64,000 nt of DNA from Corallococcus sp. EGB (lineage in GTDB: Bacteria; Myxococcota; Myxococcia; Myxococcales; Myxococcaceae), in assembly GCF_019968905.1 (NCBI RefSeq), contig NZ_CP079946.1, forward strand, positions 5,665,356 through 5,729,355, in the 5' to 3' direction. The first letter of the stretch is position 1. Each line of letters opens with the position of its first letter. The notes beneath the pieces are model-generated. The model was not told where the DNA came from and did no database searches. It saw only the letters and a list, made by a program, of their open reading frames with translations. This document shows, piece by piece, positions 1 to 64,000 of this stretch. The position numbers and the translations under genes were made by a program.

Positions 1-531
1 CCACCGCACCGGCGGCACGGAGCGCGGCAGCAGCGCGATGGGGCCTGAGTAGCGCGGCGACTCGCGCGTGGGCGTGGAGCCGTCCTGCGTGAAGTACGTC
101 CGCAGCCCCGGCGCCGTGGGCAGCGCGAGCAGCGTCTCCGGCTGATAGAGCCCCGGCTGCGCGTCGAACGTCAGGTGCTGGAAGTCGACGCGGGCCCGCG
201 CCTCGGCGCCCTGCCTGTCGCGCGCCACCACCTCCACGGTCAGCGCGCGCCGGCCCGGCCACCACGGCAGGCTCCAGCGGCCGCTGTCCAGGTCCGCGTA
301 CCCCAGGAACCGCCCGTCCTCGTACACCTCCACCCGGGCCCCGCCCGCGTCGGTCGCCACCGTGCCGAACAGCCGGTGCGTGTCCGGCGCGTGCCCGTCG
401 ATGGTGACGTGCGGTCCCGAGGGCCGTGGAAGGTCGGCCTCGTTCAGTCGGCGCTCGGGCTCCGGCGCACAGGCGGGCCCGACAAGGGCGATGAGACCAA
501 CGAGGAGGAAGGTCGAGGAACGAAGGCGCAT
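1..531 (-). CDS. Partial lipoprotein; the N-terminus is in the window and the C-terminus runs off the window start. Signal peptide MRLRSSTFLLVGLIALVGPAC (lipobox-like). A FTQDGSTPTRESPRYSGPI motif resembles chitobiase/Fn3-like C-terminal domains.
   Basis: Reverse-strand translation from the ATG complement at 529-531 gives a clean signal peptide and GC3-rich codons. No stop occurs before position 1. Confidence 0.5.
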   Translation of the reverse strand, partial: MRLRSSTFLLVGLIALVGPACAPEPERRLNEADLPRPSGPHVTIDGHAPDTHRLFGTVATDAGGARVEVYEDGRFLGYADLDSGRWSLPWWPGRRALTVEVVARDRQGAEARARVDFQHLTFDAQPGLYQPETLLALPTAPGLRTYFTQDGSTPTRESPRYSGPIALLPRSVPPVRW

Positions 532-606
532 GGGCGACTCCGTCCTTTACCAGACAAACCTTTGAGCTCCCACCGTCTTCCGACACGGTGCGGCGGGAGG
601 CCCCCT

Positions 607-1329
607 TCACGCAGGGGGCGCGGCGGCCTCCAACAGGCCGTGCTTCTGGAGGAGCGCGGCCAGTGCCGGCGGCGCGAGCATCCAGTCCTCGCGCGTGGGC
701 ACCCAGCGCACGGGGGCACCGGCTGCGGCGAGCCGCGCGTTCACCTCCGCGATCATCGGGGCGAAGGTGGGCTGGGGCTTGTCCCAGCTCCCCACGCCCG
801 CGGCAATCTCCACGGCGCCGGGCTCCACGCGCACCGCGGGCTGGCCCTGCACCGGCTGGATGGCGAAGCCCGGGAGGTACGGCTGCATGGCGGCGGACAG
901 CCGCTCCAGCAGCGAGGGGTCCTCGAAGGGGTGGGCGCCCTCCGGGTCGAAGAAGGTGGGCAGCTGCGTCTGGAGCGCGTCGCGCAGCGGATCCTCCTTG
1001 CTGTCGCGCCAGGCGTGCTCCGCCAGGACGCGGGCCTCGTGGGGCACGCGGATCTCCCAGCGCTCCAGCAGCGCGAGCAGCTCCGCCACGCGCTCCACCT
1101 CCTCCCAGGGGGGCTCCACGCGCTTGAGCCAGGACACCTCCGACACCGTCTGGCCCCGGCGCAGGCCCGTCACGCGGTCTCCCTTGCGCAGCTGGAAGGG
1201 CGGCGCGTGGCTGAACTCCGGATCCGGATAGAGGGCGGTATGGAACACCCCCTGCCCCTCTTCCGGGCGCACGCGCGCGAAGCCGTGCTTGGGGTTGGTC
1301 TCCTCCACGACGAACGTCTCCTGGGCCAT
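607..1329 (-). CDS. Hypothetical cytoplasmic protein (240 aa)
   Basis: ORF with balanced, non-repetitive composition (MAQETFVVEETNPKHGF...), unlike the Arg-rich antisense ORFs. Tightly packed upstream of ppc. Confidence 0.5.
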   Translation of the reverse strand: MAQETFVVEETNPKHGFARVRPEEGQGVFHTALYPDPEFSHAPPFQLRKGDRVTGLRRGQTVSEVSWLKRVEPPWEEVERVAELLALLERWEIRVPHEARVLAEHAWRDSKEDPLRDALQTQLPTFFDPEGAHPFEDPSLLERLSAAMQPYLPGFAIQPVQGQPAVRVEPGAVEIAAGVGSWDKPQPTFAPMIAEVNARLAAAGAPVRWVPTREDWMLAPPALAALLQKHGLLEAAAPPA

Positions 1330-1339
1330 GGTGCCTTCT

Positions 1340-4009
1340 CTAACCGGTGTTCCGCATGCCCGCAGCGATGCCGTTGAGCGCCAGCAGGAGCGGCCGGTCG
1401 CACTCGCCGTCCCCGTCCCGCTTGCGCTTGAGCAGCTCCACCTGGAGGAAGGACATGGGGTCCACGTAGGGGTTGCGCAGCGCGATGCTCCGCTGCAGCT
1501 GCGGGTTGTTGTCGAGCAGCTTCGCCTCCCCGGTGAGCGACTTCACCGCGCGGCGCGTGCGCGAGTGCTCCTGCTGGATGCGCAGCCACAGGGGCCGCGT
1601 GGACGCGGGGGCGAGCTTCGCGTAGCGCGCCGCGATGGCCATGTCCGTCTTGGCCAGCACCATGGTCACGTTGTCGATGACCGCGTGGAAGAAGGGCCAC
1701 TCCTTGTACATGCGCTGCAGGAGCGCCGCGCCCCCGGGCGTGGCCGCGTACTCCTCCAGCGCGCTGCCCACGCCGTACCAGGCCGGGAGGATGGCGCGCG
1801 TCTGCGTCCAGGCGAAGCTCCACGGGATGGCGCGCAGCGTCTCCAGTCCGCCCGCCTTGCGCTTGCTGGGGCGCGAGCCGATGGGCAGCGCGGAGATCTC
1901 CTCCACCGGCGTGCCCTGCATGAAGAACTCCACGAAGCGCGGGTCCTCCCAGACGAGCGCGCGGTACGCCTTGCGCCCGGCCTCCGCCAGCGTGTCGAAG
2001 GCGCCGCGGAAGGTGGACTCGTCCTCCGGAGACGGGCGCGGCTGCGCGTCCAGCGTGTGCAGGAGCACGCCGCCCACCACCAGCTCCAGCGTGCGCTGGG
2101 TGAGCTCCGGGCGCGCGTACTTGTGGTCCATCGCCTCGCCCTGTTCGGTGGCCTTGTAGGCGCCGGCCACGGTGCCCGGCGGCAGCGCGAGGATGGCCGT
2201 CTGCGCGGGGCCGCCGCCGCGCGCCACCGTCTCCCCGCGGCCGTGGAACAGGCGCAGGGGCACGTCGTGCTCGTCCGCCACCTGCGTGAGCGCCACCTGG
2301 GCGCGGTACAGCGCGGCGCTCGCGGCGAGCAGGCCCACCTCCTTGCCGGAGTCGCTGTAGCCCACCATCACCTCCTGCACCCCGCGGCTCTTCAGGTGCT
2401 GGCGGTACCCGGGGTGGGCGAAGAGCTGGCGCAGCACGTCCGGCCCGCCATCCAGCGCGCCCAGCTGCTCGAAGAGCGGCGCCACGTCCACGGTGGCGCA
2501 CTGCCTCTCCTCGTCCCAGAGCCCCGCGTGCTTCAGGCACCGGAAGGCGGCCAGCACGTCCTCCGCGGTGGAGGCCATGGAGAGGATGAGCGTGCGGCAG
2601 ACGGACTCGCCGCCCTCGTCCTGCCCTTCGCGCAGCTTCGCCAGCACCTCCAAGAGCCGCTTCCCGCCCTCCGTGGGGGCCGGGCCGCCGTCAAACGACG
2701 CCGCCGCGCTCACCGCGTCCTCCGCGGGCGCGCGCACCTCCAGCTCCCCCAGGCCCAGGCCCAGCGCGCGGACGCGCTCGGACATGCGGCGCACCTCCCG
2801 CAGGCCCGCGTGCTCCGCGCGCGCCGCGAAGAGCGACCGCTCCAGCACCGCCAGGTCCTCCAGCAGCGCCTCCGGCGAGCGGTAGGCCCCGGGTGACAGC
2901 GTGGACGCCCTCCCCTCTCGCCGCGCCAGCACGTGCTCCAGCGCCAGCGTCAGCCGCTCCTCCATGAAGCGCAGCTTGCGGCGCCACGGCTCGCCCAGCG
3001 TGCGCGGGCCCTGCTGCTTCGCCACGTCCGGCAGCGCCTTCGCGTCCTCCTCCAGGGAGCGCTCCAGCTCCTGGGTGGGGCGCGCGTGCCGCTCCGACTG
3101 GGACAGCATCCCGCCCAGCCGCTCCACGTCGCGCAAGAGCAACCGCAGGCCCCGGGCGCGGTGCGCGCGCAGCGTGTCCGCGAACACCTCCGGCGTCACC
3201 AGCGGGTTGCCGTCCATGTCGCCGCCCACCCACGAGTGCACGCGCACGGGCGTGTCCAGCGCGCCCAGGGGCTCGCCGTAGGCGCGCTCGAAGGCCCAGT
3301 CCAGCGCCTCCGGCAGCCGGGCCACCGGCTCCGCCAGCATCTCCTCCACGTACCAGTGGACGTTCTTCACCTCGTCGCCCACGGTGGGGCGCGCGCGGCG
3401 CAGTTCGTCCGTCTGCCAGAGCGCGGTGATCTCCTCGCGCATCGCGGTGAGGTTCGCGGCGGCCTCGCGCGGCGTGAGCGAGCACCGGTCGCGCTCCTCC
3501 AGCAGCTGCGCCAGCCGGTAGAGCTTCTCCAAGAGCGTGCGCCGCACCGCCTGGGTCGGGTGCGCGGTGAACGTGAGCGTCACCTTCAGCGTCCCCAGCG
3601 CTTCACGCACCTTGTCAGCGCTCACGCCCGCGGCCTTCAGCGTCAGCAGTGTGGCCTCCAACGACCCCTTCTGCGGCCGGGTGGCGGTGGGGCTCGCGTG
3701 GGCCCGCGCGCGGCGGATGCGGTGGTGCTGCTCCGCCAGGTTCACCAGCTGGAAGTAGACGGAGAAGGCGCGCAGCACCGGCTCCACCTGCTCCGACGGC
3801 AGCCGCCGCAAAACCGCCGCCAGCTCCGCCGCCGCGGCGCGTCGTCCGGCCACCGGCCCCCGCCGACGCTGGATGGCCAGCTGGCGGACCTCCTCCTCCT
3901 TGTCGAAGAGGGCCTGGCCCTCCTGCTCCACCAGCACCTCACCCAAGAGCCGGCCCAAGAGCCGGACATCCCGCCGCAGCGGGGGATCCACGGGACGTGA
4001 ACGCGCCAT
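1340..4009 (-). CDS. ppc: Phosphoenolpyruvate carboxylase
   Basis: 889 aa. Conserved PEPC motifs are present (VMVGYSDSGKE, the HPTQ region, and the C-terminal ...GMRNTG). Confidence 0.95.
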   Translation of the reverse strand: MARSRPVDPPLRRDVRLLGRLLGEVLVEQEGQALFDKEEEVRQLAIQRRRGPVAGRRAAAAELAAVLRRLPSEQVEPVLRAFSVYFQLVNLAEQHHRIRRARAHASPTATRPQKGSLEATLLTLKAAGVSADKVREALGTLKVTLTFTAHPTQAVRRTLLEKLYRLAQLLEERDRCSLTPREAAANLTAMREEITALWQTDELRRARPTVGDEVKNVHWYVEEMLAEPVARLPEALDWAFERAYGEPLGALDTPVRVHSWVGGDMDGNPLVTPEVFADTLRAHRARGLRLLLRDVERLGGMLSQSERHARPTQELERSLEEDAKALPDVAKQQGPRTLGEPWRRKLRFMEERLTLALEHVLARREGRASTLSPGAYRSPEALLEDLAVLERSLFAARAEHAGLREVRRMSERVRALGLGLGELEVRAPAEDAVSAAASFDGGPAPTEGGKRLLEVLAKLREGQDEGGESVCRTLILSMASTAEDVLAAFRCLKHAGLWDEERQCATVDVAPLFEQLGALDGGPDVLRQLFAHPGYRQHLKSRGVQEVMVGYSDSGKEVGLLAASAALYRAQVALTQVADEHDVPLRLFHGRGETVARGGGPAQTAILALPPGTVAGAYKATEQGEAMDHKYARPELTQRTLELVVGGVLLHTLDAQPRPSPEDESTFRGAFDTLAEAGRKAYRALVWEDPRFVEFFMQGTPVEEISALPIGSRPSKRKAGGLETLRAIPWSFAWTQTRAILPAWYGVGSALEEYAATPGGAALLQRMYKEWPFFHAVIDNVTMVLAKTDMAIAARYAKLAPASTRPLWLRIQQEHSRTRRAVKSLTGEAKLLDNNPQLQRSIALRNPYVDPMSFLQVELLKRKRDGDGECDRPLLLALNGIAAGMRNTG

Positions 4010-4204
4010 AACGGACCGGAACCGTAGTCCCTCGCCCCCGGCCCCCTCCTACCCATTCTTGAATTTTCGCCCGCCAGCCGACGGATGACCCACTCCGTCC
4101 TTGCAGGAAAAATTTAACCACCCGGTCTTCCCAAAAGGGCAGGGCTTCCATTAGAAACTGGGCCTTCCCGGACCCCACCGGGATGTCTGACCAGACCCCA
4201 AGGA

Positions 4205-6571
4205 GTGGCAATGCGGAAAAACCCGTCTTGGCTGGCCATTGGCCTGCTCGCACTCGCCGCGCCATCCGCCTACGCGGAGCGTGCGTGGTACGAGAAGCCG
4301 CAACCGGACATCGCCCCGACCCAGAAGTCGGCGGGGCTGCGCTCTTCGTCGGTGGTCCAGGACATCACGGATGACCTGCCCCACCGTCTGGGCGAGCAGC
4401 AGAAGGAGCTGAAGGCGCAGGCGCTGAGGGAGCGGCTGGAGGGTCGCGGTCAGCCCGGCAAGGTGCAGAAGCTGGCGAACGGCAAGTTCGTGGAGCTCGG
4501 GCTGGAGCGCACGGACCGCATCTTCGTCATCCTGGTGGAGTACGGCACGCAGATCCACCCGGTGTTCGGCAACCCCGCCACCAACCCGGGCGGCAACATC
4601 CCCGGCCCGCTGCACAACCAGATTCCGGCCCCGGACCGCGCGGTGAACAACACCACCATCTGGCAGCCGGACTACAACCGCGAGCACTTCGAGAAGCTCT
4701 ACTTCGACACGACGCCGGGCGCGGACTCGGTGGCGAACTACTACAAGGCCGCGTCGTCCGGCCGCTACACCGTGTCCGGCACGGTGTCCGAGTGGGTGAA
4801 GGTGCCGTACAACTCCGCCCGCTACGGCAACAACCTGTGCGGCAGCTCCAACTGCTCCAACTCCGTGTGGCCGCTCATCAGCGACGCCATCAAGGTGTGG
4901 ACGAATGATCAGCTGGCCGCCGGCAAGACGCCCGCGGAGATCAAGGCGTACCTGGACACGTTCGACACGTGGGACCGGTACGACTACGACGGCGACGGCG
5001 ACTTCAACGAGCCGGACGGCTACATCGACCACTTCCAGATCGTCCACGCCGGCATGGGTGAGGAGGTCGGCGGCGGCGCGCAGGGCCCCAACGCCGTGTG
5101 GAGCCACCGCTGGTTCGCGTACAGCACGGGCCTGGGCCCGGATGGCGCCGGCCCCGCGTGGAACCCGAACGGCGGCGCGCGCTTCGGGCCGGGCGTGGAC
5201 AAGTGGGTGGGCGACTACACCATCCAGCCGGAGAACGGCGGGCTGGGCGTGTTCGCGCACGAGTTCGGCCACGACCTGGGCCTGCCGGACCACTACGACA
5301 CGACGAACGCGGCGGACAACGGGACGGGCTTCTGGACCATCATGTCGTCCGGCTCGTACCTGAACGACGGCACCACGGACATCGGCAGCCGTCCGGGTGA
5401 CTTCTTCGCCTGGGACAAGCTTCAGCTGGGCTGGCTGGACTACGCCAGCACGGCGGCGGGCCTGTACTCGTACCACAACCTGGGCCCCGCGGAGTTCACC
5501 TCGGCGAACGCGAAGCAGGCGCTCGTGGTGAAGCTGCCCGGCAAGCCCGTCGCGCAGCCCACCACCGCGCCGTGGGAGGGCCAGGGCATGTGGCAGGGCG
5601 GCCAGGGCAACAACCTGGACCGCGTGCTGGAGAAGACGGTGAAGCTGCCCAACAAGAAGCCCATCACCTTCTCCTTCCAGACCTGGTTCGACATCGAGGA
5701 GGACTGGGACTACGGCTACGTCGCGCTCTCCGTGGAGGGGGGCCCGTTCGTGAACCTGCCCAGCGCGGTCAGCCGCAACACGAACCCCTTCGGCAACAAC
5801 CTGGGCAACGGCATTACCGGCAAGTCGGCCGGGTGGGTCCCGCTGGAGTTCGACCTGTCCGCCTACGCGGGCAAGACCGTCACCGTGAAGATCCGCTACA
5901 AGACGGACGGGGCGGAGTTCGGCAAGGGCTTCCTGGTGGACTTCGTGCAGCTGTGGGCGAAGAACACCTACGTCTTTGGTGACGACGGCGAGTGGGGCCA
6001 CAAGTGGTGGGACAAGTCGACGTTCTTCCCCACGGACGGCACCAACACCTTCTACGACCACTACTACCTGGCCGAGTGGCGTCAGTTCCGCGGCTACGAC
6101 GAGGGGCTGGCCACGGGTCCCTACAACTACGGCTTCAGCGCGGATGGCCTGGGGAACTGGGCGGAGCGCTACTCCTACAACCCCGGCCTGCTCGTCACCT
6201 ACTGGGACACGTCGCAGCTGAACAACAACGTGTCGCAGCACCCGGGCGCGGGCCGCATCCTGCCCATCGACGCCCGCCCGCAGCCCCTGCAGCGCAGCGA
6301 CGGCCGCTACTGGTCCGGCCGCGTGCAGACGCACGACGCGACGTTCGGTCTGGACCCCAGCTTCCCGCTGTCGCTCAAGCCCAACGGCTTCCCGCGCAAC
6401 GACTACCCCTCGCAGCCCGCGGTGCCGGTGTTCAACGACACGAACGAGTTCTGGTACGCCTCGCAGCCGTACGGCGGCGTGAAGGTCCCGAAGACGGGCA
6501 CCATCATCGAGGTGCTGTCGGTGAACCCGAGCGAGACCGTGATGGAGGTCCAGGTGCGTCCGGTCGAGTGA
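4205..6571 (+). CDS. Secreted M6-family zinc metalloprotease (immune inhibitor A / InhA-like)
   Basis: Signal peptide MAMRKNPSWLAIGLLALAAPSAYA. HEXXH zinc motif HEFGHDLGLPDHYD. Overall M6 peptidase architecture of about 788 aa. A GGAG RBS sits before the ATG. Confidence 0.9.
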   Translation: MAMRKNPSWLAIGLLALAAPSAYAERAWYEKPQPDIAPTQKSAGLRSSSVVQDITDDLPHRLGEQQKELKAQALRERLEGRGQPGKVQKLANGKFVELGLERTDRIFVILVEYGTQIHPVFGNPATNPGGNIPGPLHNQIPAPDRAVNNTTIWQPDYNREHFEKLYFDTTPGADSVANYYKAASSGRYTVSGTVSEWVKVPYNSARYGNNLCGSSNCSNSVWPLISDAIKVWTNDQLAAGKTPAEIKAYLDTFDTWDRYDYDGDGDFNEPDGYIDHFQIVHAGMGEEVGGGAQGPNAVWSHRWFAYSTGLGPDGAGPAWNPNGGARFGPGVDKWVGDYTIQPENGGLGVFAHEFGHDLGLPDHYDTTNAADNGTGFWTIMSSGSYLNDGTTDIGSRPGDFFAWDKLQLGWLDYASTAAGLYSYHNLGPAEFTSANAKQALVVKLPGKPVAQPTTAPWEGQGMWQGGQGNNLDRVLEKTVKLPNKKPITFSFQTWFDIEEDWDYGYVALSVEGGPFVNLPSAVSRNTNPFGNNLGNGITGKSAGWVPLEFDLSAYAGKTVTVKIRYKTDGAEFGKGFLVDFVQLWAKNTYVFGDDGEWGHKWWDKSTFFPTDGTNTFYDHYYLAEWRQFRGYDEGLATGPYNYGFSADGLGNWAERYSYNPGLLVTYWDTSQLNNNVSQHPGAGRILPIDARPQPLQRSDGRYWSGRVQTHDATFGLDPSFPLSLKPNGFPRNDYPSQPAVPVFNDTNEFWYASQPYGGVKVPKTGTIIEVLSVNPSETVMEVQVRPVE

Positions 6572-6604
6572 GCGCCTGACCGGCGTCACCGCCGAGCCGC
6601 AGGG

Positions 6605-6640
6605 GAAGGCCGGTCCCGCTTCGACGCGGGGCCGGCCTTT
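6605..6640 (+). terminator. GC-rich hairpin downstream of the M6 protease stop (putative intrinsic terminator)
   Basis: Arms gaaggccggtcccg / cggggccggcctt form a 13-14 bp stem with one mismatch, followed by tt. Confidence 0.35.
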
Positions 6641-6676
6641 CGCGTTCGTGGGGACAGCCTCCGCGGGACCTGTAGG

Positions 6677-9031
6677 ATGGGGCCGCTCGTGAATGCTCCG
6701 TCCGCGCCGCCGCTCGCGTCCCGTCCCTGGTTCGTCCCGGGGGTGCTCGGGCTCCTGTGCCTCTTCCACATCGTCCTGGGGCTGACCCTGCTGCCCGCAT
6801 GGATGTTCGGGAAGTATCCGGACAGCGCGCGCATGCTGGCCCAGGGGACGCTGTCCCCGGAGCAGGGTGCGGACTTCAGCCCGCTCTACCTGCTGCTCAA
6901 CGTGCTGGTGTCGCCCGGGCCCTTGCGCGTCCTGCAGAGCCTGGCGGGCGCGGCGGGGCTGTGGGCCGTGTACGTGCTGGGCGCTCGGCTGGTGTCGCGC
7001 GCGGCGGGGCTGGTGGCGGCGGCGCTCCTGGCGGTGACGGTGCCGGTGCTGCTGTACGAAGCGACGCTGGAGCCCGACCTGCTGGTGATGGTGTTCAACC
7101 TGGCGGCGCTGGCCCTGCTCTCCGCCGCGAGCCCGGGCTTCAGGACTCGCTCCGTGGTGGGCGCGGGCCTGCTGCTGGGACTGTCAGGGGCGACGCGGCC
7201 CACGGGGTTGTTCATCCTGGGGCTCGCGGCGCTGTGGATGGTGCGGGAGGCGTGGGGGCAGCCCGCGCGGCGGGGGCGCTGGCTCGCGCCGGGGCTGCTG
7301 CTGGCCGTGGGGTTCTCGGCGTCCGCGCTGCCGACGCTCGCGGTGCGCGCGAAGGTGGGCTCGCAGGTGGGTGCGACGATGAGCGCGGGCGCGGTGCTGC
7401 ACATGGGCAACCGGCCGGAGGGCACGGGCCTGGGCGCGCAGCCACCCACGCTGCTGAAGCAGTACGAGGCGCAGCTGCGCTCCGTGGATCGTCCGGACTA
7501 CGCCCACCACCTCTACCGCGAGTTCGCGCGCGCGGACGTGGGCCATGCGCTGGCCCCGGCGGACGCGGAGCTGTTCTGGGTGAAGAAGACGTGGGCCTTC
7601 GCGACATGGGAGCCGGGCACGTTCCTGGGGCTCATGGGCCGGAAGCTGGCGTTCTTCCTGTTCGGGCCGGACGGGCACGACCTGGTGGAGGTGCGTCGCG
7701 CGGAGGCGCGGCTGTCCGAGTGGCCGCTGGTGAGCGCGCAGGCGCTGGGGTTGATGGGCTTGGCGGGGCTGCTCGTCGCGCTGATCCGCCGCGAGCGGGT
7801 GGGCTGGGGGGTGCTGTATCTGTTCGCCAGCTCCGTGCTCGCGCTGGGGTTCTACGTGGTGAGCCGCTACCGCGTCGCCGCGCTGCCGGCATGGGCCCTG
7901 TTCGCGGGCGTGGGCGTCGCGGCGGTGTTCCAGGCGCGACAGCGGCCCAGGGCGCTGACGCTGTATGCCGGCCTGACGGCGGCGGTGTTCACGCTGCCGG
8001 TGCTCTTCCCCTTCGTGCGCGACGTGCAGCGGCAGTTCGAGCGCGGCGAGACGAACGCGGCGGATGCCTCCACCCTGGCGTCCGCGCTGGCGGCGGGGCG
8101 CTATGACGAAGCCACGCGCGCGTTCGAGCGCCTCCAGGCGGCGCAGCCCTTCACGGCGATGCTGCGCCCGCTGCGCGGTGTGCCGTTCGAATCTCCCGAG
8201 GTGGCGGCGCGTTCCGCGGCGCTGTCGCTCCAGCGGTTCGGGGCGGACACGCCCATGGACCTCTTCTTCATGGCGGAGCTGGCGCGGCGCGCGGGACACT
8301 GTGAGCAGGCGCTGCCCGCGGCCGAGGCCGCCGCCGAGGCGGGCTTCCGGGGCGTGCTCTATGACACGTCGTTGGATCCGCTGCTGGTGTCCGCCCGGTG
8401 CCGGCTGGCGGCTGGCGAGCGGGAGCGGGCGCTGGCCGACGCGGCGGAGTCCCTGAAACGGCGAGGCGGCACGTTGGACGCGCTGGCGTTCGCGGTCGCG
8501 GGCGCGGAGGCGCTCGGGGATCCTCGTCGCGAGTCGTGGGAGGCGGAGCTGTTCGCGATGCACGACTCCCTGGATGCGCGGCACGCGCGGGCCTCCGAGC
8601 GCCTGGCCTGGGGCAACGCGGCGGGAGCATTGTCGGACGCAGAAGGGGTGCTCGCCCTGTTCCCGGAGCTCTCGCCGACGGAGTACCTCCGGGCGCGGGC
8701 CCTGGCCGCGTTGGGACGGAACGCGGAGGCGCTCCGGTCGTATACCGTCGCGCTGCAGCGCACGCCGAATGCCGCGTTTCCCACCGCCCCCATGGAGGAC
8801 GCGGTGGCGGCGCGCCTCACGGAGGCTCCGGAGGATTGGCGGGTGGTGGCCATCGCCGCGGAGCACCACCTGCGCGCGGGACGGCTGGAACTGGCTCGCG
8901 AGCTGTACGCGCGGGCCTCCGCGCTTTCGCCCAAGGATGCGGGGCTGGCGCGAATCGTCGGGGAGCTGACGGCCGCGACGCCCTCCGGAATCACGGTGCC
9001 ACCGCCCACCCGCGTCCAGGCAACGCCGTGA
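6677..9031 (+). CDS. Polytopic membrane protein with a GT39/PMT_2 (ArnT-like) glycosyltransferase-like N-terminal half and a C-terminal TPR-repeat domain
   Basis: The first ~450 aa contain many hydrophobic helices. The C-terminal ~330 aa are Ala/Leu-rich TPR-like repeats. Confidence 0.6.
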   Translation: MGPLVNAPSAPPLASRPWFVPGVLGLLCLFHIVLGLTLLPAWMFGKYPDSARMLAQGTLSPEQGADFSPLYLLLNVLVSPGPLRVLQSLAGAAGLWAVYVLGARLVSRAAGLVAAALLAVTVPVLLYEATLEPDLLVMVFNLAALALLSAASPGFRTRSVVGAGLLLGLSGATRPTGLFILGLAALWMVREAWGQPARRGRWLAPGLLLAVGFSASALPTLAVRAKVGSQVGATMSAGAVLHMGNRPEGTGLGAQPPTLLKQYEAQLRSVDRPDYAHHLYREFARADVGHALAPADAELFWVKKTWAFATWEPGTFLGLMGRKLAFFLFGPDGHDLVEVRRAEARLSEWPLVSAQALGLMGLAGLLVALIRRERVGWGVLYLFASSVLALGFYVVSRYRVAALPAWALFAGVGVAAVFQARQRPRALTLYAGLTAAVFTLPVLFPFVRDVQRQFERGETNAADASTLASALAAGRYDEATRAFERLQAAQPFTAMLRPLRGVPFESPEVAARSAALSLQRFGADTPMDLFFMAELARRAGHCEQALPAAEAAAEAGFRGVLYDTSLDPLLVSARCRLAAGERERALADAAESLKRRGGTLDALAFAVAGAEALGDPRRESWEAELFAMHDSLDARHARASERLAWGNAAGALSDAEGVLALFPELSPTEYLRARALAALGRNAEALRSYTVALQRTPNAAFPTAPMEDAVAARLTEAPEDWRVVAIAAEHHLRAGRLELARELYARASALSPKDAGLARIVGELTAATPSGITVPPPTRVQATP

Positions 9032-9111
9032 GCCCGGAGTGCTGTCCGGGTTGAAGGAATCCCGACACCCGGCGCACGGCCCTGGACGACGGACGGTCGC
9101 CAGGCACTACG

Positions 9112-10089
9112 GTGGCCGCCATGGCCGAGTGCCCCGTGGGTGGTCCCGCCTCCCCCTCCCCTCCTCCTGAACCTCCCTCCGACGTCGCCGCCGCCGTGGC
9201 GCTGGAGCCCACGGATCCGCTCTCCGTGCTCAACCAGGCGTTCCGCGATGCGTATGCCGCCCGCCGCGAAGCCGTGCTGTCACGCATGGGGCCCGTCATC
9301 GCGCAGATCGACGACGTGCTCATCCTCCGGATGCGCGGTCAGCGCTTCGAAGCCCCCGCACGCTCGCGCCGCTACCACGAATACAAGTCCGTCACCCACG
9401 TCCCCCTCGCGCTCCATGTCCTGCTGGCCGGCCAGAAGGACTCGCTCGATGACGAGACGCGCACGCGGCTCATCACGCTGCGGCGCCTCATCACCGCGTC
9501 GTCCCAGAGCCTGGACACCCGTGGCCTTCCAGCGGACGCCCTGGCCCGGCAGCATCGCCTGCTCGATGCGTCGCTCGCGCTCGTGGACTCCGTGCTCGCC
9601 TCGAACCGCGTGACGCAGGCGGAGCTCTCCGCGTTCATCCACGCCCAGGTGCCGGACCTCATGAAGAACGCCGAGGACGCGGCGAGGGATCAAATCGAAA
9701 CGATGCATGCCTCGGTCGAGGCATGGAAACGCCAGATGACCGCCGAGGAGCGCGGCCAGCTGCGCGCCGTGGTGGCCGCTTCGCACATGTCGCGCCCCGG
9801 CAACGTGGCCGCCCAGTACTTCTCCATCACCCTGGGCGACACCTGGGAGGGCCGCTTCCACGAGGAGGATCCCCACCCCGGCAAGCGCGTGCTCTCCTCC
9901 GAGGCCACGTTCGACGAGCCCGCGGCCTTCGCGCTGCTCGCCACGCACGTGCTGGATGCGCGCACTTCGCGCGGCATCTTCGGCGAGGAGGCGCGCATGG
10001 CCAGGGATCTGCTCGCGGACGCGGCCGAGCGTATCCTCGCGGGCATGTTCCAGACGTCGCCCCAGCCGCCCGGCGCGGCCACGCCCTGA
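9112..10089 (+). CDS. Hypothetical protein (about 322-325 aa)
   Basis: GC3-biased ORF with non-repetitive composition. Starts at GTG 9112 or ATG 9121. Convergent with the histidine kinase gene. Confidence 0.5.
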   Translation: MAAMAECPVGGPASPSPPPEPPSDVAAAVALEPTDPLSVLNQAFRDAYAARREAVLSRMGPVIAQIDDVLILRMRGQRFEAPARSRRYHEYKSVTHVPLALHVLLAGQKDSLDDETRTRLITLRRLITASSQSLDTRGLPADALARQHRLLDASLALVDSVLASNRVTQAELSAFIHAQVPDLMKNAEDAARDQIETMHASVEAWKRQMTAEERGQLRAVVAASHMSRPGNVAAQYFSITLGDTWEGRFHEEDPHPGKRVLSSEATFDEPAAFALLATHVLDARTSRGIFGEEARMARDLLADAAERILAGMFQTSPQPPGAATP

Positions 10090-10093
10090 CGGC

Positions 10094-11788
10094 TCAGGGC
10101 CGCGTGAGCGGCAGCTCCACCACGACCGTCGCGCCCTCGCCCAAACGGCTGTCCAGGGCCACGCGCCCGCCCTCGGCCTCCACGATGGTGCGGGTGAGGT
10201 AGAGCCCCAGGCCCAGGCCGCCGTAGTGGCGCTCGGACACCGCGCGCCCGTAGCGCTCGAAGAGGCGGGACCGCTGGTCCGGCGCGATGCCGATGCCTTC
10301 GTCTCGCACCGTGAGCCGCGCCATGGGGCCGTCCACCACGAGCCGCACCGACACCGGCGTTCCGGCGCCGTACTTGAGGGCGTTGTCCAACAGGTGGTCC
10401 AACACCTGCGCCAGCCGCACGCGGTCGAAGCAGCCGCGCACGGACGCTGGAGCCTCCACCTGGAAGTCGCAGTGCTCCACGGCGAACCTCGGCGCGAACC
10501 CGGCGGCCACCTCGCGCACCACCTCCGCGACGTCCACCTGCTCGCGCTGCAGGCGGAAGGTGCCGGCGCTGATGCGCGACACATCCAGCAGGTCGTTCAT
10601 CAGATCCGTGAGCCGGCGGACCTGGCGGTTCCCCGTATCGACATGGGCCTCGATGATCGGCGCGAGCGGCGAGTCCGGATGCGCCTTCACCGCGCGCGAG
10701 AGCGCCTGGAGCTTCAGGCTCAGGGGCGTCAGCGGCGTCTTCAGCTCGTGGCTCGCGACGGAGAGGAACTCGTCGCGCAGGCGGATGGCCTCGCGCGCGC
10801 CCTGCAGCAGCCTTGCGTTGTCCACCGCGAGCGCGGCCAGGTTCCCCAGCTCCTGGGCGAAGCGGAGGTCCTCGTCGCCGTAGCGGCGGCCGGACGTGGT
10901 GCTCAGGAAGGTCAGCGCGCCCAGGATGTGCCCCCGGGCCAGCAGCGGCACGGTGAGCAGCGAGCGGATGCCCACCTGCCGCATCGTCACCAGGTGGTCG
11001 GCGTCCTGCGCCACGGACTCCATCAGCGCGTCCGTCACCTCCGTCAGCAGGGTGGGGCTGCCGGTCGCCAGCGCCACCGCGGGCGGATAGCGGGGCCGCT
11101 CCCGGGGCACCGGCGTCAGCCGCTGCACGGTGGCCACGAGCGGCGCCTGGGAGGCATCCGCCGCCACCACCTGGGCGCGCTCGAAGTGGCCGTCCGGGTG
11201 CAGCACATCCACGATGCACCAGTCCGCGAGCTCCGCCACCGACAGGTTCGCCAGCGACGCCAGCGTGGCGGACGCGTCCAGCGTCGACGAGAACAGCTCG
11301 CTGGCCCGATCCAGGAACGCGGCGCGCTCCTCGCCCAGGACCTGGGCGTGGATGTCGATGCAGGTGCCCACCCATTCGAGCACGGTGCCGTCCGCATCCC
11401 GCACGGGCGCGCCCCGCGCGAGCATCCACACGTACGCGCCATCCGCGCGGCGCAGGCGGTAGCGCACCACGAAGGGCGCGCTCTGGGCCCGGGCCTGCTC
11501 CCACACGGCCAGGGTCCGTTCTCGGTCATCCGGGTGCAGGGCGAGCAGCCACCCCGGGTGGCGCATCTGTTCCGGCGTCTGGCCGGTGAAGGCCGTCCAC
11601 GAGGGAGAGATGGGCGCCTGCGCATCGCTCGCGGGGTTCGAGGTCCAGGTCACCTGCGCCGCGGTCTCCAGCAGCCGGCGGAGCCGCTCGTTCTCCTGGC
11701 GCAGCAGGGTCACCTCGTCACGCGAGGCGACCTCGGCACCGACCTGGGGCATGGAGACACGGCTCGGGTCCAGGAGGGGGGACGTCAT
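10094..11788 (-). CDS. Cytoplasmic sensor histidine kinase (PAS - GAF - HisKA - HATPase_c)
   Basis: H-box SVASHELKTPLTPL. C-terminal G-boxes (DEGIGIAPD, GGLGLGLYL). The N-terminal PAS/GAF region has no TM segments. Confidence 0.9.
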   Translation of the reverse strand: MTSPLLDPSRVSMPQVGAEVASRDEVTLLRQENERLRRLLETAAQVTWTSNPASDAQAPISPSWTAFTGQTPEQMRHPGWLLALHPDDRERTLAVWEQARAQSAPFVVRYRLRRADGAYVWMLARGAPVRDADGTVLEWVGTCIDIHAQVLGEERAAFLDRASELFSSTLDASATLASLANLSVAELADWCIVDVLHPDGHFERAQVVAADASQAPLVATVQRLTPVPRERPRYPPAVALATGSPTLLTEVTDALMESVAQDADHLVTMRQVGIRSLLTVPLLARGHILGALTFLSTTSGRRYGDEDLRFAQELGNLAALAVDNARLLQGAREAIRLRDEFLSVASHELKTPLTPLSLKLQALSRAVKAHPDSPLAPIIEAHVDTGNRQVRRLTDLMNDLLDVSRISAGTFRLQREQVDVAEVVREVAAGFAPRFAVEHCDFQVEAPASVRGCFDRVRLAQVLDHLLDNALKYGAGTPVSVRLVVDGPMARLTVRDEGIGIAPDQRSRLFERYGRAVSERHYGGLGLGLYLTRTIVEAEGGRVALDSRLGEGATVVVELPLTRP

Positions 11789-11797
11789 CGCTACGCC

Positions 11798-12814
11798 TCA
11801 GTAGACGTTGTATTTGGCCCGGAGGGCCTCGTGCTCCTGCGCGTTGCGCGACGGGTGCAGGACCTTCTGCGCATCGTGCAGGTAGTACCAGTAGTCGCTC
11901 TTCACCGGCCGCAGCGCGGCGAGCAGCGAGTCCACCGTGGGCGCGCCAATGGGGCCCGGCGGCAGCCCCGCGCGCGTGCGCGAGTTCCACGGATCCGTGT
12001 TGTCCCGTAGCCGCTTGAGGAACGCCTTGCGGTCGTTCCACTCCGCCAGCTCGTAGCGGCTGGTCGCGTCCACGCCCAGCGGGAAGCCCTTGTCCACGCG
12101 CTTCCAGAGGATGCCCGCGACGAGCGCGCGCTGGGACGGCACCGGCTCCTCGCGCTCCAGCATGGAGGCCATCACGACGATGTCGTGCAGCGAGCGGCCG
12201 CTCTTGGCGATCTCGTCCTTGTGCTCGTCGTAGAAGCGCGCGCGGAAGGTGTCGATCTGCCGCTGGATGAACGCCTCCACCTTGAAGTTGTCCGCGATGA
12301 TCCCGTACGTCTCCGGATACAGGTAGCCCTCCAGGCTGCGCGTGGGCATCGGGAACGGGGCCGTGAAGTGCTCCGGGTGGCTGGCCGCGGCGATGTACTC
12401 GCCCGGCTTGATCAGCCCCTGGGCCGCGAGCACCTGGTCGGTGTCGCGCAGGCGCCAGCCTTCAATCATCGCGAAGGGCACGTCCTCCGGCAGCGGCTGA
12501 CCTTCCAGGGCGGTGGCCAGGTCCGCCACGGACGCGGTGGGGCTCAGCAGGAAGCGGCCCGCCTTCACCTTGAGTCCGCCCCGGCGCCACAGGTGGAAGC
12601 GCCACACGGTGGCGTCATCCAGGAAGCCCTGGTCCTGGAGCTGCTGGCCCAGCGAGCGCGCGGACGCGCCCTTCTTCACCACGAACTCCTTGGGGGCCGG
12701 ATCCGCCGCCGCGTGCGGCGCGGTGGTGGCGTTCTGGAAGTGCATGAACGTCCCGCCCACGCCCGCGACCGCCAGGACGATGAGCACGAGGAGCGCGACC
12801 AGGATCTTCTTCAT
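11798..12814 (-). CDS. mltG: Endolytic murein transglycosylase MltG (YceG family)
   Basis: Start chosen at internal MKKILVALLVLIVLA (TM anchor) rather than the upstream extension. The YceG-like core includes the DxxGLxxxExxxxxR-type region (YLYPETYG, ASMLEREE). Confidence 0.85.
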   Translation of the reverse strand: MKKILVALLVLIVLAVAGVGGTFMHFQNATTAPHAAADPAPKEFVVKKGASARSLGQQLQDQGFLDDATVWRFHLWRRGGLKVKAGRFLLSPTASVADLATALEGQPLPEDVPFAMIEGWRLRDTDQVLAAQGLIKPGEYIAAASHPEHFTAPFPMPTRSLEGYLYPETYGIIADNFKVEAFIQRQIDTFRARFYDEHKDEIAKSGRSLHDIVVMASMLEREEPVPSQRALVAGILWKRVDKGFPLGVDATSRYELAEWNDRKAFLKRLRDNTDPWNSRTRAGLPPGPIGAPTVDSLLAALRPVKSDYWYYLHDAQKVLHPSRNAQEHEALRAKYNVY

Positions 12815-12949
12815 ATGGGGCGCCAACCTATCAAAGGCACTGACGCTTCCAACGAGATCCACCGTCCCGCCGGCCGGGCAGGCGGACGTAAGCGCCCCCT
12901 TCTCAACACCCACCGATGAGGGCGCCCCTTCCCTCACGCCTCGTCTAGG

Positions 12950-13864
12950 ATGGCGGCCTTGTTCGTCGACCCCCGCCGGCTCGAAACGTTCCGCGTCGTC
13001 GCCTCGACGGGGCAGATCTCCGCTGCCTCGCGCCAGCTCCACCTGTCACAGCCCGCCGTCACCGCGCAGATCCGGCAGTTGGAGGCGGACTGCGGCCAGC
13101 CGCTCCTGGTGCGGACCGCGAGGGGCGTGCGGCTGAACGCGGCGGGGCGCGTGCTCTTCGACTACGCCCAGCGGATCCACGGCCTGCTGGACGAAGCGGC
13201 GCTCGCCATCGCGGCCGGGGAGACCCTCACCGGCGAGCTCGCGCTGGCGGCGAGCACCACCGTCGCCAACGCCATCGTGCCGGGACTGCTGGCGTCGTTC
13301 CTGCGCACGCACCGTGAACTGCAGGTCCGTCTGGAAGTGGGCAACACGCGCGAGGTGCTGGCGTGGCTGTCGGAGGGCCGGGTGCCGCTGGGGTTGGTGG
13401 AGGGCCACGCGCGGGCGCCCGGCATCCGGCTGGAGCGCTACCTCGACGACGAGCTCGTGCCGGTGGTCGCGTCGGAAGGCCCGGCCGAGTGGCTGCGCAT
13501 CCGCACGATGGAGGCGCTGCGGGAGGTGCCGCTGCTCTGGCGGGAGCAGGGCTCCGGCACCCGCGCCGTCCTGGACCGGGCCCTGCGCAAGGCGGGCGTG
13601 CGCAAGGGGCCGCAGCGCGGAGACCTCCAACTGGGCAGCACGGAGGCCATCAAGCGGGCCGTGTCCCTCGGGATGGGCGTGGCGCTCTTGTCCCGCTGGA
13701 GCATCCACGGCGAGCTGTCCCTGGGCCGCTTCCAGGTGCTGCCCGTGCCCGGGCTGCGCATCCCGCGCGCGTTCTCCTGGGCCCTGCCCGTGGATGAACC
13801 GTCCGGCGCCGCGGGCAGCTTCCTGCGCCACGCCCGCGCCACGCCCCCGGTGCTGCTGCCCTGA
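12950..13864 (+). CDS. LysR-family transcriptional regulator
   Basis: N-terminal HTH (LETFRVVASTGQISAASRQLHLSQPAVTAQIRQLE) followed by a LysR substrate-binding domain. Confidence 0.9.
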   Translation: MAALFVDPRRLETFRVVASTGQISAASRQLHLSQPAVTAQIRQLEADCGQPLLVRTARGVRLNAAGRVLFDYAQRIHGLLDEAALAIAAGETLTGELALAASTTVANAIVPGLLASFLRTHRELQVRLEVGNTREVLAWLSEGRVPLGLVEGHARAPGIRLERYLDDELVPVVASEGPAEWLRIRTMEALREVPLLWREQGSGTRAVLDRALRKAGVRKGPQRGDLQLGSTEAIKRAVSLGMGVALLSRWSIHGELSLGRFQVLPVPGLRIPRAFSWALPVDEPSGAAGSFLRHARATPPVLLP

Positions 13865-13865
13865 C

Positions 13866-14876
13866 TCACGTGGCCAGGCCCAGCCGCAGCGCCCCCAGGC
13901 ACAGGCCCGCCATGATCAGCCACAGCGCCACCGCCTGCGCGAGCGGCCGCAAGCCCACGGCGCGCAACGTCTCGCGCGTCAGGCCGGAGCCCAGCAGGAA
14001 CAGCGTCACGACGAGCAGCTGCCTCGCGACGGCCGCCACCCCCTGCCCCACCGGCTTGAGCCCGGGGAACACCGTCACCACCGCCGCCGCGCCTAGGAAC
14101 CCGGCGATGAACCACGGCCTGCGCACCTTGCCCGTCACCGCGTGTCCCTCGCGCCGCTGCCACGCCGCCAGCCCCAACGTCAGCGGGAGGATCCAGAGGG
14201 CCCGCGCCAGCTTCACGGGCGTGGCCACCGCCAGGGCCTCGGGGCCATAGCGCAGCGCCGCGCCCACCACGGAGCTGGTGTCGTGGATGGCCATCGCGCA
14301 CCACAGCCCGAACTGGTGCGGCGTCAGCCCCACCGCGTGGCCCACGACGGGGAAGACGAACAGGGCCACCGCGTTGAGCAGGAACACCGTGCCCAGGGCC
14401 ACGGACGTCTCATGCTCCTGGGGCCGCAGCACCGGCACCACCGCCGCGATGGCGCTCCCGCCGCAGATGGCCGTGCCCACGCTGATGAGCAGCCCCGTCA
14501 CGCGAGGCACGCCCAGCAGCCGGGCGAGCCCCACGCCCAGCGTCAGGCACAGCGCGATGCCCACCACCGTGTAGCCCAGCCCCTCGCGCCCCGCCGTGAG
14601 CACCGTGCGCAGGTCCATGCCGGCGCCCAGCCCCACCACCGCCAGGGACAACAGCCGCGGCGTCAGGGCCCGCGTCCTCGCGGAGTACGGATTGCCCACG
14701 GTCAGGGCCACGCACAGCCCCGCGAGCAGCGCCACGCCAGTGGAGACGAGGGGCAGCAGACACAGCGCCGCGCCGAGCGGCATCAGGACATGCCCGGGCG
14801 TCCAGGCCCGGGGCCGCGCGGCGGGAATCATCGGAGGCGTTTCCATGGGCCAGGAGATGCGCCGGACAGCCTCCAA
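13866..14876 (-). CDS. YeiH/UPF0324-family inner-membrane protein (putative sulfate exporter family)
   Basis: Polytopic Gly/Ala/Leu-rich membrane protein with YeiH-like conserved segments. The start may be internal (METPPM...). Confidence 0.75.
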   Translation of the reverse strand: MEAVRRISWPMETPPMIPAARPRAWTPGHVLMPLGAALCLLPLVSTGVALLAGLCVALTVGNPYSARTRALTPRLLSLAVVGLGAGMDLRTVLTAGREGLGYTVVGIALCLTLGVGLARLLGVPRVTGLLISVGTAICGGSAIAAVVPVLRPQEHETSVALGTVFLLNAVALFVFPVVGHAVGLTPHQFGLWCAMAIHDTSSVVGAALRYGPEALAVATPVKLARALWILPLTLGLAAWQRREGHAVTGKVRRPWFIAGFLGAAAVVTVFPGLKPVGQGVAAVARQLLVVTLFLLGSGLTRETLRAVGLRPLAQAVALWLIMAGLCLGALRLGLAT

Positions 14877-14920
14877 GCACCAGATGGCAGAAGCGATGTG
14901 CCATCAGCAATCTGGATACC

Positions 14921-15694
14921 TCACGGGATGTGCAGCGACAGCTCGTTGGGCGTGAGGATTTCGCAGCCGTCGCGGGTGACGAGCACGGTGTGCTCGAACT
15001 GGGCGGACAGGCTGCCGTCCGCGGTCACGACGGTCCATCCGTCCGGCATCATCCGGATGTCCGGGCGCCCCAGGTTGATCATCGGCTCGATGGTGATGAC
15101 CATCCCCGAGCGCAGCGTGATGCCCGTGCCCGCCCTGGCCACGTGCGGCACGTGCGGCTCCCCGTGCATCTGCCGTCCGATGCCGTGGCCCCCGAACTCC
15201 TCCACCACGCTGCACCCCTCCGCCTTCGCCAGCGCCATCACCGCCGCGCCAATGTCCCCCAGCCGCGCGCCGTGCCGCACCACGGACACGCCCACGTCGC
15301 GGCAGCGCCGCGCCACGTCCACGACGTGCCTCGCATCCGCGGAGACCTCGCCAATCATGAACGTGGCGGACGTGTCCCCGTGGAAGCCGTCCAGGTGCGT
15401 CGTGACGTCCACGTTGACGATGTCCCCGGACTTCAGCACCTCGTCCGTGCGCGGGATGCCATGGCAGACCACGTGGTTGCGGCTGGTGCACACCGTTGCG
15501 GGATAGCCCTTGTAGCCCAGCTGGCTGGGCGCGCCCCCGCGCCGGGCCGTGTCCTCGCGAACCCACGCGTCGATGTCCGCCGTCGTCACGCCCGGCCTCA
15601 GCCGGGACGCCACGTGCGCCAGCGTGCCCGCCGCCGCGCGGCCCGCGAGCCGCAGCCGCTCCACCTCACTGCCCTTGAAGAGAGGAATGCCCAT
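14921..15694 (-). CDS. map: Methionine aminopeptidase, type I
   Basis: Metal ligands and motifs of MetAP-I (DIVNVDVT, HGIGR, FTIEPM-like). Start taken at MGIPLFKG, with ATG at 15692-15694. Confidence 0.93.
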   Translation of the reverse strand: MGIPLFKGSEVERLRLAGRAAAGTLAHVASRLRPGVTTADIDAWVREDTARRGGAPSQLGYKGYPATVCTSRNHVVCHGIPRTDEVLKSGDIVNVDVTTHLDGFHGDTSATFMIGEVSADARHVVDVARRCRDVGVSVVRHGARLGDIGAAVMALAKAEGCSVVEEFGGHGIGRQMHGEPHVPHVARAGTGITLRSGMVITIEPMINLGRPDIRMMPDGWTVVTADGSLSAQFEHTVLVTRDGCEILTPNELSLHIP

Positions 15695-15789
15695 GCCGGG
15701 CAAGCTGGCACCCGCCCGTCTGGAGCGTCCAATGCTGTTCCAGCATCACGCGGCCCCCTGCACGGAGCTCGCGGCACGGATTATCCTCC

Positions 15790-16098
15790 GTGCCCGTGAG
15801 CATCACGCACCTCCAGTCCTTCGTCGCGGTGGCGGAAGAGGGCCACGTGGGCCGGGCCGCGCGCCGGCTGCACATCACCCAGCCGCCGCTCAGCCGTCAC
15901 ATCCTCGCGCTGGAGGATGAGCTGGGCACGCCCCTCTTCGAGCGCGTCCCCAAGGGCATGCGCCTCTTGCCCACCGGAGAGGCCCTGCTCCACCACGCGC
16001 GCCGCATCCTCGCGGAGGTCGACGTCGCCGCCCGCACCGTGCGCGAGGCGGCCCAAGGCTCCGGAGTCTCCAGAGTCCCCAAACCGCCCCCCGCCTGA
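15790..16098 (+). pseudogene. Truncated LysR-family regulator: only the N-terminal HTH domain remains (about 100 aa), followed by out-of-family residues and a stop abutting the neighbouring helicase gene
   Basis: ITHLQSFVAVAEEGHVGRAARRLHITQPPLSRHILALEDELGTPLFER is a canonical LysR HTH. No substrate-binding domain follows in any frame before the convergent helicase gene ends at 16102. Confidence 0.55.
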
Positions 16099-16101
16099 CG
16101 G

Positions 16102-18663
16102 CTAAGACCAGGCGGCCATGCCGCCAATGCGGCGCAGCATCAGGATGGGTCCGTCGTCCATGCGCCGGCCGCGCAAATCAATCTCACAGTCAATGACCCA
16201 GTCCCCATGGCCCTCCGGGTCCATGATGCGCTGCTGGGCCTCCCACTGGCGCGTGCCCGTCTCCTTGAGCTGCGTGTTCGCCGGCTTGCGCGCCTGGGGC
16301 GTGAGCACCACCAGCTTGTGCTCCTCGAAGTACGGCGCAATGGCCTGCTCCAGCTTGGGCGCGGTCCACTCGCCCAGCGCGTTGTCCAGCATGCCCAGCG
16401 CGTCCAGGTAGCGCCGCTGGCCCAGCGCGCGCAGCAGCCGGTGCAGCTCCTCGCGCACGCGCGCGGCGAAGGCCTTGGGGTCCTCCGTGAGCTCCTTGGG
16501 CTTCAGGTCCACCACCGGCTTCACTTCGGTGGGGGCCTCCGGGTTGCGCATCCGCTCCCACTCGTCCAGGAGGCTGGAGTCCACCTGACGCAGCGTCGCG
16601 CGCAGGTGGTCGATGATGTCGTCCAGGTCCTCGTTGCGGAACTTCTCCGGCACCGTCTGCACCAGCGACTTGTAGACGTCTCCCAGGTAGCGCAGGAGCA
16701 CGCCCTCGCTGCGCTGCAGGCTGTACTCGCGCACGTAGTCGTGGAAGGACATGAAGCGCTCGAACATGTCCCGGACGATGGACTTGGGCCGGATGTTCTC
16801 CTCGCCCACCCACGGGTGCTTGCGCGCGAAGGCGTTGAAGGTGCCGTAGATGAAGTCCCGGTTGGGCTTGGGCCACTCCAGCTTCTCCAGCTCCTCCATG
16901 CGGTCGTCGTACTCCACGCCCCGCGCCTTCATCTCCTGGATCTTCTCCCCCTTCAGCTGGTGCAGCTGCGCGTACAGCACCACGTCCGGGTTCTCCAGGA
17001 TGGACTCCACCAGCGTGACGACGTCCAGCGCGTACGTGTCCAGCGTGGGGTCCAGCAGCTCCAGCGTCTCATGGAGGTAAAGGGACAGCGTGTGGTTGAG
17101 GCTGAAGTCGCGCTGCAGGTCCTCGGACACCTCCACCGTGGCCGAGTGCTTCTCCCACTGCACCACCTTCACGATGCCCGCGTCGCGCAGCGTGCGGAAG
17201 TACATCGCCGCGTCCTTGAGCAGCCTCTTCTTCGTGTAGTCGGAGCTGTGCGAGCGCATCACCAGCTGCACCAGCCGCCGGTAGCCGCCGCTGCCCTCCG
17301 TCTTGTCGCTCTGGAGCAGGTTGAGCAGGAGGCCGTGGCTCACGTCGAAGCGCGACTCCAGCGGCTCCGGCAGCCCGTTCTGGAGCCGCTCGAAGGTGTT
17401 GCGGTCGTACTGCACGAAGCCCTTCTGCGGAGGCTTCGCCTTGGGCGACTTCTTCTTGCCCGCGGCCTCCTTCGCGGCCTGGCGGATGTTTTCAATCATG
17501 TACTCGGGGGCCTGCGCCACCACGCTGCCCTCGGTGTCGAAGCCCTTGCGGCCCGCGCGGCCGGCGATCTGCTTGAAGTCGCGCACGCTCAACGTCGCCA
17601 GCTTCTCGCCGTTGAACTTGAACAGCTGCGTGAAGAGCACCGTGCGGATGGGGATGTTCACGCCCACGCCCAGCGTGTCCGTGCCGCTGATGACCTTGAG
17701 CAGGCCCTGCTGCGCCAGCTTCTCCACCAGGAGCCGGTACTTGGGCAGCAGGCCCGCGTGGTGCATGCCGATGCCGTGGCGCAGGAAGCGCTGGAAGTCC
17801 TTGCCGTAGGGCGTGTCGAAGGGGGCGTCCATCAGCGCCTGGCGGATCTCCTCCTTCTCCTCCTTGGTGTTGAAGTCCACGGACATCAGGTTCTGTGCCT
17901 GCTCGGCCGCGGCCCGCTGCGTGAAGTTCACCAGGTACACGGGGTACTTCCCGCGCGCGACCAGCTCCTGGATGGTCTCGTGCAGCGGCGTCTCGCGGTA
18001 GTCGAAGTCCAGCGGCACGGGGCGCTCGGAGCTGCGCACCGTGGCCACCTCGCGGCCGGTGAGCTTCTCCAGGCTCTGCTCGATGACGGTCGTGTCGCCC
18101 AGCGTGGCGGACATCAGCAGGAACTGCGTCTTGGGCAGCGCCAGCAGCGGGATCTGCCAGGCCACCCCGCGCTCCTTGTCGGAGTAGTAGTGGAACTCGT
18201 CCATCACCACCGCGTCCACGCGCGCGGACGCGTCGCGCAGCGCCAGGTTGGACAGGATCTCCGCCGTGCAGCAGAGGATGGGCGCCTCGCGGTTGATGGA
18301 CGCGTCGCCCGTCAGCATGCCCACGTTCTCCGGGCCAAAGGCCTTGGAGAGCGCGAAGAACTTCTCGTTCACCAGCGCCTTGATGGGGCACGTGTAGAAC
18401 GACACCTTGCCCTCGGCCATGGCCTTGAAGTGGAGCGCCATGGCCACCAGCGACTTGCCGGAGCCCGTGGGCGTCTTGAGGAACAGGTGCTTGTCGCTCA
18501 AGAGCTCCAGGATGGCCTCCTCCTGGGCGGCGTACAGGCTCAGCCCGTGGGTGGCCACGTAGCCCACGAAGCGGTTGAGGATCTCGTCGGCGTCGAGAGG
18601 GGGCTCGCCGGGCTTCGGAAGCAGGGCGGCGAGCGGGGCGCGGGGGTCGGCGGAGGCACTCAT
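16102..18663 (-). CDS. DEAD/DEAH-box (Ski2/Lhr-like) helicase with a C-terminal DUF3516-type domain
   Basis: Walker A TPTGSGKS, DEFH box, HHAGLLP, and a long C-terminal extension typical of DUF3516 helicases. Start taken at MSASADP (ATG complement 18661-18663). Confidence 0.88.
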   Translation of the reverse strand: MSASADPRAPLAALLPKPGEPPLDADEILNRFVGYVATHGLSLYAAQEEAILELLSDKHLFLKTPTGSGKSLVAMALHFKAMAEGKVSFYTCPIKALVNEKFFALSKAFGPENVGMLTGDASINREAPILCCTAEILSNLALRDASARVDAVVMDEFHYYSDKERGVAWQIPLLALPKTQFLLMSATLGDTTVIEQSLEKLTGREVATVRSSERPVPLDFDYRETPLHETIQELVARGKYPVYLVNFTQRAAAEQAQNLMSVDFNTKEEKEEIRQALMDAPFDTPYGKDFQRFLRHGIGMHHAGLLPKYRLLVEKLAQQGLLKVISGTDTLGVGVNIPIRTVLFTQLFKFNGEKLATLSVRDFKQIAGRAGRKGFDTEGSVVAQAPEYMIENIRQAAKEAAGKKKSPKAKPPQKGFVQYDRNTFERLQNGLPEPLESRFDVSHGLLLNLLQSDKTEGSGGYRRLVQLVMRSHSSDYTKKRLLKDAAMYFRTLRDAGIVKVVQWEKHSATVEVSEDLQRDFSLNHTLSLYLHETLELLDPTLDTYALDVVTLVESILENPDVVLYAQLHQLKGEKIQEMKARGVEYDDRMEELEKLEWPKPNRDFIYGTFNAFARKHPWVGEENIRPKSIVRDMFERFMSFHDYVREYSLQRSEGVLLRYLGDVYKSLVQTVPEKFRNEDLDDIIDHLRATLRQVDSSLLDEWERMRNPEAPTEVKPVVDLKPKELTEDPKAFAARVREELHRLLRALGQRRYLDALGMLDNALGEWTAPKLEQAIAPYFEEHKLVVLTPQARKPANTQLKETGTRQWEAQQRIMDPEGHGDWVIDCEIDLRGRRMDDGPILMLRRIGGMAAWS

Positions 18664-18854
18664 CGGACCCGACTCTAGGAGGAGCCGCCCGCTCCCCGTG
18701 AAAAATCGCGCGTCCACCGGCCCGCTCCGGCGCCCGCGGAGGCCCCCTGCCTGCCCGGCCTGTGCACCCAGGCACAGTGGCAACGGCTGAAGCGCTCATG
18801 GCGAGGGACACTTCGTCTCCCCATCCTCCCCCGCGACAATCACGGAGGTTGGAC

Positions 18855-19508
18855 ATGCGGACAGCTCGATTCTGGATGGGGACGCTGGTGGCGGGTGCGC
18901 TGGCGCTGGGTTACGGGTGCGGGAGCAGCGCGAAGGAGGATCCAGCGCCGCAGGACGCGCCGCAGCAGAGCATGGATGCGGGCCCTGACGCGGGCATGGA
19001 CGCGGGCACGGACGCGGGCGTGATGCTGACGCTCACCGACGCGCAGATCGCCCGTGTCCTGCAGGTGGCCAACGAGGGTGAGATCATGCTTGGCCAGTTC
19101 GCCGCGCCGCTCGCCACCAGCACGGCCGTGCGCGACTTCAACAACCAGATGGTGACGGAGCACACCGCCGTGAACCAACGGCTGGACGCGCTGCTCTCCG
19201 CCCAGGGCATCACGCCCGAGGACTCCGAGCTGAGCCTCAAGTTGCAGTCGGACATCCAGCAGCTGATGCAGTACCTGTCCGGCCCGCACGCCCCGGCCAA
19301 GGGCGCCGCGCTCGACCAGGCGCTGATCAGCGCGCAGCTCGATGCGCACGCGCAAGTCGCCTTCCTCTCCGACGCCCTGCTGTCGACACAGATCGTCAAC
19401 CCGGCCCTGAAGCAGGAGGCGCTCGCCGAGCGGCAGACCGTGCAGACGCACATCAACTCGGCGGCGAGCATCCAGTCCGGCTTCGTGCTGCCACCCACCA
19501 CGCCGTAG
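18855..19508 (+). CDS. DUF4142-family lipoprotein
   Basis: Signal peptide with lipobox (LALGYGCG). C-terminal four-helix DUF4142-like region (EHTAVNQRLDALL...DQALISAQLDAHAQV). A GGAGG RBS sits 6 nt upstream. Confidence 0.75.
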   Translation: MRTARFWMGTLVAGALALGYGCGSSAKEDPAPQDAPQQSMDAGPDAGMDAGTDAGVMLTLTDAQIARVLQVANEGEIMLGQFAAPLATSTAVRDFNNQMVTEHTAVNQRLDALLSAQGITPEDSELSLKLQSDIQQLMQYLSGPHAPAKGAALDQALISAQLDAHAQVAFLSDALLSTQIVNPALKQEALAERQTVQTHINSAASIQSGFVLPPTTP

Positions 19509-19550
19509 CCCTCACACGCTCCAGGGCGGTTCAAGCCCTGGGTGCAAATC

Positions 19551-19585
19551 CGGCTCGGGCTCTCAGAACGTGAGAGCCCGGGCCG
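19551..19585 (+). terminator. Near-perfect 15-bp inverted repeat downstream of the DUF4142 gene (putative terminator)
   Basis: cggctcgggctctca-gaacg-tgagagcccgggccg, with one mismatch. Confidence 0.35.
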
Positions 19586-19668
19586 GCTCATACGACGTGT
19601 GGGGTGGGGATTCGCCCCAGGTGCTTTCCAATCGTGTCGGCCCGGTTTAGTAGGACTTCGGACCGCCG

Positions 19669-21330
19669 ATGGCAAAGCCAAACGAACCGACCTCCGCGCA
19701 GGGCGAGCCGTTGACGACGGGCAAGGTCCTGCGTGCCACGTATGAGATTGGCACCGTGCTGGGCCGGGGCGGGATGGGGGCGGTGTTCCTGGCCCGCCAC
19801 CTGCGCCTGCCGGGCAAGCAGGTGGCCGTCAAGGTGCTGCACGGCGCGGAAGCCCTGTCGGAAGAGGTGGCGGTGCGCTTCCGGCGCGAGGCGGAGATCG
19901 CCTCGCGGCTGGGGCATCCGAACATCGTGGAGGTGCTGGACTTCGACACCCTGGAGGACGGCACGCCCTTCATGGTGATGGAGTACCTGCGCGGCGAGGG
20001 CCTGTCGCGCCGGCTGCGCAAGCAGAAGCAGCTGCCCCTGGAGGAGGTCCTCTCCATCGCGCGGCAGATGGGCGCGGCGCTGCAGGCCGCTCACCGCGCG
20101 GGCGTGGTGCACCGCGACCTGAAGCCAGGCAACGTGTTCCTCGTGCCCACGGAAGCGGGGGGCGTCGTGGGCGAGCGCGTGAAGCTGCTCGACTTCGGCA
20201 TCTCCAAGCTCGTGGACTCGCGCACCGTGCAGACGCTGGACTCGGTGCTGATGGGCACGCCGCAGTACATGGCGCCCGAACAGGCCATGGGCCACAACAG
20301 CCACGTGGACGCGCGCACGGACCTCTTCGCGTTCGGCGCCATCGTCTACGAGATGCTCGCGGGCCGGCCGCCCTACTCCGGCGACAACGTCGCGGAGCTC
20401 ATCTACCAGATCGTCCACCTGGAGCCTCCGCCGCTGCTGACGCTGGCGCCCCAGACGCCGCCGCACGTGGTGACGGCCATCTCCCGCGCGATGGCGAAGA
20501 AGCCGGAGGAGCGCCACCCGGACGTGGGCGCGTTCATCCTGGAGCTGACCGGCATCCCGCTCCAGACGCTCGCGGAGGTGAAGCCGGGGCAGCGCTCGCA
20601 CCCCATGACGCCCACCTCCCCGTCGGCGCCGCGCCTGGCGGACCGCGAGGAGCACATCCCCACGGTGGGCATGCGCCCGCACGCTGGCATCGACGCGTCC
20701 CCCGCCCCCACCGGGCCCCAGACGGCGTCCCTGTCCCCACGGCCCGTGGCGCGTCCCCGCCCGAAGTGGCCGGTGGCCGTGGCCGTGGGGCTGGTGGGCG
20801 TCATCGCCTTCGCCGCCGCCTTCTTCTGGAAGGGAACGCTTCCCCCGCCGCCCGCCGTCGCGGTGGCGCCGCCAGCGCCTCCGGTCCAGACGCCGGTTCA
20901 GCCCCCGGCGCCCGTCACACCTCCGCCCGCCGCGGTCGTGGCGCAGCCGGAGGAGGCGAAGAAGCCCGTGGAGCCGGAGCCCCGGCCGAAGCAGCCGTCG
21001 GATATCGACGGGCCCAGGCAGCCCGCCGAGGTCGCCCCCACGGCCAGACCCAGGGTGCGCGCAAGCACTCCTGAATCCATGCCGGACAGCGTCCGCGAGG
21101 ACCTGGCGGCGGCGCAGAAGGCGCTGGACGCATCCAACACGGCAGAAGCACTGCGTCACATCCGGCGCAGCCAGCGCACGAAGATTACCGGCCTGTCGTA
21201 CTCGCTGCTCACCCGCGTGTACTGCCAGCAGCACGATCTGGCGAATGCGCGCGCGCAATGGACCCAGGTCCCGGCAACGGAACGTCCAAGGGTCCGACAA
21301 TACTGTTCGCGGTACGATATTGACCTCTAG
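19669..21330 (+). CDS. Ser/Thr protein kinase (Pkn-type) with a Pro-rich linker, a TM segment and a C-terminal extracytoplasmic domain
   Basis: Hanks motifs are present (GRGGMGAVF, VAVK, HRDLKPGN, DFG, APE). The Pro/Ala-rich region spans 20860-21000. Confidence 0.9.
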   Translation: MAKPNEPTSAQGEPLTTGKVLRATYEIGTVLGRGGMGAVFLARHLRLPGKQVAVKVLHGAEALSEEVAVRFRREAEIASRLGHPNIVEVLDFDTLEDGTPFMVMEYLRGEGLSRRLRKQKQLPLEEVLSIARQMGAALQAAHRAGVVHRDLKPGNVFLVPTEAGGVVGERVKLLDFGISKLVDSRTVQTLDSVLMGTPQYMAPEQAMGHNSHVDARTDLFAFGAIVYEMLAGRPPYSGDNVAELIYQIVHLEPPPLLTLAPQTPPHVVTAISRAMAKKPEERHPDVGAFILELTGIPLQTLAEVKPGQRSHPMTPTSPSAPRLADREEHIPTVGMRPHAGIDASPAPTGPQTASLSPRPVARPRPKWPVAVAVGLVGVIAFAAAFFWKGTLPPPPAVAVAPPAPPVQTPVQPPAPVTPPPAAVVAQPEEAKKPVEPEPRPKQPSDIDGPRQPAEVAPTARPRVRASTPESMPDSVREDLAAAQKALDASNTAEALRHIRRSQRTKITGLSYSLLTRVYCQQHDLANARAQWTQVPATERPRVRQYCSRYDIDL

Positions 21331-21390
21331 GGTCGTCCGGGCGCGCGGAATCTCCAGAGCGGGGGCGCGTCCGCCAATGAAGGAGTCGTC

Positions 21391-22221
21391 GTGAGAGTCC
21401 TACTGGCAGTGGGCGTCGTGGCGCTGTCCCTGGGGTGTTCCCGGGGCGTGCGGCCCGACAGCGCCGTGGCGGGCACGAAGCCTGCCACCGGCAAGGTGTA
21501 TTCGAACGAGGCCGGCGAGAAGATCACCATCATCGGGCTGGAGCCCGGTGACGCGCACAAGGCGCTGGTGGCCTTCGACGGCACGAAGAGCGAACTGGAT
21601 GGCCAGGTGCTGGCCGCGTGGGTGGACGCAGACCGCCGCGCCATGGAGTACTGGACGCTGTGGCGCGGCCGCAAGCAGCGCTTCGTCACCGTGAACGACC
21701 GGGGCGGCTACGAGGACCTCGTCTTCAGCGGCGTGAACCACTCGGACTACACGCACCTGCGGCCGGACGTGGCCAAGACGGGCGCGCTGAAGGTGGAGAA
21801 GGTCTTCGAGCGCTACCAGGACCTGGAGGGCGACAAGAAGTACCAGGCGCTGCTCGCGTTCGACCGCAAGTTCTGGACGAACCAGGCGGAGGCGCAGCTG
21901 GGTGAGGCGCTCGCGGCGACGAACAAGGCGTGCGGCTCCAAGCTGACGTCCACCGTGGCCTGGGACTCCATCACGGACGCGCAGCTCAACGCGATGTCCT
22001 TCGGCAGCTACTGCGCGGGGCCGCTGGAGTCGCTGCAGAAGCTGTGCGAGCGCTCCGACGAGGCCAGGCGCTCCGTCCAGCAGAAGCTCCAGTCCGTGGA
22101 GTGCCGCGTGGACCCCAAGGCCGCGCTGAAGCTGGAGACCCAGAAGATCATCTGGTCCGTGACCGAGAGTGAGACGGTCCAGCCGGACGAGACCACCAGC
22201 TTCTTCACCGACAACCTCTAG
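21391..22221 (+). CDS. Lipoprotein of unknown function
   Basis: GTG start. Signal peptide plus lipobox (LSLGCS). Balanced composition. Confidence 0.6.
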   Translation: MRVLLAVGVVALSLGCSRGVRPDSAVAGTKPATGKVYSNEAGEKITIIGLEPGDAHKALVAFDGTKSELDGQVLAAWVDADRRAMEYWTLWRGRKQRFVTVNDRGGYEDLVFSGVNHSDYTHLRPDVAKTGALKVEKVFERYQDLEGDKKYQALLAFDRKFWTNQAEAQLGEALAATNKACGSKLTSTVAWDSITDAQLNAMSFGSYCAGPLESLQKLCERSDEARRSVQQKLQSVECRVDPKAALKLETQKIIWSVTESETVQPDETTSFFTDNL

Positions 22222-22239
22222 AACGAAAGCCCACCGACA

Positions 22240-23055
22240 ATGACGCTTCGACACATGGTCATCGCCCTGGGGCTCGTCCTGGCCCCGCAAGCCGCGCTCG
22301 CGCTGGATCCGCCCTGGAAGAAGGAGGAGAAGCTGCGCGACCGCATGGTGCTGGAGTCCGCCAGGGTCTGCGCGGATGGCAAGGGCCACTACACGGTCCT
22401 CGTCCCCCACACCCCCGAGCACGACGGCGACCTGTACTACGGGGATGGCAAGACGTTCACGCAGGTGCAGCCCGTGGGCTACCCCTCCAGCACCGAGGGT
22501 GGCTTCCTCGAGCCCCGCTTCTTCAACCCCAAGGCCAACGACAACTTCCGCGGCGTGGACTACCGGGTCGTCTCGGACGTGAAGCTGAGCGACGACTTCA
22601 AGACGTGCGCGCTGCGCTGCGGTGAGAAGACCCTGCCGCAGCAGCCGGTGCCGGCCGACGAGGCCCGGGAGCTCCTGCGCAAGGCCAGCTACCAGCCCAG
22701 CCCGGTGAAGTTCCAGCCGTACGCGCTGCTGCGCGACGACAAGGGCGTGTACTACCTGGTGGAGCGCGGCATCGGCGCGGACAACAAGAGCTTCCGCATC
22801 TTCACGGGCCAGCGCGGCCAGGTGAAGCCGCAGAAGATGCTCAACGTCGTCACCGACTCGCAGGGGGAGATCTTCTCCACGCAGGGCGGCGACCTGCGCC
22901 TCGTGGTGGACCGCGAGGAGCCGTCGTTCTGGGTGGTGAAGAGCAAGCGGCAGAAGCTGCGCGCGGTGCCGGTGAACGACAACCTGCCGTTCATCTACAA
23001 CGAGCTGGGCGTCTACACGGGCGCGCGGCTGGGCACGCCCTGCGACGACGTGTAA
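22240..23055 (+). CDS. Secreted protein of unknown function
   Basis: Signal peptide MTLRHMVIALGLVLAPQAALA. Lys/Asp-rich mature protein. Confidence 0.6.
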   Translation: MTLRHMVIALGLVLAPQAALALDPPWKKEEKLRDRMVLESARVCADGKGHYTVLVPHTPEHDGDLYYGDGKTFTQVQPVGYPSSTEGGFLEPRFFNPKANDNFRGVDYRVVSDVKLSDDFKTCALRCGEKTLPQQPVPADEARELLRKASYQPSPVKFQPYALLRDDKGVYYLVERGIGADNKSFRIFTGQRGQVKPQKMLNVVTDSQGEIFSTQGGDLRLVVDREEPSFWVVKSKRQKLRAVPVNDNLPFIYNELGVYTGARLGTPCDDV

Positions 23056-23085
23056 CAGGGCCGCACCGGGGAGCCCCGGGCACGG

Positions 23086-25854
23086 TCAGCCGTTGAGCAC
23101 CTTCACGGCCTTGACCATGTCCGGGGCCAGCTCCTCGTGCTCCACGAGGGTGAACCCCAGCTTCTTGCTGACGGCCTGCATGCCGCGGTTGCGCGCGAGG
23201 ATGTCCGCGACGATGCGGCGCAGGCCCCAGTCCTTCCCGATGTCCACCAGCCGCCGCAGGAGCTCCGTGCCCAGCCCCAGCCGCTGCGCGGGGTCGCTGA
23301 CGGTGATGGCGAACTCCCCGTCCTTGGTGCCGCGCAGGCGCGTGAGCCGGCCCACCGCGAGGATCTCCCCCCCTCCCTTCCCGTCCGGCGACGGGCGCAC
23401 CGCGACGAGCGCCATCTCCCGCGCGTAGTCGTTGAAGCAGATGCGCGCCAGGCGCTCGTGGGCCACGCGCTGGCTGAGCTTCATCAGGCCCGCGTAGCGC
23501 ATGAACACCGTCTGTTCGGACAGGGCCTGGTGGAACACGTTCATCGCGGGCTCGTCCTCCGGGCGGATGGGGCGCACCAGCAGGTGCTCGCCATTCTTCA
23601 GCGTGAGCATCTTCGCGTACTGGTACGGGTACGGCTCGATGGCGAGCCGGGGAAGCGCCGAGGCCGGGACGTCCGGAGGATGCAGCACCACGCGCGCGTC
23701 CAGCGCCAGCAGGCGCTCGCCGGAGACGAGCAGCGGGTTGATGTCCAGCTCGCGGATGAAGCGCTGCTCCACCACCAGCTGGCTGAAGCGGACCATCAGC
23801 CGCTCCAGGGCGCCCAGGTCCACGGGAGCCCGGCCGCGCACGCCCAAGAGCGCGTGGTGGATGCGCGTGCGCTCCATCATCCGTCGCGCCAGCGTGGTGT
23901 TGAGGGGCGGCAGGCCCAGGGCCCGGTCCTGCATCACCTCCACCAGCGTGCCGCCCGCGCCGAAGAGCAGCACCGGTCCGAACTGCGCGTCCAGGCTGCT
24001 GCCCAGGATCAGCTCGTAGCCGTCCAGCTTCGCCATGGGCTGCACGGTGACGCCGTGGAACGCGTCCTGGAGCCCCCGCGCCGTGAGCGCATCGCGGATG
24101 GCGCGGTACGCGTCGCGCACGCGCGCCTCGTCGCGCAGGTCCAGCCGCACGCCGCCCACGTCCGTCTTGTGCGTCACCGTGAGCGAGTGCAGCTTGAGCA
24201 CCACCGGGAACCCCAGCGCGCGGGCCTTCTCCACGGCCTCGTCCTCGGTGGTGGCGAGCCACGTCTCCACGGTGGGGATGCCGTAGGCGGCCAGCAGGCG
24301 CTTGGACTCGTATTCAGACAGGAGCGTGCGGCCGGCGGCGCGGGCCTCGTCCACCAGGGTGCGCGCCACGTCGCGGCCTCCGCCGGTGGGCTCCTCCGCC
24401 AGCGTGGGCGTCTCGTAGAGGCCGGCGATGTTGTCCGAGTAGCGCCACATGTAGTTGAAGATGCGGGCCGCGGTGTCCGGATAGCCGAAGGTCGGGATGC
24501 CCGCGTCGTTGAGGATGCGCTCACCGGCGGCGACCTCGCTTCCGCCCATCCAGCTCGCGAGCACCGGCTTGCCGGGCAGCTTCGCGTAGCCCTTGAGGCG
24601 GTCCGCCGTCTGCGTGGGCTCCGTCATGTCCTGCGGGGTGAGGATGACGAGCAGGCCGTCGCTGTTGGGGTCCGCGCCGGTGGTCTCCAGCGCCTTCGCG
24701 TAGCGCTCCGCGTCCGCGTCTCCCAGGATGTCCACCGGGTTGGCGTGGCTCCACGGCGGCGGGAGGAAAGCGTCCAGCTTCGCGCGGGTGTCGTCGGACA
24801 GCACGGCCAGCTCACCGCCGCCGGACACGAGCGCGTCCGTGGCGAGCACCGCGGGGCCGCCCGCGTTGGTGAGCAGCGTGAGCCTGCGGCCGGAGGGCCG
24901 GGGCTGGCGCGCCAGCACCTCCGCCATGTGGAAGAGGTCCTCGATGGAGTCCACGCGCAGCACGCCCGCGCGGCGGAAGGCGGCGGAGAGCACCTCGTCG
25001 CTGCCGGCGAGCGTGCCGGTGTGGGACGCGGCGGCCTGCGCGGCCTGCGCGGTGCGGCCGGCCTTGATGACGATGATGGGCTTGGTGAGGGCCACCTCTC
25101 GCGCGGCGGACAGGAAGGCGCGCGCGTCGCCGATGGACTCCATGTAGAGCAGGATGGAGCGCGTCATCGGATCATCCGCGAGGAAGTCGATGAGGTCTCC
25201 CCAGCCCACGTCCAGCATGGAGCCCACGGAGACGAAGGCGCTGAAGCCCACGGCCTCGCGCAGGCTCCAGTCGAGGATGGAGGTGAGCAGCGCGCCGGAC
25301 TGGCTGATGAAGGCCACGTTGCCCGGGCGGGCCATGCCCTTGGCGAAGGTGGCGTTGAAGCCGCCCGTGGGGCGCATCACGCCCAGGCAGTTGGGCCCGA
25401 TGATGCGCAGGTTCGCGGCCTGCGCGATGCGCAGCACCTCCTGCTCCAGCTTCACGCCCTCCGGGCCCGTCTCCTTGAAGCCCGCGGAGATGATGATGGC
25501 GCCCTTGACGCCGACCTCCGCGCACTCGCGGATGATGGCCGGAACGGACTTCGCGGGGGTGACGATGACGGCCAGGTCCACGGCCTCCGGCAGCGCGCGC
25601 AGGGAAGGCCACGCCTTGATGCCGAGCACGTTGGGCCGCTGCGGGTTGACCGGGTAGACCGTCCCCCCGAACGGGCTGCTGATGAGGTTCCAGAGGACGG
25701 TGCGCCCCACGCTGCCGGGACGCTCGCTCGCCCCCACCACCGCGACGCTGCGGGGCGCGAAGAGGACCTCCAGCGGCTGGCGGGTCCGCTGGTGGAGCAG
25801 GTCGATGGAGGGGTCCGTCCGGGCCGGCGGCGAGGCGGGGCGTTGCTCGTCCAT
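23086..25854 (-). CDS. Pat-like bifunctional protein: acetyl-CoA synthetase (ADP/NDP-forming; CoA-binding + succinyl-CoA-synthetase-like + ATP-grasp) fused to a C-terminal GNAT acetyltransferase
   Basis: 922 aa. The N-terminal CoA-binding Rossmann region is VAVVGAS...GTVYPVNP and the ATP-grasp region is in the middle. C-terminal GNAT motifs are present ([19 protein letters not shown]...ILAVGRL...[10 protein letters not shown]). Same architecture as Salmonella Pat/YfiQ. Confidence 0.88.
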
Positions 25855-25995
25855 GGTGCGCTCTTCTTCGGTGGGGTGGCCTTACCGGAGCAATCTCCGG
25901 CAGGCCCCCATCGTGCACCAGTTGTCAGGGAGGGAATGGGGACCCGGACGCTCCCCTGTCCGGTTCCGCGAGCGGGCGGACTGACGGGAATCCCG

Positions 25996-26889
25996 CTACG
26001 ACGCGCGCGCCCGCTCCACCAGGGGCTTGAGCACGGTGCTGGCGAACTGCGCCAGCGTGGTGGGCGTGGTGGTCTCCTTCGAGCGAGGCTCGGCCGGGTC
26101 CATGCGCCCGTCCAGGAGGGCGCCGTACATCTCCACGAAGTTGTCCACCGCGAAGGCCGGCATGCCCGCGCCCGTCATGCCCTTGCGCAGGTCCTCCAGC
26201 CCCACCCGCACGTACTTCACGGGCTGGCCCAGCACCTCGGTGAGGATGCTCGCGACCTCCGGATAGGTGAGGTCCTTGGGCCCGTGCACGCCCACGCAGC
26301 GGTGGCCCGTCCACGACGTGTCGAGCAGGTACTCGGCGGCCTTCGCCGCGATGTCCGCCGTGGCGACCATGGGGAGGGGCTTCGTCTCCGGGCTCACGCT
26401 GAAGATGGCGCCGGCCTTCACCAGGCTGTCCACGTCGCGCAGCAGGTTCTCCATGAAGAAGCCCGCGCGCAGGCTGACGACGTTCGGGGCCGCCGCCTGG
26501 AAGGCCTCTTCCAGGGGCTTCATCACGGACACCGGCCCCGTGCCCGGCCCGTTCTGCGCGCCGACGCTGGAGATGAGCACCACGCGCTTCACGCCATGCG
26601 CCTTCACGGCCTGCGCGGCCCGCTGGCCGTTCGCCGTCGCCCAAGCGTTGAAGTCCGGGCGGATGGCGGGCGGTGAGAGCCAGAACAGCGCCTCCGCGCC
26701 AGCGAGCGCCGCGTCCAGCGTGGCCTGCTCGTCGAGGGAGCCCTGCACCACCTTCGCGCCCAGCTTCACCAGGTCCGCGATCTTCTCCGGGGTGCGAGAG
26801 ATGACGGTGACCTTCCGGCCCGCCTTCAAGAGCCTCTGCACGAGGGGACGACCGATGTTGCCGTTCGGGGTGTTGATGACGATGGACAT
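25996..26889 (-). CDS. NmrA-family NAD(P)H-binding protein
   Basis: Start at MSIVINTPNGNIGRPLV (GxxGxxG-like Rossmann), internal to a longer spurious ORF. Confidence 0.85.
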   Translation of the reverse strand: MSIVINTPNGNIGRPLVQRLLKAGRKVTVISRTPEKIADLVKLGAKVVQGSLDEQATLDAALAGAEALFWLSPPAIRPDFNAWATANGQRAAQAVKAHGVKRVVLISSVGAQNGPGTGPVSVMKPLEEAFQAAAPNVVSLRAGFFMENLLRDVDSLVKAGAIFSVSPETKPLPMVATADIAAKAAEYLLDTSWTGHRCVGVHGPKDLTYPEVASILTEVLGQPVKYVRVGLEDLRKGMTGAGMPAFAVDNFVEMYGALLDGRMDPAEPRSKETTTPTTLAQFASTVLKPLVERARAS

Positions 26890-26973
26890 GGGGTTTGCCT
26901 CCAGCGACCGCGAGATGGCGTGAACAGTGCCCCCGCCCCCTGCATGAGGCCACTGCATGCTATGCATGCCTCC

Positions 26974-27975
26974 ATGCGCTGTGCTCATGATGCCCCCGCC
27001 CCCATCCCGGACGAGGTGGACCTCTCCGGCATCAACCTCAACCTGTTGGTGGCGCTGGACGCGTTGCTGAAGGAGACGCACGTCACCCGCGCCGCCGCGC
27101 GCGTGGGCCTCACCCAGTCCGCGATGAGCCATGCGCTTGCCCAGCTCCGGGAGCTGTTGGGCGACGCGCTCCTCATCCGTGGCCGGGGCGGCATGGTGCT
27201 GACGCCTCGAGCGCAGCAGCTGGCCGCGCCGCTCAAGCGGGGGCTGGCCGAGCTGCGCCGTGCCCTTCGCGACGAGCCTCCCTTCGAGCCCGCCACCGCG
27301 ACCCGGCGCTTCGCCCTGGCCACGCGCGACTTCTTCGGGTCGGTGCTGCTGCCGGGCGCGCTGGAACTCCTGGGCCGCGAGGCCCCCGGCGTGGACCTGT
27401 CCGTGCTGCACGTGGACAGCAACACCTTCCCCAGCCACCTGGAGACGGGCGAGGTGGACCTGGCCATCATCGTCGCGCCCGTGCCGTCCGGGCCGGGCCT
27501 GCGCCAGCAGAAGCTCCTCACCGAGGACTTCGTCTGCGTGGTGCGCGAAGGCCACCCCACCGTGCGCCGCACGCTGGACCTGGACACCTACCTGAAGCTG
27601 ACCCACGTCCTCATCAGCCCCAAGGGCGACGGCGTGGGCGCGGTGGACCTGGCCCTGGCCCGGCGAGGCCTGCCCCCGCGCCGCATCGCGGTCCGGGTGC
27701 CGTACTTCCTCATCGCCCCGCTGGTGGTGTCGCGCTCCGACCACATCCTCACCGCGCCCCGCCGCCTTATCGCCGCGTTCAGCAACGCGTATCCACTCAA
27801 GGTCTTCCCCCCACCCCTCCCCCTGCCCTCCTTCGACATCCTCCAGGTGTGGCACGAGCGCTTCGACGGTGACCCCGCCCACCAGTGGCTGCGCGGACTG
27901 GTGGCGCGGGCCGTCAACGCGGGGTCTGAAAACACCCGGAGTTCACGAAGGGTGCGGCGCGCGCCAGCTTCCTGA
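26974..27975 (+). CDS. LysR-family transcriptional regulator (divergent from the NmrA gene)
   Basis: HTH region INLNLLVALDALLKETHVTRAAARVGLTQSAMSHAL followed by a substrate-binding domain. The start is uncertain, with upstream in-frame starts back to 26920. Confidence 0.82.
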   Translation: MRCAHDAPAPIPDEVDLSGINLNLLVALDALLKETHVTRAAARVGLTQSAMSHALAQLRELLGDALLIRGRGGMVLTPRAQQLAAPLKRGLAELRRALRDEPPFEPATATRRFALATRDFFGSVLLPGALELLGREAPGVDLSVLHVDSNTFPSHLETGEVDLAIIVAPVPSGPGLRQQKLLTEDFVCVVREGHPTVRRTLDLDTYLKLTHVLISPKGDGVGAVDLALARRGLPPRRIAVRVPYFLIAPLVVSRSDHILTAPRRLIAAFSNAYPLKVFPPPLPLPSFDILQVWHERFDGDPAHQWLRGLVARAVNAGSENTRSSRRVRRAPAS

Positions 27976-28057
27976 CACTCGTGGGGCACGGCACTGAACG
28001 TCAGTACACAGGTGGGGGAGCATCGCATGGGAGGCTTCGTGTAGGGTGCTCCGCATG

Positions 28058-28672
28058 AATCCTGAGAAGCTCGTCTTCGCCCAGACCGTCGAAGCGCTCT
28101 TTGTCCGGGCGCTGGAGAACCGCCTGACGCCCGCGTGCCGCGAGCACCTGAAGCGGGCGGGGCTGGACCTCGACCGCAAGCTGGAGCGCGCCTACACCCT
28201 GGACCAGTGGCGGGAGTTCCTGCGCATCGCGGCCGGCCACGTCTACGGCGGTGTGCCCGCGGAGGCGGCGTACTACTCCCTCGGCGAGCGCTTCATGGAC
28301 GCCTACTTCGGCACCTTCTTCGGCCGCGCGCTGCTGGGCGTGGGCCGGCTGGCGGGCCCCCGGAGGATGCTGCTGCGGGCGGACCTCGGCTTTCGCGCCG
28401 GCAACAACTTCAGTGAAGTCAAAATCGTGGAGCGCGGCGCGACGTCGCTGGAGCTGTGGATGAACGACGTGCTGGCGGATCAGCCGACGTTCGCGGCGGG
28501 GCTGCTGGCGCGCGCGGTGGCGCTGTGCGGGGGCTGGCGGGTGGTGGCGCTGCCGGAGGAGTTCGACGGCACGGCGGCGACGTTCCACCTGCGCTGGAGC
28601 GAGGCCCCCGCGGAAGGGGGGCTCAGCGCCACTGAGGATGGGTCCGGAGGCGACGCTCGACCTCAGGCGTGA
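28058..28672 (+). CDS. Myxococcales-restricted paralogous family protein (DUF2378 / TIGR02265-like)
   Basis: About 200 aa. The family assignment comes from recollection of conserved segments and was not computed. Confidence 0.5.
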   Translation, partial: NPEKLVFAQTVEALFVRALENRLTPACREHLKRAGLDLDRKLERAYTLDQWREFLRIAAGHVYGGVPAEAAYYSLGERFMDAYFGTFFGRALLGVGRLAGPRRMLLRADLGFRAGNNFSEVKIVERGATSLELWMNDVLADQPTFAAGLLARAVALCGGWRVVALPEEFDGTAATFHLRWSEAPAEGGLSATEDGSGGDARPQA

Positions 28673-29468
28673 GGGTGCCCCCATGCGGGGCCCGGGAGGA
28701 CGAGCGCTCCCAGCGCTCCAGCCACCGGGTCCCCAGCGGGGCGGTGAGGGGTTCGTAGCGGGTCGAGGCCACGGTGGTCTCCCCCTTGGTGCCGGTGGAC
28801 ACGCCGGCGCCCACGTAGAACCCCGCGAGCAGCAGCGTGACGCGGGTGGGCGTGGCCGCGCTGTAGGTCATCAGCAGGGCGCCCTCCCCGTCCTCGCGGC
28901 AGTGCCGGCGCACCCGGGCGAGCACCCCTTCGGTCCACATGTCCGGGTTGGACGCGGGTGAGAACGGGTCGAAGAAGACGAGGTCCGCGGGGGGCAGGTC
29001 CTCCTCCAGGAAGGGCACCGCGTCCCCCAGCTTGAGGGTCCACTGGATGCCGGGCTCGGACCAGGCGCCGTGCTTCATGAGGCTCTCCGCGGCGGCGCGG
29101 AACGGCTGGAGGAAGGGGAAGCCCTCCGCGTCCGCGAGCGCGAGGCGCAAGGGGGCCAGGTCCACCTCGAAGCTGACGATGTGCAGCTCGCGCGCGCGCT
29201 CCGGGCCCAGCTCGCGGGCGCGGGTGAGCGCGGCGACGGCGTTGGTGGCGGCGCCCAGGCCCACGTCGTGGATGACGAGCGGCGGGCCGGGCTGACGCAG
29301 GCGGTCCGCGAGGCCGGGTTGATCCACATAGAGGCGCAGGGCCTCCTGCCAGGGGCCCACCGCGGGGTGCATGACCTCGCCGTGGCCCAGGTGGCGCACG
29401 GCGCGGTGGCCGTTGCGCAGGGTGACGAGTTCGAAGTCGCCGTCGCGCGGATGGGAGGGCTCGGACAT
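28623..29468 (-). CDS. MnmC-like tRNA (mnm5s2U) methyltransferase domain protein (class I SAM MTase, DUF752-type)
   Basis: Start at MSEPSHP, internal to a 657-aa spurious ORF. Contains a VIHDVGLGAATN glycine-rich SAM motif and DLVFFDPFSP, the characteristic MnmC motif. Confidence 0.7.
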   Translation of the reverse strand: MSEPSHPRDGDFELVTLRNGHRAVRHLGHGEVMHPAVGPWQEALRLYVDQPGLADRLRQPGPPLVIHDVGLGAATNAVAALTRARELGPERARELHIVSFEVDLAPLRLALADAEGFPFLQPFRAAAESLMKHGAWSEPGIQWTLKLGDAVPFLEEDLPPADLVFFDPFSPASNPDMWTEGVLARVRRHCREDGEGALLMTYSAATPTRVTLLLAGFYVGAGVSTGTKGETTVASTRYEPLTAPLGTRWLERWERSSSRAPHGGTLTPEVERRLRTHPQWR

Positions 29469-29516
29469 GGGGCTCCTGGCCTGGAGGGGACGTGTGGGAA
29501 AGGATGGGTGCCTAGC

Positions 29517-30500
29517 ATGACGACTCCAGGGCAGGAACATCGGGGCGCGCTTCACGGGGAGGACGTCCGGCATGGGGAGGCCCCCGTCGCGGGAGGCCGG
29601 GTGCGGCTGTCGCTGCGGGTGGAAGCCGCGACGCGCACGGTGCTGGCGGCGGCGTGGGAGGCCCCGGTGGACGCGGGCCATCCGCTGGCCGCCTGCCTGG
29701 AGTCGCTGTGCCAGAGCGCGGTGGGCATGGGGGTGGACGTGTTCCTGCGCTTCGACGACTTCCACCTGCGGTCGGGGTGTCCGGACGGGTTGGAGGCGAC
29801 GGAGGAGGCGGGGCAGGCGGTGCGGGTGTTCCGCCTGGCGTTCAGCCAGTTCCACTCCCGGGCCACGGGGCCCGCGTACCTGTCGAGCGGGCTGGTGCTG
29901 GCGAAGCTGCCGCGGGGCGCGAGCCCGGAGTGGGACGAGCCGGGGTTCTACTTCGCGCACTACTACCGCGAGGAGCTGTGGCCCGCGGCGGTGGTGGAGG
30001 CGCGCCGGGGCGGCGTGCTGGGGCCTCGCGCGGCGTGTGCGTTCATCGACGCGCTGCTGGCGAAGGCGGGCGACACGGTGGAGCTGGACTGGCCGGTGGA
30101 GCAGGGCACGGCGACCTGGGACTGGCTGACGCGCGTGTGCCTGCCGGCGGTGACGGGTGGAGAGGAAAGAACCCGGCAGTTGCTGGAGGGCGGCTACAGG
30201 GGCGCGAGGGGCTCGGGGAGTTTTCCGTTCGGGCATCTGGACGGAGGGCCGTGGCGCCCACCGGTGGAGCTGGCGGAGCCCGAGGGCGTGGGGCACGCGG
30301 AGTTCATCCTCGGGGACCTGGAGCACCTGTTGCCGGAGTTGCCGAAGGACGGCGTGCTGCTGGCCGCGCCCCGGTGGATGGCGGTGGGACAGACGCGGGA
30401 CTCCCCTGCCCTGCGCCGCGCGGAGATTTCGAGCGACGAGGCCGGAGGCTTCGGCCTGTTCAACGCGGCGGCGCACGACGTGGGTGAGGATGATGACTGA
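29517..30500 (+). CDS. Hypothetical protein (327 aa), divergent from the mnmC-like gene
   Basis: In-frame ATG at 29517 inside a longer ORF. GC3-biased with balanced composition. No recognisable family. Confidence 0.4.
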   Translation: MTTPGQEHRGALHGEDVRHGEAPVAGGRVRLSLRVEAATRTVLAAAWEAPVDAGHPLAACLESLCQSAVGMGVDVFLRFDDFHLRSGCPDGLEATEEAGQAVRVFRLAFSQFHSRATGPAYLSSGLVLAKLPRGASPEWDEPGFYFAHYYREELWPAAVVEARRGGVLGPRAACAFIDALLAKAGDTVELDWPVEQGTATWDWLTRVCLPAVTGGEERTRQLLEGGYRGARGSGSFPFGHLDGGPWRPPVELAEPEGVGHAEFILGDLEHLLPELPKDGVLLAAPRWMAVGQTRDSPALRRAEISSDEAGGFGLFNAAAHDVGEDDD

Positions 30501-30878
30501 GCTGCGGTTGCTGAAATGGCTGGTCAGGTGCGTCGCCCTGCTGGGCCTGTCGTGAGCATCAGCGCCGGCAAGGTACGCGCATGTCTTTCGCCTCATCGAG
30601 AGGACTGCGGAAGGTCTTTCCTGTCCTCAAGGCGGACCTGCGCCCCGCGCTGGGGACACGCAGCCGGGTGAAACACTGTCGGCGTATCGTGAGCAGGCCC
30701 GGAGCCTGGAACCGTGGCTCCTCGCTGCACGCCTCCACGCGACGGGTAGTCGCGCAGGATTTTTTCACGCATTGCCCCAGCACCCGGCGCGCTGATAATC
30801 CGCGTCCCGGAGTGTTCAACTCGAGCGGTGGGCGGACGGCCGTGGTCGCGCCAGCCCTCGCGGATCGGGGTTTCTTCG

Positions 30879-33800
30879 ATGCGGTCACAACGTGCTGTCT
30901 GGAGCAGGCTCCTGGTGTTCGCAGCGAGCCTGGGCCTTCTGTCCTGCGGCGACAACGAGCGCCCGGCACCGGCGAACGTCCGCACCACGCACGCGCGTCT
31001 CGCGACGGCGCCGGCCTGGTACGCCACCGCTTCCATGTCGACGACGCGTGGGCAACACGCCGCCGTCCTGCTCCCTGATGGGAAGCTGCTCGTCATCAAC
31101 GGCGTGCACAGCTCCGGCTTCGTGGGCACGGCGGAGACCTACGATCCCTCCACCAACATCTGGACCCCGGCGGGCACGACCGGCATCCAAGGCAACATCA
31201 CGCAGGCCGTGCTCCTGTCCACCGGCAAGGTCCTGATCCTGACCGACGGCTCGCAGGCGGGCCGCGTCTACGATCCCGTTGCGGGCACCTGGAGCGCCAC
31301 GGGCAACATGTCCTCGACCCGCGGCATGCCCACGGTCACGCTGCTGGATTCGGGGCAGGTCCTCGTCGCGGGTGGCATCGGCAGCGGAGGCGTCCGGCTG
31401 ACGACCGCGGAGCTCTACGACCCCGTGGCCAACACCTTCACCCCCACCGGCGCCATGACCGCGGGCCGCAACGCGCACATGGCGACGCGGCTGCGTGACG
31501 GACGGGTGCTCGCGGTGAGCGGCTTCAGCGGCAGCGGTGAGGTGCCCGGCGCCGACCTCTACGACCCGGCCACCGGCACCTGGTCCGCCGCCGCGCCCCC
31601 GCTGGTGCCCCGCCACTATTCCTCCAGCACCCTGCTCCCCGACGGCCGCGTGCTCGTCGCGGGTGGCTTCACCGCGGGCGGCGTGACGACCCAGTCCGAG
31701 CTCTACGACCCGACCGCCAACACCTGGACCGCGACTGGCAGCCTGACGTTCCCGCGCTCCGGCCACCAGGCCACGCTGCTGCCCGATGGCCGCGTCCTCG
31801 TCACCGGCGGCGCCGAGTTCCGCACCACGCCGCAGGTCGAGGCCGAAGTCTACGACCCCTCCACCGGCACCTGGTCCGCCGCGGGCACGATGAATGTCGG
31901 CCGCGAGAACCACACCGCGACGCTGCTGCCCACCGGCAAGGTGTTCGTCACGGGCGGCTTCAATACGTCCCCCACCACGACGTTCTTCGCGTCGACGGAG
32001 GTCTACGATCCCGCCGCCAGCCAGTGGTCTCCGGCCGGCACCATGGGCACGCCCCGCACGGACGCCGCGGTGGCGCTCCTGCCCTCGGGCCAGGTGCTCG
32101 TGACGGGGGGGCGTGGCGCCTTCACGTCGTCGCCGGCCGCGGAGCTGTATGACCGCGCGACCAACGCGTGGACCGCCCTGCCCGACCTCGACGTGCCGCG
32201 CGAGCGCGCCACCGCGACCCTCCTGCGCTCCGGGCAGGTCCTGGTCGTGGGCGGCCGCAACGTGAACACCTCGACGGCGAGCGTGCAGCGCTTCGACCCC
32301 GCTACCAGAACATGGCTCGCCGCGGCGTCGCCCTCGGGTTCGCGGCACCTGCACACCGCCACGCTCCTGCCGGATGGCCGGGTGCTCGTCGTCGGCGGCC
32401 AGAGCGACACCACGGTGCTCAACACCGCGGAGCTGTATGCCCCTGACTCGGACACGTGGTCTCCGGCTGGCTCGCTCGCGACCGCGCGCGCCGGGCACCG
32501 CGCCGTCCTCCTCCAGAATGGCCGGGTGCTCGTCGCGGGTGGCCACAATGGCAGTGGCACCGCGCTGGCGACGGCGGAGCTGTTCGACCCCGCCACCAAC
32601 ACCTGGACGCCGGCGGCCAGCCTCGCGGGGGCTCGCGACGAGCTGTCGCTGACGCTGCTGCCTTCGGGCCAGGTGCTCGCGGCGGGTGGCATCGCGGCCG
32701 GCACGGAGCTCACGTCCACGGAGCTCTACACGCCCGGCACCAACACCTGGACCAGCGTCGGGGCGCTGGCGCAGCCGCGCTGGCTGCACTCCGCCGCGCT
32801 GCTGCCCTCCGGAAAGGTGCTGGTCGCGGGCGGCATCACCACGAACAGCGATTACGCCAATACCGCGGAGGCCTACGACCCCATGCTCGGCCGCTGGACC
32901 ACGGTCGCCGATCCCACCACCGCGGGAGGATTGTTCAGCGTGGCGCTGCCGTCGGGCGAGCTGCTCCTCGCGGGCGGCATGACCAGCCCCAACGCGGAGC
33001 TGTTCAACGAGAACGGCGCGCAGCCCGCGTGGCGGCCCACGGTGTCGGCTCCGGCGACCCTCGTCGCCGCCTGCCCCACCGTCCTGGAGGGCCTGCTGTT
33101 CCGGGGCATCTCCAGCGGCAGCGGCGGCAACTCCGCGGACTCCCCCACCGACTTCCCGCTCGTGCGGCTGCGCTCCGCGGAGGGCGGCCAGCTCTGGACG
33201 CTCCCCAGCAGCGACACGTCCGCGACGCGCGCGACGGTGACCGTCCCCGCCGGCACGCCGCTGGGCACCTACGGGCTCACGGTCTTCGCCAACGCCATCT
33301 CCGGTGGACGCATGGTGGCCGTCGTCGCCAACCAGCCTCCGTCCGCGCAGGACCAGAGCGCCACCACGGGCAAGGACACGGCCGTGGCGGTGACGCTGGG
33401 CGGAACGGATCCGGATCCCGGCCAGGTGTTGAGCTGGACCGTCGTCACCCAGCCGCAGCACGGCACGCTGACCGGCACGCCGCCCGCGCTCACGTACACG
33501 CCCGCCGCGGGCTACGTGGGGACGGACAGCTTCACCTACCGCGTGCGGGACTGCGCTGACGACAGCAACGTCGCGACCGTCACCCTCACCGTGGTCGAGG
33601 GAGCGGCTCCCACCCTCACCTGCCCCGCGGACGTCACCGTGGAGGCGACGGGCTCCGACGGCGCCGTCGTGACCTACGACCCCGCGGTGCTGGAGCCGGC
33701 GGGGCTGCCGGTGAGCTACTCGCAGGCATCGGGCTCGCGCTTCCCGCTCGGCACCACGACCGTGACGGCGAGCTCCACCGGCCTCACCTGCACGTTCCTG

Positions 33801-34169
33801 GTGACGGTGCGCGACACCACCGCGCCGGCCCTCACCTGCCCCAGCGACAGGACGGCGGCTCGGAATGAGCCGGTCACGTTCGAGCCCACGGCCACGGACG
33901 CGGTGACGGCCCACCCGGCCGTGACGTCCTCGCCCGCGTCGGGCAGCACGTTCTCGCCGGGGGTGACGACCGTCACCGTCACCGCCACGGATGACGCGGG
34001 CAACGCCGCGCAGTGCACGTTCCAGGTCCGCGTCCAGGCCCAGGTCGTGGAGATCGCCGGCGGCGGCTGTGACAGCTCCGGCGGCACCACGTCCGCGCTC
34101 GCCCTCCTCGCCGCGCTCGCGGCCTGGGGGACTTCGCGCCGCCGCCAGCCCACGGCCCGGGGGAACTGA
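30879..34169 (+). CDS. Large surface lipoprotein with about 17 tandem Kelch-type beta-propeller repeats, an Ig/cadherin-like domain, two HYR domains and a C-terminal MYXO-CTERM sorting signal
   Basis: Lipobox LLSCG. Repeating YDPxTxTWxxxGxxxxxRxxHxAxLLPDGRVLVxGG units run from about 31000 to 33000. HYR-like units are CPADVTVEA...GTTTVT and CPSDRTAAR...GVTTVTVTATDDAGN. The C-terminus GGGCDSSGGTTSALALLAALAAWGTSRRRQ is MYXO-CTERM-like. Confidence 0.88.
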   Translation: MRSQRAVWSRLLVFAASLGLLSCGDNERPAPANVRTTHARLATAPAWYATASMSTTRGQHAAVLLPDGKLLVINGVHSSGFVGTAETYDPSTNIWTPAGTTGIQGNITQAVLLSTGKVLILTDGSQAGRVYDPVAGTWSATGNMSSTRGMPTVTLLDSGQVLVAGGIGSGGVRLTTAELYDPVANTFTPTGAMTAGRNAHMATRLRDGRVLAVSGFSGSGEVPGADLYDPATGTWSAAAPPLVPRHYSSSTLLPDGRVLVAGGFTAGGVTTQSELYDPTANTWTATGSLTFPRSGHQATLLPDGRVLVTGGAEFRTTPQVEAEVYDPSTGTWSAAGTMNVGRENHTATLLPTGKVFVTGGFNTSPTTTFFASTEVYDPAASQWSPAGTMGTPRTDAAVALLPSGQVLVTGGRGAFTSSPAAELYDRATNAWTALPDLDVPRERATATLLRSGQVLVVGGRNVNTSTASVQRFDPATRTWLAAASPSGSRHLHTATLLPDGRVLVVGGQSDTTVLNTAELYAPDSDTWSPAGSLATARAGHRAVLLQNGRVLVAGGHNGSGTALATAELFDPATNTWTPAASLAGARDELSLTLLPSGQVLAAGGIAAGTELTSTELYTPGTNTWTSVGALAQPRWLHSAALLPSGKVLVAGGITTNSDYANTAEAYDPMLGRWTTVADPTTAGGLFSVALPSGELLLAGGMTSPNAELFNENGAQPAWRPTVSAPATLVAACPTVLEGLLFRGISSGSGGNSADSPTDFPLVRLRSAEGGQLWTLPSSDTSATRATVTVPAGTPLGTYGLTVFANAISGGRMVAVVANQPPSAQDQSATTGKDTAVAVTLGGTDPDPGQVLSWTVVTQPQHGTLTGTPPALTYTPAAGYVGTDSFTYRVRDCADDSNVATVTLTVVEGAAPTLTCPADVTVEATGSDGAVVTYDPAVLEPAGLPVSYSQASGSRFPLGTTTVTASSTGLTCTFLVTVRDTTAPALTCPSDRTAARNEPVTFEPTATDAVTAHPAVTSSPASGSTFSPGVTTVTVTATDDAGNAAQCTFQVRVQAQVVEIAGGGCDSSGGTTSALALLAALAAWGTSRRRQPTARGN

Positions 34170-34172
34170 GAC

Positions 34173-35825
34173 ATGCGCTCCCACTTTTCTCGAATGGACT
34201 CCGCCTTGCGCATGAAGACCCAGAGCTGGGCGCTGGCCGCGCTGCTGGCCACCGCCGTCCCCCCCGCCGCGTTCGGGCAGACCACCACCAGTCCCATCGT
34301 CCCCATGGACCTGGAGCGCCTGCGCTTCCAGCCCGCGGCGACGGACTCCATGTTCGTGGACACCGGCCGCGTGCTCCCCGAGGGCGGCTACCGCCTGCTC
34401 CTCATGGTGAACTACGAGCGCGGCATCCTGTTGCTCCAGGGCGACGACGGACTGAAGCGCTCCATCCTCCACTACCGCACCGCGGGCTGGCTGGCCGGCG
34501 CGTGGTCGCCGGTGGACCGGCTGGAGTTCTCCGCGAAGCTGCCCGTCATCATCGCGCAGGGCGGCCACGGCGCGGAGCAGCTGGCGGGCGTGAGCGCGCC
34601 GGACTCGTTCGGCCTGGGCACGCCGGAGCTGGGCGTGCGCTACGAGCTGCTGCGGCGCGAGGAAGGCGCGCCGGTGTTCCTGGGCCTGGGACTGGACATC
34701 GGGCTGCCCGGCGGCACCGCGGACGCGTTCGGCCGTCAGGCGGGCTGGGCCGGCTTCCAGGTGGCGCCCCGCGTGTCGGTGAGCCGCGAGCTGGGGCCCG
34801 TGGTGCTGGGCGCCAACGCGGGCGTGCGGATCCGCTCGAAGGAGGTCGAGCCGGGCCGCGACTTCGGCACCGAGCTGGAACAGGGCGTCGTGGTGGCCAC
34901 GCGCGGCAAGGGGCTGCGCGGTGAAGTCGCGCTGCAGGCCGCCGAGTCGCTGGTGCAGTCCGACGTCGCGCTGGAGCTGCTGGGCGGCGTGCGGCTGCCG
35001 GTGGGCGCGGGCTTCGAGGCGTTCGCGCTGGCGGGGCACGGCTTCACGGACATCCCGGGCACGCCGTCGTTCCGTCTGGGCGCGGGCATCGCGTACGCGA
35101 ACGAGCCCGCCCCCGTGGACCAGTGCCGCACCGGCCGCAGCCACACGCCGGAGCAGTGCCCGAACGAGGACGACGACGGCGACGGCGTGGCCAACAAGGA
35201 CGACCGCTGCCCGCTGGAGGCCGGCTCCGCGGTGAACGGCGGCTGCCCGGACAAGGACTCGGACGGCGACGGCGTGGTGGACCGCGAGGACCAGTGCCCG
35301 ACGCAGGCCGGCACTGCGCGCGACCACGGCTGCCCGGCGCCGGACTCGGACGGCGACGGCGTTCGCGACGATGAGGACGCCTGCCCGAACCAAGCCGGCC
35401 CCGCGTCCGAGCACGGCTGCCCCGCGAAGGAGCAGCCCAAGCCCCAGCAGCCGCCTCCCGAGGAGCAGCCCGTGGAGACGAAGTCGCCGCTGGAGCACAT
35501 CGTCCAGTTCCCGGTGAACCAGTCGGAGTTCCACGAGAACGAGCAGCGGCAGTTGGATGACATCGCCGCGTACCTGAAGGCGAACCCGAAGCTGAAGGTC
35601 CGGATCGAAGGCCACACGGACAACAGCGGTCCGGAGGACGCCAACCGCACGCTGAGCCAGCAGCGCGCGGACCGCGTGCGCGCGTACCTCATCCAGAAGG
35701 GCATCGCGGGTTCGCGGCTGGAGGCGAAGGGCTACGGTCCTGACCGTCCGCGCGTGTCCAACGACACGCCGGAAGGCCGCAGCGACAACCGCCGCGTGGA
35801 GTTCGTCCCCGTGACGGGGAGCTGA
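34173..35825 (+). CDS. OmpA-family outer-membrane protein with thrombospondin type-3 (TSP3) Ca-binding repeats
   Basis: Signal peptide. The N-terminal region is beta-rich. Four or more DxDxDGxxDxxDxCP repeats span 35150-35400. C-terminal OmpA_C motifs are present (RIEGHTDNSGPEDANRTLSQQRADRVRAYL). Confidence 0.88.
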   Translation: MRSHFSRMDSALRMKTQSWALAALLATAVPPAAFGQTTTSPIVPMDLERLRFQPAATDSMFVDTGRVLPEGGYRLLLMVNYERGILLLQGDDGLKRSILHYRTAGWLAGAWSPVDRLEFSAKLPVIIAQGGHGAEQLAGVSAPDSFGLGTPELGVRYELLRREEGAPVFLGLGLDIGLPGGTADAFGRQAGWAGFQVAPRVSVSRELGPVVLGANAGVRIRSKEVEPGRDFGTELEQGVVVATRGKGLRGEVALQAAESLVQSDVALELLGGVRLPVGAGFEAFALAGHGFTDIPGTPSFRLGAGIAYANEPAPVDQCRTGRSHTPEQCPNEDDDGDGVANKDDRCPLEAGSAVNGGCPDKDSDGDGVVDREDQCPTQAGTARDHGCPAPDSDGDGVRDDEDACPNQAGPASEHGCPAKEQPKPQQPPPEEQPVETKSPLEHIVQFPVNQSEFHENEQRQLDDIAAYLKANPKLKVRIEGHTDNSGPEDANRTLSQQRADRVRAYLIQKGIAGSRLEAKGYGPDRPRVSNDTPEGRSDNRRVEFVPVTGS

Positions 35826-35836
35826 CCTCGACGTGA

Positions 35837-35917
35837 CGCCGCTTCGTGGCCCATCACGAAGCGGCGCCAGGCTGCATCATCGAGACGGGCGTGGGGGGCG
35901 ACCTCCACGCCCGTTTT
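35837..35917. terminator. Two consecutive GC-rich hairpins in the convergent intergenic gap. The first is a perfect 12-bp stem cgccgcttcgtg/cacgaagcggcg. The second, gacgggcgtgg/ccacgcccgt, is followed by TTTT.
   Basis: Read directly from the sequence between the OmpA stop (35825) and the HAD hydrolase stop (35921). Confidence 0.45.
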
Positions 35918-35920
35918 GCG

Positions 35921-36703
35921 TCACGCCTCCTCGGGGTGCAGCTGCACCAGCGCCGGAAGCTCCGCCGCACGGTCGCGCAGGCGGGGCTTGGGCCGGATGG
36001 CCACCGGGACGCGGGACGCCGCGAGCAGGTCCAGGTCGAACACGTTGTCGCCGAAGGCGGCGCAGAGCGGCCGGTTCGTGAGCAACCGCAGGCTGTTCAC
36101 CTTCCCGGGGCCATAGGGCACGGGCTCGAAGACGGACGTCAGCAGCCGTCCGCCCTCCTCCTTCGGCGTGCACGCCACCACGAAGTCCGGCGGGATCCCC
36201 ACCTCGCGCACGGCGGCCTCCACCACCGCGCGGGGCGACGCGCTGACCACGTAGCAGTCCACGCCCTGGCCGCGCGCCCACTCCACCACGCGGCGGGCCT
36301 CCGGATGGACGCGAGCCGCCACGCCCCGGCGTGACACGACGTCGTGGGCGAAGCCTCGCAGCTCCTCCGCGTGCCAGCCGGCGAAGATCCACGCCATCAT
36401 CTCGTAGGTGTCCTTCTCCGGCAGGCGCCCTGCCTCGAACGCCTTGAACAGCCCATGCGCCAGGGTCACCGCGTCCGGATGCGCCTCCACGCCATGGCGC
36501 GCGCCCAGCGACTCCAGGGCCACGCGCGCCTCGGGGCGCACACCGCCATGGTCCAGCAGGGCCATGAACAGGTCATCGCCCACGTCCCCGCTCCACAGCG
36601 TCCCGTCCCCATCGAAGGCCAGCACGCCGTCCGGCGTCCGCTCCACCTCGCGACGGATGCGCTCCAGCGTCTCCTCGACCCGCTCGATCCTCATGGCCGG
36701 CAT
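35921..36703 (-). CDS. HAD-IB family hydrolase (phosphoserine-phosphatase-like)
   Basis: DxD motif AFDGDGTLW and C-terminal GDxxxD motif AAFGDNVFD. The start is MPAMRIE or MRIE (36703 or 36694). Confidence 0.8.
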   Translation of the reverse strand: MPAMRIERVEETLERIRREVERTPDGVLAFDGDGTLWSGDVGDDLFMALLDHGGVRPEARVALESLGARHGVEAHPDAVTLAHGLFKAFEAGRLPEKDTYEMMAWIFAGWHAEELRGFAHDVVSRRGVAARVHPEARRVVEWARGQGVDCYVVSASPRAVVEAAVREVGIPPDFVVACTPKEEGGRLLTSVFEPVPYGPGKVNSLRLLTNRPLCAAFGDNVFDLDLLAASRVPVAIRPKPRLRDRAAELPALVQLHPEEA

Positions 36704-36798
36704 CCTCGCTGGCCCCCTGTCCGGTGTCATCCGTCCCCAGGAAGCCAGGGCACGGGATGTTCACCCGCCAGGGGGAAAGCGTGACTACCCTCCGGGGC

Positions 36799-37359
36799 AT
36801 GGCACGAACCGAGAAAGAGAAGATGCTCGCGGGCGAACTGTACGTGGCCACCGACCCGCAACTGATTGCCGAGCGGGCCCGCGCTCGCAAGCTCCTGCGT
36901 TCCTACAACCAGTCCACCCAGGACGAACTGCCGCTGCGTGAAAGCCTGCTCCAGGAGCTGCTGGGCAAGGTGGGCGCGGGCACGTGGGTCGAACCGCCGT
37001 TCAACTGCGATTACGGCGAGCACATCCGGCTGGGCGACCGCGTCTTCATGAACTTCAACTGCGTCATCCTGGACTGCAACACGGTGACGATTGGCGACGA
37101 CGTGTCCTTCGGTCCGAGCGTGCAGGTGTACGCGGCCACGCATCCCCTGGACCCGGATGAACGCATCAAGGGCCCTGAGCTGGGCAAGCCCATCACCATC
37201 GGCTCCAAGGTGTGGATTGGCGGCGGGTCCATCATCTGCCCGGGCGTCACCATCGGCGAGGGGACCACCATCGGCGCGGGCAGCGTGGTGACGCGGGACA
37301 TTCCCGCGTACGTCTTCGCCGCGGGAAATCCCTGCCGCGTCATCCGGAACCTCCGGTAG
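36799..37359 (+). CDS. Maltose/galactoside O-acetyltransferase family (left-handed beta-helix, hexapeptide repeats)
   Basis: Mac N-terminal region (MLAGELYVATDPQL) followed by hexapeptide repeats (IGDDVSFGPSVQV, IGSKVWIGGGSII, IGEGTTIGAGSVV). Confidence 0.85.
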   Translation: MARTEKEKMLAGELYVATDPQLIAERARARKLLRSYNQSTQDELPLRESLLQELLGKVGAGTWVEPPFNCDYGEHIRLGDRVFMNFNCVILDCNTVTIGDDVSFGPSVQVYAATHPLDPDERIKGPELGKPITIGSKVWIGGGSIICPGVTIGEGTTIGAGSVVTRDIPAYVFAAGNPCRVIRNLR

Positions 37360-37380
37360 CAGGGCTCCACGGCGGGGACT

Positions 37381-38151
37381 TCAGGCCACGGCCTCGTGGG
37401 TCTCGGTGACGCCCTGGTACTGGTACGCGCCGCTGTCATATGGGGTGATGGCGTCGTCGGCCTTCTTGGTGCAGGCCGCAGCGGTGGGGTCGAAGGCCTG
37501 GAACTGGCCCTTGTCGTCCTTGAACTCCACCCACGCATGGTCGCCCCGGTCCGTCTTGCCGAAGACGACGTGCGCTTCCACGCCGGCCTGCTCGAAGCGC
37601 TGCTCGGCCTCGATGGCCATGTCCACGCAGACGCCGGACTTGGACGCGTCGAAGTTGCTGGCGTTCTTCATGGCGGCATCCCACGTCTTGCCGCCCGAGT
37701 AGTCGTACTTCCAGGACGTGGCCTCCTTCGCGATGTCCTGGGCCACCTGATCCGCGCTCTTGCCGGAGGACGGGCCCTTCGCGCCCTGCGCCTGCGTGGG
37801 AGGCGGCGTGGGCTGCGCCTGGGCGGGAGCCGGAGCCGGCTGGGGCTTCTGGGCCTGGGCCTTGGATGGCTCGAAGCTGTCGCGCCGCCAGTTCTGCTGG
37901 AAGCGCTGTGCGCCGGTGGGCTTCGGGCCCTGGGCCTTCGCACCCTCGCCCTTCAGCAGGGACTCCTTCGTCAGACCCAATTCCTTGAGCAGCGCGGCGA
38001 ACTCCTTGGGCTGCTTCGCGGAGTCCACCGTCTTCACCGGCGAGCCGTCCGGAGTGACGACCTTCACCACGACATTCCGTGGGGCCTGCGCGGCATCGGC
38101 GGGGCGGTTCGCCAACGGGTTGGAGGACGGACGCGACAGGGAGGAGATCGC
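37381..38151 (-). CDS. Transglutaminase-like (Cys-His-Asp) domain protein with a long Pro/Gln/Ala-rich low-complexity N-terminal linker
   Basis: C-terminal core SGVCVDMA...DHAWVEF...FDPT matches the transglutaminase-like cysteine peptidase triad. Start taken at MAISSL (38151). Confidence 0.6.
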   Translation of the reverse strand, partial: AISSLSRPSSNPLANRPADAAQAPRNVVVKVVTPDGSPVKTVDSAKQPKEFAALLKELGLTKESLLKGEGAKAQGPKPTGAQRFQQNWRRDSFEPSKAQAQKPQPAPAPAQAQPTPPPTQAQGAKGPSSGKSADQVAQDIAKEATSWKYDYSGGKTWDAAMKNASNFDASKSGVCVDMAIEAEQRFEQAGVEAHVVFGKTDRGDHAWVEFKDDKGQFQAFDPTAAACTKKADDAITPYDSGAYQYQGVTETHEAVA

Positions 38152-38346
38152 CATGGGACAGGGCCTCGAAGAAACCGCGGGGATGCCTGTCCCATGAGCA
38201 CGGCGCATGCCAGCACGCGTGCCCCATGAGGTGGAAGCCAAACCCCTGTGTTTCCTGAGCCCGTGGGCCCGTCCTCGTCAGCGAAGGCCGGCGGGGCTGA
38301 TGACAACCGTTGGCGGGCTGGTGTCCGGTGTCATCACCCCACGGAC

Positions 38347-39516
38347 CTACGCTGAGTCGGAGGTGCCGTCGGGCTCCGGTTCCTCCGGCCCCTCCACGGT
38401 GCGCTCCAGCGTGCGAGCAAGCGCGGCGCGGGCCTCCGAGGCCTCCTCGCTCCCAGCCCGCGAGGGAGCAGGCACCGTCGACTCCAGCTCATCCGGATGC
38501 AGGCGGAACCACTTTGCGACGAGCATCACCTCCTGGGCCTCCTGCGCGCGAAGGCCAATCGCCTCCGGCTCCGGCACGGAGAAGATGTCCTGCACGCGCG
38601 CGTCCAGCATCGCGTGCTCCTCCGGAGTCTGGGGCGCGGGCACCTCCGCGCGGATCCGTCCCCGTCTGAGCACGTACACGCGGTCCTCGCCGCCGTGTCC
38701 GCGCACCGTGTAGACGAGCGACAGCCGCCGCAGTGTGCGGCCCAGCTCGACGATCCACGCCTGCACGTTCTCCAGCCGCTCCGCGCGGTCGCGAAGCTCC
38801 GCCGCGTATTCGAACTGGAGCCGCCGCGCCGCCATCGCCATGCGCTCGCGGAGGATGACCAGCGGCCGGTCCGACTCGCCATTGAGGAACGCCCGCGCCA
38901 GCGCGACCTGCGCCAGGTACTCCGCCGTCGTGCACCCGCCGGCGCATGGAGACAGACACCGCGCCGTCTGCCCGCGCATGCACCGGGGGTCGTCCTTCAG
39001 GGGGAAGAGCTGGATCTGATCCGCCAGCCGCATGGGCGTCTCGGACGGGCAGTCGCGCAGCTCCAGCAGGTCATTCACCGCGCGCACCACGTCCGCCATG
39101 GTGTGCCGGCCGTGGAAGGGCCCGAAGTACTCCGCGCTCCCGCCACCGCCGGGCTGCCCCACCACGCGCAACCGGGGCACGGCCTCACGCGTGAGCTGGA
39201 GGAAGCAGTGCGCGCGGTCGCGCTTGTGCTCCACGTTGAAGAGGGGCCGGTGGCTCTTGATCAGCCGGAACTCATGGAGGAGCGCGGCGAACTCGCTGGC
39301 CGTGTACTCCCACTCCACCTGGTGCGCCTGGGCGACGATCTCCCAGGCCTTCTCGCCCTCCTCCGCGCGGAAGTACGACAGGAGCCGCGTGCGCACGCGC
39401 ACGGACTTGCCCACGTAGAGCAGCTCTCCAGCGGGGCCGAGGAACCGGTACACACCGGGCCGGTTCTCCGCGCTCGCGCGGACGTGACTCAGGAGGCTGG
39501 CGACGCGCGGGTCCAT
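38347..39516 (-). CDS. UvrC-homolog GIY-YIG excinuclease (Cho-like)
   Basis: GIY-YIG motif GVYRFLGPAGELLYVGKS. UvrC-type Cys cluster (CMRGQTARCLSPCAGGC). No C-terminal RNaseH/HhH half. Confidence 0.78.
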   Translation of the reverse strand: MDPRVASLLSHVRASAENRPGVYRFLGPAGELLYVGKSVRVRTRLLSYFRAEEGEKAWEIVAQAHQVEWEYTASEFAALLHEFRLIKSHRPLFNVEHKRDRAHCFLQLTREAVPRLRVVGQPGGGGSAEYFGPFHGRHTMADVVRAVNDLLELRDCPSETPMRLADQIQLFPLKDDPRCMRGQTARCLSPCAGGCTTAEYLAQVALARAFLNGESDRPLVILRERMAMAARRLQFEYAAELRDRAERLENVQAWIVELGRTLRRLSLVYTVRGHGGEDRVYVLRRGRIRAEVPAPQTPEEHAMLDARVQDIFSVPEPEAIGLRAQEAQEVMLVAKWFRLHPDELESTVPAPSRAGSEEASEARAALARTLERTVEGPEEPEPDGTSDSA

Positions 39517-39649
39517 GCGGCGAAGAAGCCCCGGAGCCGCAAGCCCCGGGGCACCGCAGGCTACCCCGCCACGTCCCGCCGCACCGCTGCCAGAGCGACT
39601 CGGGTCGCAACCCGGCCGGAGGGCGGGCGGAGGGACGCGCGCCCGGACT

Positions 39650-40828
<1,179 letters not shown>

Positions 40829-41086
40829 TTATACCCAGCCCGCCCGTCCGAGGGCACCCGCTTCCTGGGGCTGCCCGCCTGGCCAGCAGGAGGCCCGGAG
40901 CCCCCCTCCTCCCTCGGAAGGCCCCGGTTTCCCTACCCGGCCCCCGGGGGCTGGGGAATGGCGGGGAGTGGAAGCCGGCATTTCCCGGGCAGGTCGGCGG
41001 TTACATTGGGTCCTCCGGTACGCCGCCGGGCTTCGATTTACCGCGCGTCTTGGGTCGCCGCGCCATTTCCGTTACAAGCCGCCGCC

Positions 41087-42685
41087 ATGTTCAACGTCAT
41101 CAACGTCTCCAAGGCCTATGGGCCCAAGAAGCTGTTCGAGGAGGTCAACGTCGCCTTCTCGCCGGGCCGTCGCTACGGCCTGACTGGTCCGAACGGGGCC
41201 GGCAAGTCCACGTTCATGAAGATCCTCGCGGGAGACGAGGAGCAGGACATGGGCGAGATCATCCGCCCGCGCAAGCTGGGCATCCTGCGCCAGGACCACT
41301 TCCGCTACGAGAACGACCGCGTCATCGACGTGGTGTTGATGGGCAACCGCCACCTGTGGGCGGCGATGGACGAGAAGAACAAGCTGCTCGCCAAGGCCGA
41401 CATCACCGAGGAGGACGGCAACCGGCTGGGTGAGCTGGAAGGCGTCATCGCGGAAGAGGACGGCTACTCCGCGGAGAGCGACGCGGCCACGCTGCTCGCC
41501 GGCCTCGGCATCGAGGAGTCCTTCCATGAAGGGCCCATGCGTCAGCTGACGGGCGGCCTGAAGCTGCGAGTGCTGCTCGCGCAGGCGCTGTTCGGCAAGC
41601 CCGAGGGGCTGCTGCTCGACGAGCCCACGAACAACCTGGACATCGACTCCATCCGCTGGCTGGAGAACTTCCTCCATGTGTACGAGGGCGTGCTGATCAC
41701 CATCAGCCACGACCGGCACTTCCTGAACTCCATCTGCACGCACATCGCGGACATCGATTACGAGACCATCATCCAGTACACGGGTGGTTACGACGACATG
41801 GTCCGGCAGAAGTCGCAGCTGCGGACCCGGGTCGAGTCCGAGACGGCGGAGAAGAAGAAGAAGATCGCCCAGTTGCAGGACTTCGTGGCGCGCTTCCACG
41901 CGGGTACGCGCGCGTCGCAGGTGCAGAGCCGCATCAAGCAGATCGAGAAGCTGAAGACGGAGGACCTGAAGCGCTCGAACATCGCGCGGCCGTTCATCCG
42001 GTTCGACCAGAAGGTGGCGAGCGGCCGTCAGACGCTGATGTTCGAGGGGCTGCAGAAGTCCTTCGACGGGGTGCCGGTCATCAAGCCCTTCACCGGCCTG
42101 GTCTGCAAGGGCGAGCGCATCTGTGTGATTGGCCGCAACGGCGTGGGCAAGTCGACGCTGGTGAAGATGCTGGCGGGCAAGCTGGAGCCGGACGCGGGCA
42201 GCATCACCTGGGGCCACCAGGCGACGGTGGGCTACCTGCCGCAGGACCACCACGGCGTCATCCACAAGGGCACGACGTGCTTCGGCTACCTCCGGGAGAT
42301 CAGCGAGAAGCTGACGAACGAGGAGATTTCCGGCGTGTTGGGCCGGATGCTCTTCTCGGGTGAGGAGCGGATGAAGAACACGGACACGCTCTCCGGTGGT
42401 GAGACGGTGCGCGTGCTGTTGTCCAAGCTGATGATCATGCAGGACAACGTGTTGATCCTCGACGAGCCGACGAACCACCTGGACCTGGAGTCCATCGCGG
42501 CGCTGGCGGAAGGCCTGGCGAAGTTCGAAGGCACGGTCATCTGCGTGACGCACGACCAGGAGCTCATCTCCGAGGTCGCGACCCGCATCTGGAGCCTGGA
42601 GGCGGGCAAGGACGTGCTCGACTTCAACGGCCCCTACTCCGAGTTCATGGAGAAGCACGCGGACGCGGCGCTGAAGCGCCGGTAG
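41087..42685 (+). CDS. ABC-F family ATPase (tandem ABC domains, no TMD; EttA/YbiT-like translation factor)
   Basis: Two Walker A sites (GPNGAGKST, GRNGVGKST). Two LSGG signatures. Inter-domain linker. Confidence 0.93.
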   Translation: MFNVINVSKAYGPKKLFEEVNVAFSPGRRYGLTGPNGAGKSTFMKILAGDEEQDMGEIIRPRKLGILRQDHFRYENDRVIDVVLMGNRHLWAAMDEKNKLLAKADITEEDGNRLGELEGVIAEEDGYSAESDAATLLAGLGIEESFHEGPMRQLTGGLKLRVLLAQALFGKPEGLLLDEPTNNLDIDSIRWLENFLHVYEGVLITISHDRHFLNSICTHIADIDYETIIQYTGGYDDMVRQKSQLRTRVESETAEKKKKIAQLQDFVARFHAGTRASQVQSRIKQIEKLKTEDLKRSNIARPFIRFDQKVASGRQTLMFEGLQKSFDGVPVIKPFTGLVCKGERICVIGRNGVGKSTLVKMLAGKLEPDAGSITWGHQATVGYLPQDHHGVIHKGTTCFGYLREISEKLTNEEISGVLGRMLFSGEERMKNTDTLSGGETVRVLLSKLMIMQDNVLILDEPTNHLDLESIAALAEGLAKFEGTVICVTHDQELISEVATRIWSLEAGKDVLDFNGPYSEFMEKHADAALKRR

Positions 42686-42862
42686 CCTTTCGTCACTCCA
42701 GGCTGTGCCCACGCCGCCCGTTTCCGGTCCTCCGGAAGCGAGGCGGCGTTCTCGTGTGCGTGTCAATACCTCTCACGGGGGATGCCCGCGTCGCCGGGAA
42801 TGCGCCACAACCTGGAGTGCCAGGTCGTCCCACCCATGACGACCCGGGGGGCGAACCCATCC

Positions 42863-45800
42863 ATGAATCCGCACGACTTGGTCCTGCTGAAAGAGCTTCA
42901 GCGGCAACGCACCCGGTTGCTGGATCTGAGCGCGACCAACCGGCTCCTCAACTTCAAGCACACGGCCAGGACGTCGCTGCGAATCGTGGATGAGCTTCCA
43001 GGCGTCGTCTTCGAGCGGCTGAGCAACCACCGCGCGCTCACCTTCCTCCCGGTGCCGCCTCCGGAAACAGAACCCGGGCATGAGGCTTCCGACCCCACCG
43101 CCGCGACCGTGGTGTTCTCGATGACGGAGGAGAGCACCAGCAGGGACTCCCGGCAGAGGCTGCTGCTTCAACAGGCGAAACGCCTGGGCATCGACACCCG
43201 GTATGAGCTGCCGCAGGCGGGCGCGGCGGAAAGCGGCACCAGTCCTCGCAAGCACCAGGACCGCCATCTGCAGACGCTGTACTTCCCGGAGGATCTGGAG
43301 AGCCACCTGCACCGCCTCCATGGCCTCGCACAGACGGCCATTCAGGAGACAGGGGCCAACCTGCTCCACATCGCCTTCGGATTCCTGCGTTGGTACGAGT
43401 CCGGCGATTCGCGGCAGGAGAAGCCCCGCTGCGCGCCTCTGGTGCTCATGCCCGTGAGCCTCAAGCGCGGCCAGGCCCACCCGGACACGCAGGTCCATGC
43501 CTACGAGGTGGACTACAACGAAGGCGAGTCCATTGAGCTGAACCTCACGCTTCAGGAGAAGTTGAGGCAGGAGTTCGGCATCACACTGCCTGCATTCTCC
43601 GCGGAGGAAGGGCTGGAGGCGTACTTCGCGAAGGTGACGGCGCTGTTGAAAGGCCTTCGTCCAGGATGGGGCCTGGAGCGACAGGTGACCCTGACGCTGC
43701 TGTCCTTCGGACGGCTCCTGATGTGGCGGGACCTGGAACCCTCTCGATGGCCGCAGAACAGCCCCCTGCTGACGAACCCGCTCGTCCGGACGTTGATGGG
43801 AGGCCAGGCCCAGGCGAACGAGCCAGGCGGAGGAGGCGCAGCCATCCGGGAACGCCGGAACGAGGTCTACGACCTGGACGCGCCGGAGGCTTCTCCCCCA
43901 CCGCTCATCACTGACGCGGACAGCAGCCAACACAGCGTGCTGGTGGATGTGCTTCGAGGCGAGAACCTGGTGGTGCAGGGGCCCCCAGGCACCGGGAAGT
44001 CACAGACCATCACCAACCTCATCGGCGCGGCGCTGGCGGCGGGCAAGACCGTGCTGTTCGTCACCCAGAAGCTGGCGGCGCTGGAGGTCGTCTCGCGCCG
44101 TCTCCAACAGGCCGGGCTGGGCGAGTTCTGCCTGGAGCTCCACAGCCACAAGACCCAGAAGCAGCAGTTCATGGAGGACCTGCGCCGAAGGCTCAAGCTG
44201 GATGCGAATGCAGGCGCACCCCGCCCACTTACCGAACAAGTCTCAAGCGCGGCCAGCATCCTGCGCGCTCATTCCGAGCGAATGCACAAGCCATTCGGGA
44301 TGCTCGGCATGTCACCGCACGACGTGTTCTGGAAGGTCAGTCGCGCCGAAGCGGAACTGGGCGATGCGGTTGTTGAACTGGATGGCCTCCGCTTCGAGGG
44401 CGCAGAAGAAATGTCCCCCACGTCCCTGGCGGAGGTTCGCGACGCGGTTCGGGGGCTCGCGGCGCAACTGGCGGACGTCCGCCGCGTTGCCCCTCTCCCC
44501 TCGGCCCATCCCTGGGCGGGGGTGACGAACGACGCGCTGACCGACAAGGAGCGCCAGACGCTCATTCAACGGTTCGCATCCTGGGAGGAGTCCGCGCTGC
44601 GCCTGGAGAAGGCGCTGGCTGCCTTCACCACCCGCACAGGCGTCACGCCCAGGTCGAGCGTACTCGCGGCGGATGCCCTGGTCTCCGCCGTCCGGGTTCT
44701 GCCGCCGCTTCCAGAGGGAGCACCTCCGGAACTGGTCCCTGTCCTCCTTGATTCAGCGCAACGCGAGGGATTGCGCACCCTGCTCGACGCCATCGAGTCG
44801 GTCCAGGCGCAATGGGCAGGGTTGGAGGCGGGCTGGCGTTCCCAGGAGGCTCTGACTGCGCCCGCGCTGCGTGCAGCGGAGGCCGTCCTCGACATCGCCC
44901 TGCGCCTGCTTTTCCCCGACACCACGATGGTCACCCTGACACGCGCGCACGAGGCCGTGGGAGGAGCGGCCCGGGCCCTGGAGCAGGGACGCAGGTTCAT
45001 GACCGCCGTGGCCTCCAGCCTGGAAGTCGACGTCTCGCTCTGGACGCCTCAACAGCTCCAGATTTTTGCCCGCGTCATCGAAGCGATGGCGGCTCTGGAC
45101 GAAGCGACTTTGGAGTGGCGGGACGCACGGTGGGTCGAGCGCGAGGTCGAGGAATCGCTTCGGCAGGCCCACGGCACCTGCTCCACATTGAAGGAGCAGG
45201 CGCGGGCGCTCTCTGTGCGCTTCATGCCCGAGCTCGTTCCTCCGCTCGCGACGCTCAAGGCGCATGCCGTCGCGGTCTCGACGGCGCCATTCATTCCCTG
45301 GCTTTCGAGCCCATGGCGTGCCGCGCGACGGGACTTCCAGGCGATGGCCCACGGGGTCCGTCCGACGCGGCCCGTGTTGAGCCAGGGCTACACGGATCTG
45401 CTGGCGCATCACGCCGCACGAGAGCGCTTCCATGAAGACGCGGCCTTGAAAGCGGCCCTGGGCGCCCGCTTCCAGGGAATCGACACGCGCTTCGACCGGA
45501 TCCTTTCGTGGTTGGACGCCTACCGGACCATCGATGCGTTGCTCCTTCCCCTGGGAGAACGGGGAGCGGAGCTCCGCCGCGCAGTGTTGGAGCGACCGGC
45601 GAGCCATTGGCGAGAGGCCCTGGCGAAGGCCCGAGTGCTGGGCGAAGACCTGCCCCAGGTCCGCGACGTCAGCGCTTCGGTGCAGGAAGCCGCGACTCGC
45701 ATGGGCCTGCCTCACGCGCCCTGGAACACCGAGCCCTGCGGCAAGGCCCAGGACAGCCTCGACGCCCTGCTGAAGCACCTGGGCGAAGTCCTCAAATGGG

Positions 45801-48058
45801 CACGGATGGGGGACGCTTCGCCTTCCCTGCCCCTTTCCCAGCTCCAAGGCCAGCTGCGCAGGGTGCGCGAGGCCTGCGAAGCCGAGGAGCGGCTGGAGGC
45901 CCACGCTCCCGCGGCGGCATTGCCTGGGGTGGTCTACCGGGGCCGGAAGACGTCCATCGCGGGGCCCCGAAGCGCCCTCCGCCATGTCGATGACGTTTTC
46001 TCAGCGCCGCTGCCAGAAGGACTCGCGGAATGGCTGCTGCGCGAGGACACCCCACGCAGGCAGGCGGACCTGCTCACGGCCACGAACGAGGTCGAGGCAG
46101 CACTTGTCGCCTACAAGGAGTCCGCCGCTCAGGCATGGGGACTGGGGAAGATGGCCCCGGGCGCCTGGGAGGACCTCGCCGCCGAGAAGCCGCTTCAAGC
46201 GACGGTCATGCGCCTGCGTCAGGCTCGCGAGCGGGCCGCGACGCTCCCAGCCTGGTGCGCGTACCAACGGCAGAGACGCGCCGTCGCACGAACGCGGGGA
46301 ACCACGGGCTTCCTGGAGCGCGTCGATACACGTCCTGGACTGGAGCCGGATCGACTGCTCGCGGCTTTCGAAGCCGTCTTCTTCCGCACCCTGGCGGAAG
46401 CCGTCCTGCGCGACCAACCGGAGCTCGACCAATTCACGGGCGCCGTCCACGCATCCCAGCGCGAGGAATTCGCGCGCCTGGACACGCATTGCATCGAAAA
46501 GCAGGGCCGCTATCTGGCGCGGCAACTCAGCCAGCGTCCGGTTCCTTCTGGCGTGTCCTCGACGAAGGTGGGGGCCATGACGGAGACCCACCTGCTCAAG
46601 CACGAGTTGGGAAAGAAGCAGCGCCATCTCCCCATCCGTGAGCTGGTGGCACGTGCCGGCAGTGCACTTCAGACGTTGATGCCCTGCTTCATGATGGGGC
46701 CGCAGTCGGTTGCCCAGTACCTACCCGCCGGACAGCTGACCTTCGATCTGGTGGTGATGGACGAGGCCAGCCAGATGCGCCCCGAAGATGCGTTGGGAGC
46801 CATTGCGCGAGGACGCCAGCTGGTGGTGGTGGGTGATCCGGAGCAACTCCCTCCCACCAACTTCTTCGCCCAGGTGGAGCAGGAGGACGTCGCTTCTGAC
46901 GACGAAGAAGGCGACGAAGCCCAGGGGCCATCCTTCCTGGAGGATTCAGAGAGCATCCTCACGGCGGCAGCGGAGCGGTTCCCCACGCGCATGTTGCGCT
47001 GGCATTACCGCTCACGCCACCCCGCGCTCATCGCCTTCAGCAACCGTGAATTCTACAACGGCGACCTCATCACCTTCCCCGCTCCAGGCGAACAGTTGGA
47101 GGGACTGGGACTCCACTTCCACAAGGTGGAAAAGGGGCTGTACGAGTCCAACCGGAACGTTCCCGAAGCCCGCGAAGTGCTCGCGAAGGTGAAAGAACAC
47201 GCGCGTACGCGTCCCGAGCAGAGTCTGCTGGTCGTCACGTTGAACTCGAAGCAGCGCGACCTCATCGACGACCTGGTGACGGCCGAGGAGAAGACAGACG
47301 CGAGCCTCCGGGCCTTCCTGGCGAAGTGGGAGAAGTCTCCCATGCCCTTCGATGTGAAGAACCTGGAGAACGTCCAAGGCGACGAGCGCGACGCCATCTT
47401 CGTGTCGGTCACGTTCGGTCCCGACAAGAACGAGAAGTTCCGGATGAACTTCGGCCCGATCAACCAGGCGGACGGGTATCGCCGGCTGAACGTCCTCTTC
47501 ACGCGGGCGCGGTGCGCGCTGACGGTGTTCGCGTCCTTCGAACCGTCGGATCTCAAAATCCAGGAGAGCAGCCCCCGCGGGATGCGCGTCCTCCAGCGGT
47601 ACCTGTTCGAAGCCAGAGGCGAAGCCGTGGCACATGGTGTTGGGAGCGGCCGGCCCCCGGACTCTGACTTCGAGCTCGCCGTCGCGAAGGCGCTCACGGC
47701 GCGAGGATTCGAAGTGGTTCCCCAGGTGGGCGTCGCCGGGTACTTCATCGACATGGCCCTCCGGCATCCCCGGCAGCCAGGCCGATACATCCTGGGTGTC
47801 GAGTGTGACGGCGAGCGGTATCACTCATCGCGCTCCGCGCGGGACCGCGATCGCCTTCGCGACCAGGTGTTGAAGGGCCTCGGGTGGAACCTTCACCGCA
47901 TCTGGTCCACGGATTGGTTCCGCTCACCTTCGGAAGAGGTCGCCCGCATCGTCGCGCACGTCGAAGCGCTGCTCCGTGAGGAAGCGGCAGCGGAGCTTCC
48001 AGCCGTGGTGCGCGAGGAGCCCCTGGCGGAAAACCAGATGCGCGCCGTCAGCGCCTGA
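42863..48058 (+). CDS. Giant SF1 (Upf1-like, AAA_11/AAA_12) helicase with an N-terminal DUF4011-like region and a C-terminal Vsr/DUF559-like PD-(D/E)xK endonuclease domain. Architecture resembles Hhe-type defense proteins.
   Basis: Walker A VVQGPPGTGKSQTITNLI at about 43975-44030. Walker B/motif II LVVMDEASQM at about 46750. AAA_12 region (VTFGPDKNEKF...LNVLFTRARCALTVFAS). C-terminal GVECDGERYHSS...RDRDRLRDQVLKGLGWNLHRIWSTDWF matches the DUF559/Vsr-like fold. The start could be 42836 instead. Confidence 0.88.
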   Translation: MNPHDLVLLKELQRQRTRLLDLSATNRLLNFKHTARTSLRIVDELPGVVFERLSNHRALTFLPVPPPETEPGHEASDPTAATVVFSMTEESTSRDSRQRLLLQQAKRLGIDTRYELPQAGAAESGTSPRKHQDRHLQTLYFPEDLESHLHRLHGLAQTAIQETGANLLHIAFGFLRWYESGDSRQEKPRCAPLVLMPVSLKRGQAHPDTQVHAYEVDYNEGESIELNLTLQEKLRQEFGITLPAFSAEEGLEAYFAKVTALLKGLRPGWGLERQVTLTLLSFGRLLMWRDLEPSRWPQNSPLLTNPLVRTLMGGQAQANEPGGGGAAIRERRNEVYDLDAPEASPPPLITDADSSQHSVLVDVLRGENLVVQGPPGTGKSQTITNLIGAALAAGKTVLFVTQKLAALEVVSRRLQQAGLGEFCLELHSHKTQKQQFMEDLRRRLKLDANAGAPRPLTEQVSSAASILRAHSERMHKPFGMLGMSPHDVFWKVSRAEAELGDAVVELDGLRFEGAEEMSPTSLAEVRDAVRGLAAQLADVRRVAPLPSAHPWAGVTNDALTDKERQTLIQRFASWEESALRLEKALAAFTTRTGVTPRSSVLAADALVSAVRVLPPLPEGAPPELVPVLLDSAQREGLRTLLDAIESVQAQWAGLEAGWRSQEALTAPALRAAEAVLDIALRLLFPDTTMVTLTRAHEAVGGAARALEQGRRFMTAVASSLEVDVSLWTPQQLQIFARVIEAMAALDEATLEWRDARWVEREVEESLRQAHGTCSTLKEQARALSVRFMPELVPPLATLKAHAVAVSTAPFIPWLSSPWRAARRDFQAMAHGVRPTRPVLSQGYTDLLAHHAARERFHEDAALKAALGARFQGIDTRFDRILSWLDAYRTIDALLLPLGERGAELRRAVLERPASHWREALAKARVLGEDLPQVRDVSASVQEAATRMGLPHAPWNTEPCGKAQDSLDALLKHLGEVLKWARMGDASPSLPLSQLQGQLRRVREACEAEERLEAHAPAAALPGVVYRGRKTSIAGPRSALRHVDDVFSAPLPEGLAEWLLREDTPRRQADLLTATNEVEAALVAYKESAAQAWGLGKMAPGAWEDLAAEKPLQATVMRLRQARERAATLPAWCAYQRQRRAVARTRGTTGFLERVDTRPGLEPDRLLAAFEAVFFRTLAEAVLRDQPELDQFTGAVHASQREEFARLDTHCIEKQGRYLARQLSQRPVPSGVSSTKVGAMTETHLLKHELGKKQRHLPIRELVARAGSALQTLMPCFMMGPQSVAQYLPAGQLTFDLVVMDEASQMRPEDALGAIARGRQLVVVGDPEQLPPTNFFAQVEQEDVASDDEEGDEAQGPSFLEDSESILTAAAERFPTRMLRWHYRSRHPALIAFSNREFYNGDLITFPAPGEQLEGLGLHFHKVEKGLYESNRNVPEAREVLAKVKEHARTRPEQSLLVVTLNSKQRDLIDDLVTAEEKTDASLRAFLAKWEKSPMPFDVKNLENVQGDERDAIFVSVTFGPDKNEKFRMNFGPINQADGYRRLNVLFTRARCALTVFASFEPSDLKIQESSPRGMRVLQRYLFEARGEAVAHGVGSGRPPDSDFELAVAKALTARGFEVVPQVGVAGYFIDMALRHPRQPGRYILGVECDGERYHSSRSARDRDRLRDQVLKGLGWNLHRIWSTDWFRSPSEEVARIVAHVEALLREEAAAELPAVVREEPLAENQMRAVSA

Positions 48059-48071
48059 CAAGGAGATCTCC

Positions 48072-49640
48072 ATGACCACGATCATTGCCATCGGCCTGGG
48101 CACGGCGTGCCTGTTGCTCCTGGGGCTGTGGATTCAGAAGAGAAGCCAGCTGAAAGCAGTGCAGGAGCGCTTCAAGCCCATCCTGGACCTGGAGGCCGAA
48201 CGGCGCCGGGTCGCCGAGGAATTGACGAAAGCCCGAGCGGACGCGGACGCCGCGATGGCCTCTGAGCAGAAGCGGGTCCAGAACGAGCTGGCGAAGGCCC
48301 GGAGCGAGGCGGACAGTGCGCTGGCAACTGAACGGAAGCGGGTGGAGACCGAGCTCGCGAGGGCCAAGGCGGACGTGGAACAGGCCATCGCGGCGGAACA
48401 GAATCGGGCGAAGGCCGAGCTGAACCGACTCCGAGAAGAGACGACCCGGACGACGCAAAGCGCGACACGGGCCATGGAGGAGGCTGAAGCACGCCGGAAG
48501 CAGGCGAACGCCGAAAGGACCAGCCTGGAGACAGGCATTGCCCGGCTGAAGGCCGAGTTGAAGGTGCTGGAAGAGGAGGAGGTGCTGCTCTCCTTCGGCT
48601 TCTACAAGCCGGTGTACGCGCTCTCGTCCGTCAAGGAGTACGAGGACCGGCTGGAGAGGGTCCGCGAAGCACAGAAGCAGATGCTGAAGAACAAGGAGGC
48701 CGCCACGTGCTCCATGACGTGGGAGGTGAATGGGAGCAAGGCGGAGGGCAAGAAGCAGATCGACCGGACCTTGAAACTGATGCTCCGGGCCTTCAACGGC
48801 GAGGCGGATGCGTGTGTCGCCAAGGTCTCCTACAAGAACGTAAAGGCCATGGAGACGCGCATCGAGAAGGCGGCCGCCGCCATCAATGGTCTCGTGGAGA
48901 TCCAGAAGTGCGTCATCGCCAGACGCTACGTCAAGCTCAAGGTCGAGGAGCTGATGCTCGCGTACGAATACGCGGAGAAGGTGCAGCAGGAGCGGGATGA
49001 GCAGCGCCGCATCCGTGAGCAGATGCGTGAGGAGGAAGCGGCCCAGCGTGAGCTGGAGAAGGCGAAGCTGGAGGCGGAACGCGAGGCAAAACGTGACGCC
49101 GAGGCCCTGGCGAAGGCAAAAGCGGACTACGAGCAGGCCAAGGGCTCAGAACAGCAGAAGCTGATGGAGCGCATCGCGGAGCTGGAGCGCCGCGTGGCGG
49201 AGGACCTGGAGAAGCAGCGAGCCATCTCCCAGGCTCAGCTCACGAGAACGGGGCATGTCTACGTCATCTCGAACATCGGCTCATTTGGCGAGGGAATCTT
49301 CAAGCTGGGGATGACCCGGCGGCTGGTACCCCAGGACCGCATCGACGAACTGGGAGACGCCTCGGTGCCCTTCGAGTTCGACGTTCACGCCATCATCCGG
49401 ACCTCGGATGCACCGGGCTTGGAGAACGCCCTACACAAAGCCTTCGCGAACCGGCGCGTCAACCGCATCAACGAGCGCAAGGAGTTCTTCCGCTTCAGCC
49501 TGGATGAAATCGCGGATGCCGTGCGCAAGCACCATGGTGAGTTTGAGCTGACCCGGATTGCTGAAGCTGCGGAGTACAGAAAGTCACTGGCGTTGCAGGG
49601 AGAGGAGAAAAACAATCCCGGTCAAAAAACCGCCGCGTAG
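48072..49640 (+). CDS. Membrane-anchored coiled-coil protein with a DUF4041-like charged N-terminal region and a C-terminal T5orf172 (GIY-YIG-like) domain
   Basis: AGGAG RBS 6 nt upstream, 13 nt after the helicase stop. N-terminal TM helix MTTIIAIGLGTACLLLLGLWI. Three 22-aa repeats (ELxKARxxADxAxAxExKRVxxELA). The C-terminal HVYVISNIGSFGEGIFKLGMTRR...RIDELG matches T5orf172/MUG113. Confidence 0.85.
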   Translation: MTTIIAIGLGTACLLLLGLWIQKRSQLKAVQERFKPILDLEAERRRVAEELTKARADADAAMASEQKRVQNELAKARSEADSALATERKRVETELARAKADVEQAIAAEQNRAKAELNRLREETTRTTQSATRAMEEAEARRKQANAERTSLETGIARLKAELKVLEEEEVLLSFGFYKPVYALSSVKEYEDRLERVREAQKQMLKNKEAATCSMTWEVNGSKAEGKKQIDRTLKLMLRAFNGEADACVAKVSYKNVKAMETRIEKAAAAINGLVEIQKCVIARRYVKLKVEELMLAYEYAEKVQQERDEQRRIREQMREEEAAQRELEKAKLEAEREAKRDAEALAKAKADYEQAKGSEQQKLMERIAELERRVAEDLEKQRAISQAQLTRTGHVYVISNIGSFGEGIFKLGMTRRLVPQDRIDELGDASVPFEFDVHAIIRTSDAPGLENALHKAFANRRVNRINERKEFFRFSLDEIADAVRKHHGEFELTRIAEAAEYRKSLALQGEEKNNPGQKTAA

Positions 49641-49915
49641 TGAGTGAATCCTCAACAACCACACCCACTACCGTGACGGCCCTTGTTCTCCTGCCCTCCG
49701 ACGATGCGCCTCCTCCAGGCGTCTTGCGTTGGCTCATCTCCTGCGACGAATCCGGAACAGGCGGTTCACCCTCTTACGGCTTCGGGATGCTCTGGATGAA
49801 CTGGCAAAGGAGCGGGGGCTTCTCCGAACTGATCCGGAGTTCCGAAAGAAGTCCGGTGGGAGATTGACAAACGAGCGCCTGGGAGGGAACCGCGTCGTGT
49901 AGGGTCACTCGTGCC

Positions 49916-51673
49916 ATGACTCTTCACCGTTTCCTTGGGCTTCTGCTGGCGCTGCTTCCCCTCCATGTCGGCGCTGTCCCGATGCCCGCGGACCCGTTGG
50001 TGGGCATCTGGGGCAGTGAGCGCGTCCTGGGTCCTCAAGTCCGGGGTGAACTGACGCTGGTTCAGGATGGGAGCGCCTGGCGCGCTCGCATCGCGGGCTT
50101 CGACGTTCCTGCTCGGGTCGATGGCCGGAAGGTCTCTGTCGTCCTCCCCGGTAAGCAGGGCGAGCTGAGGGCGACGCTTCCAGAGAATGGCCAGAGCATC
50201 ACGGGCCACTGGATCCAGCCGCGCGTGCTCATGAGCGGCATGAAGTTCGCCAGCCCGGTGGAACTGCGCTCCCTTCAGCCCGGGGTCTGGCGCGGAGTCG
50301 TGGCACCACTGGAGGACCGGTTCTCGCTGTATCTCGTCGTCCAGAAGCAGCCGGATGGCTCCGTGACGGCGTTCATCCGCAACCCGGAGCGGAACTTCGG
50401 CAACCGGATGCTGTTCCGCGTGGAGCTCCAGGACCGCACGGTCCGGTTCACGTCCACGAAGGGAGGCACGCAGTTCGAAGGCACGTTCGACGCGCAGTCC
50501 GGACGGCTGTCCCTCCCCTACCCTCCGTTCGACACGACGTTCGACTTCACCCGCCGCGACCGCGCGCAGGCCGTGGGCCTCTATTCCCGTACTCCCGCTT
50601 CTGGCCCCTACGCCTACCAGAAGCCCGTCGCCGAGGACGACGGCTGGACCACGGCGGCTCCGGCCGACGTCGGCATGGACGTCCAACCGCTCCAGCAGCT
50701 CGTACAGCGCATCCTCGACCAGGAGCCCAGCCAGGAGCCCGTGCCCGCCATCCAGGGACTCCTCGTCGCCCGCCACGGGAAGCTGATCCTCGAAGAGTAC
50801 TTCCAGGGCTTCGACAAGGAGCGTCCCCATGACCCGCGCTCCTCCTCCAAGTCCTACGCATCCCTGCTCATCGGCATCGCCCTGGACCAGGGCGCCCCCT
50901 TCACCGTGGACACGCCCGTCGTCTCACTCTTCCCCGAGTACAAGGGCAAGCTCTCCAACCTGGACGCGCGCAAGCGCAAGCTCACCGTCGCGCACCTGAT
51001 GACCATGTCGACAGGCCTCGCCTGCGACGACGACGACCCGGCGTCTCCTGGAAATGAGGACCGCCTCAAGGACTCCGTACCGGATTGGTACAAGTACACG
51101 CTGGACCTCCCCATGGTCCGCGCTCCCGGCGAGAAGGCCGTGTACTGCTCCGCGAACATCAACCTGCTGGGCGGCGTCCTCCGCAACACCACCCGCATGT
51201 GGATTCCGGAGTTCTTCACCCAGAACGTCGCCACGCCACTCCAGATGCGCGGCTACCACCTCGACCTGATGCCCAACGGCGAGCAGTACCTGGGCGGCGG
51301 CATCTACATGCGGCCTCGCGACGCACTGAAGCTTGGCCAGCTCTACCTGTCCGGTGGCACCTGGAACGGCAAGCGCGTGGTCAGCCAGCGCTGGGTGGAA
51401 CGCTCCATCGCGAACCACGCCACCATGGAGCCCGGAAAGACCTATGGCTACACGTGGTGGCGCCACGAACTCCGTGTCGGCGACCGCGTGTATTCCGAGT
51501 ACGAGGCCAGTGGAAACGGCGGTCAGCTCGTGATGGTCGTCCCGGAGTTGGACCTCGCCGTGATGTTCACCGCGGCCAATTACAACCACGTCTCCATCTG
51601 GCGGAAGTTCCGCGAAGAGCTCCTCCCCCGCTTCATCATGGCCGCGGTCTCCGCGAACAACACGCAGCCCTGA
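49916..51673 (+). CDS. Beta-lactamase-family serine hydrolase (class C / PBP4*-like transpeptidase fold) with an N-terminal accessory domain
   Basis: Signal peptide. SxxK motif SSSKSY. YxN-like and KTG-like regions. 585 aa. Confidence 0.82.
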   Translation: MTLHRFLGLLLALLPLHVGAVPMPADPLVGIWGSERVLGPQVRGELTLVQDGSAWRARIAGFDVPARVDGRKVSVVLPGKQGELRATLPENGQSITGHWIQPRVLMSGMKFASPVELRSLQPGVWRGVVAPLEDRFSLYLVVQKQPDGSVTAFIRNPERNFGNRMLFRVELQDRTVRFTSTKGGTQFEGTFDAQSGRLSLPYPPFDTTFDFTRRDRAQAVGLYSRTPASGPYAYQKPVAEDDGWTTAAPADVGMDVQPLQQLVQRILDQEPSQEPVPAIQGLLVARHGKLILEEYFQGFDKERPHDPRSSSKSYASLLIGIALDQGAPFTVDTPVVSLFPEYKGKLSNLDARKRKLTVAHLMTMSTGLACDDDDPASPGNEDRLKDSVPDWYKYTLDLPMVRAPGEKAVYCSANINLLGGVLRNTTRMWIPEFFTQNVATPLQMRGYHLDLMPNGEQYLGGGIYMRPRDALKLGQLYLSGGTWNGKRVVSQRWVERSIANHATMEPGKTYGYTWWRHELRVGDRVYSEYEASGNGGQLVMVVPELDLAVMFTAANYNHVSIWRKFREELLPRFIMAAVSANNTQP

Positions 51674-51690
51674 TAGTCTCCACGGCCTTC

Positions 51691-52311
51691 ATGAACCGCT
51701 CCTGTGTCCTCCTCATCGCCCTGACGTGCGTCCTCGGCCTCTCTGCGTGCGGTCCCTATGACTGCACCCCGGAGAACTGCGCGGACGGGTGCTGCTCCGC
51801 GAACAACGAGTGCATCGGCTATCGCAGTGACTCCGAATGCGGCCCCAATGGCGGCCTCTGTGAATCCTGCGCGGAAGGCAGTGTCTGCCGGCTCGACCAG
51901 CGCGCCTGCTACGTCGGCGTGATGCGCACCCGCGTGCAGCCCCGCTACGCCGTCATCGCGGACGTCGACCCGGACACGGGCGAGGACTGGGACTCCGATG
52001 GCTCCCCGCCGGACGTCGTCGTGGAGATGGACTGCCCCTCTGCCTCCGGCCGCTCCCGCACCGAAGAGGACGAAAGCTGGGAGCCCGAGTGGTACAGCGG
52101 GAGCTGCACGGTCATCACCTCCAACCTGCTGCGCCATCCCCTCCAGATCTCCATCTTCGACAACGACCCCTTCACCTTCGATGACGCGTTCGGCGGCCTC
52201 TCCTACCAGGTCACCCGCGCGGACCTGAACCTGGGCCGCATCGAGCTCTCCCTTCTACCCATCGTGAAGACGCTCGTCATCGACCTGACCCACACCTATT
52301 CGCCGCAGTGA
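51691..52311 (+). CDS. Cys-rich lipoprotein of unknown function
   Basis: Lipobox LGLSACG. Twelve or more Cys in the first 70 residues. Acidic C-terminal half. Confidence 0.6.
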   Translation: MNRSCVLLIALTCVLGLSACGPYDCTPENCADGCCSANNECIGYRSDSECGPNGGLCESCAEGSVCRLDQRACYVGVMRTRVQPRYAVIADVDPDTGEDWDSDGSPPDVVVEMDCPSASGRSRTEEDESWEPEWYSGSCTVITSNLLRHPLQISIFDNDPFTFDDAFGGLSYQVTRADLNLGRIELSLLPIVKTLVIDLTHTYSPQ

Positions 52312-52367
52312 AACACCAACGGGCGGTCCCCTTCCGAGGGCCACCCGCCGGAGAACAACGCCCAGCA

Positions 52368-53408
52368 CTACCGCGTCGCGGACTTGCGGCGCATCAGGAA
52401 CACGCCCAGGCCCAGGCCCGCGGCCCACTTCGCAGCGGCGGCCAGCGGCGTCTTGCCCAGCGGCACTGGACGGCTCTCGTATTGAGGCTGCGGCGGAACG
52501 GGCCGGAAGTCCGTGGCGCCGGGCAGGTTCGCTCCGCGCTCCTCCGCCTCCGTCTTCGTCACGTTCGGTCCCGGTGCGTTCGGGTCTCGCTGGCCCGGCG
52601 ACTTCCCGTCCGGCGACTTGTGCTCCAGGACGCCGTTGATCTCCGCGCCCAGCAACACGACCATGCAGGAGATCTGCATCCACAGCAGCATCACGATGAC
52701 ACCGCCGATGGCGCCGTAGTTCACGTCATACGAGCCGAAGTTCGCCACGTACTTCGAGAAGCCCCACGACGCGAGCACCCAGATGATCACGCTCACCACC
52801 GACCCCGGCGTGATGAACTTGAACTTCTGCTTCACGTCCGGCAGCACGTAGTACAGCACCGCCAACAGCAGCATCATCAGCAGGCCCGCCACCGGCATGC
52901 GCGCCCACAGCACGATGCCGGTGAACGGCTCACCCAGCCTGTTCGCGACGGCCGGCGAGGCGATGGCCACGGCGGCCGACAAGACCACCGTGATGGCCGT
53001 GCCCAATGTCGTCAGCAGCGCGATGCCTCGCTTCTTCCAGAACGGGCGCTTGTCCGTGACGCCGTAGACCGTGTTGAGTGCCTCCATCAGCGCGACCACA
53101 CCGCTTGACGCCGCCCAGATGGCGCCCACGCCACCGATCGTCAGCAGCCCCACTGGATTGCTGCTCGCCAGCGCCTCCAGCCGCTCGCCCAGGATCTTCG
53201 TCACCTCCTGCGGCGCCACCTTCGACAGCTCCCGGATGAGCTGCTGCGCCTGGTGCGGATCGATGATCACACCGGCCAACGACACGAGGAACAGCAGGAA
53301 CGGGAAGAGCGCGAGGATGGCCTGGAACGTCAGCGCTCCCGCGACGTTGCTGATGTTGTCGCGTCCCCACTCGTCCTTGAGGGATACGAAGAACTCCTTC
53401 CAACTCAT
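52368..53408 (-). CDS. YihY/BrkB (virulence factor BrkB / RNase BN-like) family inner-membrane protein
   Basis: Start at MSWKEF. YihY family signature GALTFQAILALFPFLLFLVSL and six TM segments. Confidence 0.85.
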   Translation of the reverse strand: MSWKEFFVSLKDEWGRDNISNVAGALTFQAILALFPFLLFLVSLAGVIIDPHQAQQLIRELSKVAPQEVTKILGERLEALASSNPVGLLTIGGVGAIWAASSGVVALMEALNTVYGVTDKRPFWKKRGIALLTTLGTAITVVLSAAVAIASPAVANRLGEPFTGIVLWARMPVAGLLMMLLLAVLYYVLPDVKQKFKFITPGSVVSVIIWVLASWGFSKYVANFGSYDVNYGAIGGVIVMLLWMQISCMVVLLGAEINGVLEHKSPDGKSPGQRDPNAPGPNVTKTEAEERGANLPGATDFRPVPPQPQYESRPVPLGKTPLAAAAKWAAGLGLGVFLMRRKSATR

Positions 53409-53574
53409 TCCCCTGCCAGGCAGGACCATGCCGTCTCCTCCTCGAAGGAGATTGGGCATTCCATCCCCCGGCTGGCTTCCTCCCCCAGGACGAGGCCCGC
53501 CTCCCTGGCTGCTCACCGCGCAGGGAGCGTGAAATGACAAGCCCCCGCTCCACGCCTGCCCGCCCGCCCGGCTC

Positions 53575-54120
53575 TCAGTAGACGGGCAGCACGTGCGCGT
53601 CCTTCAGCCGGGGCGCGCGCTGATCCTTCGCGGACAGCAGCGGCTCCTTCACCGGCCAGGGGATGGCCAGCTCCGGATCATCCCAGGCGACGGCGCGCTC
53701 GGACTCCGGGGCATACAGCGTGGTGCACTTGTAGAAGAAGTCCGCGGACTCGCTCAGCACGCAGAACCCGTGCGCGAAGCCCGGCGGGATCCACAGCTGC
53801 CACTTGTTGCCCGACGACAGCTCCGCCCCCATCCACCGGCCGAACGTGGGAGAGCCCTTCCGCACGTCCACCACCACGTCCCAGACGGCGCCGGCCAGCA
53901 CCTGCACCAGCTTCCCCTGCCCGTTCGGCTCCTGGAAGTGCAGCCCCCTCAGCGTGCCCCGCACCGACCGCGACAGGTTGTCCTGCACGAAGGGGCCCGG
54001 GATGCCTGCATCCTGGTAGCGCTGCGCCTGGAACGTCTCCACGAAGAAGCCCCGCGAGTCCCCGAACACCCGAGGCTCCAGCAGCAGCACGCCCGGAAGC
54101 TCCGTCTCCTGGACCTTCAT
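53575..54120 (-). CDS. rmlC: dTDP-4-dehydrorhamnose 3,5-epimerase
   Basis: RmlC cupin motifs (RGLHFQ...[18 protein letters not shown]). ATGA overlap with rmlA. Confidence 0.95.
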
Positions 54121-54998
54121 GACGCCGTCCCCCGGTTCCCCAGGAGCGCCTTCAGGTACTGGCCGTAATCGTTCTTCAGCATGGGCTCCGCGAGCGCCTC
54201 CAGCCGTGCCTCGTCGATGTAGCCCATGCGGTAGGCGATCTCCTCGGGACAGGCGATCTTCAAGCCCTGGCGGCGCTCGATGATCTCGATGAACGACGAC
54301 GCCTGCATCAGTGATTCGTGCGTCCCGGTGTCCAGCCACGCGTAGCCGCGCCCCATCAATTCCACCGTGAGCTGATCGCGCCGCATGTACTCCGCGTTGA
54401 CGTCGGTGATCTCCAACTCGCCCCGCTTGCTGGGCTTCAGCCCGGCTGCGATGTCCAGCACCTGGTTGTCGTAGAAGTACAACCCCGTGACGGCGTAGTT
54501 GGACCGGGGCTTCGCGGGCTTCTCCTCGATGCTGATGGCCTTGTTGCCCGGCGCCAGCTCCACCACGCCGTAGCGCTGCGGATCCTTCACCTGGTAGCCG
54601 AACACCGTCGCACCGGACGGACGCCGCACCGCCCGCCGCACCAGCTCGCTCAGGCCATCCCCGTAGAAGATGTTGTCCCCCAGGATGAGCGACACCGAGT
54701 CCTTCCCCACGAAGTCCCGGCCAATGACGAACGCCTGCGCCAGCCCCTCCGGCCGAGGCTGCTCCGCGTACTCGAAGGACATGCCCCACTGCTTGCCGTC
54801 CCCCAACAGGTCGCGGAAGCGCGGCAGGTCCTGGGGCGTGGAGATGATCAACACCTCCCGGATGCCCGCCAGCATCAGCGTGGTCAGCGGGTAGTAGATC
54901 ATCGGCTTGTCGTAGACGGGGAGCAGCTGCTTGCTCACCACCAGTGTCAGCGGGTACAGGCGCGTCCCCGAGCCTCCCGCGAGGATGATTCCCTTCAT
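54117..54998 (-). CDS. rmlA: Glucose-1-phosphate thymidylyltransferase
   Basis: [18 protein letters not shown] signature. Confidence 0.95.
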
Positions 54999-55909
54999 CG
55001 CGCCTCTCCGGCCCGGGCCTCGAGCCAGCTCGCGTGGAAGCGCTTCAGCGACTCGCCCAGCGCCAGCGGCTTCTCCGACAACTGCTCCCGCGCCTTGTCC
55101 GTCAGAAGGCCGCTCTTCAGTGGCCGGGGCGCCGACAGCTTCAGGTCCGCCATCCGCGTGGGGACCACCAGTCCCGAGTCGAAGCCGAACACCTCGCACA
55201 GCGCCCGCCCGAAGGCCACGCGGTCCAGCACCGTCCCGCCGCAGGTGTTCCACGTCCCGCCCAGCCGCCGCTCGCCCAGCTCCACCAGCATCGCGGCCAC
55301 GTTGTCCGCGAAGCTCGGGGACACCACCTGGTCCTCGAAGAGCTTCGCCTGCTGACCCGCCGACAGCGTCTTCACCAGCCACGCGCCGAAGTTGAGCCGC
55401 CCCTCCACCGGAGGCCAGCCATACACCACCGCGGTCCGAGCAATCGCGCATCCAGGCGAGAGCACGCGCGCGGCCTGTTCGCCCATGTGCTTCGTCACCG
55501 CGTAGACGCCGCGCGGGTTCGGCACCGCGTCCTCGGCATACGGACCCGCGTCACCGTCGAAGACGTAGTCGGTGGACACATGCACCAGGTGCGCGCCGGC
55601 CTCGCGCGTCCAGCGGGCCAGCGCCGCCGTGGCGGTGACGTTCGCGGCGTAGGCGGCCTCGGGCGCCTTCTCGCAGGCGTCCACCTCCGTCATCGACGCG
55701 CAGTGCAGGACGACCTCGGGCGACAGCCGGCCCAGCACGGGCGCGACTTCCGCCTCGTGCGTGAGGTCCAGCGTCTCGTAGTCGAACGCACCCGCCACAC
55801 GGCGCGGGCCCTTGCCCAGCCCCACCACCGCGTGGCCCCGCGACGCGAGCAGCGCGCACGCGCGGCGGCCCACCAGTCCATTCGCTCCCGTGACGACGAA
55901 GCGGCTCAT
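54995..55909 (-). CDS. rmlD: dTDP-4-dehydrorhamnose reductase
   Basis: VTGANGLVG Rossmann motif and the YAVTK catalytic motif. 4-nt overlaps at both ends. Confidence 0.9.
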
Positions 55910-56928
55910 GCTCCGTGCCCCCGGCGCGCCAGCGTCACGGTGCTCCGGTACGCACCGCTCATCACGCGCTCCCACCACTCCGGGTGGTCCACATACCAGC
56001 GCACCGTGTCCACGAGCCCCTCCTCGAAGGAATGCACGGGCGCCCAGCCCAGCTCGCGCCGGGACTTCGACGGGTCGATGGCGTAGCGGCGGTCATGCCC
56101 CGGCCGGTCCGTGACGAACTCGATCAGCGACTCGGGTTTCTCCAACGCCGCGAGGATGCCCTTCACCAGGTCCAGGTTCTTGCGCTCCGCCCCGCCGCCC
56201 AGGTTGTAGACCTGCCCCGCCCGTCCGCGCTCCAGCGCGAGGAGCAGCCCCTGGCAGTGGTCCTCCACGTGCAGCCAGTCGCGCACGTGCTGGCCGTCGC
56301 CGTAGACGGGCAGCGGCTGGTCGCGGAGCGCGTTCACCACCATCCTCGGGATGAGCTTCTCCGGGAACTGGTAGCGCCCGTAGTTGTTCGAACAGCGCGT
56401 CACCACCACGTCCATGGCGTACGTGTGGTGGTACGCCAGCGCCAGCAGGTCCGCGCCCGTCTTGGACGCCGAATAGGGACTGGAGGGCTGTAGGGGCGAT
56501 CCTTCCGTGAAGGCTCCGGACGGCCCCAGCGAGCCGTACACCTCGTCGGTGGAGCACTGCACGAACCGGCGCACGCCGCGCGCGCGGCAGGACTCCAGCA
56601 GGACCTGCGTGCCCAGGACGTTGGTGGTGACGAAGACGGAGGGCCCCTCGATGGAGCGGTCCACGTGGCTCTCCGCGGCCAGATGGAGGACGCAGTCGAT
56701 GGCGTGCTCCTGGAGCACCCGGTCCACGCACTCGCGGTCGCACACGTCGCCCCGCACGAAGACATGGCGCGGGTCGTCCTCCAGCCCGGCGAGGTTCTCC
56801 AGGTTGCCCGCGTAGGTGAGCCGGTCCAGGTTGACGACCCTCCATTCCGGCCGCGCGCGGAGGAGGAAGCGGACCAGGTTGGACCCGATGAAGCCGCACC
56901 CTCCCGTGACCAGGACGTTCGTTGACAT
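55906..56928 (-). CDS. rmlB: dTDP-glucose 4,6-dehydratase
   Basis: VTGGCGFIGSN motif, YSASK catalytic motif, and HLAAESHVDRS. Confidence 0.95.
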   Translation of the reverse strand: MSTNVLVTGGCGFIGSNLVRFLLRARPEWRVVNLDRLTYAGNLENLAGLEDDPRHVFVRGDVCDRECVDRVLQEHAIDCVLHLAAESHVDRSIEGPSVFVTTNVLGTQVLLESCRARGVRRFVQCSTDEVYGSLGPSGAFTEGSPLQPSSPYSASKTGADLLALAYHHTYAMDVVVTRCSNNYGRYQFPEKLIPRMVVNALRDQPLPVYGDGQHVRDWLHVEDHCQGLLLALERGRAGQVYNLGGGAERKNLDLVKGILAALEKPESLIEFVTDRPGHDRRYAIDPSKSRRELGWAPVHSFEEGLVDTVRWYVDHPEWWERVMSGAYRSTVTLARRGHGA

Positions 56929-57043
56929 GGACCCAACCTCGGGAATGCGTGGGCCGCCCTGGCTACTGTGAGGAGGCCCCTCCGTCAAGGCACGTCGGGC
57001 GCCCTTGTAAGGGCGGCCGGGACGGTTGTAAGGGAACGCGCGC

Positions 57044-58687
57044 GTGTCACCGCGACCTCCTCTCGGCCCGGGCGGACCCTTGCACATCCACCAGCTGGTC
57101 ACCCGCCTGGCCTGGGGTGACGCGATTGGCAACCAGGTGCGCTACCTCCAGAGCCTGCTGCGCTCCTGGGGACACACCTCCGAAATCTACGCGGACAGCT
57201 GGGACGACGCGTGCCGGGACCAGGTGCGCCTCGCCAAGAACTACCCGCGTGAGGCCACCCGCGACTCCGTGCTGCTCGTGCACCACAGCTTCGAATCGAG
57301 GCAGGTGCCGCTCATCGCCCGGTCGCGCGGCCGCAAGCTGCTCGTCTACCACAACATCACGCCCGCGCGGCTCTTCGAGGGCTACGACCGGGGGGCGATG
57401 CTCTCCTGCGACGTCGCCCGCGTGGAGCTGCTCGCGCTGCGCCCGCACGTGGACGGCGCGTTCGCCTATTCGCGCTTCAGCGCGGAGGAGCTGGTCGCCG
57501 CGGGCTACCCGCGCGTGGACGTGCTGCCCTTCGCCATCGACTGGCATGCGTTCGACACGCCGCCGGACCCCGCGCTGATGGCGGAGCTGGACGACGGCCA
57601 CTCCAACATCCTCTTCGTGGGCCGGGCGGTGCCCAGCAAGTACGTGGACGACGTCATGCGCGTCTTCACCGCGTACCAGCGCCTGTATCAGCCGAAAAGC
57701 CGCCTGCTCATCGCGGGCAACATCCACCGCGACGCGCCCTACGGCAGCTTCCTGCACGGCCTCAAGGACGTGCTCGGCCCGGACCGCATCCGCTTCATGG
57801 GCCGCGTCAACGCCGCGCAGCTGTCCGCCTGCTTCGCCTCGGCCACCGCGTACCTGTCCATGAGCCGGCACGAGGGCTTCGGCGTGCCGCTCCTGGAGGC
57901 CATGTACCGGGACGTCCCCGTCGTCGCGTACGGCGCCGCGGCCGTCCCGGAGACGATGGGCGGCGCGGGCCTCACCACCTTCTCGCGCGAGCCCATGGAC
58001 GTGGCGCAGCTGCTCGCGGTGCTGGAGCGCGAGCCCGCGCTGCGCCAGCAGGTCCTCACCGCGCAGCGCGCCCGCGTGGCCGCGCTGTCCCAGCAGGCCG
58101 TCGCCATCCAGGTGCGCGACATCCTCCAGCGCTGGCTGGGAGGACGCGGGCCTCGCGAGACCGCGCCGCCGTCGAGCGCCTCCACCGTCGAGCTCGTCTG
58201 CCCCGGCTTCTCCGCGCGGCCGGACGCCCCCATGTCGCGGCTCGCCCGCGAGCTGCACCGTCGCCTGCCTGATTCCCGCCTCCTCGCCCTCCGGGCGCGC
58301 GGCGAGGAGCCCACCCTGTCGCTCGGTCCCCAGAGCGTCGAGGGAGCGCCCGTCTGGCACTTCACTGCGGATCAGCCCCCGGGGTCCGAGCCCGAGCCGC
58401 TCCCGGGTTCGTCGTCGCTGGAGACGGCCGTGCGCGCCTCGCCGGGCAAGGTGGTGCTCCTGGGCACGGACACCGCCGTGGCACAGGCGCTGATGACGGG
58501 CGTGGGCCGCAGGAGCTGGGGCGTGCGCGACACGGCTGTCGCCACCGACGAGGTGTCGATGGAAGCGGCGCGCCACCACCTGGGGCCGCGGCTGCTGGAG
58601 ATGAATCGCTCGGACCTGGACGGGGTGGCGGACAGACTGGTCCAGGCCCTGTCATCGAAACGAGGAGCGCGCCATGCACGCCGCTGA
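57044..58687 (+). CDS. GT4-family (GT-B fold) glycosyltransferase with a C-terminal extension
   Basis: GTG start, though a slightly later TTG at about 57080 is possible. The C-terminal half of the GT domain carries the E-x7-E-like region (SRHEGFGVPLLEAMYRDVPVVAYG). Divergent from rmlB. Confidence 0.78.
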   Translation: MSPRPPLGPGGPLHIHQLVTRLAWGDAIGNQVRYLQSLLRSWGHTSEIYADSWDDACRDQVRLAKNYPREATRDSVLLVHHSFESRQVPLIARSRGRKLLVYHNITPARLFEGYDRGAMLSCDVARVELLALRPHVDGAFAYSRFSAEELVAAGYPRVDVLPFAIDWHAFDTPPDPALMAELDDGHSNILFVGRAVPSKYVDDVMRVFTAYQRLYQPKSRLLIAGNIHRDAPYGSFLHGLKDVLGPDRIRFMGRVNAAQLSACFASATAYLSMSRHEGFGVPLLEAMYRDVPVVAYGAAAVPETMGGAGLTTFSREPMDVAQLLAVLEREPALRQQVLTAQRARVAALSQQAVAIQVRDILQRWLGGRGPRETAPPSSASTVELVCPGFSARPDAPMSRLARELHRRLPDSRLLALRARGEEPTLSLGPQSVEGAPVWHFTADQPPGSEPEPLPGSSSLETAVRASPGKVVLLGTDTAVAQALMTGVGRRSWGVRDTAVATDEVSMEAARHHLGPRLLEMNRSDLDGVADRLVQALSSKRGARHARR

Positions 58688-59129
58688 CCTGCTCACGGCC
58701 GAGCCCACCGCCCAGGCCGTGGCCGCCGCCACCGAGCGGCTCCCCCCGCCCTCCGCCACCGCGCGCGACCAGCTGCGCCGCACCCTCGCCGCATCCCAGC
58801 GCGGCCCCGTCGCGAGCCAGTGGCCCGCGCTGCTCCTGGAGGCGAGAGCCAAGGCGGACGTGCGCTACGTGGAGCCCGCGACGTCACACCGCCCCATCGT
58901 GGGTCCGGTGCTTGTGTTCGCCAAGCGAACCTTCCGCGGCGCGTTCCAGCCATTCATCAACGAAGTGCTGCGCCGTCAGGTGCACTTCAACGAAGCCATC
59001 CTGGACGCGCTCACCGTCGTCATCGAGAACCAGCGTGAGCACGCGCGCACGCAGGCCCTCTGGCGGCGTGAGATGGAGGCGCGATTGAAGCAGTTGGAAA
59101 AGGATCCATCGGGACCATCCTCGCGTTGA
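58674..59129 (+). CDS. Small hypothetical protein (151 aa) translationally coupled to the GT4 gene
   Basis: Its ATG overlaps the GT4 stop. GC3-biased. No recognisable family. Confidence 0.4.
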   Translation: MHAADLLTAEPTAQAVAAATERLPPPSATARDQLRRTLAASQRGPVASQWPALLLEARAKADVRYVEPATSHRPIVGPVLVFAKRTFRGAFQPFINEVLRRQVHFNEAILDALTVVIENQREHARTQALWRREMEARLKQLEKDPSGPSSR

Positions 59130-59317
59130 ACGGATGGCTGTCTGGTTGACGAACGGCGGCCCGAGCGGGCGTTGACGCAGGAACCTGCTCCGCGCTACAT
59201 CGGCCCTTCGCTTCGCCTGCCTCGTAATCCTGAGGGGGATGCCACGGGGAGAATCCACGGCGGCGGCGAATCGTTTCCATAGGGCCGCATCCCGCCCACG
59301 ACGCGAGTTGCCAAGGC

Positions 59318-60595
59318 ATGAAGATCGGGTTCCTCGTTGGGGACATCGCCAATATCTCGGGTGGTTCCAACGTCATCCTGGAGTACGCCTCGCGGTTGCA
59401 GGACCTTGGCCACGAGGCCGTCCTCATCACCCCGGGCCCCGTCACCCTGACGTATCCGCTCTGGCATCCCCGTCTGGCGGACCTGCCGCGCCGTTCGCTC
59501 GCGGAGGCGGAGAACGAGTCCTTCGACTTCGCGCTGGCCACGTGGTGGATCACCTTCTACGACCTGTGGCGCGTCAATGCCCGGGTGTATGGCTATCTGA
59601 ACCAGAGCCTGGAGTCGCGCTTCCACGCGGAGCGCCACTACAAGCTGCTCAACCGGCAGACGTATTCGCTGCCGCTCCTGTTCGTCACCGAGGCGAAGTG
59701 GCTGGTGGAGTTCATCCAGACGCTGCAGCCCGAAGGGCGCACGCTCTACGTGCAGAACGGCCTGTCGCGGGAGCACTTCCCCTGCGTGCAGGCGCCGCCC
59801 CAGCGCGACGGCAAGCTGCGCGTGTTGGTGGAGGGCCCCTGGGGCGTGGGCTTCAAGGGCGTGCCGGAGACGTTCGAGGTGCTGGAGCTGGCGGCGAAGG
59901 CGGGCGTCCAGTTCGAGACCGGGTGGCTGGCGTCGTCGTCCGGCGGACAGAAGCCCACGGTGGGCGGTCAGCCGGTGCAGGTGCACGAGCGCATCCCCAT
60001 CAACCAGGTGCACCAGGTCTATGGCCGGTATGACGTGCTGCTGAAGCTCTCCCGCGTGGAGGGCATGTTCGGCCCGCCGCTGGAGATGTTCTCCCAGGGC
60101 GGCACGGCCATCACGTACACCGTCACCGGCACCGACGAGTACATGGTGCACGGACAGAACTCGCTGATGGTGGAGCCGTACAACCACCGGCAGATCGTCC
60201 AGTTCCTGCGCCTGCTCAGCACGCAGCCCGCGTATCTGGCGCACCTGCGCGCGAACGCGCTCGCCACCGCGAAGGCGTTCACGGACTGGGAGTCAAGCAC
60301 GCGTCAGGTGGCCGCGGGGCTGGAGGCGCTGCACGCGGAGGGCTGGACGAACACGCACCTGCGTCCCGCGCTGGCCGCCATGTCCACCATGCATGGCCAC
60401 TGGCTGGACGACGTGTGGCGCGCGGAGCGCGGAGGCTCCTCGCCGCTGCATCCGTACGTGGGCCCCGGTGAGCAGGTGCTGCTGGAGCGCTACCGCCGGC
60501 TGAAGCAGTCCCGTCCCGTCCGCGCGCTCAAGAAGCTGGTGTCCGACGACGTCAAGAAGTCCCTCCGCGCGCGTCTCACGCGAGTCCTGTCATGA
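59318..60595 (+). CDS. Glycosyltransferase, GT-B fold (GT4/GT1-like)
   Basis: N-terminal KIGFLVGDIANISGGSNVILEYASRLQDLGHEAVLI matches the GT4 N-terminal glycine-rich motif. Confidence 0.72.
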   Translation: MKIGFLVGDIANISGGSNVILEYASRLQDLGHEAVLITPGPVTLTYPLWHPRLADLPRRSLAEAENESFDFALATWWITFYDLWRVNARVYGYLNQSLESRFHAERHYKLLNRQTYSLPLLFVTEAKWLVEFIQTLQPEGRTLYVQNGLSREHFPCVQAPPQRDGKLRVLVEGPWGVGFKGVPETFEVLELAAKAGVQFETGWLASSSGGQKPTVGGQPVQVHERIPINQVHQVYGRYDVLLKLSRVEGMFGPPLEMFSQGGTAITYTVTGTDEYMVHGQNSLMVEPYNHRQIVQFLRLLSTQPAYLAHLRANALATAKAFTDWESSTRQVAAGLEALHAEGWTNTHLRPALAAMSTMHGHWLDDVWRAERGGSSPLHPYVGPGEQVLLERYRRLKQSRPVRALKKLVSDDVKKSLRARLTRVLS

Positions 60596-61638
60596 GAGTC
60601 CATCCGCCCTCCCCCACCCTCCAGCGCGTCGCCTTCGTGGGCGAGCCGGCCTTCGAGCCGCACGTGCCCGTCCAGGCGGCATGGGCCCAGGTGCGCTTCT
60701 TCCCTGTGACGGCCGGTCAGTGGGAGCCCGCGCTCGACGCGGCGCGCGCGTGGAACCCGAACGCGACCCTCGTCTTCCGTCCGCAGGACCTCACGCTGGA
60801 GCAGGCCGCGCGAGTCCCCGGCACCATGCGCGTGGGCATCATCCCCGCGCCGCTGTTCAGCGCGGAGGACGCGGAGAAGCTCGCGCGCATGTCCGGCCCG
60901 GACGTGGACGGCTTCCGCTGGCTCACGTACCTGGAGGCGCCCACGTCGCCGGAGCTGGCGCGGCTGCCCCTCCTGCAGACGCTGCCCCTGCCGGTGGACA
61001 CCGCGCGCTGCCCCACCGGCCCCCGGCTGGAGACGCGGCGGATGCTGGTGGCGGACTGGGCCAGCCCCTCGCCGGAGGCGCTGGAGCACCTGCGCAAGCT
61101 GGGCCCGGTGGACGTGCTGTCCGCGCACGCCACGCCGGAGGAGGTGACCCAGGCGCTGGAGAAGGCCGGGACGCTCCTCTACGCGTCGCGCGACCTGATG
61201 GGCCGCTTCGATCCGCTGCCGCTCATGGCCATGGCGCACGGGTTGCTGCTGGTGGCCGACACGGTGTTCGCCGGGGACTGGAACATCGAGCCGGAGGACG
61301 AGTTCCTCTACCGGCCGGACGGCCAGTGGGCGCGCTCGCTGGATGAAGTGTTCCGGATGCCGGTGTCCTTCCGGGCGGTGCGCATCCGCGCCTGGCAGAA
61401 GATGCGCGAGGCCTACGACGCCTCGGCGTGCTTCCAGCGCGTGCTGCACGACGCCCACCTGTTCGCGGACCCCGTGGCGCACCTGGCGTCGCTGACGTCC
61501 GCGCGTCCCCCGGTGGACATGCCCGTGGCGGTGGAGTCCTCCGCCGTGCGCGCTCCGGAGCCTTCCTCCGCCCCGGAGCCCCTGGGCGCGGAGAAGGTCC
61601 AGCGTCTGTCCCGCGCCCGCGCGGCCGTCCCCAACTAG
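60592..61638 (+). CDS. Hypothetical protein; its C-terminal half resembles a degenerate GT-B C-terminal domain
   Basis: ATGA overlap with the upstream GT. No N-terminal GT motif. Confidence 0.55.
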   Translation: MRVHPPSPTLQRVAFVGEPAFEPHVPVQAAWAQVRFFPVTAGQWEPALDAARAWNPNATLVFRPQDLTLEQAARVPGTMRVGIIPAPLFSAEDAEKLARMSGPDVDGFRWLTYLEAPTSPELARLPLLQTLPLPVDTARCPTGPRLETRRMLVADWASPSPEALEHLRKLGPVDVLSAHATPEEVTQALEKAGTLLYASRDLMGRFDPLPLMAMAHGLLLVADTVFAGDWNIEPEDEFLYRPDGQWARSLDEVFRMPVSFRAVRIRAWQKMREAYDASACFQRVLHDAHLFADPVAHLASLTSARPPVDMPVAVESSAVRAPEPSSAPEPLGAEKVQRLSRARAAVPN

Positions 61639-61659
61639 AGCCAAGGACACCGGAAGCAG

Positions 61660-63984
61660 ATGACTGCCCGCCGTGAACCCGCAGCGGCCGCGCTGCTTCC
61701 CGCCCTGCAGCGCTGGGCGGTGGAGACCGCGCGCGACCTGTACCTGATCCAGAAGGGCGCCCCCGCCGCGACCCTGCACCCGCGCGCCACGCCCGGCGAG
61801 CGCGTGTCCATCCTCGCGTCGGAGGTCCTGCCGCTGAACGTGGTGGAGGGGCTCAGCCAGGCCTCGCGCCTGTTTCGCGCGGACGACGCGCCCCCGATTG
61901 AGTCCTCCCCCTTCGCCACGCTGCGCGAGCGGCTGCTCACCGCGACGGCGGGCTACGACGTGGTGGGCTTCGACGTCTTCAACACGCTGGTGGTGCGCAG
62001 CGTGGAGGGCGAGTGGCTCAAGACGGCCGTGGCGCGCGGATTCCACGCGCGGCTGAAGGAGCTGGTGCACCCCAAGGCCCTGCCCACGGTGGCCCAGGTG
62101 CGCCAGCGCCGCTTCGCCCTGGAGATGGAGATCGCCGGGGAGCAGGTGGCCCTGGGCCGTGACAACGAGGTGGACTTCGAGGAGCTCTTGCGGCGCTGGG
62201 CGGGCAGCTGGGTGCCGCGCGAGCCGCTGCGCTCGCGCATGGCGGAGGAGCTGCGCGCGCTGGAGCTGTCGCTGGAGAAGCGTGCGCTGCGCCCCGCGCC
62301 GGGCATCGCGGAGGTGCTGTCCGCGCTGAAGGCCCAGGGCAAGCGGCTCATCTTCGTGAGCGACATGTACCTGTCGCAGCCGCTCCTGCGTGAGCTGCTG
62401 CGGCACTGCGGGCTGGAGCAGTACTTCGACGCGGGCTACGTCTCCATCGACGAGGGGCTGCGCAAGGCATCCGGCCGGCTCTTCCCGCGCGTGCTGGAGC
62501 GCGAGGGGCTCAAGCCCGAGCAGCTCTTCTTCGTGGGCGACGACGAGAACGCGGACAACGTGCAGCCGCGCCGGCTGGGCATCGCCACCCTGCGCGTGGA
62601 CGACCCGGACGAGAAGCAGCGCCGCCGCCGGCTGGAGGCCGCCCAGAAGGCCGCGGAGCGGAACCCGTTCTGGTCCGCGCACTACGTGGACGTCGTGCTG
62701 AACAACGAGGCCCGCCACGTCCGCGCGCCGGACGACGACCCCAGCTACCAGCTGGGCCGCACGCTGGCGCCGGGCATCGTGGCCTTCGTGGTGGACGTCA
62801 TCGAGCGCTCGCAGAAGCTGGGCATCGACCACGTCTACTTCCTGGCGCGCGAGGGCCTGACGCTGCTCAAGGTCTTCGCCCTCCTGAAGGACTCCGGGGT
62901 GTTCCCGCGGATGCCCCAGGCGCACTACCTGTTCGTCAGCCGGGCCTCCACCATCCTCGCGTCCATGCGCGAGCTGAGCTGGGAGGAGGTGCACCGCTTC
63001 TGGCGCCAGTACAGCCGCCAGTCGCTGCGCGGCCTGCTCAAGAACCTGTCCCTGCCCCAGGACGAGTTCATCCGCCTGGCCGCCGAGTGCGGCCTCACGG
63101 ATCCGGACCGCCCCATCCTGGAGCCCACGACGGACGCCGCCTTCCAGCGCTTCCTCGCGTCGCGCCGCGTACGCGTGGCCTTCCACCAGCGCCGCGACGA
63201 GGCCCGCGCGCGGCTGTCCCGCTATCTGGAGTACCGCGGGTTGATGGGCCTGGAGCGCACGGCGCTCGTGGACATCGGGTGGAAGGGCAGCATGCAGGAC
63301 AACCTGCTGCGCGCCTTCGAGCACGACCCGCGCTTCCCGGAGCTGCACGGCTTCTATCTGGCGTACGTGCCGGACGGGCAGCCGCAGCCGAAGAAGTCCT
63401 TCAAGTACGGCTACCTGTCGGACCTGCGGCGGCGCGACCTGGAGGAGGCGGACTTCCTGCGCAACACCGCCATCTTCGAGATGATCACCACGGCGAACCA
63501 CGGCAGCACGGTGCGCTATGGGCAGAACCCGTGGGCGCCGCACCTGCCCATGCCGGAGCTGCTGCATCACGACCAGGAGAAGGACAACAGCGCCCGCTTC
63601 TTCCGCCGCGTGCAGGAGGGCATGTACGACTACGCGCGGGACTACGCGCGCCTGTCCCCGCTGCTGCGCTTCACCGCGGACGAGCTGCAGCCCGGCACGC
63701 TCCAGGAGCTCCTGCGCTACACGCGCTACCCCACGGCCGAGGAGGCGCGCGAGTTCCTCAAGTACTCGCACGTGGAGTCCTTCGGCGTGCACGAGGTCAC
63801 CACCTTCGGCCTGAAGCTGGAGCTGAAGAAGCTCGCGCAGGTCGGCTCGGTGAAGGGGGCCCTCAAGGAGGCCTGGAAGGCCTTCGAGACGAACCCCTGG
63901 CGCGACAGCGTGGTGCGCCGCAGCGGCGTGCCGCTGGCGAACCTGGCCTATGACGCCTGGTTCACCTGGCGGGCCATCCGGTAG
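61660..63984 (+). CDS. HAD-IA-like hydrolase domain (about 330 aa) fused to a roughly 440-aa C-terminal domain of unknown function
   Basis: HAD motif I FDVFNTLV, motif II-like LIFVSDM, and motif IV FVGDDENADN. The C-terminal domain has no recognisable motifs. Confidence 0.7.
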   Translation: MTARREPAAAALLPALQRWAVETARDLYLIQKGAPAATLHPRATPGERVSILASEVLPLNVVEGLSQASRLFRADDAPPIESSPFATLRERLLTATAGYDVVGFDVFNTLVVRSVEGEWLKTAVARGFHARLKELVHPKALPTVAQVRQRRFALEMEIAGEQVALGRDNEVDFEELLRRWAGSWVPREPLRSRMAEELRALELSLEKRALRPAPGIAEVLSALKAQGKRLIFVSDMYLSQPLLRELLRHCGLEQYFDAGYVSIDEGLRKASGRLFPRVLEREGLKPEQLFFVGDDENADNVQPRRLGIATLRVDDPDEKQRRRRLEAAQKAAERNPFWSAHYVDVVLNNEARHVRAPDDDPSYQLGRTLAPGIVAFVVDVIERSQKLGIDHVYFLAREGLTLLKVFALLKDSGVFPRMPQAHYLFVSRASTILASMRELSWEEVHRFWRQYSRQSLRGLLKNLSLPQDEFIRLAAECGLTDPDRPILEPTTDAAFQRFLASRRVRVAFHQRRDEARARLSRYLEYRGLMGLERTALVDIGWKGSMQDNLLRAFEHDPRFPELHGFYLAYVPDGQPQPKKSFKYGYLSDLRRRDLEEADFLRNTAIFEMITTANHGSTVRYGQNPWAPHLPMPELLHHDQEKDNSARFFRRVQEGMYDYARDYARLSPLLRFTADELQPGTLQELLRYTRYPTAEEAREFLKYSHVESFGVHEVTTFGLKLELKKLAQVGSVKGALKEAWKAFETNPWRDSVVRRSGVPLANLAYDAWFTWRAIR

Positions 63985-64000
63985 CGGGCCGCCGTCACCC

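What the first reader, a model, noticed from the sequence alone, without database searches (positions are those of the whole stretch)
48072..49640. The T5orf172 partner protein has an N-terminal TM anchor and three tandem 22-aa charged repeats
Residues 1-21 (MTTIIAIGLGTACLLLLGLWI) form a single hydrophobic helix. Downstream of the anchor the sequence is ELTKARADADAAMASEQKRVQN / ELAKARSEADSALATERKRVET / ELARAKADVEQAIAAEQNRAKA, a near-periodic 22-residue unit mirrored in the DNA at about 48210-48410, followed by a long Glu/Lys/Arg-rich coiled coil. Only the final ~130 aa carry the GIY-YIG-like T5orf172 fold (HVYVISNIGSFGEGIFKLGMTRR...DRIDELG). A membrane-tethered coiled-coil stalk presenting a small nuclease-like domain is unusual for T5orf172 proteins, which are often short and cytoplasmic. 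It may act as a ruler or oligomerisation element.
Basis: seen in the sequence. Interest (0 to 1): 0.65.

Follow-up and report, generated by a model that had tools for sequence, protein, structure and literature searches.

The report
Membrane-anchored SNIPE-type anti-phage nuclease
This gene encodes a Corallococcus member of the published SNIPE (PD-lambda-1) family of membrane-anchored nucleases that cut phage DNA as it is injected, so the architecture is already known and only the locally duplicated 22-residue stalk is a small new detail.

Summary
ORF 48072-49640 (+, 522 aa) has one N-terminal hydrophobic helix (aa 3-21). It has three tandem 22-aa repeats (aa 50-115, nt 48219-48416; 0 of 500 shuffles reach the score), which are also seen in the DNA. 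A T5orf172/GIY-YIG domain lies at aa 394-490.

The interpretation that this is unusual does not hold. The protein matches the PADLOC PD-Lambda-1 model at E = 1e-151. It is 48% identical over 355 residues to E. coli SNIPE, whose architecture was published in 2022 and 2026: TM anchor, long helix, DUF4041, helical linker, GIY-YIG nuclease. The catalytic Glu of SNIPE (E414) aligns with E451, which is invariant in the homologues aligned.

The upstream Hhe-like helicase-nuclease is not an obligate partner. It is adjacent in only 8 of 80 genomic loci. C. exercitus carries the SNIPE homologue alone at the same chromosomal site.

The repeats are lineage-specific. There are 3 copies in the closest Corallococcus orthologues, 2, 1 or 0 in others, and E. 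coli SNIPE has no significant internal repeat. Related homologues carry stalk duplications of 11, 29 or 40 aa.

Verdict: new member of a known kind, low interest.

The parts
48060..48065 (+). Shine-Dalgarno-like AAGGAG, 6 nt before the ATG at 48072
   Evidence: Read directly from the sequence. The start is supported by orthologue N-termini.
48072..49640 (+). SNIPE / PD-lambda-1 family gene (522 aa plus stop)
   Evidence: PADLOC PD-Lambda-1 E = 1.3e-151, covering aa 91-519. 48% identity to E. coli SNIPE over aa 158-512, E = 4e-109. More than 7,700 homologues, all of the 120 listed carrying DUF4041 plus T5orf172 and/or MUG113.
48072..48134 (+). N-terminal single-pass transmembrane anchor (aa 1-21; hydrophobic core aa 3-21)
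   Evidence: KD-19 maximum 2.28. AF2 helix aa 5-33. Conserved in 110 of 120 homologues. Basic residues K23, R24 and K28 on the C-terminal side imply a cytoplasmic body, as shown experimentally for E. coli SNIPE (PMC13190303).
48189..48593 (+). Long uninterrupted alpha-helical stalk (aa 40-174, about 135 residues)
   Evidence: AF2 models a single helix aa 40-174; pLDDT is 52-79 over aa 41-80 and 86-92 over aa 81-160. Composition is 41% charged and 21% Ala. There is no significant Pfam match. This region is not conserved with enterobacterial or phage homologues.
48219..48416 (+). Three tandem 22-aa repeats (aa 50-115) within the stalk
   Evidence: Lag-22 score 123 against 32.7 +/- 7.3 in shuffles. 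TRF period 66 nt. Repeat-HMM copy number is 3, 2, 1 or 0 among homologues. Hydrophobic periodicity is about 3.66 residues, hendecad-like but weak.
48597..48920 (+).
   Evidence: Pfam PF13250, 71.8 bits against a cut-off of 27. AF2 pLDDT 92-98. Many invariant residues, such as W217, G226, K228, R239, F241, N242, G243, E244 and K266. In E. coli SNIPE this domain binds DNA and the phage tape measure protein (PMC13190303).
48921..49250 (+). E/K/R-rich helical linker (aa 284-393; helices 284-355 and 359-393)
   Evidence: AF2 secondary structure. 48% charged residues. Corresponds to the 'downstream alpha-helix' of SNIPE (PMC13190303).
49251..49541 (+). GIY-YIG (T5orf172 / MUG113) nuclease domain (aa 394-490), with catalytic-Glu equivalent E451
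42782..48058 (+). Upstream neighbour: Hhe-like / PDC-S37-like DUF4011 helicase plus MTES_1575 nuclease. This is context, not a demonstrated part of the SNIPE unit.
   Evidence: Pfam DUF4011, AAA_11, AAA_12 and MTES_1575. PADLOC PDC-S37 1252 bits and Hhe 935 bits. NCBIfam Hhe 1417 bits, below the 2000 cut-off. Adjacent to SNIPE homologues in only 8 of 80 loci.
49640..49867 (+). Truncated remnant (75-aa ORF) of a DUF3800 gene immediately downstream (context)
   Evidence: 82% identity over 50 aa to the N-terminus of the 278-aa DUF3800 protein that follows the SNIPE homologue in C. exercitus.

Best explanation
The gene encodes a Corallococcus homologue of SNIPE (PD-lambda-1), a single-gene anti-phage system.

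By homology with the E. coli protein, the N-terminal helix anchors the protein in the inner membrane with almost nothing exposed to the periplasm. The rest of the protein lies in the cytoplasm: a ~135-residue helical stalk, the DUF4041 domain, a helical linker and the GIY-YIG nuclease. Tethering keeps the nuclease away from the chromosome. When a long-tailed phage injects its genome, DUF4041 contacts the tape measure protein and the incoming DNA at the injection site, and the nuclease cuts that DNA. This distinguishes self from non-self by location.

The N-terminal region is the fast-evolving adaptor or spacer of the family. In this lineage it grew by tandem duplication of a 22-residue helical segment to three copies.

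Shown here: family membership by sequence, domain order, the TM hydrophobic helix, the GIY-YIG fold, conservation of the catalytic Glu, the reality of the repeat and its variable copy number, and the lack of a conserved partner gene.

Inferred from the literature on the E. coli protein: membrane topology, DNA cleavage during injection, tape-measure binding and anti-phage function.

Inferred only: any role of stalk length.
For: PADLOC PD-Lambda-1 E = 1.3e-151. Pfam DUF4041, T5orf172 and MUG113 all score above their gathering cut-offs.

The E. coli reference (WP_074500416.1, annotated 'SNIPE associated domain-containing protein') carries all nine residues named in the SNIPE paper. It aligns at 48% identity, E = 4e-109, with E414 opposite E451.

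No neighbour gene family is shared beyond a single small clade of closely related genomes across 80 loci. The SNIPE homologue occurs alone at the same abcF-flanked site in C. exercitus.

The published mechanism and the published statement that the N-terminal region is highly variable in length and sequence are in PMC13190303.
Against: No experiment exists for any myxobacterial homologue. E. coli SNIPE gains much of its potency against lambda from ManYZ, and whether any comparable host factor exists in this organism was not examined. The stalk is 155 residues from TM end to the GFYKP motif, against 111 in E. coli SNIPE, and the stalk sequences are unrelated. Adaptor interactions therefore cannot be transferred.

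The tight 13-nt spacing to the Hhe-like gene is conserved in seven related genomes. This leaves room for co-expression or cooperation in this clade. No dedicated TM or coiled-coil predictor and no multimer model could be run.
Confidence: 0.8

Rival explanations
1. The Hhe-like helicase-nuclease and the DUF4041-T5orf172 protein form a dedicated two-gene system (sensor helicase plus membrane effector) in this clade, as the first reader's word 'partner' implies.
For: The genes share a strand, with a 13-nt gap and a Shine-Dalgarno-like site but no promoter-like or terminator-like site between them. The same layout is found in seven related genomes although the helicase diverges to 68-89% identity. 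One further locus (L019) has a 41%-identical Hhe-like gene next to a SNIPE homologue in convergent orientation.
Against: 72 of 80 SNIPE-homologue loci have no Hhe-like gene within 10 kb. C. exercitus has the SNIPE homologue alone at the same abcF-flanked site. Six metagenome Hhe-like loci (40-50% identity) have no SNIPE homologue in their flanks. PD-lambda-1 is a single-gene system in E. coli (PMC13190303; PMC9519451). PADLOC and NCBIfam hold stand-alone models for Hhe and PDC-S37, and a published defence-system inventory lists Hhe as a one-gene system (PMC11232893). The convergent arrangement in L019 fits defence-island co-location, not an operon.
Confidence: 0.1
2. The 22-aa repeats are a functionally neutral by-product of replication slippage or unequal recombination in a compositionally simple helical spacer. 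Stalk length and repeat number do not matter.
For: The repeats are absent from most homologues (77 of 121 sequences score 0 copies), and E. coli SNIPE has no significant internal repeat. Stalk length ranges continuously from 64 to 183 aa with no clean quantisation. The region is Ala- and charge-rich with few strong hydrophobic residues. Low sequence conservation of the N-terminal region is reported for the family (PMC13190303).
Against: The three-copy state is retained in all 13 closest homologues despite 9-19% divergence. Independent duplications of 11, 22, 29 and 40 residues recur in related homologues (z = 8-15). All of these lengths are whole numbers of helical turns at about 3.63-3.67 residues per turn, which suggests selection to keep a helix face in register. 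The SNIPE authors propose that the N-terminal region acts as a specificity adaptor.
Confidence: 0.35
3. The protein is not a defence factor but a membrane-tethered GIY-YIG nuclease with a housekeeping or toxin role, for example in DNA uptake, repair or contact-dependent killing.
For: No functional data exist for Myxococcota homologues. Sources have given homologues unrelated names such as 'chromosome segregation ATPase' and 'AcrA'.
Against: Identity to a characterised anti-phage protein is high across the functional core. Distribution is patchy. The gene sits at a variable site that also carries an Hhe-like gene, a SIR2-like gene or DUF3800 in sister genomes. Homologues occur in temperate phages and phage-plasmids. 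GC content is 62-64% against about 70% in the flanks.
Confidence: 0.05

Closest known systems
[quoted passage not shown] 2022, PMC9519451; Saxton et al. 2026, PMC13190303)
   Same: The domain order is the same: N-terminal single TM helix, long helix, DUF4041, helical linker, GIY-YIG/T5orf172 nuclease. Identity is 48% over the DUF4041-linker-nuclease core. The catalytic Glu is conserved (E414 / E451). It is a single gene with no conserved partner.
   Different: The stalk sequence is unrelated and longer: 155 against 111 residues from TM end to the GFYKP/GFYEP motif. It contains three 22-aa tandem repeats, whereas E. coli SNIPE has no significant internal repeat. The gene is chromosomal in a myxobacterium next to an Hhe-like gene, not inside a lambdoid prophage. 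The host factor (ManYZ in E. coli) and the target phages are unknown here.
Pfam T5orf172 (PF10544) / MUG113 (PF13455) domains of the GIY-YIG superfamily
   Different: The domain is a module, not the whole protein. Here it is the effector at the end of a 390-residue membrane-anchored scaffold.
Hhe / PDC-S37 DUF4011 helicase-nuclease single-gene defence candidates (the upstream neighbour)
   Same: The upstream ORF has DUF4011, SF1 helicase (AAA_11/AAA_12) and MTES_1575 endonuclease domains, and hits the PADLOC Hhe and PDC-S37 models strongly.
   Different: It scores below the NCBIfam equivalog cut-offs for Hhe (1417 against 2000) and ProA (1148 against 1500). It is a separate system that is co-located here, not part of SNIPE.

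Membership tests
SNIPE / PD-lambda-1 | Full-length sequence match to the family profile | tested here: met
   PADLOC PDLC03977, E = 1.3e-151, aa 91-519 against model positions 51-482 of 496. BLASTP to E. coli SNIPE gives E = 4e-109 at 48% identity.
SNIPE / PD-lambda-1 | Central DUF4041 domain | tested here: met
   PF13250, 71.8 bits against a cut-off of 27, aa 235-290. The region is globular with pLDDT 92-98 in the AF2 model.
SNIPE / PD-lambda-1 | C-terminal GIY-YIG nuclease with a catalytic Glu (E414 in E. coli SNIPE) | tested here: met
SNIPE / PD-lambda-1 | N-terminal membrane-targeting element (a TM helix in about two thirds of homologues) | tested here: met
   KD-19 = 2.28 at aa 3-21, followed by basic residues, with an AF2 helix at aa 5-33. 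This rests on hydropathy only; DeepTMHMM was not available.
SNIPE / PD-lambda-1 | Acts as a single gene, with no conserved partner | tested here: met
   No neighbour family is shared beyond a single small clade of closely related genomes in 80 loci. An Hhe-like gene is adjacent in 8 of 80.
SNIPE / PD-lambda-1 | Inner-membrane localisation with N-out / C-in topology | not testable with these tools
   Needs fractionation or PhoA-LacZalpha fusions as in PMC13190303. The positive-inside pattern is consistent with it.
SNIPE / PD-lambda-1 | Cleavage of phage DNA during injection, tape-measure-protein contact, and protection against siphoviruses | not testable with these tools
   Experimental properties of the E. 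coli protein only.
   8 of 80 loci from the SNIPE side. 0 of 6 from the helicase side. The SNIPE homologue occurs alone at the same site in C. exercitus.
Canonical (heptad) coiled coil | Hydrophobic periodicity of 3.5 residues and oligomerisation | tested here: inconclusive
   The repeat region peaks at about 3.66 residues (hendecad-like) and aa 116-174 at about 3.5, but both signals are weak. Only 14-20% of residues are strongly hydrophobic. The monomer AF2 model shows a single straight helix. No multimer prediction was possible.

The most novel reading that the evidence does not exclude
The stalk of myxobacterial SNIPE homologues may be an evolvable 'ruler'. Tandem duplications of whole numbers of helical turns (11, 22, 29 or 40 residues; 0-3 copies of the 22-mer) would tune the distance or geometry between the inner membrane and the DUF4041-nuclease head. 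That would retarget the system to different phage injection machineries. In the Corallococcus clade the operon-like pairing with an Hhe-like helicase-nuclease may additionally reflect functional cooperation between an entry-stage and a later-stage defence.
Probability: 0.15. Interest if true: 0.45.

Novelty: new member of a known kind. Interest (0 to 1): 0.2.

Why it matters
The finding mainly serves as an annotation. It identifies a SNIPE-type entry-stage defence gene in a myxobacterium, placing this recently characterised mechanism in the Myxococcota. The gene sits at a small variable defence site between abcF and a serine-hydrolase gene.

The only element beyond the literature concerns the N-terminal stalk, which the SNIPE authors reported as variable in length and sequence. 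In this clade it changes length by tandem duplication of helical segments. That gives a natural allelic series of 0, 1, 2 and 3 copies. The series could be used to test whether stalk length matters for a membrane-tethered nuclease.

It does not open a long-standing question, and a specialist would not be surprised by it.

Tried and rejected
- Sequence and profile searches of the PDB found no solved relative, only weak coiled-coil noise.
- Pfam on the N-terminal 175 aa at E <= 10 gave only sub-threshold coiled-coil families.
- tblastn of the stalk against 50,697 phage records found no match, so there is no evidence that the stalk mimics a phage protein.
- A Rayleigh test for quantised stalk length (periods 7, 11, 22 and others) over 102 homologues showed no clean periodicity. 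It is also confounded by relatedness, so it was not used.
- A literature search for 'ProA' (the NCBIfam name that hits the upstream protein below its cut-off) found nothing relevant.
- The promoter and terminator scan found no promoter-like site, no + strand terminator-like site, and no excess of terminator-like sites over shuffles around the gene pair.
- The longer ORF from GTG 47976 was rejected as the start, because orthologues begin at the ATG-48072 Met and an AAGGAG precedes it.
- The Salmonella plasmid homologue was tested as a stand-in for E. coli SNIPE and rejected, because none of the nine published residues matched. The correct E. coli reference was then found.

Full report
**What is there**

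The ORF at 48072-49640 (+) encodes 522 aa. Its ATG is preceded by AAGGAG at 48060-48065. It lies 13 nt after the stop codon (48056-48058) of a 1758-aa ORF on the same strand. Orthologue N-termini begin at the same methionine, so the mechanically longer ORF from GTG 47976 is not the gene.

**Checking the observation**

The N-terminal helix is real by hydropathy.
- The Kyte-Doolittle 19-residue maximum is 2.28 at aa 3-21. The next-highest value anywhere in the protein is 0.94.
- Basic residues (K23, R24, K28) follow it and no charged residue precedes it.
- AlphaFold2 models a helix at aa 5-33.
- A comparable hydrophobic N-terminus is present in 110 of 120 homologues. The exceptions that were inspected are truncated or start late.

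The repeats are also real.
- Three 22-aa units lie at aa 50-115 (nt 48219-48416), with 13/22, 10/22 and 8/22 pairwise identity.
- The lag-22 similarity score is 123, against 32.7 +/- 7.3 in 500 composition-preserving shuffles. None of the shuffles reaches it.
- Tandem Repeats Finder sees the same array in the DNA: period 66 nt, 2.3 copies, 73% matches, 48226-48379.

The C-terminal T5orf172/MUG113 match covers aa 394-486.

It contains a globular DUF4041 domain (Pfam aa 235-290, 71.8 bits; AF2 globular region about aa 176-283 at pLDDT 92-98). A charged helical linker follows at aa 284-393.

**What it is**

The protein hits the PADLOC PD-Lambda-1 models at E = 1.3e-151 over aa 91-519. PD-lambda-1 was found in a functional screen of E. 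coli. [quoted passage not shown]

In 2026 it was renamed SNIPE and dissected (PMC13190303). The published findings are:
- It has a single-pass TM domain with a periplasmic N-terminus.
- The DUF4041 domain binds DNA and contacts siphovirus tape measure proteins.
- The GIY-YIG nuclease cleaves phage DNA during injection.
- Removing the TM domain makes the nuclease toxic to the host.

I recovered the E. coli reference (WP_074500416.1, annotated 'SNIPE associated domain-containing protein') from the E. coli genome collection. It carries all nine residues named in the paper: E223, N250, L253, W257, E264, K305, I308, T319 and E414. The window protein is 48% identical to it over aa 158-512 (E = 4e-109). 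The catalytic E414 aligns with E451, which is invariant across 101 aligned homologues.

**Is it a 'partner' of the upstream helicase?**

The upstream protein has DUF4011, an SF1 helicase and an MTES_1575 endonuclease domain. It matches PADLOC PDC-S37 and Hhe, and stays below the NCBIfam equivalog cut-offs for Hhe and ProA. The evidence on partnership is as follows.
- Among 80 genomic loci that encode relatives of the SNIPE homologue, an Hhe-like gene lies within 10 kb in only eight. Seven are close relatives with the same layout, including a Myxococcaceae bacterium at 81% identity. One is a MAG with a 41%-identical Hhe-like gene in convergent orientation.
- In C. exercitus the SNIPE homologue lies directly after the same abcF gene, with no helicase.
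- Clustering all neighbouring ORFs found no family shared beyond one small clade of closely related genomes. The recurrent neighbours that were examined (serine dehydratase, a protein kinase, a TerB-domain protein) carry no recognised defence domain.
- Six metagenome loci with Hhe-like genes at 40-50% identity have no SNIPE homologue in their flanks.

The pairing is therefore best read as two single-gene systems stacked at a variable site. Cooperation within this clade cannot be excluded.

The site itself turns over.
- C. coralloides KYC2213 adds a SIR2-like gene and a pentapeptide-repeat gene.
- C. exercitus has a DUF3800 gene after the SNIPE homologue.
- The window retains only a 75-aa remnant of that DUF3800 gene at 49640-49867 (82% identity over 50 aa).
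- GC content is 62-64% over the SNIPE gene, against about 70% in the flanks.

**The repeats in context**

A repeat HMM gives these copy numbers:
- 3 copies in all 13 closest homologues (at least 81% identity)
- 2 copies in homologues of about 500 aa
- 1 copy in homologues of 476-479 aa
- 0 copies in 77 of 121 sequences

Other Myxococcaceae homologues carry independent, highly significant stalk duplications with periods of 11, 29 and 40 residues (z = 8-15). E. coli SNIPE has no significant internal repeat (z = 0.8). The lengths 11, 22, 29 and 40 correspond to 3, 6, 8 and 11 helical turns at about 3.63-3.67 residues per turn. The repeat region's weak hydrophobic periodicity peaks at 3.66. This fits duplications that preserve the register of one helix face, but that is inference.

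Stalk length from TM end to the GFYKP motif ranges from 64 to 183 residues in 102 homologues. It is 155 here and 111 in E. coli SNIPE, with no clean quantisation. [quoted passage not shown] That paper does not mention tandem repeats.

The stalk has no significant Pfam match and no match in phage genomes. The conserved core does occur in temperate phages and phage-plasmids.

**Mechanism, and what is shown versus inferred**

Shown here:
- family membership by sequence, and domain order
- the hydrophobic anchor
- the GIY-YIG fold and the conserved catalytic Glu
- the reality of the repeat and its copy-number variation
- the absence of a conserved partner gene

Inferred from the E. coli work:
- N-out / C-in topology
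- auto-inhibition by membrane tethering
- DNA and tape-measure binding by DUF4041
- cleavage of incoming phage DNA

Inferred only: that stalk length or the repeats tune specificity or oligomerisation.

**Verdict**

The architecture is the published signature of a known defence family, not an oddity, and the 'partner' label is not supported. This is a new member of a known kind with a lineage-specific repeat expansion in the family's known variable region. Interest is low (0.2).

Noticed in passing
window 42782-48058 (+): A 1758-aa DUF4011 / SF1-helicase / MTES_1575-endonuclease protein. It hits PADLOC PDC-S37 (1252 bits) and Hhe (935 bits) but stays below the NCBIfam equivalog cut-offs for Hhe (1417 against 2000) and ProA (1148 against 1500). 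It is probably a distinct subfamily of Hhe-like single-gene defence proteins.
   Followed up: partly
window 49640-49867 (+): A 75-aa ORF that is a truncated remnant of a DUF3800 gene. It is 82% identical over 50 aa to the N-terminus of the intact 278-aa gene that follows the SNIPE homologue in Corallococcus exercitus (L007:11505-12341). This points to cargo decay at this site.
   Followed up: yes
window ~42690-49900; L002:4714-15030; L007:9800-15216: The interval between abcF and a serine-hydrolase (beta-lactamase-like) gene is a variable site in Corallococcus. The window has Hhe-like plus SNIPE. C. coralloides KYC2213 adds a SIR2_2-domain protein and a pentapeptide-repeat protein. C. exercitus has SNIPE, DUF3800, an unknown ORF and a kinase, but no helicase.
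   Followed up: partly
homologues P0019, P0026, P0035, P0037, P0066 (not in the window): Independent stalk tandem duplications with periods of 29, 29, 11, 40 and 11 residues (z = 8-15 against shuffles). Together with the 22-mer, all these lengths are whole numbers of helical turns at about 3.63-3.67 residues per turn. E. coli SNIPE has no significant internal repeat.
   Followed up: partly
L081 (Salmonella Infantis plasmid pZ1322HSL0046-3) 2557-4086: A 509-aa DUF4041 / SNIPE-family gene sits inside a phage-like tail module. It lies between tail-tube and KilA-N genes and the tape measure gene, so it is next to the class of protein that SNIPE is reported to bind.
   Followed up: no
L019:10001-16494 (Myxococcaceae MAG): A second, apparently independent co-location. 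A SNIPE homologue is followed 140 nt downstream by a convergently oriented Hhe-like gene that is only 41% identical to the window's. This may reflect defence-island clustering or a weak functional affinity.
   Followed up: no
window 48000-49999: GC content drops to 62-64% over the SNIPE gene, against about 70% at 38-41 kb. The coding strand has a strong positive AT skew (up to 0.32), reflecting the A/G-rich Glu/Lys/Arg/Ala codons.
   Followed up: no
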